From Iphione sp. A-MEVVRFRX5 (taxonomy: Eukaryota), in NCBI GenBank assembly GCA_976226885.1, contig OZ320319.1, positions 84,816,001-84,880,000 of the forward strand: a stretch of 64,000 bases of DNA, in the 5' to 3' direction. This document shows positions 1 to 64,000 of the stretch, one piece after another. The position numbers were made by a program, and so were the translations under genes. Every line of letters starts with the position of its first letter. The first letter of the stretch is position 1. The notes below the pieces were generated by a model. That model had not been told where the DNA came from. It worked only from the letters and a program-made list of their open reading frames with translations, and ran no database searches.

Positions 1-540
1 CTGTCCCACACCAGCATGGTACAAACTTGTATATTAAGATCCTGTCCGACCCCAGCATGGTACAAACTTGTATATTAAGATCCTGTCCCACCCCAGCATG
101 GAACACAACTTGTATATTAAGATCCTGTCCCACACCAGCATGGTACAAACTTGTATATTAAGATCCTGTCCCACGCCAGCATGGAACACAACTTGTATAT
201 TAAGATCCTGACCCATGCCAGCATGGTACATAATCTGTATAAGAGCCTACCCCTCTCTAAAAGTATTTCATGACTTGTGAAAGATTCTGTCCCATCCAAT
301 GAGTGATCTATGACTTGTGAAAGATTCTGTCCCACGCAATGAGGCATCTAGGTCTCATGAAAGGTTCTGTCCCACCCTCGGAATGGTCCCTGTCATGTGA
401 TAGTTTCCGTCCCACCCTATGGGTGATCCATGACATGTGAAAGTTTCCATCCGACTCTATGAATGGTGCATGGCTTGTGAAAGATTCTGTTCAACCCCAA
501 AGTGTTTTATCACACATAAAAGATCCTATCACCAAAATGG
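1..540. repeat. Tandem minisatellite: about 6 well-conserved 41-42 bp units (1-240) grading into about 7 degenerate 40 bp units
   Basis: Unit CTGTCCCACACCAGCATGGTACAAACTTGTATATTAAGATC recurs at 1, 42 and 83. The downstream block has an exact 40-bp period (271, 311, 351, 391, 431, 471) and shares the AAGAT(T/C)CTGTCCCA core. The array runs off the window start. Confidence 0.9.
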
Positions 541-2551
541 TCCAACACTTGTCAGAGGCTATGGACCTAAGTGATCCCCTCCTCCCTGCACACACCCTGT
601 CACAGATCCTTTTCTGACATATCATCCTTATATATAAATCCTAACATGATACCCCTGGACGGTAGGGAAGGCTAGTTGGAGAAGGATGTAATTTATCTTG
701 AAATGTATCAAGGCATCTTCCTTGTTATGTATGCGGAGTGATATTCCTAATTGAAAAATGAGTCCTAAACGAATATCCAGTAATCTTCCTCATTAAATGT
801 GCGATGTATTGAGTGAGCTCTTTAGTTCGTTATCAAGCGAGGCTGCTATTAAGTATAAATTAAGTTTCTTTGTGAGTTATAATGTGAGCGAACCTCCATG
901 GGATCGTTGTTGAATATATAGTGCCCGATCATGTTCGATTTTGAGTGGGTTTTCTTGTTATAATATGAGGGGATTTTTCTTGATTTAATATCCAGTAAGC
1001 TTTACAGTCAATACGTCTGCCAGCATGGCGTCCCCTCCATTGACCTGTTCCCACCGAGCGTGGACTAAAACCTCTTAAAAATCATAGCTTTACAAAGAAC
1101 GCTAGTCTCTTCAACGAACTCGCACTGAACAGGGGGAGCTGTGTGCGGTATAGAGGGAGAGCTCATATATTAACAGCTTATTCTTCTTGTATTTGTATTT
1201 CTGTGGGCAAATATCAATGTTTCCAGCTGTTGTGGTATGCCCGTTCAATATCCGAAATACATATGTACATGAATACATGTTTGAGTGTTCAGATTTCGTT
1301 GGCCTCGATGTCAAAGATCCTGCGCATTCATTGTTGAGTGTTCAAGTTTCAATGGAATCCGTATTATAAAAATCTAAGTCATGAATCTTTTTAGAGCGTT
1401 CACTGGTGTGTGCATGAATAAATTCCTTTTTGAGTGTTGAGACTTAGTGGATGTCTACATTTGAACTCCCAAGTGTTTCTATTTTTTTAGGTTCGGGCTT
1501 CATTGGTGTCCGCTGTAAAAATTCTGAATGTCAGGTTATGTATCGGATCTTACATTAGATATATTCCTTATTAATTATGGTAAAAAGCTGATAAAATGCT
1601 AAGATATGTTTTGTTGAGTGTTCGGTCTACGTTGCTACAGTCTACATTATAGATCCCAAGTGTTTCTGTGCTTAATGACACTAAGAACATGGTATGACGT
1701 GGGCTTAGTTACTTGCTCAATGTGTCGCTACTGACTTGTCAATAATGACAATATGAATAACAATAAGAACTACTTGAGACTCATTTCGATCCAAAAAGCA
1801 ACAGAAAATGACGGAAATACCCATGACATGCGCTTGAAATCCCACGAGCGTTCTGACATCAGAGATCCACAAGAAGGACTTCGCGACAAAGGAAAATCCG
1901 GAAAACTTGTGACATTAGCCTCAACTACTAAAATCTTGGTGTGAATAATTGTTAATTTTCTGTTTGGCTTGATGACTGGGTACTTACCGAAACCTCGGAG
2001 GTTGCTGGTCCCTTTTACTCCCGTCCTCAGACGTCTACAGCGCAGTCTGTTAAACTCCCCGTCCACCTTTACATGCGAGTAATGTCCCTAGGGTCCTGCT
2101 TGATGTACGATCCGGAGCCTTATGAAGAAGAAAAAGTAGTCAGCTCTTTTGAGTGAAGTGGCGACCGTCGTGTGGCGCTTACCGCCCGCTCAGCGCCACC
2201 ACTCGGGGGGGCCCTCCCGAAAGGAAAGGTTCACTTTATCACGGGGGGCAGTTGAGGGAGGATGGCGACAGGGGGACCCCTTACATACGAGTGCTCAGCT
2301 TTCACCTAATATCAATTACACCAGTCGGTTAGTGGAGTCCAGTGAGAGTCCTGGGGGTGGGGGGGCTGGGACGGAGCGGAGTCGCTCCTGTTTGTTCTAC
2401 GTTATTCCTCCATAGCCAAACCATTTCGTGAAATGTCCTCCGCCCCCTCCCCGTGAAGAATTGCACAGCCCCTCTCCTAGGAACGATCGGTGCGGGGAGA
2501 GCAGATTGGGAAATATAATTGCGTGTTAATATGTATTGGAGGGGATCACTA

Positions 2552-2566
2552 GCCGCCAGGGGGCGC
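2552..2566 (+). promoter_or_regulatory. CTCF-like motif GCCGCCAGGGGGCGC
   Basis: Near-perfect match to the bilaterian CTCF core consensus, inside a GC/G-run-rich block. Motif match only. Confidence 0.4.
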
Positions 2567-3470
2567 GTGCGGGCGGAATCGGATCCAATATGGCTTGGCC
2601 AGCTTAGGTTGACGGTGGGGAGGACTGGTGGCGATCCCTGGCGGGGACCTGCTGGGGAGGTGGGGGGGGGGGGTGGAGGGAGGGCAGCTGCTGTTCAAGG
2701 TGAGGCATGCACTGGTGGTGCTGTATGGCTGATCGAAGTGGGGAAGAGCGGGGGGGGGGAGGGAAGGCGACTCGGACTAAAACATATGCTGTATATAACG
2801 TTACTGCGACGGTGATAAGTTCATAGCATTATGGGTGCTACTAGTAGGGTTTACACGGGAACATTATACATTCTTATATGCATGTACAATAAAATCGCTC
2901 TACTTTGTGAGCTCAAAACCTTTCAATTCCTCAATATCTCGAACATATGAAGTAACAGCAGCTTTAATGATATTATATAATTATTTAACATTTCAAATGA
3001 GTCAGTACTTCAGACAGGATTTTCGCAGCCATAGAGATTCGCAGTAATAATGTCTAAATCTACATATATGAAGTGTATGGTTGAGGTGTATTCGGGAATT
3101 TAGGGAAAATAAGAAATCTTACCTTCTACCATGGAAATTATTTACAAACCAATGCACATATATTTGAATGCATGATTGCGTTTATCTTCAGTGAAATTAA
3201 ATCTTTGAAAAAAACTATAGAAATTAAGATTTTGGAGAGTGCCTGCAGAAATATCACCGTACCGTTAGAGCCTATGTAATATAACAGAAGTACTGGCGGC
3301 TATATTGTAAATGTTTCACTATTGGGATTCGCGAGCTATAGGTTGATATACTATGACTATTACTTCAACCTGCCATTACAGAATGTCTGGACAACTGAGT
3401 CAACCAAGCAACACCCTAAACAAGCCCTCCTGTGATCTAGGAGAACCTCAAAGTTACGTTTCTGCAATAG

Positions 3471-3886
3471 CTATTCTGCACTTGTAGTACTGCTGTGTAA
3501 GTTATGGCCACTGGTCGGAACATTTTTCAACAAAACTTTGATGCAACCATTTCCATTCACCGATTGATTTTCAGCTGATAACTCCTCCTCCTGAGAAGCA
3601 TCCATGACACATGCATCCAGCATAGGCAAGCTGCTTGCTTCCGATGCCTTTTCAATGCTAAAAGACTCAACTTTTAGCCCTTGTAACCTAGAAACTACTT
3701 AACCCAAAATACAAAAGTTACTATTATTAATATGTCTCCTTTGTTCTGTTAAAGTGAAAAATTCTACCTGAAAATATTAACAGAAATATTCAATCTTCTC
3801 ATTGACGTCCCTGAAGACAACTTTGTTTGTCTATGTTTCAAATTCCCATGCTTTTTGAGGCATCCTCCCTGATTGGTCAGATTCAC
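3471..3886 (-). CDS. Candidate last two coding exons (3886-3768; 3687 or 3657-3471) of an unidentified gene
   Basis: AG/GT sites give compatible phases (0 to 2, then 2 to stop) across an 80-nt intron. Peptide ...SIEKASEASSLPMLDACVMDASQEEELSAENQSVNGNG...SAE*. No recognisable homology. Confidence 0.25.
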
Positions 3887-4104
3887 CTGCCATTCAAAAG
3901 AAGCGATCAGTCAATTGTCACTCTGTTTCTCCACTGACTGACTATAACAGATTTATTGTTTATGATAAGACATCTCTAAAAAGATCTACTCTATGTGGGC
4001 ATTCTCCGGTACAGACATTAATTCTTTTCTAATGCTCTCCAGTAAAACTATACTCCTTAGATATGCTTAGGCACATGCTGTACTGATGCTATCTGATAAA
4101 ATAA

Positions 4105-4470
4105 TGTAGTGTATAGGATTAATTTTGGAGTAAAGTACATAGTTTCAGGGATTCTTCCGAAAAGGGTCTTGGAGGATTATCCTCCGAGTCAGAGGAAAAG
4201 GGTGGTTTTGTGCAGCTAAGAAGTTTCTAGAGACTCCTCCGAATAGATCTTGGAGGAATGGTGTTAATTGTTGCTATTTTTAGGAAGACTGTTGCATCAT
4301 TGTGGCTAATTTTAGAGTCAGTCTCTGTATATAAGTGCCAGATTTTGTTGAATAAAGACAGTTCTCACTTGTAAGTTGGAAGAGAACACACCAAACTCAT
4401 CTTGCTGTGTGGACATTCTTTATTTTGCGAAAAACCATCCATTCCGAAGACAAGAGACATATATGTTACA
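4105..4470 (+). mobile_element. Solo LTR (366 bp), probably Gypsy-type
   Basis: TGTAG...TTACA termini with a perfect 4-bp TSD ATAA (4101-4104 and 4471-4474). Internal TATATAA followed by AATAAA. Confidence 0.75.
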
Positions 4471-4474
4471 ATAA

Positions 4475-5030
4475 TTCTCTTATGTCACTCTGTAATAGAG
4501 TTATTCTCTACTCACACTATGATAAAACTTTCTCCACTGAAACCTCATTAATAGAGATCTAATCACACATTGATAAAGTGTTTCTGATTTAACTTTCTGA
4601 TAAGATAGTTTTTATATTTCTCTGCTAAGGACGCATTCCGCCGACACTTGACAATGTAATCTTACTTGATTGAGACACTGTAGCTAAGTTCTTTTCCACT
4701 GACACTGCCTTATGTGCTTTCCTGTTTTAACTTTCTAATAGGAATCTGCTAGGGATGTTTTCCATTGACATGCTTGACAATCTAATCTTACTTTTTTGAG
4801 ACTCTGTTGCTAAGTTTTTTTTCCACTGACACTCTCTGATATAATAGAGCTTTATCTACTAACATCCTTTATGTGGTTATTCTCTATTGATATCCTCCGG
4901 TAGAGCTATTGTTTACCAACATTTACTGATAAAACTTTACTCACTTGACACTCCCTGATAAGATGTTTGTCTACTAACACTGTTTGAGAGGGCTCTTCGT
5001 CTCTGAAACTTTGTAGTCAAGCTATTCTAT
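4475..5030. repeat. Degenerate ~29-bp minisatellite field (block 1)
   Basis: Recurrent TTCTCTACTGACACTCTCTGATA-like units. Similar sequence also precedes the LTR at about 3950-4100. Confidence 0.6.
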
Positions 5031-5071
5031 ACAGTGTACTTACACATTAATTTCGTTATGCTTTATTTGTG

Positions 5072-5399
5072 TCTAAGATATTGAGCTCTGAAAGTTGCAG
5101 ATCCTTGGTGAATTGTTGGCGAAATAAGTAACTTTTCCACACAGTATGTCTGGTTCACTCCAAGTGCACTGAACAATAGTTGGGCAGGAGTGTCCTTTCT
5201 CAGGAAGTGCAGGGTGAGAATGTCTCTTTATTCCAAAGACTTAGCCTCCTATATACTAGAGCTCTTAATGGGATTACATAAACAGAGCTATAAATCAAAT
5301 GTCAACATGCTAGCTGTTAGTTGGCTTACACAATCGGAGATATAGATAGCATGGCAAAATTAGAAGTAACCACCAACTATCTGGTACACATATTGTACA
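5072..5399 (-). mobile_element. Solo-LTR-like element, reverse orientation, same family as 8484 and 10879
   Basis: The reverse complement shows TGTAC start, GTGGTTACT, TATATA, AATAAAGAG..TTCTC and TTGGAGTGAACCAG, collinear with the other copies. The low-coordinate end is approximate. Confidence 0.5.
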
Positions 5400-5489
5400 G
5401 CTCCTGTATTGTGTACTTTGACCTGGGGTTCATTCTGATCCAGGACAAGGTGATCACGGATCACACAGTGCAGTGTACCTGCCACAGTA

Positions 5490-5900
5490 TATTCTCTACC
5501 AACACTCTCTGATAGGTGTATTCTCTATCAATACTGTCTGATAAGTCTATTCTTAGCTGACATGTTCTTGTAGGTGTATCCTCGACTGACAATCTCTAAT
5601 AGGTATACTCTTTACTGACATTCTCTGATAGGTGTTATCTATATCTTTGGAAGTCTACCTGTTTCTTCACTCGTAGAATAATCTCTGTTAACATCTCTGA
5701 TATGTGAGTTCTCTACTGACACTCCCTCATTGATATATTCTCTGTTGACACTATCCTACTCGTTATTTTTATTGACATCCTCTTATGGATATATTCTCTC
5801 TTAAATCCCTCTGATACCAATATTCTCTAGCAAGTCTCTCTGATAGTTGAGTTCTCTGTCAACACTCTCTGATAGGTGAATTCTCTGGCAACATTTTCTG
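5490..5900. repeat. Degenerate ~29-bp minisatellite field (block 2)
   Basis: Units such as TATTCTCTACCAACACTCTCTGATAGGTG and TATTCTCTATCAATACTGTCTGATAAGTC in tandem. Confidence 0.7.
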
Positions 5901-6970
5901 ATAGGTGCAATAAAATTCCTTTTAGCCTAAGTTGTCTACCAAGGTGAAGGGAAAATCTAATGCTCTGGACAAACAGAAAACAGAGGAATGGATAAATAGT
6001 TTCAGTAGTAGCTGGTATAACATTTGTCTTTTTTATCCTCATTGGGGCCTTAACATTCAACTATATTTTTGAGTAATAGGTGTCGCAGAATAATCAGAAG
6101 GCTTCAGTGATAATGTAACACAGTAGTGTTAGGAAAATGTAATAGTTGTTTGGGTGTCCAATTGCGGACTTGCGGACATCCAAGTAGACGGACATTCCGG
6201 CACGAGAATGTATAGCGGATGTTTGGTTATTTGGGCATCTGCAAGTAAGTAGTAAAGGAGCAGTAAGTGTGTTATTTGTATGGTTCATACGTTTATTATA
6301 CAATAAGGAGATGGGGATAAAATGATATGTTACCATTGAGACAACACTTGGTTCTTGATAGAACGTTATACTACTGTTGTACCTGGTTAAGATAGAGGGA
6401 GAGAGATCATTGATGCAATGAATTATTTCTAAAAAAAATAAAGAATTAAAACTTTAAAATTCTTCTACGATGCTCAATTTAGTCCACTGGGTTACTTTTG
6501 AGGGCTACAAGCCCCCTTTATGTGATATTTCTCTGTTCAAAAAATTCAAACTTACACGATGGCTGCCATTCTTAGTTTCGTAAAATTGAATGAGAACAAG
6601 GAATTTGCCGCGATCTGTCTGCTAACCTTCTATGTCTGTATATTCTGGAGAGTATAGGAGTTTCAATGCCCTCCATGTTACAACGTGTGTAATGCTGTAT
6701 CTCAGTCAAAATGAAGCTTGCACATACTTGTTTTTTGCACACTGCGGTGACAGACAAATAGCACTATTATGTTGCAGCTTTTGTATCATATACATGTCCT
6801 TTATCGCCAATCATAGCCTTAAAATGATTGCCTTTGTTAATGCATACTTGGACTTCCTTTTGGCAAGAGGACGAGGATTCTGAGGGAATTTTTGGTATTT
6901 TTTTCCAAACTGGACCAGGATCTGCTTAATACAGCCCATCAGGGGTCCACTCCCGGGCCAGATACCACGC

Positions 6971-6986
6971 TAGCACCACCTAGTGG
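6971..6986 (-). promoter_or_regulatory. CTCF-like motif (reverse complement CCACTAGGTGGTGCTA)
   Basis: One mismatch to CCACTAGGTGGCGCTA, next to a GGAAGT ETS-like site and a GTGAGC donor-like site. Motif match only. Confidence 0.4.
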
Positions 6987-8483
6987 TAGACAGAAAAAGG
7001 AAGTATTATCCCTTCGTGCTGCGTTGTTGTGGTGGTGAGCCTTTCTCATAGTTTTCATTTTCTGACATTGTTACTTATTATTCGCCGGGGGTATGGACGT
7101 CATCATTGCTGCTGTCAACACCGGGCAGGAGGGCAATACCCAGTCGTGAGCTATCGGGAGAGACAAATCTGAAAATTTAGAAAAAAACAGCAACAAACAA
7201 CCACAACGAAGATGCTATTGTTGATAGAAACATGTAGTAAGTCACACTCACTGCGTCATTGTTTCTGTCCAACCCCCCCCCCCCTCCCGCTCTCCCCCAC
7301 CGCCCCGCCAATTCCTGTGGTATGCCCCGGTATCATGCTCCTTAAACAATACAAAGCGGGTATTTGTGTATCCGTGGAGTGGTTTAGATGTTGTGTAACT
7401 TACAGCTTGGCCTGTTAACCTTACAACCACTTGTATGAGGCGAGGGCGGGGGTTGCGGGGTGGGGGGGTGGGTGTGGATCCCAAGGGGTGGGGGTTAAAG
7501 CTTGCAGCAGGAGAGCCAGAGCCGCATGGCTTCGTGAGGCTTTGAGTTCAGAGAGAAGGCAGTCGAGACGGTGAACATAAACGGGATTTATAACAAATGA
7601 GGGGATCTCCCGAACTGGTTTGGAAATGAGAGAACGTTACGTCGTGTTACGTTACGTTATACGTCCTGTGGCACACAGTCATCTTTTAGATTCTCCCACG
7701 CAGGTGCCAATTTCTCTGCGGTTTTCGACGTCATGATTTTTATATGAGCTTACCTTATAATCCTTCTCAAGGGAATATTGTAAACATCAAGCAGTGCCAA
7801 AAAAACAGACCCTTTACATTTTAAAATCTATCGGAAATGAATAAAATTGACCTTCACTTCTTATCGCCCAGTTCGGTACAGAGCCGGAAAAGGAAAAGGT
7901 AGCCTGCTTTAGCCGAGTGGTACATATATACCTGCACATTCTACCTGTACATCAAAGTCCATATGAGCATTGGAACATGGCCAACACCAGACCAAGGCAG
8001 AGCGGTTATATGTATACATATATATATATATATGTCGACATGGGCCTGTAGCTTCCTCGCAATAATGTATGATATTCTAGGTTGATCCCCCATCGACTAA
8101 ACCCATCTTATCATCCAACGTTGCTAGCCATCCATAAATTGTAGTCAACCAATTATTTGTGTCACAGATTACAACGAAAACGGTAACCTCACAAGCTAGA
8201 CACAAATCTGGACGTGTTGCAGTTACGAGGACTTGATTTGCTTTCGTCGCTTTCTACCTTGATCAAGCATTTCAACCACTCAAGATAGTGTTAGCTTCTG
8301 CTATGATGAAAAACTGCAGACAAGTTGAATAAAGTAACACTGACATTGATTGCCGAACGAGTACAAGTGGCAACTGAATTGTAGCTCCACAAACCTTACT
8401 TAGCGTAACATAGACATGCCTGTCCTCACTGAGAATAGACATTGGAGTTGATTGCTGTTATATAATAGCATTAATTGGTATTA

Positions 8484-8807
8484 TGTAAGAGTGCACCTGC
8501 AGTAATTACATGACCACTCCGTTAGTTACTATGTTATCCACTCCAGTAAGGTTACTGGGAGTGGCCAATCAGAAGTGTCAGGGAAGTTATTTTTAGCAAG
8601 TCTTATGTAACCACCATATCACATGACCTATTCTGGAGTATATAAGGATGTACTTTTTGATAAATAAAGAGATATTCTCTCACGTGCACTCCAAGAGAGT
8701 TACACTTCAACAGGCCAATTTTCTACATTTGGAGTGAACCAGGTATTTTATGATCATTGTTGTTATTTCATGTCGTCTTACTTATCAGAGACCATGCTAA
8801 CCTTACA
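8484..8807 (+). mobile_element. Solo-LTR-like element (324 bp)
   Basis: Perfect inverted termini TGTAAG...CTTACA. CCAAT, TATATAA, AATAAA and a GCACTCCAA..TTGGAGTG inverted repeat are present. TSD is not clean. Confidence 0.65.
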
Positions 8808-10878
8808 TTAAATACAAAAATTGCTAATTGTCCACCCCTCGGTGAACATAACACCCATCCCTATACAAACTCTATGTACAACCCATCCACCTTCCCCCCA
8901 CAACAATATGATTAATTTTTATTTCCAAGATTGTACAGTTTAACACAGGGAAAGACATAGACAAAGAGAGAGACAGTGTTCCAGGTTTGAACTGTACCTA
9001 GAAGTATTCATTAATCTCGAAATCATAGAAATAGGTCACCTAGAAGAATGTGCCCACGCCTACCAACATAACATTATCATAAACAAAAGGTATTGTGAAG
9101 CAGTTCCGATGTTAGGGCCAGTTTCCTTACCTGCTTTGGTGTCCATGAGGATTAGGGTGCATTAGGCAGTGATTTTGGTGCATTCAGGAGCGTTAGGCAG
9201 TGATTTTGGTGCATTCGGGTGCGTTATTATTAATCCTGTTGAATCTACTGGGGTGTGTCTTCTATCTCCCTGTGTGCATTGGTGCATTGGGGTGCATTAG
9301 GCATTTGTTCTTCATTATGGAGCAATGTGTAACACAACAACTTGGAAGACATAGGTTTCCTGGTTAGTTGATGGTGCTTTTATTGAAGGCAGAGTTCGAC
9401 ATGTATAGTGGTAGCTCAGAGCTCTCTGAAAAGTCGGGAGGAATCATGGTCATTATATATCAATAGTTCATGGCCCCATGTTGAGAGTTCGCAACCCTAG
9501 GTACATAGTTCACAACCTGAGGCACAAAGTTCATAACATGTCACAACCTTAGGTCAGAGTTCACCTGACCTGTGGTCAAAGGGCAGGACCAAAGTAAAGG
9601 GCAGTCAGAATTCAAATTAACCTCCGGTCCCACCTTAGCACCCTTTGTGAAAGATGACGATAGCTGTCATTACCTACTCTGGACCTGCCTCGGAATCTGC
9701 ATTTCCCCTACAGTGTCTATTGTATTCAATCTATCACTTTAAGTTTATGAGTGTCTACTTCACCAGAGAATGTCTGTATCCAGACTATCAGCAGCACCTT
9801 CTTAGTAGCATGGCACAGCTGTTGTCTCCACACAGGCAGTGCTTTCCAGCTAATATCCATACACTGTACAAGGTTTCCTCTCTCATTTATTAATTGTACA
9901 CAGTAATACAACATCATTGTCAAAAGCCAGTATGTATTCATAAGATGAACATAATGTTATCTCAATATGACATAATGTGTTACGCTACTTCTAGAACAAT
10001 ATAACATTATACCACACTCTACAATATCCCCGCTAAGGCAATAAATGATCCTCACTTCATTTCCGACTTGTCTGAGTTTCTATATAATGTCCACATGTCC
10101 GCTATGACTTGATGTCTATCATAGACATTCACCATCTGATTATGGTTCTAATATGACTGTGTTACAAATGCCCAATAACTAAATGTATGGGTGCACAAAT
10201 GCACAGTAGGATAGAGGATATATCCTTTGTGGCTATAAACGATATGTTAGGTTTTCCTCATTACTTACTTTTGCACTGCTTTGCCCATCAAATTCTTCCC
10301 TTTTCAAACTTTTACTCATTATTTTTGCCATTTTTCATTGCTTGTATCCTCAAATTGGTCATTTTTCAGACTTTTTCTCATCATTTTCTCTGGTATTTTG
10401 CCTCTTTTTCACCAGTTTTTGGTGCAGTCTCTTGGAAGGTCGAAATTAAGACACCCCCTCCATGAAGCTACATGAGGCTGTGTCACAAAAATGTGCATGT
10501 TGATGCACACAGATGCCTAACACAGCCTCATGGATACCAACACATATATGAAAATCTGGCCTTAGGCTTGATTTCCGTGTGCCTGTTCTGTATGTATGGC
10601 CCTGGAGCACCACGAATGGTGTCCCTCTGTCACTATGTTTACATGTATCTGTGTAGTGTAATTAACCATAGTTCCCATTCCAAACATGTACATGTACATG
10701 TTCCATTTCAAAACTATGCTACATGCAGGCATGTAACACACTATACATGCTACACAGATGTAACTGCAGCGGAGATGTGTCTGCCATCCATTAGTCCCCC
10801 TGTCATGCGGTCGAGGTATAAGTTAAGAATAGATAGTGGGGCTAATTGTTATTATTTTGACCAAATGTTTAGATGTTT

Positions 10879-11190
10879 TGTAAGAATATTCCTATAGTGA
10901 TCACGTGGTTACTCCAGTAACCTCTACGGTAACTCGTTAACAGAGCAGCCAATCAAAAAAGTTGCAGAGGTTATTTTTAGACATTTTCATGTAATCATGA
11001 TGTCACACGACTTGATATGGGAATATATAAGCCTGTGCCTTTGTTTGAATAAAGAGTTATTCTCTCAATTGCACTCCAAGAGAGTCCCACTTCAGCAGAT
11101 CATTTTTTCTGCATTTGGAGTGAACTAGATATTACGAGATTATTATCATTTCACATCACTTTCCTTGTTAGAGACCAAGCTCACGTTACA
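10879..11190 (+). mobile_element. Solo-LTR-like element (312 bp), diverged homolog of 8484-8807
   Basis: TGTAAG...GTTACA termini, the same order of motifs, and a homologous 3' end (AGAGACCA.GCT.AC.TTACA). Confidence 0.65.
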
Positions 11191-12944
11191 TAACTCTACA
11201 AGCCCAACAACCTTGGTGGTCCATGCATGAACATGTAACACAGAGAAATAGGTTTGCCTGCAAATGGAGCCCAGTGTGAACAAATACATGAATAGATTTG
11301 TCAATGTCAGGAACGGTCTATGTATATACACATATATATGTGAATATACTGCCCCAGTTATACTTCGCAGAGTGAGACCTGAAATGCACTCTCAGTGACA
11401 AACAATTATGGAAACATAAATACAGGAAACAAAGCTGACTTGTCGTAACTTGGTAGCTCTCTATGGAGAATGAAACATTGCCCACATCAACACATATACA
11501 TTTATTGCTAAAAGTAAACCACAAGCAGGTCTTTGATAGGAATCTCCATGATAACCATAAATTTGGATGGAGCTTGTTGACTTCAGTCATGTTTTCGTTC
11601 GTTGTCCCGTTGTCTTAACGAATTTCTCTTCTGATTTGATCTTCACCCACATCTCCCCAGCGAATAAACCACAGTCGGCACCACGGAAACCTACCCTCCC
11701 TTCGTTTCATGCTTCATATTAAGCCTTCTAGGTAACAATAATGCGTGGCACTGACTTGAATATCGGCAGAAGTTTTTGAACTAGCAGATCAAAATTACAT
11801 GTACATGTACTTGGTGTACTTAAGAGTCGTATTTCGACCCCCTAAAAAGAGCTCCCTTCCCTTCGGAGGTCCACTGATTGACTTATAACACACTTTGTGT
11901 AATAAAATCACAGATGCCTACAAGTGTGATCCTTACTCCATTCCGGCAACAGATTACAACTAGTCGATGTGGATGTAATCATGTCCAACCGAATCAATAT
12001 TTAACAGACCTACAAGAAGGCAGACCCAACACAACAGGCCATTGTAGAGGGCAGGGCTGCCACAATATAGCTTATTTTGATGGAGGCGAGGGGAGGAAGT
12101 CTACCACTGGGCCTTTTCTCAAGCTCAAGTATTTTAGCTGACTACCGGGAGGGCGTGGGAGGTGAGAGGGGTGGATGGCGGGCGTCTTGTTTACCGGGCA
12201 CCCTGTCCACGGGCACCCTGTCCACTGGCAACACTCCCGACCCTTCAAGTCTAGCACCCAGTCTGGGAGAGTCTCAACAAGTCGCCGCCGCCGGTAATCA
12301 GCGAGCGCGGAGAATGTCCCGGAGACCACTCGATGGTTCGCTCGAAGGCCTCCAGGTGACGCTACGAGCTGAACCGTCTTTCCCCCATAGTCGACACCGC
12401 TTTTAAATTATTTTCTACGAAGGTTGAGGAAAGAAAAGAGCTCGAACTGGGCACTTACTGTCCGATATCCTTATCAAGATATGTAGAGTTCACACAGAGC
12501 TAGAATAAACGACAGAGATTGTCGACATGGGAAACAGTAACGTGATCTATTTCTACATTTCTACTGGAAGGGTTTGGTGTATCGACGACATCAAGTTGTG
12601 CGCTGAATCTGACAGCAAATGTGTAGAAACAAAATGTCTGATATAAATCTGGTATATTCATGACATTAGCGATACCCCAGCCACTTACTGGAGGCAAGTG
12701 TTTAAACTCTTTTGGGGCCCGCTTTAGAATTGTATGAAATCGTTTGATGTATCTATGCCTGATGTAACTACGGGGAAAGACTTTAGGCCTGAAAATTCTT
12801 GGCACTCCCCCAGTCATGTATAGCATTACAGGGTATATACCATTGGGAACCTTCACACAATGCTGTTCTACGAATCACGGTTAATTCTCTGCCAGTCATT
12901 CACAGTGTTATTAGTCGGTGTGGTCGCAGGCTTGGAATCTGTGC

Positions 12945-12947
<3 letters not shown>

Positions 12948-12976
<29 letters not shown>
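12948..12976. repeat. (GT)n microsatellite
   Basis: Direct inspection. Confidence 0.95.
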
Positions 12977-12979
<3 letters not shown>

Positions 12980-14874
12980 ATGTGTAGTGGTAGGTTATAC
13001 ATAATGAACATACATGTATGTATACGTGAAGACCTGATCACATTCACGGTGTTAGTTTAACGTCATTGTTGCTGCTGCCTGCTATTTATTATCCTCGAAG
13101 GACCAAGTTCTATCTCAAAATACTGCGGGAAAGAAATATTTATGTAGTTCATATTGTGGTTAATTTATTCTTATAGATTTAACGGAGTATAAGCTTTGTG
13201 CAAATACATATCTATATACACGCACTGATCTACACGAGGCTTGCAACACAAGCGTGAGAGGCTAGAGTATAATATATGCAGCAATACAGTTATTCAACGT
13301 GCGCCCTAAAATCATTCGGTCCACATAGATATTCATAAAGTGAAACGAATGCTGCTGTCATGTCCGTTTTTTTTATTTCATCGCAGCTGTTTCACTAGAA
13401 CAGAGGGAGACTGTGTAAAAAAATCATTCATTCACAGTTTGCTAAGTGGAATATGAAAGAATGAAATCGATCGATATAAAAATACATGTAAATAATAGTC
13501 CTTTGTACACGCACACGCAAACGTGTATATACCATGGTAGGAGCTGTATGAAATGAACAAGTGTCACGAGCTCAAGTGTTCGTGTTCACTGGTGGAACTG
13601 AATACTGCTATTGTGTGGATTGTTTTTATTGCGTGACGTCACAATGATGACGTCAAAATGAAGTCACTACGACCATGTCTGTATGGCTGAAAGTGGAGCA
13701 TACGTACATACAGTCAGGACTCCATTTCTGATTGATCTCTGTTCCAGGTAGAATGTATTTTCGTTCGTAAATCGAGTTTATTCGCATATTGAGTGTTCTC
13801 ACCATACTTGATAATACCATTGGAATCCGTTAGATTCACCTACAAATCGGATATTTTTGGATATTGAGTGTAAATTGGGTCCTGTTTGTGTTTTGTTTTA
13901 TAGTGGAGTGCCACCATCGGGACAGACGGAAATTTGGACAGGCCATAAAAGAGGACAGATTTGGACAGAACAAGACTTTTCTAATATTTTGTCTGTACAG
14001 TAATTTTGTAGTTACACACACGGTATTTTCAGGAGTTACAAGTATATGTCTGGCATTCTTGCGGTCTTCTTGTATGTAGCAGCTTATAATTATTGGCTGC
14101 AGGTGCAGTATGATGCCGTTACATGTTTCGATTTTCCATATGTAAAACACGGATTTAGGTCTACTAAAAAAGATATCTGTGTTTCTGGTCACCAGATCGA
14201 CCCTACATTGGAGTCTGTTGTGATATATTTATTGTTTTATGTATATCTTCAGAACGAAGCATGCTAGAGACTTATACAATACCCAATGTTGTTCCCTGCA
14301 TCATTGGATTTCATGTGATATGAGTTTTATTAAAATCTATGCCTTTAAAAGTGGGACTTACACGTTTTTTTTAAAGATCCGTTAACAATGAAAACTATGA
14401 AACAAAACCACCTAACGACCCTATATTTTTAGGCCTTATTAGTATTACATTGTTATAGCCTGCAATCTAAGAAACTAGAACCGTTCCCATATGTATATAT
14501 GAGGTGGAATTTATGAAAGCTATGATAAAACACACGGCGGTATAAATGTTAAGTAGGTTGGAAAGCAAACGTTTGAGGAAAATTCTGCATAGTTTAAACA
14601 TAATGGGTAAAGACAAAAATCACATACATCAAATTGCGACTGCATGCAGGTACATTGTGAACGTCGCATTCACGTGATTGTTCATTCACAAAGAGCTTGT
14701 TGAATCATTTATAATACAGACATTTCATGGTGTGTAGTCCGAAAAGAGCCAGCTAGAGGGCGTGCCACCAGACAGACTGTTGATTTGACCCTCTCTCATA
14801 AGGTATGTATACCACACTCTCCTCTCTAATATGGTAAGTATACCACTGTAAATGCCATTCTCTCCTCTCTAATA

Positions 14875-15990
14875 TTCAATTCAATTCAAATTGTTTATTT
14901 AGTCATCTGTATACAGTTGGACGTCCCAATTACGGACACCCTCGCTTATTCTCCAAATCGTCCGCATTTCAGACGTGGCTGCTTTGTAGATCGGTTAGTA
15001 GGATATGGTTTGGGGGTCAAGGGGACGTCACACTGTACATATAATTACAATGACCTGTGAAAATGACTTCAGAAGATCCTCTGCAGCCCCAAATTTGTGC
15101 AACAACACATTCTAAGAAGGGGGGCATTCAATTAAACCTGTGAAAATGCCTTCAGAAGACATTCTGCAGTCCCACATTCACGTGACAACACCTCATCCAC
15201 AGTCTAAACCCGGCTTTTAGCTGTCTAAATCCGCCAATTCCCAGTCTAAACCCCTCAATTTAACAGTCTAAACCTGTCCGCAAGTGAACACTTCACTAAA
15301 ATGAGTGTCCTGATTAGAGACGCCTAGCTATATAGGTTATGTATGGAGAAAAAGTTGGTTCTTCCATAAATAGTCCGCATTTTAGATCCGTCTGCATTGT
15401 AGATGTGTCCTCAAGGGGACATCGCACTGTACATGCAATGCATATTTTTTCATGATCAAATATTAAAGGTAGTAGGTAAACACAGTGCAGTACAAAAGAT
15501 GAACACAAGGTACAAGATACAGTGGGATGTCCCCTTGTGGACAAGTCTGGGATTCGGACGCTTCTACAATGCAGACAATTTGATGCAGAACCAAATCTAT
15601 TCCCATATACTACTCAGTGATCTATAATCAGGACACTTCTGAAATGCAGATGATTTGACGGAGAACCGAGCATGTCCCGAATCGGGACGTTTGACTGCAT
15701 AGGAAAAATAAAGAAAATTAATGTGGAAGTCAAATAACATGCAAATATCACAGTACAGGCACACTGCTATAGTCAGTACATGTATTTCACAATGAAGACT
15801 AGTACCAGACTGATGATGGAGATCAGTAAGCATTTACTCTCACTAAGGCTCACAGTTAACCTATGGTTGTAATACCACTTGACTACCAACACGACTGGAC
15901 ACATGAAATGAGTCATACACCTAGTTTGATCACAATGGCCTCCAGTTAACATTACCAGATGCATAGTAGCAGACACAACAATTGATGTAT
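14875..15990 (-). mobile_element. Probable 3' end of a non-LTR retroelement, interrupted by a MITE
   Basis: On the minus strand, AATAAA is followed by a (TTGAA)n tail at 14900-14875, resembling the tail of the LINE at 18605. The extent is inferred from the interrupted minisatellite. Confidence 0.4.
14914..15697. mobile_element. Tc1/pogo-like non-autonomous foldback element (about 785 bp)
   Basis: Imperfect TIRs CAGTTGGACGTCCCAATTACGGACA and TGTCCCGAATCGGGACGTTTGACTG. TA on the left, CA on the right. Internal inverted repeat AAGGGGACATCGCACTGTA / TACAGTGGGATGTCCCCTT. Confidence 0.5.
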
Positions 15991-16335
15991 ACACTGTATA
16001 TGGTATGCATACCACAGTGAATACCATCTCTGCCCTCTCTAATACAGTACATGTATTTATATCCCTGTAAATACCATACTCTCCTGTCTAATATGGTATG
16101 TATGCCACTGTAAATGCCATACTCTCTTCTCATATATTGCATTGTAGATAGCGTATAGGCCAAGGGCCATGCTATTTCCATCCATGAATATGTTCATATA
16201 CACAACACTATACAAGTTCGCTTTTATTTTATCTCATGGAACAATAATAATTTAAGACGATTTGAAAATTTACTTTTAGAATGTAATACAGACAATCATA
16301 TTCGATGAAACTTTTACAATGCATTTTTAAAACAC

Positions 16336-17955
16336 CTATCGGCCTCATTCAACAACTACTTCATTGATGAAGTTGAAAGGCTAGCAAGGCCGGTCGTTGC
16401 CAGTGATGGAACTGATCCGTACCCGACGAACGAGGGTTTCGTCATAACTCCTCCCACTCCAATACAGGCTCGCAAGCTAGTGGAGACGATTGACACCCGC
16501 AAGTCGTCTGGGATTGATGGGGTACCATCTAAGATTTTGAAGCCTTTGCTGCTTCTGTGCCCGGACTTTGTTTCCTGGCTTTTTACGGAAACGTACAGAA
16601 CGGGGAGGTTTCCATTGAGCTGGAAGTGTGCACGTGTTACCCCAGTGTTCAAGAAGGGAGAACTGGAACAGCTGGCCAATTACCGGCCTGTTTCAATTCT
16701 CCCGGTTATCTCGAAACTCTGCGAGAGATGGTTCACTGAGGCTATTGTCTCAAAGCTGGAAGCAAACAATGCAATAGTTCCCAACCAGCATGGCTTTCGT
16801 GCAGGGAGGGGAACAGAAACGGCAGTAGTTAATATTGTGAACCAGGTACATGACCTAACAAATAGTGGCCTCTACACTTGTCTATTAGCCTTCGATTTAA
16901 AGAAGGCTTTCGACCTTGTGCCACATAGTATGGTAGTGAAGAGGCTACTCGAAATGGGGGCTGGTCAGCAAGTTTGTAAGATGATCAAGTCTTACCTTAG
17001 TAACAGATGCCAGTTTGTGCGGGTCTCTGGGCAAGACTCTCAAGTGCGAGCCATCAAACAGGGGGTGCCACAGGGGTCGATTTTCGGCCCTGTGGCATTT
17101 AATCTGGCCATAAACAACATTGTGAAGGTGCTTCCAGTGGAGTGCAAGGCTGTAATGTACGCGGACGATCTCTCAGTCGTGGCTTTTGCCCGAGATTTGC
17201 TGAGACTCCGCGGTACTGCAACCTTGGTCCTTAAATCTGTCGCAACCTGGTGTAACAATGAGGGCCTCAGGCTAAGCACGCAGAAGTGTGTGTATTGCCC
17301 ACTTGCAAAGGCCCATGGCATTTCACTAGATCTGTCATTAGATGGTCACTCCCTGTGCCTGGATAAGAGCCCTAAACTACTTGGGTACAGACTGGATGGA
17401 AAACTGAGTATGAGAGAATGTTGCAAGGAGGTGAAGAGGAAAGCCTGGACAGCTGCCCTAAAAACAGGGAGAACGAAGAGCTTTCTCCCTTTCAAAGCCA
17501 GACTGCTGTTGTTTAAAAGCCTGGTAGTTACACATTACCACTACAGCGCAGTATTGTGGTATGGTCTGCCCTCCAGGGTAATTGTAGACATGCAGGTACA
17601 CCTTAACCGGTGTGCTCGGGTGTGCCTACAGGGTAGCTCCCATCTGTCTGCAGCAAGGCTATACAGACACTTGGGAGTGACTCGGGTTGCTGACTTAGTG
17701 GCCCGTAAAGGTTTATGTGCAATACATAAACAGATGAGACTTGGACTGCTATGTCCAGACAGGTCCACCAAAACTAGACAAGGGTGTGATATCAGAGGGA
17801 TGGTGAACAGACCAAAAAGTACTAGGTATGCCAGGTCCTTGCGATACCTAGGGGTCAGGGAGTGGAACTCACTCCCTGCCCATCTGAAGATGAGAGATCG
17901 TCTTGGAGCAGGACTCAAGTGTGACGACGTGCTCGGGAGGGCTCTCCTTGTGTAG
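16336..17955 (+). CDS. LINE ORF2 reverse transcriptase domain and C-terminus (no endonuclease; 5'-truncated)
   Basis: Uninterrupted frame from the truncation point (FNNYF...) to the stop. Motifs NYRPVSIL, QHGFR, FDLKKAFD, GVPQGSIFGP, YADD and Y..YSAVLW. Confidence 0.92.
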   Translation, partial: LSASFNNYFIDEVERLARPVVASDGTDPYPTNEGFVITPPTPIQARKLVETIDTRKSSGIDGVPSKILKPLLLLCPDFVSWLFTETYRTGRFPLSWKCARVTPVFKKGELEQLANYRPVSILPVISKLCERWFTEAIVSKLEANNAIVPNQHGFRAGRGTETAVVNIVNQVHDLTNSGLYTCLLAFDLKKAFDLVPHSMVVKRLLEMGAGQQVCKMIKSYLSNRCQFVRVSGQDSQVRAIKQGVPQGSIFGPVAFNLAINNIVKVLPVECKAVMYADDLSVVAFARDLLRLRGTATLVLKSVATWCNNEGLRLSTQKCVYCPLAKAHGISLDLSLDGHSLCLDKSPKLLGYRLDGKLSMRECCKEVKRKAWTAALKTGRTKSFLPFKARLLLFKSLVVTHYHYSAVLWYGLPSRVIVDMQVHLNRCARVCLQGSSHLSAARLYRHLGVTRVADLVARKGLCAIHKQMRLGLLCPDRSTKTRQGCDIRGMVNRPKSTRYARSLRYLGVREWNSLPAHLKMRDRLGAGLKCDDVLGRALLV

Positions 17956-18605
17956 AGTCCAGAAAGCTCAGTTGAGAACATGAGCTTCAGAGGTATCTCA
18001 TCTGGGATACTTCTTGTAGCTCCCCGCCAATCTGGCTGGGGCTGGTGACAGATATATCTGATGGTGCATAAAGACATACTACTTACGCAGTTCACGTAAA
18101 CCTATTTGCTGAGTGGGACTTTACTGATATTACAGCCAGGATTGCTCATCTAGTTTTTGGGAGGATACTTTCAGTGATGTAATACTGCTCTAAGTGGTAG
18201 ATCATGTGATACAACCTTTTGGTTTAATCCCTTAACCTGTTCCAGTGTGTAAAACCTTTGGAACTGACTGATGTGATGCTTGTGTGAAACTGATCAGTTG
18301 CAACAATGGATATATGCTATATTTCGTTCATATTGTTGATTGTGTAGCTTCAGGTGAATTATTAGGTCTCTTTCACCTGGATGCATTGATGATGTCGGGT
18401 AACTGTTACTGTATTAGGTATGTGATAACTTCATTTGTTCAGCAGTGTTTATACGGATCTTTATCTATGATATGAGGAGTAATGATGAGTGACAAATTTG
18501 CTCTGCACTGTTTCATCTTTTAAATAAGCACATGTTCGTCAGATTTCAACGATGATAGCTCTGATGTAAATTGGAGATGTTGAATAAAGACTTGAAACTT
18601 GAAAC
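16336..18605 (+). mobile_element. 5'-truncated CR1/L2-group LINE, apparently young
   Basis: RT ORF, ~650-bp 3' UTR, AATAAA plus (ACTTGAA)n tail. 8-bp TSD TAAAACAC at 16328-16335 and 18606-18613. Confidence 0.9.
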
Positions 18606-19655
18606 TAAAACACTGTTCGCCTGTGTTACATTTCCACAACATTGCTATATGTACAGACAATGTGTCAGTTACGTTGTACCTATATTATTATATATTTTTT
18701 GTAACCTACAGATATATTATTTCAAATATGTCAATATGTACAATTGTACACAATGTATGTATCAAGCATACTTGAACAACCGGAGGTTTCACAAAAGCTG
18801 ACACATTTTCAAAAAGTAAACTAGGTTGAAAGCTGCCACCGACCCCTCCAATTAATTCTACGTCTGACAGGACACTGCGAACAGATGGCGTTGTATGTAC
18901 CTGTATAATTCAGCTTTCAACCATTGTTTATACACGTCAATACAATAATACATGTACATACACGTGGGCACCGCCACCTATCGACATTCACCTTCACTAT
19001 GTGTCCACCTGCAGTCGAACCGGCATGTACACTCGGAACTGCCTGCGATGTCACAAGCATGGTAGCTCAGGACCACAACGCCGAAACTTCTGAGGGATTC
19101 TTCATTCCACCTTGGGTCTGTGCCTGCTGCTAGTGTTGCAGAATACTGCAGGACACACACACGGATGCTGGAGTACGGAGTCGGAATATACTGCTGATTT
19201 CGCCATAGATATAGTGTGGGTCATGGGTGAGTGCCCACAGACATCATCCGGGTGTACATTCCTTGTCAGGAATTCCTGTACTATACATAACTGTGTGTCT
19301 GCCTACAAAGGTACCTCAAGATTGTTATTATTTGATTTTTAATCAGCACCAATGTCGATGTGGAGGTCTGTATTCATAGGACAGATACGGATCAAACTTC
19401 ACTGATATAGTTCACAATGTGGCCGTCAGGGAAAATCGCAACAGTCGCCATCTAGCGATGATCTGTTTTATATGTGATGTTACGCATGAAAGCTCTCATG
19501 TGGAAAAGATTGTTATTCCCGCAAGTTAGTTTTCTCTCGCTTCTTTTTCCCCGGTTCTCTATCCCGGTGATTCATCGTTTGGAAAATGATTTCTGTCATG
19601 TGACCTCCACGCTCGTCTTTTGGAAGAAGGTCGTGACACAAAGAAAACATTAAAC

Positions 19656-20501
19656 ATGCCTCTGTACACTAAACCTTACAATAGCACCTGCCTTAACGTC
19701 ACAGACAGAGTGTTATGGCATCTGATGCTACCGCAGACGATATTTCTCAACTTCACCTTGTCTTGGTTGAAACTGACGACGCAGGAGCAGGCGTCCCGCC
19801 AGGAGGACCCGTGTTACGAACGCTATGTGATTCTCTCCTTCCTACTTCCCTTCATGCTCATTATCTCACTCCTCTATCTGCCCATCTTTACTGTGTCCTT
19901 CCTCTTATGGATGGCCATTCAAGGGCACCGTAATAACTGTGTCGTGCTCGTCACAGATAAGAGCAGTGAACAAACGCCAACGGCTCCAGATGAAATAACA
20001 GTGTTGTCTATAGACACTCGTCTGTTGCCGGAGTTTTGGTCGAGGCAACAGAATCTCTCCCACACTCTGAGACGCAGTCAAACGATCGGAAGGATCCTGA
20101 CAGGAACTCATCAAAATGGCCACCAGGAAACTACTCATATCGAAAGCGTTCAGACCACGTACGAAACTTATGCTACCACCAGTCATCAGTCACAGGGAAG
20201 CTCGGGGTCGAAAGCAAGAACTTTTGGCTTTCGTGAGGATATCCCTCCTGATGTAGGCGTTATTTGCCTCCAGGGAGTATACGACGAGCGCGCAGAAGAC
20301 AATCTGGTCTCTCATCTTTCGCGCCATTTTCCTTACGTCATCTCCAAGGTGACAGTGAACTCGTGGCGTACGAACCGCTTCCGGTGGGGGAGTGGACTCC
20401 TTCTTGCTAGTCATTATCCCATTGAAGATGCATTCTTTCAGACGTTTGATGATTCGACTTGTCAAGATGTGATCAAAGCGAAGGGCTTTCTAATTGTGAA
20501 G
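19656..20501 (+). CDS. SMPD3: nSMase2-like coding exon 1 (membrane-anchor N-terminus and start of the EEP catalytic fold)
   Basis: ATG at 19656, AAG|GTGAGT donor, 282 codons. Confidence 0.9.
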
Positions 20502-23500
20502 GTGAGTCTTTTCTTGAGCTCTCTTGATAACTGGGTAATTGATATGGATGAAACCTAGTTTTTTTTAAAGAACGGGGGTCCATGTTGAATATTACCTATC
20601 ATTTAAAAGATGATATCTTTCGATAAATGCATTCGTTATATATTACCAGAAAATCAGCATTTGGCCCTCACAGGTAATGTATACACACTAATACTCTACA
20701 GACTTACTTCATACAGGGTGGTTCCGTATGTTGTTAATTTGTGCATGGCATACTTATGTATTAAAACCTAGTATTTAAAAATTAACTAGCCCAGGTGATA
20801 ATTATCAGTTGGGCAGTACATAAAAGCATTTCTGATCAATGATACCAGAATAAAAGCACGATTATGAATATAAAGCATCTATTATTTTGATTCTAACTGA
20901 TATGTATGCTTTTGTTCACTCTTTAACTTCTTCCTGACTTCCCGAAAGCTTATCAGCCAAATTTGGTTGATAAGCCTATGGAAAGATAAAAAAAGCACAG
21001 TAAATCTGGGCATTAATTCTGAAATAAATGAACAGTTCATATTCTAGAGGGTATAAGCTATATAACTACCCCTAAAAGTATTGTTTTGTAACATGGGGTA
21101 TCACTAAGATGGCGATATAACTTTGCTGTAAGTCATGTGATGACAACTTTCTGAAGTTATTACCTATCCTGACTAGTAGTAATACTCTATGACCTACAAA
21201 TTCCATGTTACTTTATAATAAAACCCGGTAATATTTTTAGAATAATCCTTAAGTTTGTTTGCTCACTTTTTAAATACATTTTTATGTTATTACTTTGAAA
21301 ACGTGAAATAGATTGGAAATTCCTCGAGATTTTCTGTTAATGATTCACTTATACATAGACACTGGTATGACTGATAATTCTAATTTAACAGTTTCTTCAA
21401 GACATGCTATTGCCAACATCCTTGACATCCTTGCCGATGCAAACATATATTACCTTAGACTGTCATAAAAACCGATCAGGCCCATATATAAAGATAAATT
21501 ATGCATCAAACAGCTGGAAATGACTCGCTGAACACTCTCTTAATTCAACGTTTCTTTCGAGGAGCAATTCTTTTTAGTGTTTTCCTACTAGAAATGTAAA
21601 TTAGGCCTAAACAAAAAATACCTGTGTTTCCGGTAACCCGACCAACCCTACATCAGAGCCAATTGCAACTTTTTATTTTTTTCTTGTTTTCTGAATAACT
21701 TCAGAATGAATAATGATAGAGACATGTTCTATATACCAAATTACTCCTTAGCTTTGTAGCTTTCATTTGACATAAGTTTTATTAAAATCTAAGTAGTAGA
21801 AGTGATATTACTATACATATTTCTTCCTCTCATCCTGAATTAACATTGAAAAAAAAAGAAAAATAAAAAAAATATTACCTACCGACCGACCCTCTCTTTT
21901 TTGGGCTTGTTACCAGAAACACAGAACTTTTTTTTAGGCCTTAGTGTAAATTTAGTATAAATTTATGTGATCTCACATTCAATCCTGTCCTATTGCCATG
22001 GTAACTAGAAAAATAAATAAAAACACTTTAGATATAAGGTTCAATATATCAGCTTTCATATGGTATATAACATTGCAAATTGTCTGTAGTATCAAAACTA
22101 CAGATGAAGAAGCTTTGTTGACCTACATTTACCTCTTCAAATTTCACAATTTCTGGTGATCAGGAAGGAGTTAGACACCAAAGACAGTTTATCTTCACTG
22201 ACTGTCTTGAATAACAACACATTCTACACTTGTAGATATCACTACCAGGAAAATCCGGTGAAGCAGCAACTAGTCCTCTAGTAGTGGTGAACACAGAACT
22301 TCAAGAGGGAGCAGGTAATGTGTATAAAGTAATTATTAAAAAAAATTGATAAAAATAGTCAGCAAAGACAACTGGAACAGAACGCTAATAGAACGCTAAT
22401 TTGCATAGTTGATTGGGAATTATTTCACCAAATATTACATAATTACACTACCTATATAAAACGTTGCCTAAAGTAGTTCTGCCATGGGGAGGCTTTCTCA
22501 CCCTGATGAGATTTAAGACAGGGAAATTACTTTTCATATTGACCCATATGTACAGTAAGAGTATTGCAAAAAAAAGACATGTTATGTGCATTTTATCAAG
22601 ATTAATACCATTTAAAGGAGAAACAGAATCTTATACTGGACTATTTCGTTTAGATTGGTGTAGTAACACAATAATGACCTTGACCTTGTAAAAAAGGCCT
22701 CCCCTTCCCTGCCACCCCTGTGTGTGTACAGTCTGTACTTTGACCCCTCCCCCTGTACTTTGACCCCTCCCCCCTACCCCACCCCACCCCAAACCTCAAT
22801 CAGTGCAGTTGCTAAAGGCACTTGTGAAGTTATTCAAAAAATGTTTGATAGAGAGTAAAAAATGTAGGTATACATGTAGCAGCACAACAAGGCTTTCGGG
22901 TCACATCATAAGTGGACTGAGGCTGTGGAATGGGCTTCCCTCATAAGCAAAAGAGACAGATGAGATGCCAACCTTTGGGAGATTAATCCTTAAATTCTTG
23001 CATTCGATCAACAAATAGAGAAACCTGTCTAAGTTTTGCACAATTAACTAATATTCACTGGGAGACCTTGGTCACGTACTAAAGAAGTGAATAAAGGTTA
23101 TGTTTATGTCTATATTTAAAGGTAAAGCCAAAAATAGCTTTCATTGTTGACAGAACAAAAAATATTTCTCTAAATTCCCCTTGATACATTGGGCCATCCC
23201 TTGATTACTGCTAAATGGGAAGAGAGCGAGTAATTTTCATCTGTCCGAGAGTATGTTAAGGACTCTGTTGCAAATGAACTGAGAGTGCTGAAAATGTTCA
23301 TTCCTGTGAAATAGCTCAGTATTCTTACACTTCCATGGCCATGTTTTCTGTGCCTATGTCGGTGTTCTTGGCCCGCCCCCCTCCCTTCAGGGGAGCAGGA
23401 CTTAGAAATGCTGCTGTCCAACTGTCAGGCCCTGTTATTACACTGGGATCATTCCACACTCCAATGAACCTGCTCTACAGTACTGCTATTGAGGGATCGC

Positions 23501-26500
23501 TGGAGTGCTAGTCATCCCAATGTAATACAGTATTTATGCTGTATGATGTAATGATTGGCTTTTGACCAATGCCAATGAATAGTTTCATAAAAGTGTTGGA
23601 AAATAGCATCAGTCTAGTGATGTTTAGGCCTCCTAAAAGATATCTGTGCCCTTGGCTTTAATATGATACCAGTCTCATTAAGACCCAAGCAGCAGAAGTG
23701 ATAGCTCTAGACTTACTAGACTTACAAAGAACTATCTAGCTCTTTCACTATAACATTTGTATGTTAGAACAGAATAAACCCACCTATCTACCCACCATAT
23801 ATTTTCTCATCATGTTACTGGAAACAGAGATTTGTTGGTTTATTGGGGAGAGGGGAGGCCTTAGTAAATAATTGGTTGGTAGAAAATTGATAGGACCATG
23901 ATATCTCCCAGAATAATTAATGGAAAATACTTGTATAATGCTATATATGCAACAGACAGGTATTTTCTGGGACAATTGTGCACTAATAGCAATAAACCTA
24001 TGAAGCATGACATTTTGGAGTCTAAAGCATGACTTTTTCGGGTCTAAAATTATCATCTGCATACCCGTACTGTCAAGATTTTGTAACCCACAGAATAATC
24101 ACATACGGTGTTATTCTTTTACTGTAAGTGTACCTGAGTACAGCTAAGTTAAGGTACTGGTGAATAGAAAAACCGTTCTTTCATTTCTATCAGTAGAGGA
24201 CCTCTATATCTATATTTACCAGAGGTATGATATTTTGTTCAAAGATCTATCAAATCACTTTTCAGAACAAAAACCACTAGACATACGTTTGCAGCAGAGA
24301 AAGCAATTGTCCAATGTTCTCATTGATGAATTGGACAAAGTGAATAGGGGCTGTGCTTGTATTCTGAGTGGTAATTTCCACATGGATAAATTACCTTCAG
24401 GTAAGATATTTACATGTATTAAAATCATACATTGAAAATAGTAGACGAGATTACTGTGCCTTTCTATTAGGCACCCCCCCAAAAAAAACGGTCTGTTTAT
24501 GGTAACGGCCAGCCAAAAACCTAGGTAGGGAGGGGGTATCTTTTTAAAAGTTTTTTTCAATTTCTTCCTCTGGCCGTTTCAATTTCTTCCTCTAGTCCTG
24601 TCTTTGATATATCCTGGTCATAAATCCCAACCATATAATACTGTGTGCATTTTATTTCAATATCTTACATTTCAATGTGTATATTTTGATATAGATTATT
24701 GATATTTTTCATGTTACTTTACACAGTAGAAATTCGCATTGCAGTCAGCTCAGAACAGTCCACATGCGATTCTGATCTAATTTGCCTAAAACTAACCATT
24801 TGCCTCTATAATATACTTAAATGTCAGGAATACGGTCATCTTGCTAAGGCCTAAACAAAAAATATCTGTGTTTCCGGTAACCCAACTGACGCTGCCTTTG
24901 ACCCACTGGAACATTTTATTTTATGATATTTTTGTTAATATCTCTGGAATGGATGATAGTAGAGACATATACAATACACCATTTCGTTGCTCACATTATT
25001 AGCTTTCATCTTATAACAGTTTTATAATCCAGTCAATATAACCTATGTTACCATTTATATGTTTAGCTTTGAGTATGATTTAACATTAAAAAAGCAAAAA
25101 AATATACCACCTACCTACCAACACTCTAAATTTTCATCTGTTACTGGAAACAAAGAATTTTTTTAGGCCTAATAGAATTGCCTTACCCTGTGTTTCTGTA
25201 TATTGCTTATATTGCGTACCAAAGCAACAAATCCCATCTACAATATACTCAAAAATAGCATATACAAAGGGAAATCACCGAACCAACACAGTTCACGGAG
25301 TCAACCAGGCAACAGAGTCGAAAACAACTTCGGTTGGCCACACCTCTTGCATAATGCCTATAAAACTAGCTGCATTGCCAGAGACAATGCAACATCATTC
25401 ATTCAGAAAACACCTGGAATATGTGGGTCCTTCGACGATTGGCTATTGGAAATGATCAGATTCTGGTCGACAAGCTATTGTAGTCACTTTTACTGGGGGG
25501 CGGGGGAGCCACTGTATCTGTTGTTAACAGGGTTCCATTATTGACCACATCAATCTCTTCCTTGTAAAATATAATTTCATTTTAATATTGATAGAGGGTC
25601 CTATCATAGACAAGTTCATGGACTCGCGTGATCTTCAGTCCGACCCTGGATCACTAGGCCTCATAGGTAAGGGCACCAGATCATACACGTACAAATAATG
25701 TCAATCTCTAGTCTGCCCATCCCGCGCACCCCCGCCACGAACAATTAGATTACTCCATAGTCTGTACCAAATAAATAGGGGCCTAAATCTACTCATTACC
25801 CTCGTCAACTTGATTCTCACTATATCCAGCCTGAAATTAAGGATGATAGAAAACTTAGCTCACTTTCCACCAGCTTTTAACATGAAATAGACTGCTTCAA
25901 TGGGACGTCCTCTTTGAGGCCTCTCTCTCAGATCAAATGCTTCAGATTGTGACAAGTAAGGATTATGAAAGCCTCTTGTAATTCACCTCGTGCTTTTGCT
26001 TTTAGCCTCGGAGATCAAATCTGAACTGCTTTATGATCCTTCTTTGTCGACCCCTAAATCCATGAAAAGGTAGGTAGAATAGATAGGCTGTTAATTACAC
26101 AAAAACAATTATGTACAGTCAAGTAAACGTAATATTCTTACATCAGTGCAAAAGTGCAAAAAAGATACGCTGAAGGATAGCAGATACAGAGCAGACTTAT
26201 GAACACAAGATGGCTGCCAGATAGAAAGACTACCTCTTACATCAATGATAACACTTTTTTTATGTCACTTGCTATTTCAAAATGTCTTGAACTTTAAGGT
26301 ATTTCGTCATTCTACCCTTGTAAGCACCTTATTTGGTACAATGGAATCTTAGATTAATGGGTGCTGAGGAATATGTGACTTGAAGAGGTCTTGTAGTCCA
26401 CATGTATTATACTTCAGGACGCTGGAGACAACAGTCGGACGGCAGGAGTTTCTAGTGGATGTTGAGTCATCCGCGAACGATGACGCACCCACCCCTACTT

Positions 26501-28038
26501 CCGGTCACATGATGCTCCTTTACAGAAATGGGTTTCACATGGAGCTGGTACGTGTTTCATTCCCCTAAAATGGACTCTTTACATGCAGGCAATAAAACAA
26601 CTTACAGTGAAAAAATTACCTTACGGACATGTGTGTAACAGGGGCATGTTTCTCATAGGGACATACATTTGGGAAATGTATGTGGGAAGGATAGATTGTA
26701 TTTTCTATATATTAGGGTCCCTTATAGCAGGCCCGTATCCAAGGGGGTATCGAAGGTATCGTCCGATACCCCCCATCCAAGATTTCTACATATACACTTA
26801 AATAGTGTTGTTCACCAGAATGTTCCATCCCTGTGGTATTGGGGGTATCGTCCGATACCCCCCCCCCCCCCGAAAACTTCCTGGCTACGGGCCTGCTTAT
26901 AGGGACACATCTTCATTGACCAATCCCCAGACTGTCAACCACCCAGTTATAAAACCGCTGGTTTTTTGGCTGTTTATATGTAGTATTTCCAACGATGTCA
27001 ATATTCAACTACTCCAATAATATTATATGCATTTTGGTTGGTTGAAAAGCCATGATAATGTCACAAACGACAAAACAAACTTCATGTTGTAGTGTATTCC
27101 TTAACAACTTAGCGATGGGTCAAATGGGGAAAGAAACAAACAAAGGTGTTCTGCTAGTAGGCTTTCCACTGGATTCTTTTGGATTCTTCAATATGTGTCT
27201 GTGTGGAATTTCCCTGAAAAAGCAACCAGTCTTTGAAAAGATCAGTGCTGTTTTCTTGAATTGCTTTTATCGCATGTATACTGCCCTACGTGTTCTCTAA
27301 CATGCAAACCATTTGTTTCTTTCAGAACGTACAGATGTATAAATATGTAACACGATTGGCTGGCCTCACATTATTTCTGCCAATTTCGGTATCATTGGGA
27401 ATAAGAAAAGGTAAACTTTTTAGTTTTTTTTCTAAACTGAAAATGTTCCCCAATTTTTCTCTTAGGTCTGTATAGTAAATGGCAGTGTTTTAATTTCATT
27501 TTCACTGTTTAACCAGGAATATATTCACCTATCATCAGGACGGTTATTTTTATTGATATTACTACAATTACAAAGTGCTTAGAAAATGCTTGCAGTGTTA
27601 GTGGAGGGAAATGCACATGTGTCCCCTCGGACTTCTACCACCTCTCTAACCAGACCACCTCCCCAATAAGACCCTTTTTAAGGAACAAAATTTCATATAT
27701 GTACTTCAGTACCCCTTTCTAATAAGATCACTCTCTATTGTGACCACTTGAGTTCAGAACCAACAGTGCTCTTATTAGTGAGGGGGCACTGTATATGCAC
27801 CGGAGGTTAGAATATGTTTCTGGCAGTTGATATTGGGAGGGTACTTTGTGATGAGATGTGTGACCTGTGCAACTCTGACAGTTGGATCAATTCTTATGGA
27901 AGAAACATGATCTGTAAATCTTTGAAAATTTTCCTAAATATGTTTATCTCTAGGCCACTGGGAATCATGTCGTGCCATTGCTATCATAGCTCTTGTCTTA
28001 TCCGACACTTTCCTCTGTCAGTATTTGGAGACAGCTGA
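19656..28038 (+). CDS. SMPD3: Neutral sphingomyelinase 2 (SMPD3/SMPD5 family)-like protein, 8 coding exons, about 475 aa, probably catalytically inactive
   Basis: Exons 19656-20501, 22236-22314, 24266-24400, 25595-25666, 26006-26069, 26418-26547, 27326-27410 and 28022-28038 (last exon tentative). All GT-AG with matching phases, 1428 nt in total. N-terminus MPLYTKPY..W.L.LP..TT.EQ..RQEDPC with two hydrophobic segments, GSGLLLASHYPI, KG.L.VK, LYD....TP and YVTRLAGLT..LP all match the nSMase2 pattern. The symbol denotes family homology, not proven orthology. Confidence 0.88.
21604..21940. mobile_element. PIF/Harbinger (Tourist-like) MITE, family A, copy 1
   Basis: TIR GGCCTAAA..TGTGTTTCCGGTAAC / GTTACCAGAAACACAG..TTTAGGCC with 3-bp TSD TTA. 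Confidence 0.85.
22236..22314 (+). CDS. SMPD3: nSMase2-like exon 2 (ISLPGKSGEAATSPLVVVNTELQEGA)
   Basis: TAG acceptor, CAG|GTAATG donor, phase 0 to 1. Confidence 0.8.
24266..24400 (+). CDS. SMPD3: nSMase2-like exon 3 (..IRLQQ..CILSGNFHMDKLPS)
   Basis: TTTTCAG acceptor, CAG|GTAAGA donor, 135 nt, phase 1 to 1. Confidence 0.85.
24470..24545 (+). mobile_element. Left end of a Harbinger-type MITE, family B (fragment)
   Basis: TTAGGCACCCCCCCAAAAAAAA..GGTAAC..GCCAAAAACC resembles the left end of 34829-35162. Confidence 0.5.
24848..25169. mobile_element. PIF/Harbinger MITE, family A, copy 2
   Basis: Same TIRs, TSD TAA/TAA, 322 bp. Confidence 0.85.
25595..25666 (+). CDS. SMPD3: nSMase2-like exon 4
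   Basis: TAG acceptor, TAG|GTAAGG donor, 72 nt, phase 1 to 1. Confidence 0.7.
26006..26069 (+). CDS. SMPD3: nSMase2-like exon 5 (ASEIKSELLYDPSLSTPKSMK)
   Basis: Pyrimidine-rich TAG acceptor, AAG|GTAGGT donor. Matches the nSMase2 LYD..CTP segment. Confidence 0.8.
26418..26547 (+). CDS. SMPD3: nSMase2-like exon 6 (RTLETTVGRQEFL..GHMMLLYRNG)
   Basis: CAG acceptor, CTG|GTACGT donor, phase 2 to 0. Matches LE...GR.E.L. Confidence 0.8.
26728..26895. mobile_element. hAT-like MITE, family C, copy 1
   Basis: TIR CAGGCCCGTA / TACGGGCCTG, flanking direct repeat CTTATAG (7 bp), internal GGGGGTATCG..CGATACCCCC motifs. Confidence 0.7.
27326..27410 (+). CDS. SMPD3: nSMase2-like exon 7 (NVQMYKYVTRLAGLTLFLPISVSLGIRK)
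   Basis: TTTCTTTCAG acceptor. Aligns with nSMase2 FITQLSGLTDHLPVAMRL. Confidence 0.82.
28022..28038 (+). CDS. SMPD3: Tentative terminal coding exon (VFGDS*) of the nSMase2-like gene
   Basis: CTTTCCTCTGTCAG acceptor, phase 1. An alternative acceptor exists at 29071. Confidence 0.45.
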
Positions 28039-28754
28039 GGAAGGAATTCCTCAACTGTTAAGTAGTCATTTTTTTCGTGACAAGCTTCAGTTAGCCTGTC
28101 GTTAATTACTATACAGTATTCTGTCTTGATGGCGCCGAGATTGCCAGAGGATTGTACCAATCCACAGTAACTGTTTTAGAATTACCTTGTTTCTCTTTTG
28201 AGGTGTGGCTACTGTCCATTCTAAAGAGTGCTGGCACCAATATCTCCCTTTTAGGTGTGCTAATTCTCCCCCACCTCATAGAGGGGGGGGGCATTAGGAA
28301 TGCTGCTGCTAGCTGGTTGTCCTCACCTTCTATCACATTCTTGTGGGTCTTATATGTCTTAAACCCTTCACTCAAAAGAACTGATTATAATATATGATAT
28401 TGGTATATATGGCCCTATGGCACTGGGTAGTTTTGGTAGTAATTCAAGTATTTTAAAGGTGAAATTATACCAATTTTACTCTGTTGCTAACACACCTGCA
28501 AACATACATACCTGGTTTAGAGATTCCTAGGTCTGTCAATGCACACACATGCGCATATACACACTCACCAATACCTCCTTTCTACCAGTAACAGCTTGTA
28601 GCAGTCAGGCAGAACCAAGGGTGCTGTGCTTAGTCATGCAGAACCGAGGGTTGTAAACATGAAGGACTTAAACAAGCCCAGCCAACCACCCCAAAATAAG
28701 GTGCCAATCAAAATGGTTGTAAAGAGAGAGACACACCACACACACTCACTCAGT

Positions 28755-28787
28755 CTCTCTCTCTCCTTCTCTCTCTCTCTCTCTCTC
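28755..28787. repeat. (CT)n microsatellite
   Basis: Direct inspection. Confidence 0.9.
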
Positions 28788-29226
28788 ACCTGGGCAGTTG
28801 ATGGCCAGGAGACAATAGACCTCACAGGTCCACACTCTTGTTTCACATAAATTTTCAGCAAAGGTCTGTAACTAGGAAATATTCTGTGGTGCTAGCATCG
28901 ATTGTCTTGATCCACAGTCGGTGATACATGACTGAATATATCAAAGACATACACCATTTTAAACATTTAGAACACTATTCACTCTATTTTGCTCATTTTG
29001 TATGGTGTCTGTCAATCTATTCTTGATCAAGATACTAAAGTTTGTACTCTGTGTTTTCCTTCGTATCATAGGAGACGCCGTGGTCTAATTATTGGCTTAT
29101 GCTGACGCAATCTGTGCCTGTACTGGAATATTTGCCTCTTTCACCGGAAGGTAGTTCGGAGGTTCATGCAATTAGCTGGAAAGCTATCTCAAAGATAACT
29201 GTATCTCGAGACTAGCAAGATAAAAT

Positions 29227-29444
29227 CAGGCCTGTAGCCAAGGGGGTATCGGGGGTATCGGCCAATACCCCCTACAAAGGCCAGGAGGTCCACCCAGAGA
29301 ATAAATATCCCAGGAAATGTGAGGAAATACCCTAGAAATGCCCTATAAGAAGTGAGAAAAGTAAAAAATGTGAGGAAAAGTGAGGAAACATGTTGCCTGC
29401 TTGCCAGGAGATACCCCCCAGAAAGATTTCTGCCTACGGGCCTG
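29227..29444. mobile_element. hAT-like MITE, family C, copy 2
   Basis: CAGGCCTGTAGCCAAGGGGGTATCG ... TACGGGCCTG. TSD is not clean. Confidence 0.65.
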
Positions 29445-30146
29445 TAAATGAAGCATCTTTGGGATCTAGCAAGCCGTTCTGCAGAGGTAACTTCAAGTCA
29501 GACTATACTGGCCTTAGTATTAATTCGATCAGAATGATGGGCCAATTCGCTCTTCCCTAATTATCATCGAGTATTATAGAAATGAATGTTTTCCCATGTC
29601 TTCCGTGTGTCTTACAAATAAATACTCCTCAGACATGTTGTTTCTTCTTTATACTGGTGCTGTCTTAACATTATATGATAAAAGGTGATAAAAAAAACTA
29701 TCCGTAAGGTGGCGTAACACGAGACAGTACATAATGGCCTCAGGTATCACTCCAGTGATTCCAATGCACACAGGAAGAAATAGCTGTACAGACAAAAAGA
29801 AAATTAACCAGAATCCACCCAAGAGAATGAAGAATGACTCGGACCAAACTCAACAACCTGTAAGGGCCGGTTTCAATACTTGTGTCAGTGTGTTGTGATA
29901 GTGTTTGTATTGCATTACGTTGCATTGAGGTTGACTGTGGCTGGTCATGATAATCCATTTTCCAGCATATAGTTCTGCATCTGGGGTGCGAAAGCCTGTA
30001 TTTGTCCTGCATTACATAAGTGCGTTTCCCACGTAAAAACTATATGATAGTATGTTCTTGGACATGACATGGAATGTCCTTAAAGTGTGCTAAACGAGTC
30101 TCTTTCGTTTCCAAGAAATATCCTAAATTTATATCAACAAGCGCCT

Positions 30147-30295
30147 NNNNNNNNNNNNNNNNNNNNNNNNNNNNNNNNNNNNNNNNNNNNNNNNNNNNNN
30201 NNNNNNNNNNNNNNNNNNNNNNNNNNNNNNNNNNNNNNNNNNNNNNNNNNNNNNNNNNNNNNNNNNNNNNNNNNNNNNNNNNNNNNNNNNNNNNN
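30147..30295. other. Assembly gap (149 N)
   Basis: Run of N. Confidence 1.
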
Positions 30296-31196
30296 AGGTC
30301 AGCGGCCGAATCGACCTGTTACCCTGACAACCACTGAGTGACCCAGATGTAATATCACTACACCAACCCCCCAAAATAGTGCAATTTTTTTTCTTATCAC
30401 TGCATTTGAATACATTTTATAATTCAATAGGACAAATCTTTCTAATTAATGCCTCTGTGAAGGTCACATATATATAAATATCTTACTTTTTTGCCAAAGG
30501 GAAGGAACTGCTTGACGGATCTACTTCCAGCCTACTTCCGGCAGCCGTTTTAAAAGAGGGAGGGTAAATACATGTATGTACATGTATTTTATTCCTGAAA
30601 ATTTCCTAAATTTGTACATTTTTTCCCACCAATGTCTTGAATTTGTGCAAGTGTGCAGTTTTTGTACTAATAATATACAAATAAGGTACACTTTTTACAT
30701 GATATATGTACACACACCTAACAGCTTCTTTTGTATGCCACTTGTGCTTTTGCATGCATTTGGGTGACGTTTATGAGCAGTGTTTGAAAATGGGCAATAC
30801 AGGCACACACTGTCTTGCAACGCATTCCAACACGGGGATGGAAACCACTATTGAATAGGGTATGTTGGTAATTTGATACATTAATGCATCCACACAACGA
30901 AACGTATTAACACAAGCGTGGAAACCGGCTCTTACTAAAGAAATCTTCCACAATGTGGCAATACATGTGCTCTTTCCCTCAGATTTAAGGTGGCATCATT
31001 ACATTTCGTTGTGTCACTCCAATTCTAAACTATAGATGTACTACTACTACAGGGTTAACATTACAAAGGTACCAGGTGGCCGTTGTCGTTGACGCTGAAA
31101 TTAATACTCAACATTACTACTCTTATAAAGAATTTACGGTCGAGAGGGTTCATTGAATTTATGATAGCATTTTTAATCAGAATGAAGTATTCATAA

Positions 31197-31518
31197 GGCC
31201 TAAACAAAAATTATCTGTGTTTCCGGTAACCCAACCGACCCTAATTTTGTGCTAATGTAAATTTTCATTTTATTCTTGTTTTATGAATATCTCAGCAGTG
31301 AATAAGGATAGAAGCACATATGATATACCATTGTGTTCCTTATGCTATAAGCTTTCATTTGATATGTATTCATTAGAACCTATATTACCACATTGATTTG
31401 TTGATGGGAGGATAATTTCACATTGAAAAGAAGAGAAATAAAAAAAAATTACCACCGACCTGACAACCCTACATTTTTTCGGCCTGTTACCGGAAACACG
31501 GAACTTTTTTTTTAGGCC
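31197..31518. mobile_element. PIF/Harbinger MITE, family A, copy 3
   Basis: Same TIRs, TSD TAA/TAA, 322 bp. Confidence 0.85.
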
Positions 31519-31974
31519 TAATTAATCATACATGTATTCTTCATAATCAAATGTTTTTTAATGAAAATTCTTATGTTGTTCCATTAGTGTCTGTCTTGTC
31601 TTGAACCTTCTTGGCTGTGCACAGTGTGGCCTAATAGTTGTTGTGTGATCTGGTAATGTCTAAGTAGTAGAGTAATTAACATGTCTGTTAAGAAAATCCT
31701 TATATAGTCTCACTATTGTTTGTCTTGTCCTGAGCCTTCTTGACCGTGCACAGTGTCATGCAATGGTTATTGTGTCACCTGGTAATACCTAAGTAGTAGA
31801 GCATTGAAATGTATGCTGAGGGAACAACCTTACTGTCAGAATCCTACACGAGCATGACTGTCATGGAACGAATATAATGTATACATCGCTACTTCGTACA
31901 TACACCCTGCATGACCAATACACAATAAACTGTGATGAGGGTATCTGTCTTCGTTATTGTACATATATGCTGCT

Positions 31975-32200
31975 TGACAGGTTCAATCCCAGGCCTTGGA
32001 CTCCTGATCATGACCAGACAGATTTACTGTGGTCTAGAACTTGTAAAAAGGCTGTGGGTGTATAGGATTTTGTCCCCTATGCACAAAGAGCCCAGAAACC
32101 TATTCGGAATAAGATAAGGAGACAATGCCGGTATTCTGGTCTCTCAATTCTCAACAATAAATGGTTATATGCTACCCCAGGAAGATATGGAAGAACCCTA
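31975..32200 (+). mobile_element. tRNA-derived SINE, 5'-partial copy
   Basis: B-box-like GGTTCAATCCC followed by a body collinear with the reverse complement of 33205-33501. Confidence 0.7.
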
Positions 32201-33204
32201 TCATGATGATGCGTGAGAATATTCCTGGTTAAAGAACAATGAAAATGGATATGAAATGGAACAAGACTCTCGAATCATCATCACTAATATGTCCTAATTT
32301 TCTGATTACCAGGACTGCTATGAACTGTAAGGAGGTATATATCCTCAGACTATTATATATATATATTATATATTCTGCTTGACCACGACTACCAAAGCAA
32401 TCTTATGATGTATATGTACGGTAAAATCTTGACAATACAGTTACCCACCATTCCCAGTAAAAATGGCTGCAATACGCTGATTGCTGAATCTTGTCATTTT
32501 CATTCGAAATGACGTTTACACTCACGGTAAAAACAATGTCATTTTTCCATGAGTCAGTGATGAAACTTCACATGGCCATGAAATTGTCCATAATTGCCCT
32601 ACAGAGCCATGCTATAGCTCATCTTCCTCCTTATGTTATTAACTTTCATTTGATGTAAGATTCGATAAAACCGATCACAAGAAGTAGTGTTTCTGGCTTG
32701 GGAATATACAGCCTATGTTGATTCTTACTAGCAGCATGTAGCCTATCGTGGTTTTACCTGTGCTGTTGTAGCCTTCTTACCAGTTACAATGATTGTTGTT
32801 CTTCATTATACGTCGTAATGACTTAATTTGGCGATTGACCTATAGCTTGACTACCGGAATTCTGATAAATCCAAAGCTCCAGCCATCGATGTCCCACTAG
32901 CTTTATAGGACATTATGTAAGTGGTATGGCGGACTGAAGTCATTGAGGCATTGTCACCTGACAGTTATACATTGTTGGTTCAAGTATTTCACTCTGAATA
33001 GGCCTCTTTTGACCATATTGTTGATGGGATGAATCGCTTTGGCCGGCAATATACAGCAACCCACAGGGTTAGATGGCCATATTTCTGACCTGCCGACAGA
33101 GGTTCCTTTGTGTTAAATTAGAGAGAGAGAAATTAAGCTCATTTTTTTCTTTGTCATTGTACCTTTAACCAGGAACTAGATACATGTATTCATCTTTTTA
33201 GCTG

Positions 33205-33501
33205 TTCTTCCTTATCCTCCTGGGGTAGCATGCTACTATCTATTGTTGAGAATTGAAAGACCAGAATCACCGGGATTGCCCTTTACTCTTATTTTGAATA
33301 GGTTTGTGTGGTCTTTGTGTGCAAAAGGGACAGAATCCTATACACCTACAGCCTTTGTTACAAGTTGTGGACCACTTTGGCTTGGGGCAATGGTAAATCC
33401 ATCTAGTCATGATTAAGAGTCCCAAGCCCAGGATTAAAACTTGTAACCTGTCAATCAGTTGACCAGTGCTAGTCAGCACTCTTACCAATTGAGCTAACTC
33501 C
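33205..33501 (-). mobile_element. tRNA-derived SINE with intact head
   Basis: The minus strand begins GGAGTTAGCTCAATTGGTAAGAG (A box), then a degenerate B box and a ~200-bp body shared with 31975-32200. Confidence 0.75.
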
Positions 33502-34142
33502 CCACCCTAACACCCGATGAAAATGAACTGCATTTACCCACCTGAGCTGACTGCATTGTGAGGTTCTACTGTGTCTTTACTTTATAACAAGCGTCTTGTC
33601 TGAGCATAATGAGTAGGGAGTGATTGTGAGGTATATCTCCCCACTGTATCACATATACATTTATCCTGCTTAACCATGAGTGCCATGGAACTATTATCAG
33701 CAATGTGCCCACATTTTATCAAATCAATCATTCTTGACACTATATTATGTACATTTATTTACTACCTGGTTATGGACGCTAAGTGGTCTGCCCTAGGCAT
33801 CACACACGCTCATTTGAGATTGTCAAACAACATTTCCAACCATCCGGTGCTGAGTATTCTTCAGTTCTGGAATTCACACGATATTCTTGAATGGGGTTAA
33901 GGAAAAAGCTCTTCTCATATGGAGAATGTATTCATTCCATCTTTATAGTCACACAGAACAGGTCACGTGTTGTATTTAGCCAATTAGAGAAGATACTCAG
34001 AAAACCACCCAGAATCACAGTCTTCAAGGAATCATGAATACATTCATTTGATGATAAACATAATATCTTGTCAAGTTCATGTGTCAGTTTCCATGATTAT
34101 GTTCAGTTTTTAATAATGCTGGTGATGGTCATCCCAAGGTCA

Positions 34143-34531
34143 TCACAATGGAGGCAGCCAGTCTCTGTCAATGGTGCTGACCTTCCGACCCTGGTGCATC
34201 TTTTTTGAGGCCTGCAGGGGAGGTTTAAGGACGTGCGGGGTCGGGCGAGTTGTGGGAAGGTGGTGTACAGGAGGAGGTATGTGTGTTGAGGCCACTCTGG
34301 AGGCACGGCGTCTCAGGTCGATTGTCGTCTGCTCACGAACTTCCTTCTTGGCATTTTCCCGCTCAGCCTCTCTCTGGCAATGCTCGATCAGGGCCGCCAC
34401 GTTGCGTGCGTTGTTTTCCTTGTTCTGCCGCTGGCGGTGGTAGAGGTCAGCGTAGTGGGGCCGGCGGGGCGCCTTGTCACCAAAAATATTCAAGGACGTC
34501 TTGACCTTGAAAATGATAAACTGTCGGCTAT
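34143..34531 (-). CDS. Terminal coding exon of an unidentified gene (..SRQFIIFKVKTSLNIFGDKAPRRPHY..DRDWLPPL*)
   Basis: Strong acceptor TTTCCTATCTTGCAG, 129 open codons, GC-rich relative to flanks, charged helical segment followed by a Pro-rich tail. Confidence 0.6.
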
Positions 34532-34828
34532 CTGCAAGATAGGAAATGGGAACGGTTTTCAGTGACCATTTGCTGAAAACATCCTTGTGGGTTGGTTTTA
34601 ATTATATTCTAATAAAACAAAACACAGCTTTTTTTGTAAATCAAGGAATACAAGTGGATGTCGGATATTCGTCCTCCCGAGGATATCCCACAATGCACCT
34701 TAAAGAGAGCTTCCCTTGAACTTAAAACAACAAATTTACTTCTATGTATTTAATATAAGACTACATGTACTAAGAGAGAGTATCCTTAGTTACAGACAGA
34801 CTGACTTAGATTTTACTGCTAGAGTTAA

Positions 34829-35162
34829 GGCCCCCCCCCAAAAAAAATAAATAGATGTGTTTCTGGTAACAACTAGCCAAAAACCAAGATAGGGAGTTTT
34901 TTTTCTAATCTTTCCCCACTTTTTTCCTCTGGTTTTCAATATCTGAAAACAATACATAGAATTTTGACCAAATTGCAGTTTTTTACTGAATTTTCATGGA
35001 TTTTGTTGTTTTTCTACTGAATTTACCCAAAACATGTGCTGTGAAAACATGTATCTAAGGAAATTCAGTCTTGGAAACTCTTTAGGGCCTTTTTTTTTTA
35101 GGTAGGGTGAGGTTTTACTAGGTAGGGGTGGGTTTCCAGAAACACACCTATGTTTTTTTGCC
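34829..35162. mobile_element. PIF/Harbinger MITE, family B
   Basis: TAA|GGCC..TGTGTTTCTGGTAAC left end, GAAACAC..TTTTTTTGCC|TAA right end. Confidence 0.7.
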
Positions 35163-37529
35163 TAAATATTCTGGCATTCCAAACAGTTTGCTCTCTGAGA
35201 AAACACCCGAGATTTGTATCGTAGGGTGGGCGAATTGAGGCGATAGATTCAGTTGCATCTATCATACAAAAAATTGATAATGAGGAGGTGTACCAGAGTT
35301 CAGATAAGAGATGATGGTGTGTCATAGGAAATGGTGTTCTTAAAGGGTATACTGTATAGTGTACAGATATAAATACTTGAAGTTAAGCCTTTCTACAAAG
35401 TACTGTAAGTGGCAAAAACAAAATTTTTGTTAAGCAAGTACTTGTGTTCTTCATATCAGTGCAAAGTGGAACTAGTCCCATAAAACAGTGTAAAGCCATT
35501 GTGTTTCGTGTCGAGTCACTATGTGAACAACAAAGATGTTATCAGTGAGCTCTTATGAGCTCACTGTTGGCAAGTAGAGTATATAAAGAGAGTGGACTGA
35601 CACTCTCATAGGACTTGCCTTCCTGATGCTGCTGAATTGTTATACTAGTTGCTGAAGAAGAATAAAAGGCTGATATCCAACCTGACGCTGTGGTGTTGGC
35701 TTTGTGCTACAGAGGTGTTGAAGAGTAGGATGTGAAAGGTTAGCTGTAGGCAACAAACGATGTATAGGTTTATGGAGTGGCTATTAAAGGATATTGAGGT
35801 CATGTTATAAGAAGTGTCAAAGTAAGAAAAACGGCCATGCACTGGTAGAGGAAAGATATGTAAGATGTTCAGGGGTCAGATCCTGAGGTGTCAGATAATG
35901 ATTGCCTACATACAAAAGCTATGTATACGCAGAGTATCTGGTTAACGTAAAATCAGAATTATGATTGTGATTATGTCATGAAAACGGAATGCATACAAAA
36001 GGCATATAGTATAGATGTCTAAATGCCAAATAGTATGGTCTGAGAAAATGTAGAAAGGAGGGCATACAAAAGACCATAAACCATCAGAGATAACAGAGAT
36101 TTTAATGTCAGACATTAGGTACTTTATAATTGAGAATGTCTATACACACACACACACACACACACGGTTATCTAGATATTTGTATATACAGTTCTTTCCG
36201 TATCCAATGTTCCATCTCACATGAAAAACGGAATGAAATCAATGATATCAAGAGATAAAATCTTTTATGATCGTCTTGCCTAAAGCTGAGTACTGTAATT
36301 CTGCGGCGCACCTAGCACCTTTTAAACCCGCCCCAATCCAGCTCCTCCCTGGGATCTGAGTAAACAGTAGAGAAACTAAACTGCACCTAAAACGAAGTTC
36401 GTAGAATACAAACATCTTGGTCGCAAACATGCACGTGCCCGGTCATTTAGACCTCACGCTTAATGCTATTCCATGTCGTATATTTAATTGATTAGGTCCA
36501 GCGCTCTTATTTGCAGCCGGGATTTCCGAGTTGGTGCAGACTACTGTCGATTCAAAGGGATGTTTGACTTGAACACGCAGTAACAGCCAGTGTTTGTGTT
36601 CCACTGGCCTACGAGAATGGTGAAAATGAGTGCTTGTCATACTGGACCGTCTTGACAATATTGTCATGTATACAAAGATAAATAAGATGGCGATTACAAT
36701 TACGTTAAGTACAGTAAACGGCCGCTCGGTGTGTAGAATGTCTCACACACGAACAGAGAGAGCGTGCGTTTGTCGTCCATCAGTGGACAGAGAAACTTTA
36801 AGGGTGGGTGGGGTTTGAATGGGAAATGGGTGGGTTGGCTGGCATGTCGTTACTTAACTAATTCAGTCTTTATGTGTACATGAACCACGAAAAGGTCTCT
36901 CTTGCGACATTTCATTTAATTTTATAATTATAGTCCTCGTGTGATTGTGAATACTGAATTCTTTGCTATAGGTTGTTTTTTCATACGTGGACATGTTTTT
37001 ACATATACTTATTTACATATTACATATTTATGTATTTAATCCCGATTTGCCGTCTTCTCTGTAATTCCGTGTTAAGCTCATGGTGCTCTAGATAATGTAT
37101 ATTTCTGTCCTCTCTCTCTGGGTTTTCCTTTATCGAAATTGATAGAAATATGAGACGGTGAGAAAAAGCCTGTACTCATAAGAATAGGTTTATGTTGAGC
37201 TAATTCCAACTGACTTCCTAGTTTGAGAATAAGTGAATAATAAGAGAACTGTGAGAGCATGAGAATCCTACGTATCCTCAAGAGAGCTCCTGTCTATTCT
37301 ATCTATGTGAAAATCAACTGAACAAGTGGATAGGAACAATCTGTAGTCTCACGGCTGAATATTTTGTTTGTAAATATCTTAGTAGGAAATATTGATCATA
37401 CTAACAACGTATTTACTCTATAGCAAGCATCCATAGATATCGTTCCTATAAAATATTAAAGAGGAGCACTAAAGAAAAGGAAAGGACACAAGGTCTGGAT
37501 GGATGGTTGTAGGTTGGGACCAACTCATC

Positions 37530-37860
37530 CCTAAGCTCCTTCTGCATGATTCCTAAGGTCCTCCTGCATGATTCTTAAGAACTTTCTGCATGATTCCTAA
37601 GGTCCTCCTGTGCGATTCCTAAGGTCCTCCTGCATGATTCCTAAGATCTTTCTGCATGATTCCTAAGGTCCTCCTGCATGATTCCTAAGATCTTTCTGCA
37701 TGATTCCTAAGGTTCTCCTGCATGATTCTTAAGAACTTTCTGCATGATTCCTAATATCCTACTGGTCACTTGACTCCCAAGGTCCCCCTGCATGATTCCT
37801 AGGGTCCTCCCACATGATTTCTAAGGTCCTCCCGCATGCTTCTTATGGTCCTCGCACATG
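37530..37860. repeat. 22-bp minisatellite, about 15 copies
   Basis: CTGCATGATTCCTAAGGTCCTC at 37542, 37564, 37586, 37608 and onward, interleaved with an ..AAGA(T/A)CTTT variant. Confidence 0.95.
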
Positions 37861-38102
37861 GGGCAGGGGACTAGTGCTGGATTAACACAGTAGCAAAATG
37901 TAGCAAATGCCTTGAACCCCATGTATTTAAGGGTCCTGCACTAAGGCCAAACAAAAAATACCATGTTTCCTCCTCCTCCTCCTCCTATTATAGCAAATGC
38001 TACCGGCCCCGCTCTAGCTTCATCCCGCCCAGCAGGGGGACCGGGAGAGCATGTTTATTAGAATAGCGCCATACTCAGGTACTTAGGCATACATGTACTT
38101 AC

Positions 38103-38280
38103 ATTCAGACGGTAGCAATACAGGCGGAAGTGTCGCTGATCGTCGATCGAGCCGCACCGCTCCCGACAGAAAGTCGTCAACGGCGACCCGCGTGAGGCTG
38201 GTACGTAAGATGCGACTGTTGTGGAAGAGGGTGTCCCAGAGATGACCCTGCTCAATCAGCCAGTCTCTCTTACTCTGCGC
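38103..38280 (-). CDS. Internal coding exon of an unidentified gene (AQSKRDWLIEQGHLWDTLFHNSRILRTSLTRVAVDDFLSGAVRLDRRSATLPPVLLPSE)
   Basis: GTAAGT donor at 38102, open frame, CpG-rich. Acceptor at 38281 or alternatively 38327. Confidence 0.6.
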
Positions 38281-38997
38281 CTGCCGTCGAGCATAGTTGA
38301 GGTAAAAGTAAGAGATAATGCGACCACTGGAGGGACAAGCTCATTCTGCCCTTAATTGAGGGTTAGCCATATATGAGGTTACTTTTCCCTATACATTGCT
38401 TAGCTGCCCTCATTGCTGAGGTGTCTGCAGGGGGAGTTGCTACTGGAATTAGATTGAACGCATGTAAACAAATCCATGAACAACATCTGATGTGAACAGT
38501 GCATGAATGAATATGTAGATAACTGCACCTTCACTACGTGACAAGAACTGAGATTATAGCTGGTATGATATGAGAATAACGCAACAAATAGGGCGTAATG
38601 AGTAAGACATCCGAGTAGACACCCCCCAGGGCAGCCGAAGTAAACTTATGTAAGTCTGGGGTCACAGAGGACCAAAGAGAGAAAAAAATTGGCAGGCAAG
38701 ATGTTAATTATTATCAAATTAGTATACTGATTCCGATATACATGTACAGTAGAAACCCGCTGAGGTGACCACTGGAAAGACTAGCTAATTCTGCCCCTAA
38801 TGGTAAGGTGCTTTACATATGGTTGCTTTTCTATATATTATCTACTATTGGGACTGGAATATTTTCGCTGCATTCTGAGGTCCCCCCCCCCTTGCCTGTA
38901 GGATGCTACTGTACATAGGAAATACATTACATGCGATGTACATGGGCTGAAATGTCAGGAATAAAATCTCTTCAATAAGTTTTATACTAGCACTTAC

Positions 38998-39103
38998 GTA
39001 GAGTCGGGAATGTTCTGAGAGTGTCCTCTGAAGTTCGACCTCCGGTTTCCGGTTGGCGTTCTGAAGATGGTACCATCCTCGCTTTGAACTCCTCATATTG
39101 AGC
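38998..39103 (-). CDS. Probable internal exon of the same unidentified gene (frame ambiguous)
   Basis: GTAAGT donor at 38997 and two open frames. The frame ending ..EHSRLY joins 38280 in phase 0. Confidence 0.45.
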
Positions 39104-40941
39104 CTACACACTCACAGTGTTATTGAAGAGAGGTGGCTTATATGTAAGGAGGACAATCTTAAAATGGTGTCAGATAAGAAAGATATTCCTACACAAGATG
39201 ACAATGGTAAAATGGCAATCTTCAGATTCTGTTGCTGTATAAGACAGATGTTCCTGTGCAAGATGGCAATCTGTAGATGACGTCAGGTGGATAACACGGG
39301 CATTCCTAGAAGAGCGGGGGCATTCCTAGAAGAAGTGCCAACCTTATGACTGTGTTGACTGTATTACAGGGATGCTCCCGTGGAAGCTGAAAATCTTCAG
39401 TTGGTGTCAAATAGAGAGAAAATCGTGCTCCATTAAGTGCATATTGTTGCGTAATGCTGAAAATCCCACGGTACTGCAGTGCACAAGTGTGTTCTTCTTA
39501 AATAACTCAGGACTGTCCCTATCTCTCTCAAGCGTGACTGTCAGAGGAGTCTCGAGAACGAGAACTACCAATGAGAGGTTCAGTCTGGCTGGTGACGTGG
39601 TTAAATTAAGTCAATGTCACTTGGTTCAATACAAGGGGGGATTACCATGATGTTGACGTACAGAGGCCGGTCTGATCGTGTTGACAAGAAGCGGTCGATT
39701 ACTGCCAGTTTGGCCTAAAATAATGATATCTGCATTACATCGAATTAGACAAGGTCGGTCCCAATCTCACAACGCTTTATAAGCGGTGATATACATATAT
39801 ATACATATATATAGAGAGAAATTGTGGTGACTACTGCAACGTCAGTGAATGCCCGGATTTCGCTGTCATCCTCCTCTCATTCCTATAAATTATATGCCTG
39901 CGAAAGTTAAGAGAGTATAAAAAAAACCCCATAAGATCAAGATGATGTAATTTTGTCGGCATCCCATACAGAGAGGTCAGCAACTGAAGTTATATTTTAG
40001 CTCCACTGGGGTTCAATGTCAAGTTTGTCAATCTCAAGATCATTTATAATGAGGGTAGCGACCAAGGCAAAGTCCTAAATCGTGTACTTTGGTCAATGTC
40101 AAGTTTACGTCAATCTCATGTTTATTTACAAAGAGGGTGCATACAAACGACAACGTGCGTTTCTCCTACGCACTCGGGTTGTGTTTATCATTTCAAGCAT
40201 TTCGAATAAAAGGGGACCAAAGCTATGTGCTCAAGTCACCTTTTCTAGTCAATATCTAGGCTGTATTTGATGACAGTTTTTTTTTCTTTTAATAACTCCG
40301 TCGTCTTATTTACAAGCAGAAGCTGCGTGGATCAAGCTATTTGTAGATGTTCTTACTCTTCCTACGTGTTACATATGTGCCTGCTGGTGGACTACTGATC
40401 AATATAGACCGATTGGCTTAGTGGCAGTGGAGTCATTGTTGATCCCACGTAAGACTAGAGGTCACTACCTGTAACGCCGACAATAGAACCCACAGGAGGC
40501 TTGCCGTTTGGATGCCCATGTAAGAAAACTGGATGGTTTGAGAAACAGTTGTTGCTTCGATTCAAGTTGCTGATGGTGTGGGCTGGTAAAAGAATGAGTA
40601 GTTCCTGACCAGTGTGTGTTGGCAACTATCTCCGTACTCCCTATCTCTTTTGTCTTTATATCGTGCCATCTACTTTCCGATCTCTTTCCTTCAGGGACTG
40701 ATTTATTTTGCTACATCATTATAGATTGTACTAAACGTCTACAATTCGAAGTGATAACTGAGCTTTATGTTGGGACGTGCTCCATTACTTGAAAAGAAAA
40801 AGTAAAACAAGCAACGTGTTGTTTCAGCTGTGTTAGTGACGGTGATATCATTACAGAACAGGTTATTTCTGGTGTTAAGTTGGCAATAATGTGAGTTAAT
40901 CAAACTATCAGTTGTTGTTTCATGTGTCAGGTGGCCAGTAA

Positions 40942-41268
40942 GGCCTAGTAAAAAAAATTCTGTTTCCAGTAACCCGACCGACCCTGCATTAGAGCTAATT
41001 GTAACTTATTTTTTCTTGCTTTTGTTCTGAATAAGTTCAGAATGAATCATGAGAGACTTATATTCTATACACCAAATTGTTTCTTAGGCTACTAGCTTTC
41101 ATTTGACACAAGTTTCATTAAAATCTAACCAGTTTAAGTGACATTGCCATAACACATGTTGCTTTCAGGAGCTTTTAGCATTAAAAAAAGAAAAAAAAAG
41201 TGACCTACCGACCGACCCTGTATCTTTTCAGCTTGTTAGCGGAAAAACAGAACTTTTTGTTAAAAGCC
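40942..41268. mobile_element. PIF/Harbinger MITE, family A, copy 4
   Basis: TAA TSD, slightly decayed TIRs, internal sequence collinear with copy 1. Confidence 0.8.
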
Positions 41269-41649
41269 TAAACAAAATATTGTTTCATGTGTGAGTTGGT
41301 GGTGGTGCGAGTTGGTGGTGGTGCGAGTTGGTTATGTTAGTAGTGGGTCCAGTTTGAATCATCCTGTTCCTGCTCAGTTGTGTTACATGGAGCAAACACT
41401 AATCCCATCACGAGTGAAAGTGATAAGTGGTTATGCTGGTGTATAGAAACGTCACTTGCGACATACCAAGTGCAACTCATATTCGGAATGAAGGAAGCAA
41501 TCTCAAGTGCCATCAAACATAATTATATAACCCAGAAGTGGGGAAATGTAGCATGTGCGGCCTTTGTCCCTGTGTGACGTCCTCTTTAGACATCATTTCA
41601 AGCACAGATGAAATTTACTTCTATTTTAAGCATTTTGCATTTCGCAGCA

Positions 41650-42530
41650 TAGAGGCACAGAGATATCAATAAGCTATAGGCCCATCAGGAGGCAAATGGT
41701 CTATCAGCCGTAGAACAATATAGCTTCAGGAAGGCTAGAGGCACAAGGGATGCCATCTTTAGTGTAGCTAACAAAATATATGCAGGTATCAATGGCAGAA
41801 TGTACACTAATGCAACCTTCATAGACCTTGGAAAAGCTTTTGACGCTTTCAATCATTGACTTCTTCTGGATAAATTGAAGCATGAATTCCATTTTGATCA
41901 AAACACTCTGAAATGGTTTACCAGCTACTTAAATGATAGAAAAAAAATCTGCATTGTAAATGGCCTGAAATTTGAAGCAAGAGTAGCAGCAATAGGAGTG
42001 CCCCAGGGTTCGACTCTAGACCCTCTTCTATTCTCGATGTACATTAAAAATCTCCTGTCTTCAATTTGTTCGAAGACAACCATAGTCTTGCCTGTGCGAC
42101 TCAGTGTTGAACAAGCTAGAATGGTGTGCGTTTAGAAAGCTCACTATGAATACCAGGGAAAACGATTCTCCCTACCTACCCAAATAATGCGTCATCAGTA
42201 TCGCAAGCAACTGCAGAAATCAGTGTATAGAAAATGTGAATCAATACACGTATTTGGATGTTATCTTTGAACAAAGCATGAAATTTGACGCAGAAGCTGA
42301 AAAAATAATGAAATCTGTATCTAAGAAGTTAGTCTAGTGTATGATCTGAAAGGTTACTTCAGTACATTTGACCTATTGAGGCCATACAAAGCCTTCATCA
42401 GGCCACAGTTTGTTTATTCAACAGTAATGTTAGGATGTTGCAAAAAGTCTGGAAAGAGTCCAGGGGTTCAAGATAGAGCATTAGCAATGATCCATAGTAA
42501 ATGTCTAAAATTATCGAAATGCCTGTAGCA
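41650..42530 (+). pseudogene. Decayed CR1/L2-type LINE reverse transcriptase fragment
   Basis: QYSFRKARGT, FIDLGKAFD, WFTSYLNDR, GVPQGSTL.PLLF and YKAFIRPQFVY, broken by stops and frameshifts. Confidence 0.85.
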
Positions 42531-44878
42531 GAGAGGGTACGTTAGGTCTATTTAGAGCGTCACCCAATGTAACTAATTACTAGTACCGCCTTAATTCCTG
42601 ATTCATGTTACGAGAAAACTGCTTATAACTTAACCGGTGTCATATTTACACGGAACGAACGATGGGACAAAATGGAAAGTTTTAGCTTAAGGACAAACGC
42701 ATTCCTAAGGTCCTCCCACTGAAGGCAAGGGGACCAATTAGAGGTGATCGTCCAGAAACTCTTGAAGAGACGAGTTACTCTGGCAAAATGTGGCAGTATT
42801 CCCAGGTTCCTCTCGACTCCATAAGGGTGGGTCACCGATGAAAAACAGGTTATATTACTTTTCATGATTCAGTAGCTGAAGTGGCTCCCATAAGATGAAA
42901 CACAGTTGACCTTCGTTATCCGACATTTGAGTGATTACTGGCTTTCGAGTCAGTTACATGGGTATTTTTTTCTGCTTGTTAAAGTATAATATTCTAGTCA
43001 AAACAAGTAAGTGCTGCAGAACATATCAGACGTAGAGGTATTGTCGGTTAAGGGATGGTCAGTAAGCGAAGGTTGAGTGTAGATGAACTGACATGAAAAT
43101 AACAAGACCAACAACCTTGAGAATATTAAGCAAGAGAGTTCAATTTATTACTTCAAGAGGGGTCTGTTCTTAATGTAATGGTTCTTTTTCTTTGTCATTA
43201 TTTCACAATACACTGCTCGGATGTATTTAAATAACTGTCCTGTAAACGTAAGCTGGAAAGGCAGCGGGTACCTTGTCAGACGCCCACAGGTCTCCGGGTA
43301 CCGTGTCAGACGCACCATACAAACTGACCAGTCTACCACCAGGAGGCGGGGGTAACTGTTTTTATAATACAAAAAGGCTGGTGGAGTAAACCACTTGAAA
43401 TAATAATCAAACTCAAGTCATTATATCATTATGTATATGGAATTTGCATCACATGAAAAAGACAACACTGTCGTATGACAACTTTTATGAAAAAAAAGAC
43501 AGGATTGGTAAAATGAACGACATCTTGAAACAGAACACCGTTATTCTTCAGTCGAGCCGGGCACACAGCTCTCTCACGCCGAGGAAAGGGCCTCTCCCAG
43601 TCTTTGAACAAATCACCTCTGAACGATTTCTACTCAGTAGTTTGTATGTATTCGAAACCAAAATTTCGTTTCTTTTTAAATATTTTTTTTTGCAAGCAAT
43701 AACTTGAAATGGCTGCATAGATTGATAATGACTACGTGGAAATTAAGCCACGTTTTAGCTTCAGAATGTCCCGTTGGCCGCAGCAGTCAAGCAGACTGAA
43801 GCTGTGAGTGGTCCCAGACCACGGTCCCCCCTTTCTCTTTTTTTTGTCGAAAGAATCGGACTAATTACGACTTAGTTTTCCAGCCAAAAAAGAACGTGCT
43901 TTCCCTCTGATTTGTTTCTTGTCGGGGTTCTGTTTTCCTTGTTTCCTCCCCCCTCGAATCTACTACATATATGACCAGCGTGATTCACGAGACAACCTGT
44001 GATGAGAAAAAAAAAAACGAAAAAAAGAGAGGTTGCCTCATGTCTGAATTCTTTTTTAAACGACGAAACTGAAGGGAGACCAGGAGATTTAACAAAGCAT
44101 TGATAAAAAATGACGACATAAACTTTCACAGAACACAAGAGGAATTCTATACGTAGAAACTGTGTGACGTTTACACCATTGCGCAGCGAAACTGTTATAT
44201 ATATATACTCTTCTTGTTTCATACGTAATGCATTCTTGTAGGGGGGCGGGGGAGGGGGAGGAGGGGGGATATGAAATGGCCATTGATAGAAATTCTTTGT
44301 TCTCTGATTGCCTCCTCCGACTCTCTCCCCTCAGGACTGTAGCATCACTGCTAGAAGTGTAATTGTTTCCCCCTTTGTGTACACAGTGAGTATACTGAAA
44401 TCTTAGCAAAGCTGGCTGTCGCCTTTCATCATCCCTCAACTGACAACAATGTTTTATGTACAGAGTCCTAGGAGTAAACACACATCTTCAGTCTATATAT
44501 ATATAATGTGTATAGGAGACATGCACTTTTGTACCTTATAGTTGTTGTTTTTTTTTGTCTGAGACTAGCCGGATTCTTAGCGTTATAAGAACATATGTCC
44601 ATTGTATATGAACCTTTCTCTAGAGATAGACTTGAAAAAATGGACCCTGGGAGGGGGGTGGGTGGGTGAGTGGGTGAGTGTGGGGTTATATATTTATATA
44701 TTTATACCAGACATGCTAACGAAGGACCCCAGCTACGGCCCTGCCTCTAACTAAATAAGTGACTAACACCTGGCCATACGCACACACCCACGGTGTCGTC
44801 CTCACCCTCCCGGCGCCTATAACTTGCCGCAGAATGACATGATTCACTTCTAGGTTACATTTATGCGGGCTGGTCCTG

Positions 44879-44880
<2 letters not shown>

Positions 44881-44923
<43 letters not shown>

Positions 44924-44930
44924 GCACGCA
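44881..44930. repeat. (CA)n/(CGCA)n microsatellite
   Basis: Direct inspection. Confidence 0.95.
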
Positions 44931-45424
44931 TACACAGAGAAACACATGGAATTCACTCGACAGAGAGAAAAGTCTTCGTGCTTTTGGCGTATTATACTAG
45001 AGAGAGGAAAGTTGGCTGGTGGGTGGGTGGGTGGATGGGTCGTTGGGTCGATAACTGACTATTATATCATACAATCAGAAGCGGGAAGTCTACAGCAAAA
45101 AACGAAAAAAAATCATAGAAATAAAACTATAATACGTAACCTTAAATAATAGTCACTTCAAGGGCACAGCATGCCATGAATTGACAACTCATACCAAATG
45201 TCAACCACATTCTATCTGGCGTGGAACTGGAGCAGGGGTGGGGGATGGATGGGTCGGGGGGGGGGGTAGAATGATGATTAAACAGATACCGCTCCGCCGT
45301 CGGCACTTCAATCTACATATAAATACTGCCCGCGGCCGGAGGATATCACAAGAAGAAACGGAACCTAACAGGGAAAGGGGAGAACTTGAACACAGAGTTT
45401 CTCTCCGCACTCTGAGATAGTGTC

Positions 45425-45660
45425 TAATTAAGAACCTCGTCTAACGGTCACCTACCGAATCAGGACGCCTCATCCCGCCCCCACAAAAAAATCCTCATTG
45501 TTACAGACACCTGGTATAACGGCCGCATCACCAATAAGGACACCTCGTCTAGCGGTCACCGCATTAGTAAGGACACCTGGTCTTATGGTTAACTCACTAT
45601 TGAGGACACCATTGTCTAGAAATGGTCGCCTCACTAATACGGACACCTCTTTCGGTGAGT
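45425..45660. repeat. Degenerate ~31-33 bp repeats (TAAGGACACCT..GGTCACC), possibly subterminal repeats of a Tc1/pogo MITE
   Basis: GGACACC recurs about 6 times. No paired TIR was found. Confidence 0.5.
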
Positions 45661-46471
45661 CTTATTACCTTTTATCTTTACATTACCCTCACTATAGCGA
45701 CCGCTTCGACATTAGAGGAGCAGTTCTGGTGATGTCCACTAGAGTGAGCACCCCACTTTACCAATACGCGCACGCTGAATTAACAAACATGCAACACCCA
45801 CGTTCTTTTTTTGTAAAGAATGCATTTCTTTTCAAATGAAAACGCTCCGCACACAGACAGCGAAGCAAGCAGTGTTTTCCCCTCTAATTAACAGACAGCA
45901 AGTCACTGTTACACAATATCATGTCTTACATGAAAGTCTGCTCTGACATGGGGGTAAAAGCGTACTCTCAGAGTCTCAATTAAGTTACTTACATTGGGGG
46001 TGGGTGGGAGGGGGGACCCTGAATTATTAGAATCTGTCGAATAGCGAGGGTGTCGGGTTAGAAAGGATGACTGCAGTTGGCAATATGATAACTTGGATTA
46101 TTTTCCCATCAACTGGGGTAGTTTTGCCACTCATCTTAAATACAGTGTAAAACTTAAGTGTTCAAGTTCAACCTGGGATTAGTTCTGTGAAATCAAACAG
46201 CACCTGATATACTCCTCATGTGTGCATATGGCAGTCGAAAAAGTAAAAAGAAAAAGGGGAGGCATAAATGATAACCTCACAACAAATGCTTGCACGCATC
46301 CTGTGCCCTGTTTTGGTTTCTTTCAAGAATTGTTTCTTGCGTTTTTTTGCCAATATCATTTATATAGCACTGTTTACACAAAGGCCCACGTACAATGGAA
46401 TAGAAAGGGGAGCATATGCATGTATACAAAAGGCAGCAGATACAACGAGAAGTGAACCTATCAACTTCACT

Positions 46472-47010
46472 CATGGAAAGGGACGACTCGGAACTGAAGC
46501 CCACAATTCTGACACGTGGAAAGTAGCGGCTCAGAACTGAAGGCTACAATATTAACACATAAAAATGATGGTTCAGAACTGAAGGCTACAATCCCGACAC
46601 ACGGAAACTGATGGATCAGAACCAAAGCCTACAACCTTGACACGTGATAAATGATGGGTCAGATCTGAATCTGTCAGTCTTGACATGTAGAAAGTGATGA
46701 TGGCTCAGAACTTACACTTACAATTTTGATGTGAAAAATGACGGCTCAGACCTGAAGGCTCACATTTTGACACGTGGAAAGTGATGGCTCAGATCTGAAG
46801 CCTACAATCTTGACGTGTGAAAAACAATGGCTCAGAACTGAAGCCTACAATCTTGACATGTGACAAATGACGGCTCAGAACTGAAGCCTATGATCTTGAC
46901 ATGTAAAAAACAATGGCTCAGAACTGAAGCCTACAATCTTGACACGTGGAAAGTGATGGCTCAGAACTGTAGCCTACAATCTATAATAGATGGGAAGTGA
47001 TGGCTCATAT
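46472..47010. repeat. 42-44 bp minisatellite, about 12 copies
   Basis: GCTCAGAACTGAAGCCTACAATCTTGACACGTGGAAAGTGATG-like units head to tail. Confidence 0.92.
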
Positions 47011-47624
47011 TGGATCCCAGTGAAACGTTGACAGGATGGCCCAAAGCTCAGTTCCTGAAACAAGATTTACAGAAAGACCAAAAAGAACAAAACAAGATGG
47101 CAGGGGGGGTGGGTGCCATGCTGGGGCAATGTCCCCTCAGCAGAAAGCATTGTCGCGAAGTTTGACATATCTGTCAGTTACCTGATCGGTTGGAAGGGAA
47201 CTTGCTCTACCTACCCAGCCACCACTTCCTCTACGTCTTTAGAAAGTAGGTATTTGTGTGGATTTATATGTGTGTGTGAGTGTGTGCAACAGATATATAT
47301 ATACACACACACATATATAAAGATGTATACATATATGGGTCAGTATATGTATATAGACACACGTATCCAAAGTCCTGGGGCGACGATAATAATGCAGGGA
47401 CAAGGGCCGGTCGGTCCGTTGTGGCATTCTGATATAATAATAATATAATAATATAATGATAATAATAATAATGGTAAATCATCACCAACCAACCAGAGAG
47501 AGAATAGAGTACATGTACATACCTACATACCTTCCTACGTATGCACAAGCACACATACACACACGCACGCACTGATGTAGTATACTCGTAGTTGGTGAGG
47601 CCGACTCCCTGTACCATCAACCAG

Positions 47625-47645
47625 TGACCTTCTGACCTTTGACCC
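47625..47645 (-). promoter_or_regulatory. Composite nuclear-receptor element (three AGGTCA half-sites, DR1 plus DR2)
   Basis: TGACCT-TC-TGACCT-T-TGACCC. Motif match only. Confidence 0.3.
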
Positions 47646-48029
47646 TTGTGTCCTTGGTCAAGAGGTTCCAGGGGGTTAAAGATCGCAAGTCACTAGGTGA
47701 ACCGTTGCACAGGGAATACCAAGGACACAAAAAAAATAAGTGGAATTACAAAGGAGCACTGCAGGAGGGCTGCGTCACGTGAACGACGTCACGTGACTCC
47801 CGTACCATGTGTGTGTAAATATGCAGCCCGTGACATGGTCTTGAATGATCACCACTACGCAACATGGGACTGAGTTCCGATATTTCTAGGGCGCTAGGCA
47901 CGACATACAATATACAGGGTTAACTTTAGGTTTCAAACCTTGCTAGAGTGGCGGTTAGAAGTGAACGTCCGTTTCTCACTGGGAGCGAGGTGCCCTCTGC
48001 TCATCAATTATGCCTGTCACATCCCGCTG

Positions 48030-48330
48030 AGACAACCACAGTGGCTCCCTCTACATCCAGTGGAGGCAACCACTGTGGCTCCCTCTGTACTCAGCTGAGA
48101 TAACCACCGTAACTGCCTCCCACACTCAGCTGGCAGGAGAAGCACGGCTATGGAGGGACAAAAGTGGCTCCCTCTACATCCAGTGGAGGCAACCACTGTG
48201 GCTCCCTCTATACTCAGCCGAGACAACTACTGTAACTGCCCCCTACACTCAGCTGGCAGGAGAAGTACATCTATAAAGGGACTACAGTGGCTCCCTCTAC
48301 ATCCAGCTGAGACAACCACCGTGGTTCCCA
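48030..48330. repeat. Higher-order repeat: 123-bp period built from ~33-bp subunits
   Basis: AGTGGCTCCCTCTACATCCAG at 48040, 48163 and 48286. Confidence 0.85.
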
Positions 48331-49077
48331 CTGCATCCAGCACGAGGGATCACCCTGCCTCCCTCTAGGGTAGTTCATACGACTCACACAAGAGGCCATC
48401 AATGAAAAACACATTAGGTAAACAAGAAACCATGCCGATTACTTGGTTTTCTTGGAAACAGGATTTCACTTACACAACGCAAACTCACTACCCTGAAAGA
48501 TGAACTGCATTCCCATTTGTATCCTCCAGGGAAGCTGTCTTTTTTTTCTCTCTCACACACACTCTAATTCACCACTGAGTGTTTTGTTTTTGTTTTTATC
48601 CCTCCCCCCCCGAGTAAATATGGCAAACAACAAGAGCATAAAAAATCGACCAGAAATGCTGTTTTCATAAACATACTAAACACCATCCGAAAGGCTTGAA
48701 AATAATAACGCTTATTTTCAAAGCTTCGAATATACAAAGATGCTATCGAAAAAAAAATGAAGGAAACAAAGGAAATAATAGTTGACTTGGGCAGTCAGTC
48801 TGATGTGTGTTGTAATAGGCTGTCAGGATCCCAGTGGGCGGGGGTGGGGGCCTGAGGGCTTGGCCACTAACAGAAGGGAGGCCATCTATACAGGCTCTAC
48901 TCACACATGTCTTCATGTTTTCTCTTACTTCACATGCTGGCAAAGGTGGCCTTCACATTTCCAGCACAGCCTTGGCAGCTGTGAGGGTCCCATACCCCAC
49001 CATGTGAAGAAGCATGGCGGTGCTGGCGTAGACAGGTCTCCATGCAAGCAGGCGCAACATGTTCTTATCCCTCTCAC

Positions 49078-49644
49078 GCAGACCGCAGCCCAGGTAGCAT
49101 CCATGTTCCACTCTTATCCATCTCCATGTTGCATGCAGACTGCAGCCTGGGTAGCATCCATGTTCCGCTCTTATCCATCTCCACGTTGCATGCAGACCGC
49201 GGCCTGGGTAGCATCCATATTCCGCTCTTATCCATCTCCATGTTGCATGCAGACTGCAGCCTGGGTGGCATCCATGTTCCACTCTTATCCATCTCCATGT
49301 TGCATGCAGACTGCAGCCTGGGTAGCATCCATGTTCCGCTCTTATCCATCTCCATTCTGCGTTCAAAGAGCAGCCTGGGTGGCATCCATATTCCGCTCTT
49401 ATCCATCTCCATGTTGCATGCAGACTGCAGCCTGGGTGGCATCCATATTCCGCTCTTATCCATCTCCATGTTGCATGCAGACTGCGGCCTGGGTAGCATC
49501 CATGTTCTGCTCTTATCCATCTCCATGTTGCATGCAGACTGCATCTCCATTCTGCATTCAAAGAGCAGCCTGGGTGGCATCCATATTCCGCTCTTATCCA
49601 TCTCCATGTTGTGTGCAGACCGCAGCCTGGGTAGCATCCATGTT
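49078..49644. repeat. 57-bp minisatellite, about 10 copies, about 190 bp downstream of the DIP2 stop codon
   Basis: GCAGACTGCAGCCTGGGTAGCATCCATGTTCCGCTCTTATCCATCTCCATGTTGCAT units. Confidence 0.95.
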
Positions 49645-49833
49645 AAGAACCTGTGTACACGCATACACCATGAGACTCTCTTTCATAAGACTATGTATCC
49701 TGCCTGGTGCTCCTGCTGCCACCTGCCAGCGCCCTCAGTTGTGAGTAGATATGACCTCCCCTGACCTCTGACCTATAAAGCCCTCGGTCCACTTGTTCCT
49801 TCCGTACGTCGAAGTGGCCGCGTGCGGACTTCC

Positions 49834-50086
49834 TTACATGTTGTACGCCACGTAGATGGGGTCGAGCTGGTCGGCGAGGAAGCCGTCCCGCAGGTGCATG
49901 CGCTGCTTCTCGCCCCGCGAGTTGATGGGCACCACTCCGGGGTCGACCACCACAACCACACCAACGATCAAGTAGTGCTCTTCCAGCACCACGTTGGTCA
50001 CCAAGGGAACCAAGTCCAGAGCCTCGTTCTCATGTCCGTCTAGCTCCACCACCACGACCAGCAGATTTGTCCACGTGAAGACCGCA
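49834..50086 (-). CDS. DIP2: DIP2 terminal exon
   Basis: CAVFTWTNLLVVVVELDG..DPIYVAYNM*. Confidence 0.97.
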
Positions 50087-51981
50087 CTGGGTGGGAAGGA
50101 AAGAAAAAAAATACACCTTCAATCTTCCGCATACTACACTGTGGGGTAGGGGAGGGCAGATGGAAAAACAATTTTCCATCTCTTGGTAGTTTCTTGAATC
50201 AGCTATGATCGTTTTGGTATAGCTTATTTTTCTACTGATATTTCATTTTACACGCTATTGGAATAAAAAAAATGTGACTATTTCACCACTATCGGTCTTC
50301 AGGAATCTAGTGCTCCCCTAGACACAAGTTTACTATAAATACAAAAAAACTCTCTAAATTACACATCTATGAGGTAGAAAGGACACGGCTTAAAAAAAAA
50401 CCCTCTGACTCAAATTCACATTGTGTGTGTGTGTGTAGGTGTGAGTGTGAAGAACATGTCTGTATTTGAAGGACTGTAGAGTTCTAAACTGACTCATACT
50501 GAGGTATACACGTGTGAGTGTGTGGCACATGTTTGTACGTCTGTTAGTCTGGAGAAGGGAACTGATTACATATAGACCGTTAAGTCGACTTACCACTCGC
50601 AGATCTTGCGGTGGCATCGGAGGACACTGTTCTCTATGTCGATGGGGTGGTACCTCATACCTCGAAGCATCACCGTCTCGTCTAGGGCTCCCACGACGAA
50701 GATGGCATCATGGCGGCCTGCAAGCAAACAAGTCAACCCAATCTGTATCTACTTCTATAACATGGCATCATGGCGGCCTGCAAGCAAACCAGTCAACCCA
50801 ATCTGTGTCTACTTCTATAACATGTTCCTCGAGAGTAGGTGTACTCATGCTGCTTGGTACCCGTTTTTCAAAGACATGTCGTAAATGCTCGATTAACTTA
50901 GGTCCTGATTGATTTCTATCATTAGAGAACATAATATTTTGTCAAAAATAACAATAAACAAGAATGAAAGAGGGACAGGCAAAGACTGACAGAAAGAGAC
51001 AGCTCAACAGACTGAGAGACAGGAGTCAAGAAGGAGAGCTGGCAGCGGTGGGCAGAGACACTGATGTATCGAGTCATCTTTACAGACTTAACAGACTGAC
51101 GTCCAGGTAAACACTGACAGATATGTCGTCTCAAACAGAGTATTAAACAGAAAAACATACTTAAGAGACAATCACACCTAACGAAGAGATATGGCGATTG
51201 ATAGAGGGGCTGTTGTATTCGGCCTGCCTCACATAACTGACAGACAGACACTTAGACAGGCTAAGAGGACTTTGGTAAGTGGCTTACCTCCATCCGACTG
51301 TGTCATCTCAGTTCGTCAGATGAATCTCAGATACCCAGGATGGGCATAGATAGTATAGATATCTAACAGACAGACAGACAGACAGACAGACATAGAAAGA
51401 TAGACAGACAGACAGTAACAGTACTGTGTTGAGTAGCTTACCCTCATCTGACTGTGTCATCTCAGTCCATCGGATGAATCTCAGATACCCAGTATGGGCA
51501 TAGGTAGTGTGGACGTCTAACAGACAGACAGACAGACATACAGACAGAGACAGACAAACAGAGACAGAGAGACAAACAGCAGTGTGTTGGGTGGCTTACC
51601 TCCGATTGTGTCATCTCAGTCTGTCGGATGAATCCCAGACACCCAGTGTGGGCATAGGTAGTGTGGACGTCTAACAGACAGACAGACACACAGACAGACA
51701 GAGACAGACAAACAGTCAGACAGAGACAAAGAGACAAACAGTACTGTGTTGGATGGCTTACCTCCATCCGACTGCGTCATCTCAGTCCGTCGGATGAATC
51801 CCAGATACCCAGTGCGGGCGTAGGTAGTGTGGATGTCTAACAGACAGAGAGACAGACAGATTGAGAGACAGACAGACAAACAGCAGTGTGTTGGGTGGCT
51901 TACCTCCATCCGACTGCGTCATCTCAGTCTGTTAGATGAATCCCAGAAACCCAGTAAGGGCATAGGTAGTGTGAACGTTTA

Positions 51982-52029
<48 letters not shown>

Positions 52030-55000
52030 TACTGTGTTGGGTGGCTTACCTCCATCCGACTGCGTCATCTCAGTCCGTCGGATGAATCCCAGATACCCAG
52101 TGCGGGCGTAGGTAGTATGGACGTCTCCTGTGGCCAGTTGTGCCTCGAAATGGTCAGCGTGCAGAGAGTCGTCGCCATAGATGGTGTAGTAGCCACTGGC
52201 ATTCTGAGGACTGTTCACCCAGATCTGGCACAACATGAAGCAGAATGGGATGGATGAGTGGTTGACTAGGGAGACAGACGAATATATAGATGTATGGATG
52301 GATAGATTGGATAGATTGGATGGATAGATTGATGGATGGATGACTGGGTGGATGGATGGATGGATGGATGGATAGCATGATGAGAGACAGGCAGATGGAC
52401 ATACAAGTGGAATAATGGATCGATGGAAGAGTGGTGAAAGATGGCTGAACGGTGGGAAGGGATGTATGGATACATGGGTGGATGGACCCATAGAGGAGCA
52501 GATAGATGGAGCAACGATAAGGGGATACCTGAATGGATGGATGGACAGACAGAATGACAAATGGTTCCATGAAACAAGATAGAGGATGGACAGACAGGTG
52601 AACTGATGGGAAAATGGAAGCATAGAAGTAGGTGGAGTGACAGGGAATGAGACGAGAAGGGAAGGGATTGGTAAGAAGTGAGTGAGGTANNNNNNNNNNN
52701 NNNNNNNNNNNNNNNNNNNNNNNNNNNNNNNNNNNNNNNNNNNNNNNNNNNNNNNNNNNNNNNNNNNNNNNNNNNNNNNNNNNNNNNNNNNNNNNNNNNN
52801 NNNNNNNNNNNNNNNNNNNNNNNNNNNNNNNNNNNNNNNNNNNNNNNNNNNNNNNNNNNNNNNNNAGCGATAGAGAGAAGGGAAGATGGATAAAAGGATC
52901 AAAGAAGGGGGATACGGAGGGCGGAATAGGTTGAAGGCAGGCAACATGAGCCCAGCACTCGGGAGTAGAGGAGGTCTGTATGCAGAAAAGGAGGAAGAAT
53001 GAAGGAGGAAGGAGGAAAGTAGAGCAGTCGTGAGGAGCGTGGTGGTGGTGAGGCGGGGCCATCTTAATGTCTCGACATACACCAACATGATGACGCACGT
53101 ACCCAGCTATCAGGAAATCACCTTCAATCATTTTTTAAGAAGAAAAAATACAGTCACGTAGTACTATTCCAAACTCTCATTCCTGCAGCCCCTTCACTAA
53201 CCCAGTCAGATTACCCGGCTACAGAATTCAACCATATATAGTGTACAACCGTCAGCATTCTTACCAAACAGGTTCGGAACAACGATATGTGTATTCTCTC
53301 TCATGCACCTGCAACCTTTAGACGCGTAAAATACATTACTACTTTGTAATCTTCAAATGCCCTGTTTAGGCGCTACTTCCCTTTCACTTCCCTCCATGCA
53401 ACACTTTGTACACAAAGATGGTGGTAATCAAATCAAATAAAAAATATTTGACTATCCCACTCTGACATCATAAGTCAGCCATATTGACCTTGGCAGCCAT
53501 TTTGAATATTTTTGAATCTAATTAATTTTTGCACCAAACCTAACTTAATCAATGAGAACTGTTCAGTTACCACCTCCTGAAGAAGACCCGCATAAGGGGA
53601 CGAAATATTGAGGAAATGTAACAACCATGCAACATTAATAAAAACAACATTCCTACATATGGGGTTACCTGGTTTTGTTTGTCCTATATGTAAGCAAATC
53701 AAATGAATCAAAACCGACCATGGTTGAACCCCCCAAAGGGAGGTTCCGTAGAAAGGATGACTGATGACAGGAGTCGGTGCTCACTCACCTCACCCAGGTG
53801 CGAATCCGCACACTGGCCCTTCGTTTCAGGATTAGCTATCACTACATTGACACCAGGCAGAAGCTGAAATTCAAAGGAAGAGAGCCGTTATTACAACACT
53901 GCAACAGCCAACTCTCTGATATACACGAACAGAGAACAGATTGGTACGTTAGGCTTTGTGAAGACATCGTATGAAGACGTATCATCAGAAAACGCATATT
54001 ATAAAACACTGAATTTAACTTTTTAAATCGCTTGAAATGATACCTGAAAATAAACTATGGGAAATCGTACATGTAGGAAAACCCCATATTTTAAAACTCA
54101 CCTGATTTGAAACCGTGGTCTGGAAGTTATAAGGCAAACAAAATGACGACGGACGGTTGGACAGTGAAACAGCAGCCATCCTAGGTCCCCCCCTTATGAA
54201 GTAGTGGACAAGAAAGGTAAGGTCTCACAACATTTGCACATGATTATTTTCCACCTGACTGAAAACCCGGAGCTGGGGCAGCTACCTACCTTGCCGGACT
54301 CCATGACACAGAGGCTGTGGGGGCTTCCCTTCTCCACCAACGCCACGCGGTCGTTCCTCAGGGCCCGCATGTCGACATACACCTGCGACGGGTCAGGACT
54401 GGAGGCGCCCTGCAGATGAGAGGACAGCACAGCCAAACCAATCAGTACAGGTGCGATATCGGAGGTTATACATTATTACAGAAGTCGTTCCTGATCGTTG
54501 GAAGAATTATGCACGGAAAAGTAGAGGGACCTTATCTGTTACTGAACTGTCATTGTTCATGTCAAGTGACAGGGAGAGCTTGCACATCATGACCAAATAA
54601 ATTTCGCATTCCTTATTCCTGGGAGTCTCACAGAGAGTCAAGAAGGACAGCCCAGAAACAACTGTGGTGTCTCCCCAATTTAGAGACAAGTGATGTTACG
54701 TAGTTTGTAAACGGTGGGGAATAGCAGGGTGTTAGGCTGATTATCCACTGATCGGTAGTTTAGTGTTCCCTGTGTTAATGTAGTGGGGGCAGCTGCCATA
54801 GGTACAAAGCTCCTTCCTTTCATTACAGACTGTCAATACATGTATACTGTAGTGCGTTTAACGTTAACACGGCAAAGAAGTGACGGCTCAGTCAAGATTA
54901 CCGAACCACTCAATATCCCCCCCCAAAAAAAAAAAAAAACCCACCCATTTCTGAACAAATACCTCCTGATACAAACCGACTCTGTCCTACAGAAACAGCA

Positions 55001-55494
55001 GTCAATCTCAGAGAATGAACACGACTTTCAAACTGAAACATCATGCAAGGAAGCATCAACTAAAAGAGACCCGGCCGGGAGTCCTGACAGTCAATGGATG
55101 AAGGTGGGGTAGTGCCCCTTGGCCCGGGGGGGGGGGGGCTGACCTGCAGACAGATGCCGACGTTGACACGGCAGCCGAAGCTGGTGCTGACCGCCCGCGG
55201 AGACAGTCCCAGGTTGGAGAAGAGTTTGGAGAAGGAGGTGGTCAGCTGGATGCGCGGCCGCTCCTCGGCGATGACGCAGCAGGTGCGCACGCACGACAGG
55301 TTGACGTTCTTGGCCTTGAGGGCGGAGGTGGACGTACCCAGACCCTTCGAGCACAGCTCCATCACGCCGTACGAGCAGAAAGTGTCGCGCACTGTAACAA
55401 AACAGACGTGGGTTGGACATGTAAGGGGTACACCGTGGAGAAATGAGGAAGCAGGGGCGCTCCTGACAATGATGACCGAATGTACATATTATGC

Positions 55495-55584
<90 letters not shown>

Positions 55585-58500
55585 GGAGAGCCGGACAGAG
55601 AGTGGGAGACAGAGCAAGATGGAGGACCATAGACAGAGGATAGAGACAGTGGGAAGGAGAGGGAGGACGACAGAATGAGATAACGAGAGAGGGAAAGATG
55701 AGAAAGGAGAAAGCGAGAGTGACAGAGACGGAGAGACAGACAGACAGGCAGATGAACAGAGTTATGCTAATGCAGAGACTTGTAAAGTTTTTTTAAAAGT
55801 TTGTAGACGTTAAATACTAAGGTGCCCGCACAGACATCTCTTCAACTTTCAACCTTGCAGTAAAAGTCAAACTTTCACCAATCTTCCTATCTCATTCATA
55901 TCTAAACTATTAACTCTACTTTAGGTTTTGAATGATGAATGCAAGTGCCACAAAACCTACCTTTATAGTGACTGACCATAGAGAGCCAAAGGCTGGGATT
56001 AACCTCGACCTCCCCGGGAGGGATCAACAGGGAATGGTGACCGGAGTAGATACTGTCAGGAAAAAACAACATAATCAGAATATCAAATAAATGTGTAAAA
56101 GATCAACCCCATACGAGGGGATCACTCATTTATTCATTCATTCAATACTCTAGAACACAAAGCATCAGTCACCTCACCATCAATCAACATGTGAAACTTA
56201 ACACTTACTAAATCAACACCAAGAAAACCAGTTTCGGCACTTACTTACTCAACACTCAACATGTGGAATGTAACACTCACTAAACCGCGCATGATGAGAG
56301 CCTGGTTTAGCACATACTCAACACTCAACATGTGAAACTCAACACTCACTAAATCAACAAGATGAAAGCCTGGTTCAGCACATATTCAATACTCAATATG
56401 TGAAACATTACACTCACTAAACCAGCGTGACGAGAGCCCGGTTCAGCACTTACTCACCTACTCAACACTCAATATGTGAAACTTTACACCCACTAAACCA
56501 GCATGACGAGAGCCCGGTTACACATACTCAACCCTCAATATGTGAAACTTTACACTCACTAAACCAGTGTAATGAGAGCCCGGTCAGCACTTACTCACCT
56601 ACTCAACACCCAAAGTGTGAAGCCCAGTCCCGTGTAGGGGTCGAGGCAGAGAGCCACATCACGTGACGGGTACAACTCACACTGGATCTTCATGGAGCGG
56701 CAGAGTGCTGCTGCTGCTGCATGCGACATCTGGTGGAAGAAACAAGAGCATAGGTGGGGTATTTGCATACAGAACTGCCTTAGGGAAATCATTAGATCTA
56801 AACTATTAGATCTTATTAGATCTATATTGTTGTGTACGGGTCTGTATAATGGTGTTGGTTGGATCACGTGTACAGCGCCATCTCAGTGTCAGCCCTCTGA
56901 GGGCTTATAGTGAATTAAAATTAAAAGTGTGTGCACTGTCGCTATCAATATCTTTGCTACTGGAATACAGGGCTGATAATGTAATTTATTAGGTCCAGTA
57001 TGGTTTATTATTTCATACATTTCATTAACATCTGTTGTAAATGATTCTTGTTCCTGGTCCTTGTACATCAAAGATGTATGTACCACCCCAGGTGAAATAA
57101 AGATTTTTTAAAAATACATATAAGTTATTAATGTTACATGGGCTCTTCAAAAGCCTTGATTTTATATGTATGGGTACGCTGACAATCCTTCTTCATTTCC
57201 AGTCAAGTGATTGATAATAATCTCTAGAAAGACGGACAAAATCCCTGAGAATGGAGCCCTAATGAGTTCTCCTCGTGACAGATCCGTTGCCTACCTTGAT
57301 GCCGGCCAGCATACCGGTGGTGGAGACGCTGAAGTCGAGGTAGCAGATCATCTCGGGGGTGGGGGCCCGGTACACCACGGCCAGCTTCCGCTTAGGAAGG
57401 TCGTCCGTGTCGAGCAACGTGGGCCAGTTCTTCATCTCCACGATAGAGGCCGCCTCCTGTAAGAAGAAAACGATGGAGGCTTTATCAGGGAAACGGAGGC
57501 AGCAGAGTACCCCACAAAAAAGAGAGCTTCTATTAAAAAAAAAACACTAGGCAGCACACTACCCAAAACAGTCTCTCTGTTAGAAAAGCTGGACCAATAG
57601 CTACTCAATACACTCACCACAATGTGAGGGGGAAAAAATCTTTACTATCTCCGTATTAAGAAAATACTGATGTATAAACGTAATGCACCAGGTACATGTA
57701 CCATGACAAAGCATATAAGCACAGAAGCAGAACACTGTATAACCATAAACCAAAGAACTTAAAAGTTTACAAATAAAAACAAAAAGTAAATCCACCAGGT
57801 TTATATGTATTCGTGTGGTTTTACAAACAGAAGTTTTCGCTAATGCATGGCAACACTTTGTGACAAAAACTAACGCTGGTCCCTCGAGAGTGGACCTTCA
57901 AGGTGCTGTACGATCATCCGAACACTGAAGTTTGTGATCTGAGGACAACAACGAGACGTACCTTGGATTTGAGCATCTTGATGATTCCCGAGTTGGAGAG
58001 GATGGCGCTCGACTTGCTGACCTCCACGATCATCTTGACTGTCGGCAAGGTGGTCGAGATGTTCTGCGGGTGGGGCGGTCGGATGGTAACGGGTACCACA
58101 CCTAGGTAAAGACGAGAGTGTGGATGAGCACGGTTTGAACTGAATTTATAAACTTCTGTATCCACGCTCTCATTGACTCATCATAGTGTATCATCAGGCT
58201 GAGAGACCGTTACAAGGCGTTTTTTTTTTTTGGGGGGGGGAGGGTGTAGTTTCCAACTCAGTTGGGAAATAATGCTGCATCATGTCGTAACGTCAGAATG
58301 ATACTTCACCTGTAGGTCTGTTTGTGAACAGTGCTGGACCAGTTGTTTGGACGTTCTTATGTGGTGAGGCGATAGGTCAACTGACGGGTCGCCAGCAGCT
58401 AAAATAACCCGGTACAGCACTTAAGGTCATCTTTTTCCCCCGACTTTGTTAAAGAAAAACAACAACAATACATTTTCATTGGTTGAAAGTCTACTCTGAC

Positions 58501-61500
58501 GTCTCCAATGGCAAAAACACGTTCCGTTGTAGCGAGGGTGGTGACGCTGTCTATCGCTGACGGTGGACTAAACGGGTACTGCAGACGTCACTTTTACTAA
58601 CTGTGACGTCATAATGAGAATATACCAATCAAATTGCTTTATTTCCAGACACTGTCTGAAAAACGGTCCAAATACACGTAGTAACGGTGTGGTTGTCACT
58701 TTGGCGATGGGTCTATTGGAAGATGTGGAAGGTAGCTTACCCACATAGAGGCAGCCGTAGAAGGCGCAGATGAGGTCGAGACCCGGCGGGTACACCAGTG
58801 CCACATGATCACCCGTGTTGAGCTTGCCCTTGTCCATGAGCAGCGCGCCGATGCGCTCGGCCCGCTTGTGCAGCTGCGAGCAGGACATGATCGCTTGCGG
58901 CTGACCCTGCAAGGGGGGAGCGAGTACAGGACATGTCTTTACCTACATCACCCAGGGCAGCAGTACCCAGGGCAGCTTCACCCTGGGCAGCAGCACCCAG
59001 GGCATCACCCAGGGCAGCAGCACTCAGGGCAGCAGCACCCAGGACAGCTTCACCCAGGGCAGCAGCACCCAGGGCAGCAGAGACCCAGGGCAGCAGCACC
59101 CAGGGCAGCAGCACCCAGGGCATGGTACCCGATGATGTAGGATTGAGACGGTTTGTTTTAATTCACAAATATCAGTATATTTATAATTATTACTTTGATT
59201 TCCAAGAATTTAGTGACTTCACTGGGAAAAGCATCACATAAATATACATGTATAACATGTACTTGTTATCTTGTTTAAGCATATATATAAGAATTTGACA
59301 AGGAACGGCATTAATATTTTTTCCCTTTATTTACGGTTATGTAATGATCATGAATAATTCGACTGTTTTTACTGAGACTGTTATACAATAAGCTGTTAAG
59401 CAGCTTTAATCCGATACTTGGACATTACAACTACAACGAATAGCTATACTAGAACTACGTATCTCTCTAGCTATCATTTTACTTAAGAATAAAAACCATA
59501 AAGAACCATAAAATCAGCAGGCCTTTTATGCTTATCAAATATTTCCAATCTGTTTGTTTTAAAAATAAGACAGGGATCAAATTATCAGCCTCCATGGTAT
59601 GATACTTTACAAAGTGTAACTCTAGAAAGTACTTGTAACTCATCATCTTTCGACTCTGAGATAGGTCCCACAAACGTTGATGATACGATGTAATCTTTAC
59701 GGACTGATCCCCTAGCAGCGGTGAGAAGAAGATCGCAACGATAAGTGTTTACAGCTACTCCATCATAGGAGAAACCTACACGATATGAAAACTCATCCAC
59801 ATAAGAAGCCGGCGCTGATCTTGACGGTTCTTTTAGGTCGGATAAGAAAGAAATAAAGTGTGACATACTATTTTGGTGCTCACCTTGGCGTTGATGAGGC
59901 TGAAGAGCACATGGTCTGGCGAAGTCTGTGCCCTCCAGCGGAGGATCTCCGACAAGAACTGGTACTGCAAGGTGGGAACAACGACAGGCAGTTAGTGCGA
60001 GCAGCTCACAGAGAGTGATGTGAAGAGGTCTGTCATCTTTCCCTGCTTTACTGAGAGGTTAACACCCCCTACTACGTGTATACTGACAAAGACAAAGGAA
60101 GGAGTCGCTTCCCTAAGGGCGATTTGTCTTTTTTTTAAATAGAAAACTTCAGTTCTAAATCGATATCTTCCAGTCCCTCATGATAAAACCGATCAGGCAT
60201 GTGGCACCAGTTACTCACAAAATGACAAGGCTATTCAGATTCCAAAGTTGGCTTAATATGATTCAGCCATGCTTTTCTTTGTCCAATATGAATTCTTTTT
60301 TTACTTTAAAGTTATCAATAGTCATTACTTAATAGCAGTAGCATTTTAGAACACAATGCATGAGGAGCGTAACACATTTGATATGAACTTTCTGAGCCAA
60401 TCAGTTTCATTTCATAACATATCTTAAAAAACACTTACTCAAGTTATCATTTCTGGTAGAAACTAACCTGATTACATACATATTCCCCCAAAAACAAACT
60501 AATGGACTTTATTTTTCCTCATCGATTTGCTGATGAACAAAACCCCAATGTCTTCCTTAAAGGTATGTGTGTATTGGAAAAAAAAAAGTTGGGACCTGTA
60601 CCTACTTTGACGAATGCACTCACACTTCTACTGAATATTTACGAATAACATATTCGAGACAAATACTACAAATGCCCTTTTTTCCTTACACTACCCATGA
60701 TGAATCTTACATCAAACTCAGGACTAAACTGATGTTGCTGTATAACATTCTCTTGAAACATGTATGAACGACTGGACTTGTCTAGTTTTAGATGTAGTTA
60801 CAAGCAAAGCATTGCGGACAAAGTTATGTATTTTTTTAGTAACAGCTTTACCCTAATACTTAAGATTTTTACAAGCTCCTGTTCTGGCATTATTTCATAC
60901 ATATGTACATGAAGAGATGATTTAAACTATCCCCTCGATTTGTACACAGGACCCATGCTGGTGGCGATCATTTGTTTTTACATGTTCCCTTTTGATAAAA
61001 CGGCTCTCCTTCCGTGTCACGGTGATTTTACCGAGACGTACAAATGTATTTACATGTCTTGCATTTGTCCAGGTGGAAATGACACGGTGCATAGAACCCT
61101 GCCATTAACGTAAATGCTACACAAGAATAGGAAGAAGAGGAAAAGTATAAGCCATCTACAGATCAGTTTTATAATATTCTAGAGAAGACCACTACAACAA
61201 CATGTACCACAACGAATAGGTATAGCATGCATATTACAGTAATCTGGCGTTGAAAAAACGGCAATATAGATCAGAAGAAAGCCACACACACATCAACACG
61301 TAAGCTAATCAATCAATTGAAAAAAAAACAAACCTAAATCATATCAACTGAACTCTGACTTTTTAAAGCTAAGACAAATCAAATAAATGAAACAAAACCG
61401 CCGATCTGGGATGGGGGGAGAAGGGAGGTCCCGCTGCGCCAGATTCTGCTGCTAGGTGGCGCTCTGCTCCAGCGACCTCCAGGCGGCATGCTTAGACTGA

Positions 61501-63126
61501 AACCGTTCCTTACAATGTGTACCTTGCGCGCCGCGTCGCTGTCGTCATCCAGGAGGCCGATGTCCCGTCCCTGTGCCCAGGCCAGGCGCGCGCCCTGCAC
61601 GATGTTGCCGACGTATACAGCCGACGGGCCGACATCTGCTGTAAAACCGCCCAAAGTGAATGCGTGTTTAAGTTATATTAGTATGCAGACATAAGGCCAG
61701 ATGCCTTGAACAATGTCAACATATACAGCCAATATGTTGACATCTGCTGTAAAACCGCCCAAAGTGAATGTGTGTTTAAGTTATATTAGTATGCAGACAT
61801 AAGGCCAGATGCCTTGAACATTGTCAACATATACAGCCAATATGTTGACATCTGCTGTAAAACCGCCCAAAGTGAATGCGTGTTTAAGTTATATTAGTAT
61901 GCAGACGTAAGGCCAGATGCCTTGAACATTGTCAACATATACAGCCAATATGTTGACATCTGCTGTAAAACCGCCCAAAGTGAATGCGTGTTTAAGTTAT
62001 ATTAGTATGCAGAAAATAGGCCAGATGCCCTGAACGCTGCCAGCATATACATGTACAGCCAATATGCTGACATCTGCTGTAACACTGTCCGAAGTGTATG
62101 TGTGTTTAATGTATATTAGTATGCAGACATTAGGCCGGATGCTCTGAACCCTGCCAACATATACAGCCAATATGTTGACATCTGCCGTAACACTGCCTAA
62201 ACTGAATGTATGTTTAAGTTACATTAGTATGCAGAAAATAGGTCAGATGCCCTGAACACTGCCAACATATACATTCAGGTCGAATTCTATTGTCAAACAG
62301 CCGAATGTAAATGTGTGTTCAAATTATAATTAGTACACAGGAACAAGGTCCATCAAAGTTATTCACATAGATCGACAGCCAACAGGATGACTTCTGCTAT
62401 AAAACGGCCGTAGTTAAACTCAAACGTTTAAGTCATATTAAAGCACAGAAACTCAAGTTTAATACACTGCGAGATGCAAATAACCATGTATACACCCAAC
62501 CAGCTGGCATGGGCTATATCAGAGCAGAGAAATAACATGCCCAAGTCATACTGGTACACACAAAAAATGAGACCCCGTACAACAATCCTGACAGCTCACA
62601 GGTCCACATCTGCTGGAGGAAAGCACTGGACATATGTATGCTTACGTTAGATGATATACATGTACATGTATACATATTCAGTCTCATAACAACGCGTGTC
62701 AAATTAAATTCCGCCGACTTCCCTACTTCCTTTATGTTGGAGGAACGCGAACGCATAAAAAGAAAACAGAATTTCTTTTGGCCTTTTTATCCATGGATAG
62801 TTTACTCGGTGTTGACTATTAAAGCTGGTCACTTCACTAGTTCTCTCTGACATTTTTATCTATGGACATAGTACTGAGTACTGCCTGTTTTAAAGCTGCC
62901 TACTTCACTGGCTGTTTTATCCCCCGTATTTTACCTCCATGGTTTGAGTCTAATATTGATTAGAGAAGTTCTGGTTGCAGGGGCACCCTTTACCTGGGTG
63001 GTGCTCGCGCGGCTTGGGCAGATTGGTGACGCAGGTGTGTGGACACATGAGCACGTTGGCCGGGTGAAGGCATCCCTCCAGGAACTTCTTCTTCGTCTCG
63101 TGCAGGTGGATGCCTCCCAGCGGTGT
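49834..63126 (-). CDS. DIP2: Disco-interacting protein 2 homolog, last 14 coding exons (670 aa: end of AMP-binding domain 1 and all of domain 2); 5' part lies beyond the window
   Basis: Exons 63126-62994, 61635-61523, 59964-59884, 58906-58741, 58101-57962, 57456-57295, 56729-56599, 56052-55961, 55391-55144, 54409-54290, 53863-53789, 52224-52050, 50717-50594 and 50086-49834. All GT-AG with consistent phases, 2013 nt in total. Hallmark peptides TPLGGIHL, CPHTCVTNLPKPR, YLDFSVSTTGMLAG, RTGYLGF and the C-terminus DQLDPIYVAYNM*. Confidence 0.97.
50594..50717 (-). CDS. DIP2: DIP2 exon
   Basis: RHDAIFVVGALDETVMLRGMRYHPIDIENSV. Confidence 0.95.
50702..50825. repeat. 60-bp tandem duplication spanning a DIP2 3' splice site
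   Basis: Two copies, 50702-50761 and 50762-50821. Second acceptor AG at 50779-50778. Confidence 0.95.
51280..52050 (-). repeat. Five tandem copies of the 3' 75 nt of a DIP2 exon plus its donor, separated by (TCTG)n tracts
   Basis: Copies at about 51978-51904, 51836-51762, 51670-51600, 51516-51442 and 51362-51288, each followed by GTAAGC. Confidence 0.95.
52050..52224 (-). CDS. DIP2: DIP2 exon
   Basis: IWVNSPQNASGYYTIYGDD..RTGYLGFIRRTEMTQSDG. Confidence 0.95.
52690..52865. other. Assembly gap (176 N) in purine-rich low-complexity sequence
   Basis: Run of N near (GGAT)n and GA-rich sequence. Confidence 1.
53789..53863 (-). CDS. DIP2: DIP2 exon
   Basis: LLPGVNVVIANPETKGQCADSHLGE. Confidence 0.95.
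54290..54409 (-). CDS. DIP2: DIP2 exon
   Basis: GASSPDPSQVYVDMRALRNDRV..MESGK. Confidence 0.95.
55144..55391 (-). CDS. DIP2: DIP2 exon
   Basis: VRDTFCSYGVMELC..FGCRVNVGICLQ. Confidence 0.95.
55499..55580. repeat. (AG)n microsatellite, about 41 units
   Basis: Direct inspection. Confidence 0.97.
55961..56052 (-). CDS. DIP2: DIP2 exon (absent from the ORF track)
   Basis: SIYSGHHSLLIPPGEVEVNPSLWLSMVSHYK, phase 2 to 1. Confidence 0.93.
56170..56620. repeat. 68-72 bp tandem array (about 6 copies) derived from a DIP2 exon 3' end plus 5' splice site
   Basis: Units contain TTCACA..TTGAGTGTTGAGT(AG|GTGAGTAA) on the minus strand, copying the exon end at 56620-56591. Confidence 0.85.
56599..56729 (-). 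CDS. DIP2: DIP2 exon
   Basis: MSHAAAAALCRSMKIQCELYPSR..GLGFTLWVLS. Confidence 0.95.
57295..57456 (-). CDS. DIP2: DIP2 exon
   Basis: EAASIVEMKNWPTLLDTDDLPKRK..YLDFSVSTTGMLAGIK. Confidence 0.95.
57962..58101 (-). CDS. DIP2: DIP2 exon
   Basis: VVPVTIRPPHPQNISTTLPTVKMIVEVSKS. Confidence 0.95.
58741..58906 (-). CDS. DIP2: DIP2 exon
   Basis: CSQLHKRAERI..GDHVALVYPPGLDLICAFYGCLYV. Confidence 0.95.
58949..59122. repeat. 15-bp minisatellite (CACCCAGGGCAGCAG), about 11-12 copies, intronic
   Basis: Direct inspection. Confidence 0.95.
59884..59964 (-). CDS. DIP2: DIP2 exon (absent from the ORF track)
   Basis: YQFLSEILRWRAQTSPDHVLFSLINAK. Confidence 0.95.
61449..61463 (+). promoter_or_regulatory. CTCF-like motif CTGCTAGGTGGCGCT in a DIP2 intron
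   Basis: Strong consensus match 60 bp from an exon. Motif match only. Confidence 0.4.
61523..61635 (-). CDS. DIP2: DIP2 exon
   Basis: DVGPSAVYVGNIVQGARLAWAQGRDIGLLDDDSDAARK. Confidence 0.95.
61585..62280. repeat. 108-bp tandem array (6 units) derived from a DIP2 3' splice site plus exon start
   Basis: CATCTGC(T/C)GTAA at 61633, 61741, 61849, 61957, 62071 and 62179. Confidence 0.95.
62994..63126 (-). CDS. DIP2: DIP2 exon (5'-most in the window)
   Basis: TPLGGIHLHETKKKFLEGCLHPANVLMCPHTCVTNLPKPREHHP. Confidence 0.95.
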
Positions 63127-64000
63127 CTGCCGACGTACATACACACAGACAGAGAAAGACAAAAGAGAAGGACAGGTGAGTTTCAAAACTTCATCATCAC
63201 TTCGAGAAACAGAGCATTCATTCTCGTTTGGGGGGATGAAAAGCGGCCGACTGATTGTGCTTGGGGGAAGGGGGGGGGGGTCGTAAACATGGTCCATCCT
63301 CACGTCTTTGATTGACAGCGCCAATAAACTCTTTACTTGTTACAAACATTTACTTGTTACAAACCACCTTCTACTATTCAGCTCAGGTCTATCAGCTGGG
63401 ACATGTTCTAGCGGCACCAGTAGTTTTAAGACAAGGGAAACTGGACAGCGTTCAAACTTTCAAGTGAAGGGTCAATTTGTATTCGCACTGGAGAAACTGA
63501 CTTAACAACTAGTGCAACCTACCACCCGCCCCCCCTCCCCAAAGGCGGGTGTCTGCCCTCCACCCACTACCCCCTCCCCCCCCCCCCCGCGTGCATCCCC
63601 TGTCGGCCCCGAGCCACTAGACTCTTATCTGATCAAGGCACGTGCCCTGCTGGGCCTTACACCTGATGCCGGCTCATATATCACCACACGCGACTGATAA
63701 GATCAGCTACGGCTGCTGCCAGGAGCGGCGATTTGATGGCCTCCGTAAACACTATCAAGTTTGTCTGATCTCCGCTGAGAAACCCACTGTACGGACCATA
63801 CAGCTTCCCCTAACTTCCTCTTTTACCTGGCCCAGGTATACTGATTACCATCATTCCTATGTTACAAGTCTGTATATATATATACACTGTACTGTAGCAA
63901 CTCGGAATATAAGTTACTCTCCGAGTTGAATTAATAAGCAGGTGAGTTGCTACTGTTTGTCATCTTCCAGCTTACCAAGAGAAAGTAGATTGCCTACCAT

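What the first reader, a model, noticed from the sequence alone, without database searches (positions are those of the whole stretch)
19656..28038. Intact nSMase2-like gene with the entire catalytic set replaced: candidate membrane-anchored pseudo-sphingomyelinase
Seen: eight exons splice in frame to about 475 aa with no stops or frameshifts. Established (human nSMase2 motifs and numbering recalled from memory, to be verified): catalysis in this EEP/DNase I-like fold needs N130, E364 (LQE), H461 (THL), D510/N512 (GDFN), D607 (RIDY) and D638-H639 (TDH). By hand alignment the equivalent positions here read SIDTRLLP (N to D, 20013), CLQGV (E to G, 20274), NTELQ (H to E, 22296), SGNFH (D to N and N to H, 24373 and 24379), GHMMLLY (D lost, about 26510) and GLTLFLP (DH to LF, 27371-27376). 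Retained: the two N-terminal hydrophobic segments, the DPC cysteine, GSGLL.AS.YPI and the D-x4-K 'DK switch' (QDVIKAKG). Several changes need multiple nucleotide substitutions while the frame and splice sites stay perfect. Inference: long-term selection on a non-catalytic paralog, for example a lipid sensor, scaffold or regulator of an active nSMase, rather than a dying pseudogene.
Basis: partly seen in the sequence, partly recalled or inferred. Interest (0 to 1): 0.82.

Follow-up and report, generated by a model that had tools for sequence, protein, structure and literature searches.

The report
Catalytically dead neutral-sphingomyelinase-2-like gene
This animal gene encodes a membrane-anchored relative of neutral sphingomyelinase 2 that has lost every residue needed for catalysis, and it belongs to a conserved, apparently undescribed invertebrate clade of such "dead" enzymes that probably bind or sense lipids instead of cutting them.

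Summary
The residue-level observation is confirmed. On the + strand, exons 19656-20501, 22236-22314, 24266-24400, 25382-25441 (or -25426), 26006-26069, 26418-26547 and 27326-27475 splice in frame to a 482-487 aa nSMase2-like protein. A profile of 31 canonical family members matches it at E about 1e-46. All seven human active-site positions are replaced (N130D, E364G, D510N, N512H, D607 lost, D638L, H639F), and so is the conserved TH histidine (E). The N-terminal hydrophobic domain, juxtamembrane region, SGL..AS..P motif and D-x4-K switch are kept.

Two corrections apply. The homologous exon-4 donor is GC rather than GT, so the splice sites are not all perfect.

The gene belongs to a monophyletic "LQG" clade (SH-aLRT 98) found in at least five other unannotated invertebrate assemblies and one full-length spliced transcript. 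Glycine at E364 is fixed across the clade, while the other catalytic positions drift. In the closest relative, two haplotype-like copies give dN/dS 0.06 over the folded parts. The window's exon 1 shows no rate acceleration.

No RNA data, no same-genome active paralog and no publication on such a pseudoenzyme were found. It is most likely a selected pseudoenzyme. A recently disabled copy remains possible.

The parts
19656..20501 (+). Exon 1 (282 codons): start codon, N-terminal membrane domain, juxtamembrane region, variable linker and first half of the catalytic-type domain
   Evidence: Translation. Donor AAG|gtgagt. 5UVG alignment at E 5e-9. 45-48% identity to P0001/P0002.
19710..19769 (+). 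First, weaker hydrophobic segment (residues 19-38, mean Kyte-Doolittle 1.16)
   Evidence: Aligns with the N-terminal segment of relatives.
19803..19919 (+). EDPCYERY motif and second, strong hydrophobic segment (residues 50-88; mean Kyte-Doolittle 2.25 over 57-88)
   Evidence: This is the most conserved block in the clade.
20007..20096 (+). Juxtamembrane region SIDTRLLPEFWSRQQNLSHTLRRSQTIGRI. It contains the N130-equivalent, here Asp120 (GAC at 20013).
   Evidence: L123, E126, R130, N133 and R140 are invariant in the clade alignment A2.
20265..20285 (+). CLQGVYD: the Mg-binding Glu364 equivalent is Gly207 (GGA at 20274)
   Evidence: Direct alignment to 5UVG, profile alignment and tabulation of 151 homologs.
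20358..20384 (+). NSWRTNRFR: clade-specific conserved motif in the place of the Cys-rich loop of canonical nSMase2
   Evidence: W237 and N240 are invariant in A2.
20466..20483 (+). D-x4-K 'DK switch' (DVIKAK, D271...K276), retained
   Evidence: Aligned to DALASK of 5UVG. Retained across the clade. Its role in nSMase2 is given in PMC9697135 and PMC13492263.
22236..22314 (+). Exon 2, with NTELQ: the family's near-invariant TH histidine is Glu (GAA at 22296)
   Evidence: ttgtag| acceptor and CAG|gtaatg donor. NTELQEG is shared with L001/L002. T-H is at least 90% conserved in alignment A3.
24266..24400 (+). Exon 3, with SGNFH in place of GDFN (Asp510 to Asn at 24373; Asn512 to His at 24379)
   Evidence: tttcag| acceptor and CAG|gtaaga donor. 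Profile alignment. Multiple alignment.
25382..25441 (+). Exon 4, shortened and uncertain at its 3' end. The homologous donor is G|GC at 25442. An alternative weak GT donor would end the exon at 25426. Skipping the exon also keeps the frame.
   Evidence: Relatives have G|GT at the homologous Gly codon.
26006..26069 (+). Exon 5 (SEIKSELLYDPSLSTPKSMK), matching the family's ...LYDEDVxTPExLxxxL segment
   Evidence: tblastn and profile hits. ttttag| acceptor and AAG|gtaggt donor.
26418..26547 (+). Exon 6, with SGHMMLLY in place of GRRIDYxLY (Asp607 position lost)
27326..27475 (+). Exon 7, most likely terminal: YKYVTRLAGLTLFLPISVSL (Asp638-His639 replaced by Leu-Phe at 27371-27376), then read-through to the stop at 27473-27475
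   Evidence: More than 20 canonical proteins align here with LTDH over LTLF. Relatives and a cDNA stop 8-30 codons after the motif within the same exon.
27954..28105 (+). Possible eighth exon if the GT at 27411 is used as a donor. It is not supported by any relative.

Best explanation
The locus is a seven-exon animal gene for a 482-487 aa protein with the architecture of neutral sphingomyelinase 2. It has an N-terminal monotopic membrane domain, a juxtamembrane region, a short variable linker and an EEP/DNase-I-type domain. The metal-binding and acid-base residues are all gone, so it cannot hydrolyse sphingomyelin by the family's mechanism.

It belongs to an old, separately branching clade of such proteins in invertebrates. 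Loss of catalysis is ancestral to that clade: Gly is fixed at the Glu364 position. The protein has since been kept under purifying selection.

Inferred mechanism, not shown: the protein still inserts into the cytosolic membrane leaflet. It probably still couples lipid binding by the N-terminal domain to the catalytic-type domain through the retained juxtamembrane region and DK switch. On that reading it acts as a non-hydrolysing lipid binder or sensor, or as a partner or competitor of the active nSMase2, rather than as an enzyme.
For: Architecture and family:
- The spliced product matches a profile of 31 canonical catalytic domains at E about 1e-46.
- Exon 1 aligns to 5UVG.
- The exhaustive HMMER search returns 200 family members.

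Catalytic residues:
- 0 of 7 human active-site residues are kept, and the TH histidine is lost too (residue list from PMC9697135).
- N130A alone abolishes human nSMase2 activity (PMC13492263).
- No hidden exons with canonical motifs exist in the introns.

Clade:
- The LQG clade is monophyletic on the exon-1 tree (SH-aLRT 98; window + P0001/2 at 96).
- Catalytic positions in relatives are:
  - L001: D|G|E|S,H|N|T,R
  - L003: D|G|H|N,E|C|N,H
  - L004: N|G|H|Q,G|N|L,N
  - L005: N|G|H|Q,G|N|L,Q
  - L009 cDNA: N|G|H|N,S|N|A,Y
- The clade-specific NSW-x-TNRF motif and the EDPCYERYVIL, LLPE..R..NL, SGL..AS..P and D-x4-K motifs are conserved.

Selection:
- L001 vs L002 gives dN/dS 0.064 in the folded parts (13 synonymous, 3 non-synonymous, p 1e-6).
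- The downstream exons of that pair differ by 1 synonymous and 0 non-synonymous changes.
- L004 vs L005 has synonymous sites saturated at pS 0.91 with dN 0.20.

The window's own copy:
- A 322-codon open stretch (p about 1e-9).
- Six of seven junction pairs are canonical, with pyrimidine tracts.
- No rate acceleration in exon 1, and 58/65 clade-conserved columns kept.

Fold and expression in a relative:
- The AF2 model of clade member P0043 has 203 residues at pLDDT 90 or more. Its best PDB match is 5UVG (E 1e-26, TM 0.69/0.75).
- The full-length cDNA-like contig L009 encodes 526 aa without introns.
- L009 aligns to 5UVG at E 1.8e-48.
Against: - No RNA or DNA sequencing run holding this gene could be listed. 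Expression and the exon junctions of this copy are therefore unverified.
- The homologous exon-4 donor is GC, and exon 4 has lost about 10-13 codons, including the DPC...W segment.
- Exons 2-7 are only 20-26% identical to relatives, against 28-32% among the relatives themselves.
- Exons 2-7 show a borderline excess of unique changes against L001: 25 vs 13, 26 vs 14 and 23 vs 12 (p 0.05-0.06) with clade outgroups. There is no excess with canonical outgroups.
- dN/dS could not be measured on the window's own lineage, because the nearest relative is only 45-48% identical.
- No binding or regulatory function has been tested for any clade member.
- It is not shown that this genome also has an active nSMase2.
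Confidence: 0.7

Rival explanations
1. The clade is functional, but this particular copy has recently been disabled and is starting to decay. The GT-to-GC change at the exon-4 donor, the in-frame shrinkage of exon 4 and a faster C-terminal half would be the first lesions.
For: - The exon-4 donor is G|GC where L001, L003, L004 and L005 have G|GT.
- Exon 4 lacks the DPC...W block present in all relatives.
- There is a borderline excess of unique substitutions in exons 2-7 (p 0.05-0.06).
- No RNA evidence exists.
Against: - There are no stops or frameshifts in about 480 codons.
- All three possible treatments of exon 4 keep the frame.
- GC-AG introns are used in animals (general knowledge).
- Exon 1 shows no acceleration and keeps 89% of clade-conserved columns, the same as its relatives.
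- The excess in exons 2-7 disappears with canonical outgroups.
Confidence: 0.2
2. The protein is still an enzyme that uses a different set of residues or acts on a different substrate. The conserved Gly at the Glu364 position and the NSW-x-TNRF motif would form a new active site.
For: - Gly at the Glu364 position is fixed rather than drifting.
- A new, strongly conserved motif has appeared next to the old site.
- The DK switch, tied to substrate recognition in nSMase2, is retained.
Against: - All EEP-fold phosphodiesterases known to me need the metal-binding Glu and the Asp-His pair (general knowledge).
- The remaining former catalytic positions differ between clade members, which argues against a shared replacement chemistry.
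Confidence: 0.06
3. Gene-model artefact: the real transcript uses other exons that carry the canonical motifs, or an active gene has been mis-assembled.
For: Junctions were inferred without RNA data.
Against: - Profile and motif scans of all frames of 19000-29500, and of the whole window on both strands, find no further family exon and no LQE, GDFN, RIDY or LTDH motif in a credible context.
- The same non-canonical residues occur at homologous exons in independent assemblies.
Confidence: 0.02

Closest known systems
Human neutral sphingomyelinase 2 (SMPD3; catalytic domain structure PDB 5UVG)
   Same: - It has the same domain order: two N-terminal hydrophobic segments, a juxtamembrane region, an insertion/linker and an EEP catalytic-type domain.
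- The LLP...AR..NL juxtamembrane motif, SGLL.AS.YPI, the D-x4-K switch, TP..L and the LAGLT strand are conserved.
- A clade member's model superposes on 5UVG.
   Different: - All seven active-site residues are replaced.
- The linker is about 45 residues instead of about 165.
- The Cys-rich loop before NSGL is replaced by NSWRTNRFR.
- The DPC...PW segment is shortened.
Canonical invertebrate and cephalochordate nSMase2-like proteins annotated 'sphingomyelin phosphodiesterase 3-like/5-like' (Liolophura sinensis, Lingula anatina, Ptychodera flava, Saccoglossus kowalevskii, Patiria miniata, Antedon mediterranea, Branchiostoma)
   Same: They share the family and N-terminal domain, at 32-36% identity to exon 1.
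   Different: These keep E364 and, apart from the sea-star and related sequences that have Asp at position 130, N130 as well. Lingula and Branchiostoma also show the downstream catalytic motifs. They branch outside the LQG clade.
Mitochondria-associated nSMase (SMPD5) and yeast ISC1
   Same: They are homologous EEP sphingomyelinases with membrane-anchoring segments and a DK (P-loop-like) element (PMC10682184).
   Different: They are active enzymes with the full catalytic set. Vertebrate SMPD3/SMPD5-type sequences form a separate clade on the tree.
Bacterial sphingomyelinase C / S. aureus beta-toxin (PDB 2DDR, 3I41 and others)
   Same: They share the same fold and show weak sequence matches to exon 1. 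They are among the structural matches of the clade model.
   Different: They are soluble secreted active enzymes with no N-terminal membrane domain.
Monosiga brevicollis XP_001749944.1 (P0084) and related protist sequences
   Same: They also have LQG plus degraded GDFN, RIDY and TDH motifs.
   Different: On the short catalytic-region tree they group with other sequences, not with the animal LQG clade. They are therefore probably an independent loss.

Membership tests
nSMase2-type neutral sphingomyelinase (SMPD3/SMPD5 family, EEP fold) | Homologous EEP catalytic-type domain detectable by sequence | tested here: met
   Family profile E about 1e-46 over positions 4-295 of 299. 5UVG E 5e-9 on exon 1 alone. 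Pfam Exo_endo_phos reaches only 18.5 bits, below the 24.5 cut-off, on exon 1.
nSMase2-type neutral sphingomyelinase (SMPD3/SMPD5 family, EEP fold) | N-terminal domain with two hydrophobic segments followed by the juxtamembrane region | tested here: met
   It aligns from residue 1 with canonical proteins. Segment 57-88 has mean hydropathy 2.25 and segment 19-38 has 1.16. Domain description from PMC13492263.
nSMase2-type neutral sphingomyelinase (SMPD3/SMPD5 family, EEP fold) | Active-site residues Asn130, Glu364, Asp510, Asn512, Asp607, Asp638, His639 | tested here: not met
   The window has D, G, N, H, gap/M, L and F at these positions. Residue list from PMC9697135.
nSMase2-type neutral sphingomyelinase (SMPD3/SMPD5 family, EEP fold) | DK switch (Asp430...Lys435) | tested here: met
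   DVIKAK aligns to DALASK of 5UVG.
nSMase2-type neutral sphingomyelinase (SMPD3/SMPD5 family, EEP fold) | Mg2+-dependent hydrolysis of sphingomyelin, activated by phosphatidylserine | not testable with these tools
   This needs recombinant protein.
nSMase2-type neutral sphingomyelinase (SMPD3/SMPD5 family, EEP fold) | EEP three-dimensional fold of this protein itself | not tested
   The spliced product has no reference and could not be submitted. Clade member P0043 folds confidently and matches 5UVG.
Animal 'LQG' clade of nSMase2-like proteins (defined here) | Gly at the Glu364 position within C-[LF]-Q-G-V-[FY] | tested here: met
   CLQGVYD.
Animal 'LQG' clade of nSMase2-like proteins (defined here) | NSW-x-TNRF motif before the (G)SGL motif | tested here: met
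   NSWRTNRFR at residues 235-243.
Animal 'LQG' clade of nSMase2-like proteins (defined here) | Placement inside the clade on a family tree | tested here: met
   SH-aLRT 98 for the clade and 96 for window + P0001/P0002, on 75 rows and 274 columns with a quick IQ-TREE search.
Unitary or decaying pseudogene | In-frame stops or frameshifts | tested here: not met
   There are none in any of the three splice variants.
Unitary or decaying pseudogene | Loss of splice signals | tested here: inconclusive
   The exon-4 donor is GC at the homologous site, and a weak GT lies 15 nt upstream. All other sites are canonical.
Unitary or decaying pseudogene | Accelerated, unconstrained substitution | tested here: inconclusive
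   Exon 1 is not accelerated (p 0.59). Exons 2-7 are borderline (p 0.05-0.06 with clade outgroups, not significant with canonical outgroups).

The most novel reading that the evidence does not exclude
Invertebrates carry an ancient, selected, membrane-anchored pseudo-nSMase2. It keeps the lipid-activated allosteric apparatus (N-terminal domain, juxtamembrane region, DK switch) but not the chemistry. It would work as a sphingolipid or anionic-lipid sensor, or as a regulator of the active nSMase2 (ceramide and exosome pathway). This would be a class of sphingomyelinase regulator not described so far.
Probability: 0.5. Interest if true: 0.65.

Novelty: new variant of a known kind. Interest (0 to 1): 0.55.

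Why it matters
nSMase2 controls stress-induced ceramide production and exosome biogenesis, and it is a drug target. No endogenous protein regulator derived from the enzyme itself is known to me.

A conserved dead paralog that keeps the membrane anchor, the juxtamembrane coupler and the DK switch would be a natural experiment. It separates lipid binding and allostery from catalysis.

It would also give sphingolipid researchers a candidate regulator or sensor to test in marine invertebrates. The pattern seen here (Gly fixed, other catalytic sites drifting, a new NSW-x-TNRF motif) points to which surfaces matter. The clade was not found in vertebrates or in any named, annotated proteome, which limits its immediate reach.

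Tried and rejected
- **Sequencing runs.** Two searches for runs holding exon 1 (kinds any and rna) listed none. No junction or expression test was possible, and read laying was not used.
- **Closer relative for dN/dS.** A scan of JGI metagenome contigs for a closer relative found nothing.
- **Word-indexed protein searches.** Searches with exon 1, with a clade alignment and with the full-length cDNA product returned only unnamed fragments. No annotated ortholog was found.
- **Taxon of relatives.** Assembly and run accessions (GCA_013332975, JAAUXT, SRR3401642) are not mentioned in the paper library. The taxa of the relatives and of the window therefore stay undetermined. Notes of other agents suggest a mollusc- or annelid-like genome, which I did not test.
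- **Literature.** 'Neutral sphingomyelinase' plus 'pseudoenzyme' gave 0 papers. An SMPD3/SMPD5/phylogenetic search gave nothing relevant. One badly framed search was useless. Airola et al. 2017 (PMC5514751) is not held.
- **Short exons against the PDB.** Exons 3 and 7 alone do not reach significance. Their residue equivalences rest on the family profile and the multiple alignment.
- **Codon-usage score.** For exons 2-7 it favours the proposed frame (-15 vs -36 and -39; intronic null -78 +/- 18). It is biased by the absence of stops and is weak for exon 7, so I give it little weight.
- **Short catalytic-region tree.** The 97-column tree is unresolved for deep branches. It was used only to show that the hagfish and Monosiga LQG sequences are not close to the animal clade.
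- **Paralog in the window.** None was found on either strand.
Full report
**What is there**

The window is animal DNA, about 40% G+C with multi-kilobase introns. The ATG at 19656 opens a 282-codon exon that ends at AAG|gtgagt (20501). It lies in a 322-codon stop-free stretch, the second longest in all six frames of the window. The chance expectation for such a stretch is about 1e-9.

Downstream exons were placed in three steps:
- first by homology (tblastn with family members; a profile built from 31 canonical catalytic domains);
- then by comparison with orthologous loci of other assemblies;
- finally by AG/GT sites and phase.

The model is e1 19656-20501, e2 22236-22314, e3 24266-24400, e4 25382-25441 (or -25426), e5 26006-26069, e6 26418-26547 and e7 27326-27475. 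Introns are 348-1951 nt. The product is 487 aa with the GC donor, 482 aa with the upstream GT donor, or 467 aa if exon 4 is skipped. All three variants are in frame with a single terminal stop.

**Check of the observation**

The family profile aligns the spliced protein at E about 1e-46, with these pairings:
- clqEvf over clqGvy
- ntHlq over ntElq
- cGDfNfD over sGnfHmD
- rRiDyily over h--mMlly
- LtDHip over LtLFlp

Human nSMase2 (5UVG) aligns directly to exon 1, with LQE over LQG and DALASK over DVIKAK. More than twenty canonical proteins align to exon 7 with LTDH over LTLF.

The human active-site list (Asn130, Glu364, Asp510, Asn512, Asp607, Asp638, His639) and the DK switch (Asp430/Lys435) are as given in PMC9697135. 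N130A is catalytically dead and D430A keeps 1-2% activity (PMC13492263). The extra TH histidine is at least 90% conserved in my family alignment. I could not verify its number.

Two points need correction.
- In four genomic relatives and one cDNA, the exon with the LT-xx motif is the last one and stops 8-30 codons later. The window gene therefore most likely ends at 27473-27475, and the eighth exon is unsupported.
- The exon-4 donor is G|GT within a Gly codon in L001, L003, L004 and L005. In the window it reads G|GC.
- The only in-frame GT donor for exon 4 lies 15 nt upstream (gtcctt) and lacks the +3 purine that all the other donors of this gene have.
- Exon 4 also lacks about 10-13 codons, including the DPC...W block.

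No other exon carrying canonical motifs is hidden in the introns or elsewhere in the window.

**What it belongs to**

An exhaustive HMMER search with exon 1 gave 200 family members. Most have Asn and Glu at the positions of N130 and E364.

A subset has Gly at E364. On a 75-row tree, the window, P0001/P0002, P0003, P0004, P0005 and P0007 form one clade (SH-aLRT 98). The window is sister to P0001/P0002 (SH-aLRT 96).

I fetched the loci of these fragments and located their downstream exons with the canonical profile. The catalytic positions, in the order N130 | E364 | TH | D510, N512 | D607 | D638, H639, are:

| Sequence | N130 | E364 | TH | D510, N512 | D607 | D638, H639 |
|---|---|---|---|---|---|---|
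| window | D | G | E | N, H | lost | L, F |
| L001/L002 | D | G | E | S, H | N | T, R |
| L003 | D | G | H | N, E | C | N, H |
| L004 | N | G | H | Q, G | N | L, N |
| L005 | N | G | H | Q, G | N | L, Q |
| L009 (cDNA-like) | N | G | H | N, S | N | A, Y |

Gly is fixed, while the other former catalytic positions have drifted to different residues in each lineage. By contrast, several blocks are conserved across the clade:
- EDPCYERYVIL and the hydrophobic segment
- the juxtamembrane LLPE..R..NL..T..R motif
- SGL..AS..P
- the D-x4-K switch
- a clade-specific NSW-x-TNRF motif, which replaces the Cys-rich loop of canonical nSMase2

This is the signature of one old loss of catalysis followed by long retention of the protein.

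Named canonical neighbours on the tree come from a chiton, a brachiopod, hemichordates, echinoderms and amphioxus. No member of the LQG clade carries a name in any source.

Gly at the same position also occurs in a Monosiga protein with other degraded motifs, and in a hagfish SMPD3-like protein that is otherwise canonical. These do not group with the animal clade.

**Selection and expression**

L001 and L002 are 97-98% identical in their flanks and so are haplotype-like. Over the folded parts of exon 1 (229 codons) they differ by 13 synonymous and 3 non-synonymous changes. That gives dN/dS 0.064 and a binomial p of 1e-6. Their downstream exons differ by one synonymous change. The 40-codon linker has 20 non-synonymous and 3 synonymous changes.

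L004 and L005 are saturated at synonymous sites (pS 0.91) with dN 0.20.

L009, a 1,857-nt contig assembled from one public run, carries an uninterrupted 526-aa clade member. In genomic loci the same protein is split over seven exons, so L009 is a spliced transcript.

An AlphaFold2 model of its catalytic part (P0043) is confident, with 203 residues at pLDDT 90 or more. Its best PDB match is 5UVG (E 1e-26, TM 0.69/0.75).

**The window's own copy**

The nearest relative is only 45-48% identical, so dN/dS cannot be measured on this lineage. Indirect tests give the following.
- In exon 1 the window has 30 unique changes against 26 for P0001 (p 0.59). It keeps 58 of 65 clade-conserved columns, the same share as its relatives.
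- In exons 2-7 the window is more derived: 20-26% identity to relatives, against 28-32% among the relatives themselves.
- There the unique changes are 25 vs 13, 26 vs 14 and 23 vs 12 with clade outgroups (p 0.05-0.06). There is no excess with canonical outgroups.

Together with the GC donor and the shortened exon 4, this leaves room for a recently disabled copy. I put that at about 0.2. No sequencing run holding the gene could be listed.

**How it most likely works**

*Shown:* the architecture is that of nSMase2, and the chemistry of the family is impossible, because the metal-binding Glu and Asn and the Asp-His pair are absent.

*Inferred:* in human nSMase2 the N-terminal domain anchors the enzyme in the membrane and binds phosphatidylserine. 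It activates the catalytic domain through the juxtamembrane region, and the DK switch is tied to substrate recognition (PMC13492263 and PMC9697135). Those elements are the best conserved parts of the clade.

The most economical reading is therefore a membrane-bound, lipid-responsive, non-hydrolysing protein. It could be a lipid binder or sensor, or a partner or competitor of the active enzyme. A new enzymatic activity is unlikely, because the former active-site positions differ between members.

**Novelty**

Pseudoenzyme branches are common in enzyme families. I found no paper on a dead nSMase2-type protein and no annotated member. I rate this as a new variant of a known kind, of moderate interest.

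**Limits**

- The taxon was not determined here. Other agents' unchecked notes suggest a mollusc- or annelid-like genome.
- No same-genome search for an active paralog was possible.
- The fold of the window's own product could not be run, because the spliced sequence has no reference.
- The N runs at 30147-30295 and 52690-52865 lie outside the gene and were left untouched.

Noticed in passing
window 16480-17955 (+): A 491-aa open frame with reverse-transcriptase-like motifs (for example ...VMYADDLSV...) lies about 1.7 kb upstream of the gene's start codon. It is probably a non-LTR retroelement fragment.
   Followed up: no
L001 10415-10534 vs L002 (linker of exon 1): The 40-codon linker between the juxtamembrane region and the catalytic-type domain differs by 20 non-synonymous and 3 synonymous changes plus an indel between two otherwise 97-98% identical haplotype-like loci. 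The rest of the exon has dN/dS 0.06. The linker is a hypervariable segment.
   Followed up: partly
P0084 (Monosiga brevicollis XP_001749944.1), P0065, P0143 (Eptatretus burgeri A0A8C4NHP7), P0032/P0059/P0115/P0150: Other nSMase2-like proteins have also lost Glu364. One is a choanoflagellate protein with LQG, GDLG, RTSY and ACH. One is a hagfish protein with LQG but otherwise canonical motifs. A third is a group with LQQ. These look like independent events.
   Followed up: partly
L009 109-1689 (+): A run-assembled 1,857-nt contig (Logan, SRR3401642) holds a complete, intronless 526-aa member of the dead clade. It is in effect a full-length cDNA. The database protein P0043 is only its C-terminal 379 aa with a different tail.
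   Followed up: partly
L007 2049-2375 and L008 1539-1865 (-): A C1q-domain gene lies directly downstream of a dead-clade exon 1 on two metagenome-derived contigs. This may hint at the host taxon.
   Followed up: no
window 48782-49764: A tandem repeat region is open in several frames on both strands, just before the DIP2-like gene that other first-reader notes describe.
   Followed up: no

Follow-up and report, generated by a model that had tools for sequence, protein, structure and literature searches.

An intron of DIP2 carries, within the window (the whole stretch of 64,000 nucleotides that was analysed), a tandem array of six units that we interpret, with a probability of about 0.75, as a lineage-specific "mirage" minisatellite whose founding unit lay astride an exon-intron border. 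The array contains five intronic copies of an exon end (c1 to c5; Table 1), which to judge from their sequence look like decaying look-alike exons and not like an exon being born.

The host gene is DIP2, as had been predicted, since 14 exons (63126 to 49837) are matched by DIP2 proteins (tblastn with four DIP2 queries). The exon after the host intron also gave a PF23024 match (E 6.7e-06), whose 26.5 bits lie just below the curated cut-off of 27 bits. The region of the array-bearing exon aligns with the FAAL structures 7r7f and 3kxw (E ~4e-43), and its RTGY pairs with the RTGD (A7) motif of these fatty-acyl-AMP-ligase-type structures, which bears out the proposal that RTGY is a version of that motif. 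The gene thus shows a C-terminal adenylate-forming, FAAL-like domain together with the AMP domain of DIP2 type. DIP2 is longer than the solved homologues, by extra residues, at exactly the A7-region loop. The gene is single-copy in the 1.18-Gb genome, and a genome search for processed DIP2 pseudogenes, as fossil transcripts, found none. Another organism supplies the top protein match to the DIP2 exon, at 93% identity, and no protein of the same species as the window was found in the databases; close matches are all single-exon frames on genomic contigs. A search for full-length DIP2, queried with a fish protein, returned vertebrate DIP2A only, with no annotated isoform that duplicates the array segment. 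A Neotoma entry that scored above a perfect match has the next exon's region duplicated in a draft annotation and is irrelevant to the array. No Rfam families were found in the region, and its + strand holds repeat-derived reading frames only.

Tandem Repeats Finder reports the array at 51279-52126 with a period of 154 bp, 5.6 copies and a score of 994. It is made up of the authentic 3' end of exon 52224-52050 and the five intronic copies, each unit comprising 75 nt of exon, a GTAAGC donor, ~25 nt of intron and then a (TCTG)n tract that closes with GTT. Unit 1 begins 77 nt inside the exon and takes in its GTAAGC donor, one of six donors overall. The predicted repeat is real and its coordinates are exact, with all six donors and five junctions in place. 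The count of five copies stands too, though the array has six units once the exon's own is included, and its end lies near 51235, since what follows the c5 donor is the beginning of the ancestral intron, left undisturbed. Pairwise identity between units is 76-95% across 109-154 aligned bases, and the unit is found nowhere else in the genome; the repetition is therefore not due to chance. This uniqueness also rules out a dispersed repeat or mobile element. The units run head-to-tail, are of minisatellite size (about 10-160 bp) and begin with one that crosses an exon-intron border, which is the arrangement of a mirage minisatellite.

Table 1 Features of the DIP2 array and its surroundings.
Feature	Coordinates	Strand	Description
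Whole tandem array ("mirage" minisatellite)	51235..52126	-	six units, ~132-166 bp each
Authentic DIP2 exon	52050..52224	-	175 nt, ends in phase 1; IWVNS...ARTGYLGF...TQSDG; last 77 nt are array unit 1
Array-hosting intron	50718..52049	-	1332 nt
c1	51904..51978	-	75 nt; AA instead of AG upstream; in-frame TAA
c2	51762..51836	-	75 nt, open; 2 differences from exon, one amino-acid change (V to I)
c3	51600..51670	-	71 nt through a 4-nt deletion; inclusion would shift the frame
c4	51442..51516	-	75 nt, open; 10 changes including G>R, R>W, G>E; donor context GGG|GTAAGC
c5	51288..51362	-	75 nt; in-frame TGA; edge unit, most diverged; followed by ancestral intron start
Second, smaller mirage at other end of host intron	50702..50824	-	60-bp unit x2
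Next authentic exon	50594..50717	-	124 nt; A8/hinge region; PF23024 match

All five copies keep a GTAAGC donor identical to the authentic one, and four of the five have a TTAG acceptor behind the (TCTG)n tract. The original prediction correctly placed the acceptor AG at the exonic junction but took it to be wholly exonic: exon and intron breakpoints share the A of each AG as a 1-nt microhomology, which leaves the G as the sole purely exonic base. We compared the pseudo-sites with DIP2's own 14 acceptors and used no MaxEnt-type scores. The pyrimidine content of the pseudo-acceptors (0.70-0.80) falls inside the authentic range (0.55-0.95), which supports the proposed pyrimidine tract; the proposed phase symmetry of the units and repetition of the donor are supported as well. 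TAG is used at 1 of the 14 authentic acceptors. Upstream of the pseudo-acceptors, at 15-45 nt, there are 0-2 adenosines each, versus 7-10 for the authentic acceptors of the host intron and of exon 52224. A CTGAC consensus branch motif occurs before c3 only, 46 nt upstream. By these sequence features, branch-point candidates near the copies appear scarce and the acceptor context weak. Cassette geometry (acceptor AG with pyrimidine tract, donor GT and frame-preserving length) is found in c2 and c4, with weak branch-point candidates. On paper, c2 combines a donor identical to the authentic one and a sequence nearly identical to the exon with an AG after an 80% pyrimidine tract and an upstream intron of 213 nt, and we regard it as the best candidate for inclusion among the copies. 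The disabled acceptor of c1, the one nearest the exon, could hint at past selection against its use and thus at sites that are not wholly inert.

We translated the copies with the G carried over from the upstream exon, and took the frame consequences solely from the phases of the exons and their individual translations. The predicted translations, the open frames of c2 and c4, the length of c3 and the TGA of c5 were all reproduced; the missing AG of c1 had been seen as well, its in-frame stop overlooked. The open frame of c2 is the expected state because it has so few changes, and arithmetic from the substitution table gives c4 a chance of ~0.63 of staying open. In silico, inclusion of c3 (by frameshift) or c5 (by its TGA) would end translation prematurely, ahead of the last exon junction: after c3, the next exon would read AAMMPSSSWEP*, with the stop 12 codons in and 88 nt before that junction.

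Among 23 distinct substitution events in the copies, 9 are synonymous, where the observed mutation spectrum predicts 7.0 (p = 0.37), a test of low power at n = 23. A nonsense-creating change (R>* at position 45, in c1 and c5) was counted once, with 1.04 expected. All but three events are transitions (20 of 23), with 10 at CpG, beside the one 4-nt deletion; the exon has 7 CpGs and the copies have 6, 3, 3, 2 and 2, with c2 retaining 6 of the 7. Within the reach of this low-power test, the copies evolve like neutral DNA and show no coding constraint. We then sought the array in the orthologous intron of four related taxa, where the position of the intron is conserved: the array is missing from all four, and the intron is repeat-free and measures 172-335 nt. 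Neither purifying selection nor conservation, as would mark a cassette or poison exon, was thus found. Judged by this comparison of sequences, the array is lineage-specific. With DIP2 single-copy and the array in place, the gene evidently tolerates it.

Three further DIP2 arrays straddle exon borders, and their copies show matching CpG decay; 4 of 5 DIP2 arrays lie across an exon border (p ~0.002 under random placement), which adds evidence that the array-forming process is non-random relative to splice junctions. At its opposite end the host intron has a smaller mirage, in which the acceptor is duplicated along with the next exon's first 17 nt; the extra acceptor lies at 50777, and its use would lengthen the product by 60 nt and bring in a stop.

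The mirage reading suggests the following history. In the founding duplication, an intron breakpoint (...GTT-A) would have joined an exon breakpoint (A-GACG...) at one common base, so that the TTAG acceptor before each copied exon piece would be an accident of the duplication junction. Later rounds, together with microsatellite growth, would have produced the six units. The intron motif alternates between CAGTACTG and CACTGCTG across units, shared substitutions are nested and the edge unit is the most diverged; the alternation and the nesting point to a two-unit duplication, and the last round was probably such a dimer, in which the exon unit and c1 gave rise to c2 and c3. Selection would act on unit 1 only, attached as it is to the remaining exon, while the five downstream copies would drift, mostly by CpG deamination. 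The authentic donor, which is transcribed first, would be spliced to the authentic acceptor, which lies 1332 nt further downstream, and the copies would be skipped or included at noise level only; c3 or c5, when included, would presumably yield premature-stop transcripts. We thus infer from the analysis as a whole that the copies are silent in splicing.

The original prediction saw here an "exon birth in progress", in which c2, and perhaps c4, would be used as an alternative 75-nt cassette that adds 25 residues, a repeat of the A7 strand in the second adenylation-like domain, and c3 and c5 would reduce DIP2 output as poison exons. In its favour, the units have 1-1 phase symmetry, c2 and c4 are open, the donors and pyrimidine tracts are of authentic quality, the mini-introns (79-245 nt) are feasible, the extra residues of the DIP2 loop sit at exactly the cassette site, and a published model has mirage units becoming exons (PMC3087553). 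We nevertheless consider this reading improbable, at well under even odds: the copies lack coding constraint, the motif is radically altered in c4, relatives lack the array, branch points are poor and reported mirages, a class to which this array would belong, are silent (PMC3087553, PMC3902484). The more specific proposition that c2 forms an in-frame 75-nt cassette in a fraction of DIP2 mRNAs, with c3 or c5 as stop-carrying exons, strikes us as similarly doubtful.

The array might instead act as a regulatory decoy, its unspliced donors and pseudo-exons binding U1 or splicing factors and so tuning the rate of splicing or the retention of the host intron. Five extra U1-complementary sites within 770 nt and the duplicated acceptor at the intron's far end would fit such a role, which seems quite unlikely given that the copies decay like neutral DNA and that the array is lineage-specific. 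Least likely of all, indeed very improbable, is a misassembly that created the array or its copy number. The gap noted in the original prediction is there (N run 52690-52865, 640 bp from the end of exon 52224-52050), and in the draft genome of amphioxus one mirage is reported to have been wrongly assembled (PMC3087553); against this, divergence between units is 5-24%, shared substitutions are nested, an indel occurs and microsatellite lengths vary, a pattern unlike that of collapsed or duplicated reads. The exact copy number may vary between haplotypes. The mirage minisatellite remains our preferred reading. Since each of its units is a complete pseudo-exon, in a graded series from the near-perfect c2 to the decayed c5, it offers a clean test case for how a spliceosome passes over perfect look-alike exons, or fails to do so, and for whether new exons can arise from mirage units. 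If c2 were included in transcripts, this would be a live instance of the step from mirage unit to exon that the amphioxus globin model only postulated, seen outside chordates and in a conserved gene that has a single copy.

In amphioxus, the mirages of Adh3, TnC, globin and PGBD5 leave splicing undisturbed, as checked by RT-PCR; those in globins are found in BflGb6/9, with units of 150-160 bp in BflGb6 (PMC3087553, PMC3902484). As in the DIP2 array, unit 1 lies across the exon-intron border, splice sites are copied into the intron and the edge units are the most diverged, at unit identities of 81-100% in amphioxus. The DIP2 array differs in its exonic part, whose 75 nt are both long and divisible by three. 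Its duplication junction created an acceptor, and each unit is therefore a complete pseudo-exon, versus a lone splice site in amphioxus. The 37-bp VNTR in intron 7 of human F7 likewise has unit 1 astride the exon-intron border, with identical pseudo-donors after the authentic donor. Experiments showed its repeated donors to be functional yet silent, as the choice falls on the most upstream donor (PMC1557585); unlike the DIP2 units, those of this mammalian system have donors only, without an acceptor or an exon-sized coding piece.

In the Rogers model and the mirage-to-exon model (Figure 7 of PMC3087553), a duplicated AG/GT segment gives a unit exon with inter-unit introns, and c2 has the geometry that such internal-tandem-duplication models of exon gain require. 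These models concern completed events, deduced from the structures of genes, whereas in the DIP2 array the step to usage is hypothetical. Poison (NMD-targeting) cassette exons resemble c3 and c5 in that inclusion would give premature stops; to that extent, by phase arithmetic, the idea of broken copies as poison exons stands. It falters on conservation, as known poison exons are conserved and regulated and the DIP2 copies are young and unconserved. Taken together, these comparisons would place the array in an already known and usually silent class, the mirage minisatellites.

Using tblastn with four full-length DIP2 proteins, we located 14 exons from the C-terminal half of the protein, at 63126 to 49837. 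Exon 52224-52050 is the third from last, and the intron behind it contains five copies (c1-c5) of the exon's last 75 nt with its donor. We identify this array as a mirage, a newly seen case of a known class of minisatellites whose founding unit straddles an exon-intron border, so that the splice site is copied. The array, the exon and all other listed features lie on the minus strand.

Coordinates of the DIP2 exons and repeats discussed here
Feature	Position	Strand	Description
DIP2 exon	52224-52050	-	175 nt, ends one base into a codon; encodes IWVNS...ARTGYLGFIRRTEMTQSDG
c1	51978-51904	-	75 nt, AA replacing AG, in-frame TAA
c2	51836-51762	-	75 nt, open; a single residue differs from the exon
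c3	51670-51600	-	71 nt
c4	51516-51442	-	75 nt, open
c5	51362-51288	-	75 nt, in-frame TGA
Next exon	50717-50594	-	Matches Pfam PF23024 (DIP2-like AMP domain), E 6.7e-06, 26.5 bits
60-bp unit x2	50702-50824	-	96% identical; duplicates acceptor and first 17 nt of exon 50717-50594
Junction-straddling array	56184-56621	-	68-bp units; copy last ~15 nt of exon 56729-56599 and GTGAGT donor
Junction-straddling array	61631-62274	-	108-bp units; copy TTTTACAG acceptor and ~30 nt of exon 61638-61523
Tandem array	49078-49624	-	57 bp x8.2, 90% matches; ~200-750 nt downstream of DIP2 stop codon at 49837

DIP2 is single-copy, and a search of the genome found no processed copies. The match of the next exon to PF23024 falls slightly below the curated cut-off of 27 bits. 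The motif ARTGYLGF in exon 52224-52050 aligns onto RTGDLGF of the fatty-acyl-AMP-ligase-type structures 7r7f and 3kxw (DIP2 C-terminal domain; E ~4e-43) with Tyr at the A7 Asp position, so the proposed equation of RTGYLGF with the A7 (RTGD) motif holds. In adenylate-forming enzymes, this Asp contacts the ribose of ATP. The loop after this motif already carries additional residues in DIP2 relative to both structures, and the exon ends at this same place. In a draft-genome DIP2 model of Neotoma lepida (a hypothetical protein of 1475 aa), the A8-region exon, from the same part of the gene, stands at residues 1167-1230 and again at 1311-1374, both copies with a 12-residue read-through insert; the duplication is probably due to an error of assembly or annotation.

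At 51279-52126, Tandem Repeats Finder gives an array with a period of 154 bp in 5.6 copies (score 994). The original prediction had the exact positions of the six GTAAGC donors and of the five junctions, which read (TCTG)n-TT-A[G/A]-AC. Unit translations, read with the G carried over from the upstream exon, likewise agree with it on two open copies (c2, c4), one 71-nt copy (c3) and one with an in-frame TGA (c5); for c1 the AA in place of AG was right, but the in-frame TAA had been overlooked. At each junction GTT is intron-derived and GACG exon-derived, with an intervening A that both breakpoints share. The acceptor AG was thus present as predicted but is not wholly exonic in origin: it was created by the duplication junction itself, with 1-nt microhomology. 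Past the c5 donor, the sequence can be aligned to the intronic portion of the other units, has just a short (TCTG)3 and finishes in ...CAGTT-A-TGTG; it is the undisturbed ancestral intron start, so the array holds six full units and ends near 51235. The unit was found nowhere else in a search of the 1.18-Gb genome. Nothing else is encoded at the locus; the plus strand has only repeat-derived reading frames, and there are no Rfam families.

The founding unit straddles an exon border in four of the five minisatellites of DIP2 (p ~0.002 under random placement). Since the 60-bp duplication lies at the acceptor side, the host intron (52049-50718) has mirages at both ends. If used, the upstream copy of that acceptor (first exon base 50777) is predicted to give RHDAML and then a stop. 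Copies in the 61631-62274 array show CpG-to-TpG/CpA decay relative to the exon, as in c1-c5. The array at 49078-49624 is probably in the 3' UTR and has no link to a splice junction. The donor of the exon starting at 58906 could not be placed (58745-58906 / 58101): an LY aligning with DIP2 proteins is encoded both in the read-through of this exon (..GCLYVGK) and in the frame upstream of the next exon's acceptor (..SRLYLGVVPV), which may reflect a non-GT donor or a further small duplication at a junction.

Contigs of four other organisms have the orthologous exon (84-93% identical in protein), the same exon end (...GGAG/GT) and the same following exon, and the repeat was not found in three complete orthologous introns (~172, 229 and 335 nt) or in the 183 nt visible of the fourth; the array is thus lineage-specific and sits in an old intron. 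In the closest relative found (a metagenome contig, 61-330; exon 93% identical), this exon and the one before it are joined, with ...ANPETKGQCADSHLGE-IWVNS continuous, so the ~1.57-kb intron 53791-52225 (after the exon ending at 53792) is absent there. Three other relatives keep it, and this looks like intron loss in the closest relative's lineage.

The copies share substitutions in a nested pattern (c1, c3, c4 and c5 at position 17; c3, c4 and c5 at positions 22 and 62; c4 and c5 at position 36). A short intron motif alternates, CAGTACTG in the exon unit (the authentic exon end), c2 and c4, and CACTGCTG in c1 and c3, and the closest pair is the exon unit and c2 (94.5%). Judged from these sequences, the simplest history would be an older unit set followed by a recent two-unit duplication, of exon unit plus c1 into c2 plus c3. 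The edge unit c5 would have stood outside any homogenisation, like the edge unit of the amphioxus globin mirage (PMC3087553).

With the exon unit as reference, we counted 23 distinct substitution events across the five copies. Twenty are transitions, 10 of those at CpG; 10 of the 14 possible CpG transitions are realised in at least one copy, and the CpG count is 7 in the exon and 6, 3, 3, 2 and 2 in the copies. The copies also include one 4-nt deletion. Nine events are synonymous versus 7.0 expected under the observed mutation spectrum (p = 0.37, a low-power test), and one stop-creating event was counted versus 1.04 expected; c1 and c5 both have the same arginine-to-stop change, at position 45. 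Because c4, with G>R inside YLGF, R>W and G>E, had a chance of ~0.63 of staying open under its load of changes (from the substitution table), and c2 has two changes only, the two open copies among the five match the prediction of neutral decay. Within the power of this test, nothing points to coding constraint on the copies.

The copies retain the authentic donor (GAG/GTAAGC; in c4 the context is GGG/GTAAGC). Pyrimidine content at -23 to -4 of the pseudo-acceptors is 0.70-0.80 versus 0.55-0.95 in the 14 authentic DIP2 acceptors of the window, in line with the suggestion that (TCTG)n serves as pyrimidine tract, and their TAG acceptor is used by 1 of the 14 authentic sites. The weak point, unconsidered in the original prediction, is the branch point: because (TCTG)n gives pyrimidines and almost no A, 0-2 adenosines lie 15-45 nt upstream of each pseudo-acceptor versus 7-10 for authentic ones, and a consensus CTGAC motif occurs only in c3, at -46. 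Candidate introns of 79-245 nt are of feasible length. The exon phases predict an in-frame insertion of 25 residues for c2 or c4 and a frameshift for c3, after which the next exon would read AAMMPSSSWEP and stop 88 nt ahead of the last exon junction, and c5 would bring its TGA; with the per-exon reading, this supports the claim that c3 and c5 would carry premature stops if included. From the reading frames, any downstream donor used without an acceptor would also lead to a stop. Same-species sequence was not found in protein collections.

We therefore favour silent, decaying copies, given their substitution pattern, lineage-specific presence and poor branch-point context, and put the probability that they are silent or spliced at noise level at about 0.75. 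The same three lines of evidence speak against "exon birth in progress", a fair description of the potential, chiefly of c2, and make real use of the copies as cassette or poison exons unlikely. A decoy function seems more doubtful still, and we give very little credence to an assembly artefact.

In amphioxus, mirages have been described in Adh3, troponin C, globin genes and PGBD5, with units of 150-160 bp and 81-100% identity in the globin genes, and RT-PCR in that animal gave normal splicing (PMC3087553, PMC3902484). The globin paper proposed that use of its cryptic signals could turn a mirage unit into an exon (PMC3087553). In human F7, the first unit of a 37-bp repeat lies across the exon 7 border and yields identical pseudo-donors, which are functional yet offer no competition at any time, since splicing takes the most upstream donor (PMC1557585). 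Particular to the DIP2 mirage are its 75-nt exonic part, whose divisibility by three is a one-in-three chance, and a junction that happened to make an AG, so that each unit is a complete pseudo-exon.
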